Part shown: positions 1-13,722 of the stretch, piece after piece
Position numbering within the stretch: position 1 is the stretch's first letter
Layout: every line of letters begins with the position of its first letter
Assembly: GCA_016840425.1 (NCBI GenBank)
Contig: JAEOSI010000035.1
Location: forward strand, 1-13,722
Source: Candidatus Wukongarchaeum yapensis
Lineage (GTDB): Archaea > Asgardarchaeota > Wukongarchaeia > Wukongarchaeales > Wukongarchaeaceae
Length of the DNA stretch: 13,722 bases
Direction: 5' to 3'
Notes under the pieces: generated by a model
What the model was told of the DNA's origin: nothing
What the model saw: only the letters and a program-made list of their open reading frames with translations
Databases searched by the model: none
Program-made: the position numbers and the translations under genes

Positions 1-1
1 C

Positions 2-595
2 CTTCCAGTAATCCACTTTCTTGTAGCAAAAGAAAAGATCGAGTTTGAAGAAATAGCGGAAGTATATTCACACCCTCACGCTCTTGCTCAATGCAGAAGT
101 TTCATAACGAAAAACCTACCCCACACAAAACTTGTCGACACATATTCTACGGCTGATGCAGCGAAAAAAGTGGCCATGAACGAAGAGATAAACATCGCCG
201 CAATCTGCAGTAAATACGCTGGTCAACTCTACAATCTAACAATCCTTGCGGAAAACATACAAGACCTAAAAATAAACGCTACAAGATTCGCCATCCTTGC
301 AAACCAAGACGAAGAAACAATAAAACCCAGTGAAATCTATAAAACCTCCATCGTATTATACCTCCTAGAAAACCGACCAGGAGCTCTTCATGACGTACTA
401 AAAGAGTTCGCAACACGACAAATAGACCTAACAAGAATAGAGTCAAGACCCACAAAAAAAACTATGGGCGACTACCTCTTCTACTTCGACATCATAGGAC
501 ACAGAAAAGAAACCATAGTAAAAGAAGCCTTAGAAGGAGTAAAAAAATACGTCGGAGAACTAAAAATATTAGGCTCCTTCAAAAGAGTATCTTAA
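2..595 (+). CDS. pheA: Prephenate dehydratase with C-terminal ACT domain, 5'-partial (runs off the window start)
   Basis: Frame is open from base 2 (LPVIHFLV...). It carries the PDT motifs YSHPHALAQC and NATRF and the ACT motifs NRPGALHDVL and LTRIESRP. The ORF-track start at 170 is internal. Confidence 0.95.
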   Translation, partial: LPVIHFLVAKEKIEFEEIAEVYSHPHALAQCRSFITKNLPHTKLVDTYSTADAAKKVAMNEEINIAAICSKYAGQLYNLTILAENIQDLKINATRFAILANQDEETIKPSEIYKTSIVLYLLENRPGALHDVLKEFATRQIDLTRIESRPTKKTMGDYLFYFDIIGHRKETIVKEALEGVKKYVGELKILGSFKRVS

Positions 596-649
596 CCCTG
601 AAACCTTAAAAACATGATATGTTTTTTATAATAACCTGTCTTTCTTCTT

Positions 650-829
650 CTAATCAGAGTAACTTTGCAACCTTTCATTTCTAATTACTTCTTCTTTTAG
701 TGTTTCTATTAGCATTTCAACATAGTTTATCACAGGGTCTCTTTCTCTTTCGTTTTTTTTCTCAATATTTCCTTCGAAATAGTCTCCTACTTGATCTTTT
801 TGTGTATCAACACCCTCTCTTTGAAACAA
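650..829 (-). CDS. Small charged hypothetical protein, 59 aa (not in ORF track)
   Basis: Hand translation from TTG at 829: MFQREGVDTQKDQVGDYFEGNIEKKNERERDPVINYVEMLIETLKEEVIRNERLQSYSD*. A GGAGTGAGG SD-like run lies just upstream and the frame is purine-rich. No family recognised. Confidence 0.4.
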   Translation of the reverse strand: MFQREGVDTQKDQVGDYFEGNIEKKNERERDPVINYVEMLIETLKEEVIRNERLQSYSD

Positions 830-1070
830 ATTTCCTCACTCCCTATCATTTTTTTTGCGAAAAACTTTTCTCGATTGAAGATTCCAGTCCTCCTTGTCTT
901 TGATAAAATCGATAGTAAAAACTTCAATTAATATTATAGTTTTTTTATAATATATTTTTTTCTAATATTTTTTAATTAACTTAATAAAAGCTAATTTCTT
1001 GAGAATTTTAAAGCATTAATCATAAAAAAAAGAGTAAAAGAAGATCTTACCCAAAAAGAGAACCACAGAA

Positions 1071-1491
1071 CTCATAACTTCATTTCATCCACTCTTTTTG
1101 ATATAAGTTCGAAAAATTCTTCATCTTTAAGCAAATTTTCAATCTCATTTTCTAAGTTGGTGGGCTTTATTATAGCAAACCAGCCTTTTCCATAAGGATC
1201 ATCGTTAATTATTTTTGGGTCACTTATAACTTCTTGGTTTATCTCAACTATTTCTCCTCCTACAGGGCTTTCTAACTCCATTACCGATTTTAACCCTCAT
1301 ACCTTGTTATCTCCCTAAACTGTTCAACCAAACCCCCCAAACTTACCATAAACTCAACAAAAAGCATATCATCAACTATTCTCTTAATATAATCCGTAAC
1401 ACCCACCCGAACAAAGAAACCTCAACCTTAGCCAACCTATCATGTTCCGTATAATAAACCCCTCTTGGAACCTTAAAAACGTAAACTTCTC
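1071..1491 (-). pseudogene. gcvH: Glycine cleavage H protein-like gene, copy 1 (5' half broken, 3' half 1072-1281 intact)
   Basis: C-half MELESPVGGEIVEIN...NDDPYGKGW is typical of GcvH. The upstream part EVYVFKVPRGVYYTEHD...AKVE is 1 nt short near 1415-1425 relative to copy 2, has no in-frame start, and has TAA at 1290-1292. Confidence 0.85.
1266..1366. repeat. 101-bp block identical to 2637-2737 (core of the 421-bp direct repeat 1071-1491 / 2443-2863)
   Basis: Base-by-base comparison: no differences, offset 1371 bp. Confidence 0.95.
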
Positions 1492-1600
1492 GCCATAAAA
1501 ACACAGATAAAAACTGGTTGATCCTCTTGTAGTTTTTTGAGTTTCCATAAGTTTTTAAGTTCTTTAGTTGAAATCACATTTGTTTGGTTGGTGATAATTT

Positions 1601-2320
1601 ATGGTTTTACCGGATAAGTTTGCATGTAAGATGGTGACATGGGATGAAGTTTACGAGCTTTGTAAAAACTTAGCTAAAATAATCAAAACTTACAAGTACA
1701 ATCCTGATGTCGTTATCGGCCTGTCTCCAGGCGGATGGTTTCCTGCACGCATCCTAGCAGACCTTTTATACATTCCTGAACTCATAAGTTTGGAGATTGA
1801 ACACTACGACCCCCTATCTTACCCGCATGTGGTACCTCCTCCAGTTGAGATTAAATACCCGATCCAAGAAAGTGCTTGTAAAGGGAAAAAGGTGCTAATC
1901 GCTGATGACTTAACAGATACAGGGCGCAACTTAGAAGCAGGTGAAAAATACGTCAGAAAGTTGATGCCCAACGAAGTAAGGACCGCGTGCCTTCAGTTCT
2001 TGTATGTAAGTGAAGCAAAACCGGATTACGTAGCAGAGTATATACATGAATGGTACTGGTATGTCTATCCTTGGCGAAGACATCACGACTTAACCCAATT
2101 AATTTACCGGATTTTTAAGAGGAACCCACAACATTCTTTGGCTGTTAATGAAATAGCATATCAGTTGAAAGAATACTACGAACTTGAACTATCAAAAGAA
2201 GAGGTCCTTGAAATCTTAACCGAAATGCTTCACAGAGGCATCATATCCGCCAAAGGAGACCCTATTAGACGCACCATCCTCTACAAGAAACCTTCTGAAG
2301 AAGAAAAAATAGAAACCTAA
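1601..2320 (+). CDS. Type I phosphoribosyltransferase (archaeal purine PRT-like) with ~80-aa C-terminal helical extension
   Basis: PRPP-binding motif VLIADDLTDTG, N-terminal TWDEV, IGLSPGG-W-PAR loop and W-x-x-YPW motif. GGTGAT RBS at 1590-1595. Substrate cannot be assigned. Confidence 0.9.
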   Translation: MVLPDKFACKMVTWDEVYELCKNLAKIIKTYKYNPDVVIGLSPGGWFPARILADLLYIPELISLEIEHYDPLSYPHVVPPPVEIKYPIQESACKGKKVLIADDLTDTGRNLEAGEKYVRKLMPNEVRTACLQFLYVSEAKPDYVAEYIHEWYWYVYPWRRHHDLTQLIYRIFKRNPQHSLAVNEIAYQLKEYYELELSKEEVLEILTEMLHRGIISAKGDPIRRTILYKKPSEEEKIET

Positions 2321-2442
2321 GTAAAAACAAAATTAACTAATTAAAATACTACCAAACCATGTTTTAGTCTTTTTTCTTCTTTTTCTTATTTATTTACAGC
2401 TTTTTTCTGCAATGTTTGCATAGACAAGAGACAAGACGAGTT

Positions 2443-2915
2443 CTCATGAATCCATTTCATCTACCTTTTTGATATAAGTTCAAAAAATTCTTCATCTTTA
2501 AGCAAGTTTTAACCTCTTTTTCCAAGTTAACGGGTTTTTATTATGCCAAATAAACCTTTTCTATAAGGATCCTTCTTGATTATTTCCAGGGAATCTATAA
2601 CTTCTTGCTTTATCCCAACTATTTCTCCCCCTACAAGGCTTTCTAACTCCATTACCGATTTTAACCCTCATACCTTGTTATCTCCCTAAACTGTTCAACC
2701 AAACCCCCCAAACTTACCATAAACTCAACAAAAAGCACGTCACCAACCATTCTCTTAAGATAATCAGTAACACCCACCCTAACAAAAGAACCTTCAACCT
2801 TAGCCAAGCAGTCATGTTCTGTGTAATAAAACCCTCTTGGGATCTTAAAAACGTAAACTTCTCCTTTTTTATCCAAGAATTCAAGCTTTTCACACACTAA
2901 AAACCCACCATCCAT
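2443..2915 (-). pseudogene. gcvH: Glycine cleavage H protein-like gene, copy 2 (5' half 2661-2915 intact, 3' half broken)
   Basis: N-half YYTEHD..AKVEG..VRVGVTDY...VGDVLFVE is typical of GcvH and stops at TAA 2661-2663. The 3' half MELESLVGGEIVG...KDPY carries three single-base indels relative to copy 1 and a premature stop. Confidence 0.85.
2637..2737. repeat. 101-bp block identical to 1266-1366
   Basis: Base-by-base comparison: no differences. Confidence 0.95.
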
Positions 2916-3136
2916 CAGTAACCCTTAGGTGTTTTTCCTTTTTTAAAAGTCGAAAAAGGACAAATATTCTACCTAAAAGAACAAATGTGAACCTGAATGA
3001 TCTATTTATCAATTTTATTAATAAGAAACTTGAAAATTAAATAGATTCATAGTAGCTTTATCAAAAAATAGCTAAAAACCTAAAAACCCTGAAAGAAATA
3101 TGTTTCGCAACAACTTTATTTATAATCCTATATATT

Positions 3137-4135
3137 ATGGGTAATAGATCATCTGAAGGAGGTTTCAATACGGGAATATCAGACAATTTCTTTAGAAAGA
3201 AAAAAGATCCCTCGAATGAAAAAGAGCATCTAATTCAGAATTTAAAGAATAAACATGTACATGTTCGAAGGGAAGCAGCAAAGACCCTTGACAAGCTGGG
3301 ATGGAAGCTTGGAGATAATATGGAGAAAGCTTATTACCTACTTGCGAAGGGACTATGGGGTGAATTGATTAGATTAGAAGAACAGGCTATAGAACCTCTT
3401 ATTCAGGCTCTTAAGGATGAAGATAAAGGCATTCGAAGGGAAGCAGCATCAACTTTGGGTAGAATAGGTGATGTGAGGGCAGTAGAACCTCTTATCCAAG
3501 CTCTGAAAGATATAGATAGAAATGTTCGAAGAGAAGCAGAATGGGCCCTCGGCGAGATAAGGGATAAAAGAGCGATAGAAGCCCTTATCCAAGCTCTGAA
3601 AGATGAAGATAAACATGTTCGATTAGGAGCAGCATGGGATCTCGGTAGGATAGGTGATCCTAGGGCTGTGGAACCCCTTATCCAAGCTCTAAAAGATAAA
3701 TATAGAGGTGTTAGAAGAGGGGCAGCAGACTCCCTTGCTAGGATAGGAGATTCAAGGGGTATAGAAGCCCTTATCCAAGCCTTGAAAGATGAGGATAGCG
3801 AAGTTCGAATGGAAGCAGCAGACGCCCTCGGAAAGATAGGGGACGCGAAGGCTGTAGAACCCCTAATAAAGGCTCTACAAGATGAATATAGTATTGTTCG
3901 GAGAGAAGCAGCAGACGCCCTCGGAAAGATAGGGGACGCGAAGGCTGTAGAACCCCTAATAAAGGCTCTACAAGATGAATATCCTATTGTCCGATGGGGA
4001 GCAGCAAGAGCTCTCGGAAAATTAGGGGATCCTAGAGCTGTAGAACCACTCAAGCAAGTCCTAAAAGATGAAGACGAGGATGTCAACAAAGCTGCAAAAA
4101 AAGCTTTAGAGAATATCAAGAAAAAAGAAAGCTAA
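3137..4135 (+). CDS. PBS-lyase HEAT-like repeat protein (seven full 31-aa repeats plus N-terminal unit and C-cap)
   Basis: Repeat consensus [23 protein letters not shown] with a 93-bp period at DNA level. Confidence 0.95.
3812..3982 (+). repeat. Exact 78-bp duplication (3812-3889 = 3905-3982) within HEAT repeats 5-7, period 93 bp
   Basis: Identical at all 78 positions including synonymous sites. Confidence 0.95.
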
Positions 4136-4455
4136 ACATGAAACTAAATCTATTAAGAGATATAGTAAGAAAAAACTATAATACGTGTTTTTGACCCTTT
4201 TTATTCGCCTAAATACCACCTTTAACAAAAACTTCGATACATTCATCGATACCATTACAAACCAATAATAACTTGATAAAACCACCATAAAGGCAATAAA
4301 ACTTTGTTAGAAAATCTAACTACCAATGTTAATCCTACCAAATAATATGTGAAAATGATTTTAACCAAATTAAAAACACTTAGCCTTCTCAGAAGAGAAG
4401 AAATTTAATATATCAAAGTTTAGTAAATTTAAAAAAATATTAACAAGGGAGTTGA

Positions 4456-4725
4456 ATAGTCTTTACAGAAGAAAAGAATGAGAAAAATACAGAAGAATGC
4501 GAGGCACCACCAGTCGCATTCGATCTTGAATCAAAGATAATAGAAATGGTCAAAGAAAACGGCGTTGTTACCCCTGCTGCCGGAGGCGTAAAAATAATCG
4601 TTTACAATCCTTTAGAGTTTCCGTGGTGCGAAGTTTTAACCCTCCTAGTTGATCTCGATCAAGATGTTTGGGTATCAAAAAGAGAAGGAATCCTCACAAT
4701 CCTTTCTAAACCACCATCAGTGTAA
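4456..4725 (+). CDS. Small hypothetical protein (59 aa from ATG 4546; 89 aa if started at ATA 4456); not in ORF track
   Basis: Open frame IVFTEEKNEKNTEECEAPPVAFDLESKIIEMVKENGVVTPAAGGVKIIVYNPLEFPWCEVLTLLVDLDQDVWVSKREGILTILSKPPSV*. GC content is above the flanks and the composition is protein-like. GGGAG at 4447-4451. Confidence 0.65.
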   Translation: MVFTEEKNEKNTEECEAPPVAFDLESKIIEMVKENGVVTPAAGGVKIIVYNPLEFPWCEVLTLLVDLDQDVWVSKREGILTILSKPPSV

Positions 4726-4808
4726 ATACTCTTAGCCACCTAGAACGTTTATTTAATCAGTTTTAGTGTTAGGATGAAGTGACGGTTTGAACTAGCTTAA
4801 GAGGATTC

Positions 4809-5171
4809 TCATTCATGTGTTATGACTTCTATTCCCAGTTTCTTACATAATTGTTTTGTTTTTTCGTCTATGTGCCAAGTTACCATTACTTTTTGAGTTT
4901 TAACTTTTTTCTTTTTTTCATAGAAAAGTGACTTTGAGAAGAAGTCATTAACATCTTCTTCATACACATAATTTTTTATTTCGAATAGTACATGTTTTCC
5001 GCTTTGAGCGTAAACTTCATAGTGTACTTCGCACCCCGGATGGTAAAGTTCTCCTTCTCGATCCTTTATAATCACTGTCTCGACTTTCTTAATATCAATG
5101 TTCTTTGCCTGCAAAGCTTCATTAAAAATGCGCTTTTTCCTCCAAAGGTTCCAGATCAAAAAGCTACACAA
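4809..5171 (-). CDS. Small PD-(D/E)XK nuclease-fold protein or remnant
   Basis: Pattern EVHYEVYAQ-x5-LFEIK followed by a helix, V-M-V-T-W, and a terminal ..LGIEVI, resembling archaeal restriction-endonuclease-like domains. TTG start 9 nt after AAGGAG. The N-terminus may be degenerate. Confidence 0.5.
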   Translation of the reverse strand: MCSFLIWNLWRKKRIFNEALQAKNIDIKKVETVIIKDREGELYHPGCEVHYEVYAQSGKHVLFEIKNYVYEEDVNDFFSKSLFYEKKKKVKTQKVMVTWHIDEKTKQLCKKLGIEVITHE

Positions 5172-5284
5172 TTACAAAATCTCCTTAAAAATATAACCAA
5201 AATACTCGTTCTAACAATATATAAAACAATTTACAAAAGATCAAAACCACATAACTTCAAGGATGATTCCACACACGCTTTAAT

Positions 5285-6739
5285 CTACCATTCTGGCATT
5301 ATTGGTATCTGAATGTATATTAAAAATATTGCCAACAAAATCGTTGGTATCGAGACTAAGACACCTGGCTTTACCCAGTCTTTAAAAGTTATATGTCCCA
5401 TCTTTCTCCGTTCAACCATCCCTATAGCCACTATGTTGGCAGTACTACCAATCATGGTAAGATTTCCGAAAAATGTACCAGCAAACAACATACCCCACCA
5501 GAAAGGAAAAACATCAACACCCTCTGCACTCAGCGCATAAATAATGGGTGCAAGGGTGGCTACAGCTAAAACATTGTCTATAAGTGCACTCAATAAACAA
5601 GCAATAATCATAAAAATAAGGAAGAGGAGAAGCTCGTTCTTTCCCGAAAGGGAGAGAAGCCAATCTGCAATAACCTCAGTTGTACCGACAAAAGCAAGCG
5701 TACCAACCGAAGCAAAAAGCAAGAGAAAGAAAGTCAAAGTCCACCAATCAACACGTTTCTCAACAAGCTCCCTAGCCCTGTCTTGTTCAATCATCAATGC
5801 CAAACCAGCAGCAATCATAGCAACCCCTAAAAGCATCGAATTCTTTTCAAGATCAAGAATCTTCTCTATAAAGGAATGCATAGTAAGAGAAAATATCGTC
5901 CCCAAAAATAACGACCAACAAATCTTCAAATCCCTCTTGGAAATCAAAATCTTAGCCTCTACATAATCATGGCTAACTTCCTCTTCAGTGCCGCCATCTG
6001 TCTCCTTTTCTCCCGCTTCCTCCTTTTTATTTGCTTTGAGATCACTTCCTTTTATACAGTTATCGAGTTTCTTGATATCCTCGGCAAAATAGCGCATACA
6101 TATTAATATAGTTAAGATAAGGGCTAGGAAAGATATCGGTGTTGCCCACCTGAGAAAGTCAATAAAGGTTAGTTCAGCTTTTAACGCTATGATCACGCCT
6201 ACAGGGTTACCGACAACTGTCGCACTACTCCCTATATTAGTTGCAAAAACAATCATGATAACGAAAGGGATGGGATTAAGCTTATACCTCCCTATCAAAT
6301 GAAACATCGCTGCAGTCATAAACAGTATAGAAGTCACCTCATCCACAAGAGCAGCAAATAAAGCCGCCATAAGCATCATAACCACAGTCAATTTCTTTCC
6401 ATCAGGACCCACATGATGTATTATTTTACCTATCAAATACTCGAAAAACCCTCTTTCTTCCAAAAAACCTATAATTATCATCATAGAAACAAGAAACAAT
6501 ATGATGTCCAGTCCGGCAAACTCGATCAAGTGCGGTATATCTATCAAACCAAAAGCTAAAAGTCCAGAAACACCAATAAAAGCATAAGCCACCCTATACT
6601 TCCAGAAAAAAATCGCTCCACCAATTATAATTGAAAGAATAGTCAAAGAAAGCACTTGATCAGAATTTAAGCCAGATAAGGCAGCCATAACAGAGACTAC
6701 GCTAACCGCGCCTAAAAACAAAAATGTCTGTTTATCCAT
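5285..6739 (-). CDS. ArsB/NhaD (ion transporter superfamily, SLC13-like) permease
   Basis: More than 11 hydrophobic segments with the internally duplicated motifs ALVDEVTS...TNIGSSATVVGNP and ALIDNV...GNLTMIGSTANIV. Likely start is ATG 6739 (MDKQ) rather than the track's 6769. Substrate unknown. Confidence 0.9.
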   Translation of the reverse strand: MDKQTFLFLGAVSVVSVMAALSGLNSDQVLSLTILSIIIGGAIFFWKYRVAYAFIGVSGLLAFGLIDIPHLIEFAGLDIILFLVSMMIIIGFLEERGFFEYLIGKIIHHVGPDGKKLTVVMMLMAALFAALVDEVTSILFMTAAMFHLIGRYKLNPIPFVIMIVFATNIGSSATVVGNPVGVIIALKAELTFIDFLRWATPISFLALILTILICMRYFAEDIKKLDNCIKGSDLKANKKEEAGEKETDGGTEEEVSHDYVEAKILISKRDLKICWSLFLGTIFSLTMHSFIEKILDLEKNSMLLGVAMIAAGLALMIEQDRARELVEKRVDWWTLTFFLLLFASVGTLAFVGTTEVIADWLLSLSGKNELLLFLIFMIIACLLSALIDNVLAVATLAPIIYALSAEGVDVFPFWWGMLFAGTFFGNLTMIGSTANIVAIGMVERRKMGHITFKDWVKPGVLVSIPTILLAIFLIYIQIPIMPEW

Positions 6740-6884
6740 GGATATCTCTCTATAAAAAATCCTTAACAATTAAAAATTTTACTTTCTTCTCTAAGCTAAT
6801 AAATTTATCATTAAATCAGCCTGGTTAATAGGATTGAAATATACACGTTTATACTCAATTGGTCGTTAAGAAGGAGTTTTGAAG

Positions 6885-7415
6885 ATGTCAAAATCCGATG
6901 CGTTGTTTAAAAAGGAAAAAGAGGTCGCGGAGAAAATAGAACGTCTAATTCAAGCTTTGAAATCAGAGGAAAGCGATGTTCGAAAGTATGCAGCAGAATC
7001 CCTCGGCGCGATAGGCGATCCGAGGGCAGTTAACCCTCTCATTCAAGCTCTGAAAGATGAAAATTGGAAGGTTCGAAGGGAAGCAGTATGGGCCCTTGGG
7101 AAGATAGGAGAAACAGCCATAAAATCCCTCATTAAAGCTCTAAAAAGTGAAGATAGCAGTCTTCGAAAGAAAGCAGCATGGTCCCTTGGTATGATAGGAG
7201 GTTCAATGGCAGTTGAATCCCTCATTCAAGCCTTAAAAAGTGAAGATAGCGATGTTCGAAAGGAAGCAGCATGGTCTCTTGGAAAGATAGGAAGTTCAAG
7301 GGCGGTAGAACCCCTCTCTCAAGTTTCTTTAAAGGATAAAGATAAGAATGTCCAGAAAGTTGCGAAATCAGCTTTAGAAAATATCTTAGCAAAGAAAATA
7401 TTAATGTCGCCATGA
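6885..7415 (+). CDS. Second PBS-lyase HEAT-like repeat protein (four repeats plus cap)
   Basis: LIQALKSE..DVR..AA.SLG.IG repeats and a C-cap ALENI shared with 3137-4135. GGAG at 6873-6876 favours ATG 6885. Confidence 0.92.
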   Translation: MSKSDALFKKEKEVAEKIERLIQALKSEESDVRKYAAESLGAIGDPRAVNPLIQALKDENWKVRREAVWALGKIGETAIKSLIKALKSEDSSLRKKAAWSLGMIGGSMAVESLIQALKSEDSDVRKEAAWSLGKIGSSRAVEPLSQVSLKDKDKNVQKVAKSALENILAKKILMSP

Positions 7416-7772
7416 AAACTTTAAAAAAAGACACAATAAAACCATAAATCCTAAAGTTGTGGATCCTCCCTCTTTTAGAAACATTATATCACTCAAAAAA
7501 AACACATAAAAGCAAAAGAAAACTTAGAAATCCGAAAAATAAGCAAAAATCACCCTACTAAAAAAGAAAAAATTAAAAGCAACCTTTATCCCTTTCTTAA
7601 AACCATAGGGCCTAAAAACTTTTCTTCTCCATTTTAACGACTTTTCAGATTTTATTTTTCTTTTATCTGAAATAAATCTGTTAAAACATACTTTATCGCA
7701 TATGTTTTATTTTTGTTAAATACGCTACCTTTTTATGTGTCTTTTTATCGTATTTTTTAGGAGGAGTTTGAT

Positions 7773-8804
7773 ATGAGTTTTAAAAGTCCGACTTCAGACG
7801 ATGTTTTCAATCGATGGTTAGAAAAGGCTAAGGGTGGCTCTATTAAGAAACTTTATGACATGGATAAGGAAAAGGTTAGCGCTGCTGAATCCGTGAAAAA
7901 TGTCAATAAATCCGTTATTTTTGTTGCCGAAGTAGAAACTACTGCCAAAAAAATCGATGAAAAACCCATTAAACATCCTTTAACTTTTAAAAAAACTTCA
8001 GACATCGTGTTTTACAAGCCAGAATCCGCACAAGTATATGCAAATAAAAAGAGCGGAAAAGTAGAAGTACCGCTATTTGACACATTAAAAGAAGTAAAGT
8101 GTAAAAAATGCGGTGGAACGGGGAAAATAGTTTGTAAAGTTTGTAATGGTAAAGGACACCAAACATGTAAAACTTGCAAAGGTTCTGGACGTCTAAAGTG
8201 TGAGAAATGTAACGGTAGCGGTGCCCTTATCCATGAAGTAGCCGTTGTGGATAAAGAAGGGAAAAAAAGAAAAGAGCAGTTGAAACAAAACTGCCCCGAA
8301 TGTTTTGGCGAGCAGAAAACCATTTGCCCCACTTGCGGAGGATTGGGAGAACACCGTTGCGATGAATGTAAAGGGGTTGGAGCTCATCACTGTGATGAGT
8401 GTCGAGGCGCTGGAACACTTTTAGAATTTAAACAAGCGATTTTTCAATCACCAAAAGAAAAAGAAGAATACGCTGTACACGCTGAAAAACGCTATGAGTT
8501 CTTGAAAAAAGACATTCCAGAAGTTATGCCACTCGTGGCAGGAATAAAAATCAAATCTTCCGCAGAACTAACAAAAGACAAAATCGAACCAATACTAGGC
8601 TACTACAACGAAATTGTAGACAAACTCTTAAAAGACAGTAAAAACGAGTTCACAAAACTTGAAAAAGAAGACTTAGTGAAAAGCCCTATCCAAATGCTCC
8701 CACTTCTTCACTTACAATGCGAAGGAAAAAAAGACAAAAAATTCGACATCTTCTCAATAGGCACAGAAGACGGCTTCAGAGTCCTCGACAAAGGAGTACC
8801 CTAA
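7773..8804 (+). CDS. DnaJ-type zinc-finger protein with 8 CXXCXGXG-like motifs and no J domain (SSUH2-like)
   Basis: CKKCGGTG, CKVCNGKG, CKTCKGSG, CEKCNGSG, a spacer, then CPECFGEQ, CPTCGGLG, CDECKGVG, CDECRGAG, 11 aa apart within each group. No HPD motif. GGAGGAG RBS upstream. The SSUH2 label is from recalled similarity only. Confidence 0.75.
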   Translation: MSFKSPTSDDVFNRWLEKAKGGSIKKLYDMDKEKVSAAESVKNVNKSVIFVAEVETTAKKIDEKPIKHPLTFKKTSDIVFYKPESAQVYANKKSGKVEVPLFDTLKEVKCKKCGGTGKIVCKVCNGKGHQTCKTCKGSGRLKCEKCNGSGALIHEVAVVDKEGKKRKEQLKQNCPECFGEQKTICPTCGGLGEHRCDECKGVGAHHCDECRGAGTLLEFKQAIFQSPKEKEEYAVHAEKRYEFLKKDIPEVMPLVAGIKIKSSAELTKDKIEPILGYYNEIVDKLLKDSKNEFTKLEKEDLVKSPIQMLPLLHLQCEGKKDKKFDIFSIGTEDGFRVLDKGVP

Positions 8805-8854
8805 AAATGCTTAAATAACTCATACCTTTTCCTTTTTTTAAAAATATAAAAATA

Positions 8855-8920
8855 AGATAAAACTATTGTAAACACCCTTTAATTTCCAAGTTTGTTATAC
8901 TTTTTTCCGCTCTATTTTAT
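8855..8920. repeat. Dispersed intergenic repeat, copy A
   Basis: 54 of 67 aligned columns identical to 13414-13480, including a 16-bp exact core TTTAATTTCCAAGTTT. Confidence 0.75.
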
Positions 8921-9035
8921 CCTTGTCTGAGTAAAAAGTCTGAGAAAGTACGATCTCTAAAACTTTTAAAGGGATAATATCGTTTCTTTTTTAGTTTTGT
9001 TTTTCGTATTTTTATCTTCGCAAGACGCAAGAAGA

Positions 9036-9055
9036 CTCCATGCTAGAGCATGGAG
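9036..9055 (+). other. IS left-end subterminal hairpin CTCCATGC-TAGA-GCATGGAG
   Basis: Perfect 8-bp inverted repeat 20 nt inside the inferred cleavage site, as expected for a TnpA (Y1) recognition hairpin. Confidence 0.85.
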
Positions 9056-9114
9056 ATGAATTGCGGCGTGCTTAAATTAGAATTTGAACTATTAAAACTT
9101 GAGGTCTGTGGCCT

Positions 9115-10226
9115 TTGAAGGTTAAGAAGACAATCAAAGCAAAAATCGTGTATCTGACTAAAGTTAAACAACAGCTTCTTGAAGAAGAATACGATAATCT
9201 CCAACGCTTCCTAAAAGGCGAACCAGTGAAACTATACTCAGCTAACAAACAGCAAGCCAAACGATTCTACAAAATGATTAAACCTAACAAAGAGTATCCA
9301 ATATCCGTCAGGAAAGACCTCTTAAAAGTGGAACAAAGGGGCACTAAAATAGGTAAATATTGGGCAAGGATTCCTGTCGCAGGAAGAAGGGGGGAGTATG
9401 GGTTGCCATAAAACCTCACTGCCCGATAGAACCAGGAATGGAAATCTGCGAATCCAAACTATTCAAGAGGAAAGGAGAGCTTTCCCTCAATATAACCGTT
9501 CAGAAAGAGGTAGACACTCCTAAACTAGAACTAAATAACAAAACAGTCATAATAGCTTGTGATATCGGAGAAACAAACCCGTTAGTTTCTGTAGAGTTAT
9601 GGAATCAAGGGAAAAAGCGGGAAAACGCCCAGTTTCTAGGAGGGGAGATAAGGAGTGTCAGAGCGCATTATAACCACTTAAAGAAGCGAGTAGGTAGAAA
9701 GAAGATAAAACACGCAGTTAAGTGGATTAAAAAACACGTAGGAGACAAGGAGAAGAGAAAAGTAAACGACATCCTACACAAAGTAACAACAAAGATAGTA
9801 GATCGAGCTGAAACGCTCAAGAGGTCAGGATACGAAGCTGTCATAGTTTTCGGAGACCTTAAAAAAGTAAGACGTCCAAGGGTTAAAAGAAAAACAAGAT
9901 GCAAGAAAAACAACAGAAAAATACACACAATGCCCTCCTATAAAATAAAACACATGCTAACCTATAAAGCCCTATGGAAAGAAATCCCAGCAATCCCGTT
10001 AAACGAAGCCTATACATCCAAACTGTGTTGGAGATGCGGAAGCTTAAACACCGAGATCAGGAAAAGATCTTTCAGATGCAAAGAGTGCGGGTTAGAATAT
10101 AACCGAGACTTAAACGGAGCTATCAACATTGGGAACAGGCTTTTAGGCTACATGCTTAAGAGCAGGGCGTCCGTGAACATGCCCCAAACCTCCCCAGAGT
10201 ACATCGCTCCGAAAGGAGACTGTTAG
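9115..10226 (+). pseudogene. tnpB: TnpB RNA-guided nuclease, split by a 1-bp frameshift in a G6 run (9389-9394); 370 aa if repaired
   Basis: RuvC-I IACDIG (D 9561-9563), RuvC-II region IVFGDL, NEAYTS, zinc finger CWRC...CKEC, RuvC-III NRDLNGAINI (D 10107-10109). Adding one G gives ...GRRGGVWVAIKP. TTG start with GAGGT at 9101-9105. Confidence 0.93.
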
Positions 10227-10294
10227 CGTTTCAGAGAGCGAGGGAGGAAGCTCCCTGTGAAAGCTGGGAGTAGTTCACTTCCATTTTTCCTCTT
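10130..10294 (+). ncRNA. Predicted TnpB omega/reRNA: scaffold ending at TCAC 10278 plus ~16-nt guide TTCCATTTTTCCTCTT (5' end approximate)
   Basis: Known architecture: the scaffold overlaps the tnpB 3' end and right end, and the guide comes from the 3' flank. Hairpins seen: CTCC-GAAA-GGAG (10207-10218) and the right-end stem (10251-10270). Confidence 0.6.
10247..10278 (+). other. IS right end: guide GAAG, imperfect hairpin CTCCC...GAAA...GGGAG, cleavage motif TCAC
   Basis: GAAG/TCAC fit the IS608-type guide-to-cleavage-site pairing (guide positions 1, 2, 4 with site positions 2, 1, 4). Confidence 0.85.
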
Positions 10295-10709
10295 TCTTCG
10301 CATATTTTCGGGCAAATATTGCAAGTATTATGGCTAACCATTGGAGTGGTAGAAATAATTCGATGAAGCGTTCTGTACCATCTACAATTCCGTCTTTCAT
10401 ACCGAGTGTGACGAAAGCTAGTATGACTGAGATTAGACCGAATCCTGCTCCTATTGCTATTAAAAATTTTCCAAGAGAGAGGCGTTCCTTGCCTATTAAT
10501 ATACCGCCTAAAATAATCGTTATACCGCCAAGAGAAGCCAAAAATAAAATCACTAGAAGAAAACCTTTAAACACATCTTCATAGTCGGGATATTCATCTG
10601 ATAACCATTCTGTTACTTCTTCCCACATTTCAGTAGAAGCATACAAAGTAGTTAATAAGAATAATATTCCTGAAAGAAAAGCAAGAGAAACAGCTTTTTG
10701 ATACTTCAT
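10275..10709 (-). CDS. Hypothetical membrane protein (about 4 TM, Gly-rich helices); its stop codon is supplied by the IS right end
   Basis: Hydrophobic segments such as LASLGGITIILGGILIG and LGKFLIAIGAGFGLISVIL. The TGA stop is the reverse complement of 10275-10277. Confidence 0.85.
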   Translation of the reverse strand: MKYQKAVSLAFLSGILFLLTTLYASTEMWEEVTEWLSDEYPDYEDVFKGFLLVILFLASLGGITIILGGILIGKERLSLGKFLIAIGAGFGLISVILAFVTLGMKDGIVDGTERFIELFLPLQWLAIILAIFARKYAKKEEKWK

Positions 10710-10741
10710 GGTTCATCGGCACTATTTTTTGGAAAAATCGG

Positions 10742-10754
10742 TTTTAAATCTTTC
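10742..10754 (-). promoter_or_regulatory. Putative BRE-TATA (GAAAGA-TTTAAAA) for the membrane protein gene
   Basis: Purine-rich BRE directly followed by a TATA-like box, 33-39 nt upstream of ATG 10709. Confidence 0.45.
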
Positions 10755-10999
10755 TAAGAAAAAATTAGCGAAAATATTAAACCCATTGTAAAACTATTCA
10801 TTAAAGGTTTCACCATGTATCCTCTCAAAGATTCGAGTTGCTCATAGAAAAAACTTCTATCTTAAGCCCTTTCTTTACCACCAATATGATCATCCAAATC
10901 GTCAAATTGAAGGGATACTAAACCCGCCGAAAGAACACTATCACGTAAAGAAGCTTCCCTCCTCCTTTCAGACAAACAAAGCTAGTAGAATCGTTTTTA

Positions 11000-11013
11000 C
11001 AAAAGTTTATAAA
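11000..11013 (+). promoter_or_regulatory. Putative BRE-TATA (CAAAAG-TTTATAAA) for the NSS transporter gene
   Basis: Matches the archaeal consensus. GGAGGT RBS at 11054-11059 and ATG at 11065 follow at suitable spacing. Confidence 0.65.
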
Positions 11014-11064
11014 TTCAATATTAGAATGTGATATACTTTCTTTGAGCTAATTTGGAGGTTTTAA

Positions 11065-12509
11065 ATGGAAACATGGTCTTCAAGGCTTGGTTTTCTGCTG
11101 GCAGCCATAGGATCTGCTGTCGACTTAGGCAACATCTGGCGCTTTTCATCCGTAGTTGGACAGAATGGTGGAGGAGCCTATCTAATACCATACCTTCTCG
11201 CAGTCTTCTGCTTTGGCGTTCCTTTAATGATCCTTGAGCTGGCTGTGGGAAGGCATATAAAAGGAGATGTAGTCTCATCCTTTGGAAAGATAAGAACTTC
11301 ATTTCAAATCTTTGGCTGGTTGGTCTGCGCAATAGTTCTCTTAATCTTGAGCTACTACCTTGTAATAACAGGCTGGACCCTTGCCTATCTTATCTTTTAC
11401 CTCATGAATCTCGACGTTACTTTTCCAGAATTTACCTCTTCATATCAGCCGGTTCTATACTTTGTTTTCTCCCTGCTTGTGACAGGGCTGGTCGTCTCGT
11501 TAGGGGTAAGGAAAGGTATTGAGAAGATCGCGTCTATTATGATCCCATTTGCTTTAATCATCCTGATAGCCATGGCTGTATACTCTACCACCCTCTCAGG
11601 CTTCGGCGAAGGGCTGAGTTTTTTCCTAACCCCGATTTTTCAGTCCTTAGCGATCTCAAGATCTGGAGTGCAGCCTTCGGTCAAGCTTTCTTCTCTCTGT
11701 CAGTGGGCTTTGGGGTTCTTATCACCTACGGTGCCTACCTTGACAAAGATACCCGCATACCTCGCTCCTCGTTAATCATCGCCGTCTCAGATCTTATGAT
11801 TGCGATGTTAGCAGGTCTAGTAATTTTTTCCGTAGTCTTCACTTTTGGACTGGAGCCTACTGTAGGCTCAGAGCTTGCCTTCTCAACCTTGCCAAACGCA
11901 TTTGAAACCATGTCCTATGGTCGAATCCTTGCTATAGGCTTCTTTTTAGTTCTCTTTTTTGCAGCTTTGACCTCAGCCATATCGATGATGGAGGTAAATA
12001 CTGCAGCGGTTATGAAGGCTACAGGCATGTCTAGAAAAAGGACGAGTCTAATTCTGACAATATTCATCTTACTACTAGGATTACCATCTGCTTTAAGTTA
12101 CAGTTCACTTAGTCTTAAAATAGTTGGTGTGAGGATCCTTGATTTGATGGATGAAACCGTGGGAACGATGGGGCTCCCTATCACTGCACTTCTTACTTCT
12201 GTGATTTTCACATGGTTTCTAGAAAAGCGTGTACTAAGCTCTCAGATTGGTGATTCAAAGGGTTGGTCTTTGTTGGTCCTTCCGGCAACCAAATATGTGA
12301 TCCCTACTGTTCTGATAGTTATAACGGCTTCGAGGCTACTTTTTGGCTTGGATTTCGAGGGCTGGCACTTTATTCCAGGAATCGAGTTTATAGGTATCCT
12401 AGCTCAGGTGTTGGCGATCCTTTTGATACTGGCATTCCTTCTTTCAATGAATATAATCATAGAACGGTTTCTGAAGTATCGAAATCTACACCCACCCCGA
12501 AAACTTTAG
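11065..12509 (+). pseudogene. Neurotransmitter:sodium symporter (NSS/SLC6/SNF) family transporter, split by a 1-bp frameshift near the C4 run 11630-11633; 481 aa if repaired
   Basis: TM1 GSAVDLGNIWRF, QNGGGAYLIPY, TM3 SYY, TM8 FAALTSAISMME. Adding one C gives [40 protein letters not shown], the canonical TM6. Confidence 0.93.
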
Positions 12510-12711
12510 AGAACTTGATTCTATTTGGAATTCCGTATCTTGCATAAAATCTTATTCTTTCCATAACCTGATTATGACCTGTTTAAGGATTTTGGGTTTG
12601 GCTCAAATAAGTCGATAAGATTTTAGTACAAAATCATTATATAGCGTTTTTGTTTCGGTTTATAGTTTTAAGGATATCCTTTGAAAAAGCCATGAGCAAC
12701 TTGGATAATAT

Positions 12712-13161
12712 TTAGAATTGTTCTACTTTTTCTAATGTTAGTTCTTTCTTGCTATTTTCTTTAACAAGTTCCCTTATTCTTTTCGCGAGTTCCCTCTCAT
12801 ACTTCACAGCTGAGACTGTGCCTGCAGTGGCACCAGCTATTCCGCCTAGAGGACCGGCTATCAAAAGTCCTGCAACTCCCGGCATAGCTAGATTGCTGAA
12901 CCAAGCTCCAGTATGCACCTCTACTAAGAAATCTTCGGGTTCACCAGTTATGGTAATTGTCACTTCTCTAACAGCGCCTACAAAGGTTCTTGGAATACTC
13001 TGTCGCGTTGCTGTAACACTCCTAAAAGGCCTACTATTTATCTCTCCCTTTAACTCGTTAGTAATATTCAATTCTTTATTCTCCTGTAACTCCATCACTA
13101 ATCCTTTATAAAGCCCTTCAAGATCAGTTCCCAGATTCTTATAACGTCTAACAAGTGGCAT
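12712..13161 (-). CDS. Hypothetical protein with a glycine-zipper hydrophobic hairpin
   Basis: Soluble alpha/beta N-part, then AMPGVAGLLIAGPLGGIAGATAGTVSAV and a charged C-terminal helix. Likely start is ATG 13161. Confidence 0.8.
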   Translation of the reverse strand: MPLVRRYKNLGTDLEGLYKGLVMELQENKELNITNELKGEINSRPFRSVTATRQSIPRTFVGAVREVTITITGEPEDFLVEVHTGAWFSNLAMPGVAGLLIAGPLGGIAGATAGTVSAVKYERELAKRIRELVKENSKKELTLEKVEQF

Positions 13162-13413
13162 TATAAGCACCAGATTGATCTATTTTCACTTTATTTTTAA
13201 AGATTATGGTAAAATCAAAAAAAGCTTACAATCAGGCAGTCCATAACAAGAAAAATTATAAAAAGAAATATTCCAAAAGATTATTTCTACTTGAAGTAAT
13301 ATATCTTAATAAACTAATTATAGTTATTATATAATTTTTAAGAATTTACTTATTCTTTTTTAAGTTTACTTCAGGGAAACCTACAATATCTAATGTTAAT
13401 GAGGCTATCTGTT

Positions 13414-13480
13414 AGATAAAACAATTGTAATTCATGTTTAATTTCCAAGTTTCACATACTTTTTTGCGCTCTGTTTTTAT
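13414..13480. repeat. Dispersed intergenic repeat, copy B
   Basis: Same orientation as 8855-8920, 54 of 67 columns identical. Confidence 0.75.
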
Positions 13481-13517
13481 TTAAATTTCGTAGATTATGA
13501 AGGTGTTTAAGTCTTTT

Positions 13518-13722
13518 TTATAGCCATTTCTTTGTCTTGAAATAAAATGCCATTAAAGCAGTAATAGTAAGTACGATGATCCAAACCATAACATAACCCC
13601 AATGCCATCCGAGTTCTGGCATATATTCAAAATTCATGCCGTAAACACCCGCTATAAACGTCAAAGGAATAAATATCGTAGCAATAACCGTTAATACTTT
13701 CATAACTTCGTTCATTTTATTG
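13518..13722 (-). CDS. corA: CorA Mg2+/Co2+ transporter, C-terminal part (runs off the window end)
   Basis: MNEVMKVLTVIATIFIPLTFIAGVYGMNF..MPEL contains the GMN signature and MPEL loop. The frame stays open to the window edge. Confidence 0.97.
   Translation of the reverse strand, partial: NKMNEVMKVLTVIATIFIPLTFIAGVYGMNFEYMPELGWHWGYVMVWIIVLTITALMAFYFKTKKWL

Follow-up and report, generated by a model that had tools for sequence, protein, structure and literature searches.

We found that a transposable element in the genome of the Asgard archaeon Candidatus Wukongarchaeum yapensis lies precisely at the end of a convergent gene, over its predicted former stop codon, and that the right end of the element supplies the stop codon with which this gene now closes. 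The arrangement recurs in the same genome, where at least 11 genes, including those for aIF5B and aIF2-alpha, end in a stop codon donated by a transposon. The window, by which we mean the whole stretch of 13,722 nt that was analysed (GenBank accession number JAEOSI010000035.1), is contig C228 of a MAG of 2.16 Mb in 277 contigs, with a GC content of 38% and a completeness of 92%.

The element occupies positions 9016-10278 of the window on the forward strand and is a non-autonomous member of the TnpB-only elements of the IS200/IS605 family (IS1341 type). Read on this strand, the flanking sequence ...CGTATTTTTAT runs up to 9015, the element begins with CTTCGC at 9016 and ends with ...GTAGTTCAC at 10278, and the sequence continues with TTCCATTTTTCC. 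The features of the region are as follows.

7773 to 8804, forward strand: left neighbour, oriented convergently to the host gene; its product carries a DnaJ-type zinc-finger domain.
9011 to 9015, forward strand: target motif TTTAT (core TTAT at 9012-9015), outside the element; its reverse complement A-TAA-A would be the old stop codon of the convergent gene with its context.
9016 to 9058, forward strand: left end, with a linker of 16 nt followed by the guide AAGA (9032-9035) and by the hairpin CTCCATGC-TAGA-GCATGGAG (9036-9055), whose stem pairs perfectly over 8 bp.
9115 to 10226, forward strand: tnpB pseudogene with a TTG start (MKVKKTIK...) and the stop codon TAG at 10224-10226, from ORFs and Pfam.
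10247 to 10278, forward strand: right end, composed of the guide GAAG (10247-10250), the hairpin CTCCC...GGGAG (10251-10270), the spacer TAGT and the cleavage site TCAC (10275-10278).
10279 to 10298, forward strand: right flank, the would-be guide segment of the omega-RNA of this copy, judged from its position adjoining the right end; it lies antisense to the final codons of the host gene.
10275 to 10709, reverse strand: host gene, encoding 144 aa with about four hydrophobic segments and matching no Pfam family.

The left-end hairpin folds as DNA at -10.8 kcal/mol (z = -3.8), and by the pairing rule of IS608 the guide AAGA predicts a target of the form TTxT, where TTAT was observed. For the right end, folding of the single sequence gave an ambiguous result (z = -1.3). 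The pairing of its CTCCC/GGGAG stem is kept across subfamilies, between which changes in the stem compensate each other, and the layout of the right end is common to 40 right ends in the genome. Judging from the family and from its position, the right end should also form the 3' end of the omega-RNA scaffold; no Rfam family was matched in the window. A tRNA scan of the window gave nothing, and no RNA runs holding the locus were found. Three types of end in the genome agree with the IS608-type guide rule, namely AAGA with TTAT, AAGT with TTAA and GAAG with TCAC. There are no terminal inverted repeats and no target-site duplication, since a comparison of empty and occupied sites showed zero duplicated bases, and TTTAT or TTTAA lies 5' of every mappable left end. 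In all the features testable here, the element is an ordinary member of the IS200/IS605 family.

In correction of the preliminary description, the tnpB copy in the window is a pseudogene. Its Cas12f1-like TNB domain was detected by Pfam with E = 3.6e-21. A 1-nt deletion in a G-run near 9393-9398 divides the gene into the ORFs 9115-9411 and 9360-10226. The frameshift is evident from comparison with the intact copies on contigs C265 and C172 (385-399 aa), and the deletion recurs in contigs of other sequencing runs, which have no gap there. The element has no tnpA. The one intact tnpA in the assembly (C70:7637-8003; Pfam Y1_Tnp, E = 1e-40) adjoins a tnpB; from the left end of the element that holds the two genes, the predicted target is TTAC. 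This locus (L021, C70 7470-8568) comprises tnpA followed 3 nt later by the start of tnpB, with an IS608-like guide AAAG and a TTAC 14 nt upstream, and the contig ends inside tnpB.

The IS608 element of Helicobacter pylori, on which the structural understanding of the IS200/IS605 family is modelled, uses the target TTAC, the right-end site TCAA and the guides AAAG and GAAT. IS608 (outlined in PMC7290912 and PMC3597680) and the present element are alike in having no inverted repeats, no target duplication and subterminal hairpins, in inserting 3' of a fixed tetranucleotide, and in the pairing of a 4-nt guide, located 5' of each hairpin, with positions 1, 2 and 4 of the cleavage site. They differ in that the present element has no tnpA, resides in an archaeal host and uses other tetranucleotides. 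By the same arithmetic as that described below, the complements of the two IS608 sites (G-TAA and T-TGA) are stop codons as well, and no stop-codon pattern has been reported for IS608 in the literature searched.

To the base, both boundaries of the element were fixed by its copies, by the right ends counted in the genome and by an empty site in a sister species, which bears out the limits 9016 and 10278 that the preliminary description had drawn from the guide rule. Four full copies (on C228, C265, C172 and C216; 79-84% identical) end in ...GTAGTTCAC and diverge from the next base onwards. The same point of divergence was observed for 40 right ends verified by an iterated nhmmer profile, and likewise for 6 ends of a further subfamily and 1 diverged end, which gives the 47 right ends counted in the genome. 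A first scan for right ends with a 12-mer and 2 mismatches was too loose; matches such as C268:5796, C153:647 and C174:14518 were not element ends on checking and were dropped. In metagenome contigs, loose ends accumulate at 10278/10279. On the left side, TTTTAT or TTTCAT stands immediately 5' of the element in the copies and GCATTAT in one mini-element (C110) of a related 250-nt family. A second group of elements starts 3' of TTTAA. The target motif is kept directly 5' of the left end in the copies of the window's family (family A) and in those of the mini-element, and it is present at the empty site.

This empty site was found in G001, a sister species of the same genus, at locus L002. The flanks 7700-8970 and 10279-10778, which are 1308 nt apart in the window, are 68 nt apart in G001; the identity is 89% for the left and 82% for the right flank, and the match of the right flank begins exactly at 10279. 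When the junction was rebuilt by removing the element and aligned pairwise with G001, the alignment was ungapped across the join, with GGAAATAAAAA-TAC against GGAATAAAAACTAC. The sister-species site thus has the junction predicted for the empty allele, with an in-frame TAA at TTAT. Over the same 12 bases G001 reads AAA TAG GAA TAA, so that TAA is in frame at the same place and the gene stops two codons earlier. Since the orthologue ends at this earlier TAG, we infer the ancestral stop codon of the 144-aa gene from the alignment. No contig joins 9015 to 10279 in four metagenome runs (region 8600-10700), in which the contigs are short and fragmentary and not informative on absence, and neither an empty allele nor a second target of the guide was found elsewhere in the own assembly.

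A left boundary at 9008, by which ATTTTTAT would lie inside the element and a longer gene would have been cut short, draws on the fact that the same 8 bases precede three of the four full copies. We give this reading next to no credence, as the guide AAGA predicts TTxT exactly at 9012-9015, the mini-element on C110 has GCATTAT, so that TTAT alone is common to the copies, and the homologues of the 144-aa protein have their C-terminus at the same position. The reading with the boundary at 9016 holds because the empty site keeps TTTTTAT beside the gene end, ungapped across the join.

The host gene now ends in GAA AAA TGG AAG TGA, in which the stop codon (10275-10277) and the third base of the last codon, G (10278), are bases of the element. 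Removal of 9016-10278 by script restores GAA AAA TGG AAA TAA. The tail of the protein, RKYAKKEEKWK*, is the same with and without the element, and the change of the last codon from AAA to AAG leaves the protein unaltered. In-silico removal thus verified the claim that TAA was replaced by TGA with the protein end ...EEKWK unchanged. The complement of the right-end site TCAC is G-TGA and that of the target TTA-W is W-TAA. The orthologue in G001 is 81% identical to the host gene, and there is a paralogue in the own genome. As for the intergenic position, the element sits at the far end of an original spacer of about 210 nt between the left neighbour and the host gene, a spacer that held about seven TTAT/ATAA sites.

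The proposed arithmetic, from W-TAA to G-TGA, was seen at two further loci as pairs of empty and occupied alleles. For aIF5B, ACT TAA in G001 (empty) corresponds to ACG TGA here (occupied), and for a B12/radical-SAM gene AGT TAA in G001 corresponds to AGG TGA here. The expectation that the wobble change is usually synonymous was borne out for TTAT-type targets but not for some of the TTAA type, where it gives Ser to Arg in the B12/radical-SAM gene and, by inference, Phe to Leu in the HD gene. Insertions of this kind cannot be truncations of longer genes, because the target always holds TAA in frame on the strand of the gene, which is therefore the old stop codon. Among the other loci, the region of the in-stop insertion on C59 was not found in G001, and that on C7 has a weak paralogous match alone there.

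It is not remarkable by itself that a single insertion lies on a stop codon, since 3.65% of the non-coding TTAT sites in this genome are antisense TAA stops and the genome holds 447 antisense TTAT stops in total. The family-wide count was far above this level. Using a set of 1811 non-overlapping ORFs of at least 100 aa, obtained by ORF calling and not with a gene finder, we found that at 11 of the 47 right ends the TGA of the element terminates an antisense ORF that is intact and at least 100 aa long. These ends are located on contigs C59, C109, C110, C164, C228, C239, C258, C7, C70, C177 and C216; that on C216 is at the contig edge, and its 353-aa gene was seen at the orthologous locus of G001. 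Ten of the 11 genes were checked against Pfam and comprise an HD hydrolase, two radical-SAM enzymes, aIF5B, LplA, two inositol-1-phosphate synthases, aIF2-alpha and two genes without a family; the eleventh, on C177, encodes 104 aa.

With motifs ranging from TTAW to TTTTTAW, antisense stops make up 1.0-2.4% of all target sites and 2.9-4.8% of the non-coding ones, against which 11 of 47 gives P = 7.5e-8 (for 2.9%) and P = 1.0e-5 (for 4.8%). The enrichment over background sites of the TTAT type that the preliminary description called for is thus present (P about 1e-5 to 1e-7). A local comparison gave the same picture: 11 right ends are in the stop and 6 lie within 1-100 nt after an antisense stop, that is, 11 of 17, where 18-24% would be expected in the stop (P = 3e-5 to 4e-4). 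Compared with the remaining target sites in the 100 nt that follow gene ends, stop codons are used about three times as often, and this excess persists when the motif is extended to 7 nt. In five further cases the insertion lies in the last codons of a gene, whose reading frame then continues for 27-125 nt inside the element. Suitable targets are abundant in this AT-rich genome, as TAA is the stop codon of 62% of the ORFs of at least 100 aa and is followed by AA in 35% of those cases, and 410 of the 1811 ORFs (23%) offer a TTTAW target on their own stop codon.

These counts bear on the reading that the insertion in the window is a one-off coincidence, by which the element happened to hit one TTAT site among several in the 210-nt spacer and no family pattern exists. 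The seven or so TTAT/ATAA sites of the spacer and the many antisense TTAT stops of the genome speak for it. We consider it very improbable in view of the 11 of 47 ends in stops (P = 7.5e-8 to 1.0e-5) and the additional 4-5 among 31-32 ends in other Asgard genomes, while the Pfam matches show that the in-stop ORFs are genes.

The pattern was also present outside this genome. In ten other Asgard genomes, 4 of 31 right ends, or 5 of 32 if one borderline end is included, are at stops (13-16%); the background of the enrichment was computed for the Wukongarchaeum genome, and the related genomes are not independent samples. According to Pfam, the genes concerned encode an Arf/Roc-type GTPase, Pth2, a glyoxalase-like protein, a DUF4760 protein and an FG-GAP protein. 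A search with the exact 33-nt consensus of the right end, with one genome per species, gave matches in Hadarchaeota, Methanomicrobia, Methanosarcinales, Methanocellales, Thermoproteota, Thermoplasmata, Bathyarchaeia and others. Among 31 near-identical ends from outside the Asgard archaea, one is at a TGA stop and one more splits a stop codon as TA|G. The stop-codon pattern is therefore real in this lineage but is no fixed property of the element group.

Two side observations were made in these searches. The 33-nt consensus ending in GTAGTTCAC is present without any mismatch in MAGs of at least 8 archaeal lineages, which points to a wide horizontal spread of the element group. At L028 (an uncultured archaeon) and L110 (Methanomicrobia), TA of the flank and G of the element together form TAG and close ORFs of 244 and 141 aa, respectively; read from the sequences, this appears to be a second way of rebuilding a stop codon, with the insertion point one register earlier.

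How the excess at stop codons arose can be considered in the following way. Judging from the family, a Y1 transposase acting in trans would insert the element as single-stranded DNA 3' of TTTAT. As the target core TTA-W reads W-TAA on the complementary strand and the right-end site TCAC reads G-TGA, a landing on the complement of a W-TAA gene end turns TAA into TGA and alters the last wobble base alone. Such landings are harmless to the protein, the stop being restored by the right end. The right end then bears the stop codon of the gene and would be hard to delete, so that in-stop copies would probably outlast the others and, by survivorship, accumulate to 20-30% of the older copies. On balance, we think it likely that the pattern reflects this coincidence of motifs together with the survival of harmless insertions, and not active aiming.

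Survivorship is favoured because several observations relate the in-stop position to age and persistence. Three insertions are common to G001 and thus predate the split of the two species; each of them lies in a stop codon. Of the in-stop copies, three consist of nothing but a right-end stub (121-277 nt). When the copies were divided by nearest-neighbour identity, 2 of 17 younger and 9 of 30 older copies were in stops, a difference that is not significant (Fisher P = 0.28). None of the 10 copies of the youngest family, the mini-elements of about 210 nt, is in a stop, and outside the Asgard archaea the figure is 1-2 of 31. The genome is a fragmented MAG in which identical young repeats tend to break contigs, and the sample of copies accordingly leans to older ones. 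Elements of the TTTAA type were also found in the opposite orientation, directly after co-directed TAA stops, as the harmlessness model predicts. Against survivorship, the roughly threefold excess over nearby sites is not obviously predicted by harmlessness, for insertions at those sites also leave the protein intact.

This excess, persisting with the 7-nt motif, speaks for an active preference, by which the transposase or the single-stranded target favours W-TAA-AA at gene ends, or TnpB homing retains and spreads copies whose guide lies in a conserved coding end and not in rapidly diverging spacer DNA. The window's family, with 4 of 6 copies in stops, and the 13-16% in other Asgard genomes point in the same direction. 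We nevertheless regard an active preference as unlikely. The consensus-matching ends of other phyla and the youngest mini-elements do not show it, the window copy carries a broken tnpB, and neither the short population contigs nor the own assembly gave an empty allele on which homing could act. The "landing rule" of the preliminary description stands as an enrichment in this lineage and is better not read as aiming, given the 1-2 of 31 ends in other phyla and the 2 of 17 young copies.

A broader form of the idea is that the T-Y-A-N sites of IS608-type elements are stop-codon mimics, W-TAA for the target and N-TGA for the right end when read on the opposite strand, that provide a built-in safe harbour in gene ends, with the threefold excess reflecting a real preference or TnpB-driven retention. 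We hold this to be doubtful. If it were true, a guide in a conserved coding end would keep matching empty alleles across the population, and stop codons would be a general, previously unnoticed niche of TnpB-bearing transposons.

A duplicated pair of genes may be mentioned here. A family-A copy lies in the stop codon of both members of a paralogous pair of inositol-1-phosphate synthase genes (C7:10726, C216:3929 and, in G001, L040), and one of these insertions is common to the sister species. Either a joint duplication of gene and element or repeated independent landings would account for the pair. Guide-directed homing was rejected for it, as the flanks differ too much.

The condition of the elements in this genome resembles that of the haloarchaeal tnpB-only elements of IS1341 type and the PATEs of Haloquadratum walsbyi, which comprise many diverse and mostly broken copies in genomes where intact tnpA genes are rare or absent, together with derivatives lacking genes and stubs reduced to the termini, both produced by internal deletion (PMC3119063). 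This genome likewise contains mini-elements of about 210 and 250 nt and fused left and right ends of 45-50 nt. The fused ends at C160:803-847 and on C104 (reverse strand, about 5105-5150) read TTTTAA|CTT...GGGAGTAGTTCAC, have no interior and resemble the 52-bp terminal-only PATE of Haloquadratum (PMC3119063); the two fused-end copies on C160 have an identical left flank and opposite orientations. Stop codons are not mentioned as insertion sites in the Haloquadratum walsbyi paper (PMC3119063), whereas here they hold a fifth of the ends.

The position of tnpB adjoining the right end also corresponds to that in the IS200/IS605 elements for which homing by TnpB and omega-RNA has been described (ISDra2, Karvelis 2021, PMC8612924; Meers 2023, PMC10055086). 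By analogy, the TAM would be the target motif, the flank would supply the guide, and an empty allele with TTTAT followed by TTCCATTT... would be the cleavage target. Gene ends are not discussed as sites in either PMC8612924 or PMC10055086. More generally, no description of stop-codon landing or stop regeneration by IS200/IS605 or TnpB elements was found in the literature searched, which was mostly without subscription journals.

Phages and islands that integrate into tRNA genes carry a substitute for the displaced 3' end of the gene, which thereby stays whole. Those integrators employ site-specific recombinases and an identity of tens of bases; unlike them, the present element replaces 4 bases, as a by-product of its cleavage site.

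The arrangement has several consequences. The ends of gene and element overlap by 4 bases, and most annotation pipelines will misplace one or the other. It offers a reason at the level of sequence for the high copy number of IS200/IS605 elements at low cost in compact genomes, and right-end stubs would persist because they hold the stop codon of a gene. Every in-stop copy places the would-be guide of TnpB antisense to the final codons of its host gene, which bears on homing and possibly on the regulation of that gene. The question is raised whether the tetranucleotides of the cleavage sites have been shaped by selection for harmless landing or by the chemistry of the transposase alone.

Some minor observations concern the window and its sister locus. 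The gene for an SNF protein (sodium:neurotransmitter symporter) at 11065-12509 is split into the ORFs 11065-11775 (profile positions 2-113) and 11703-12509 (264-518), and from the sequence it is probably either frameshifted or affected by an assembly error. A 64-nt spacer segment is repeated in the window at 8855-8918 and 13414-13477 with 81% identity. In G001, the gene at L107, which is the orthologue of that at C109:1123, ends in TTG TGA and is followed by scraps of a right end (GGAAG...ATAGC...TTCAC) that do not make up a recognisable one; this may be the fossil stop codon of a decayed element or stub.
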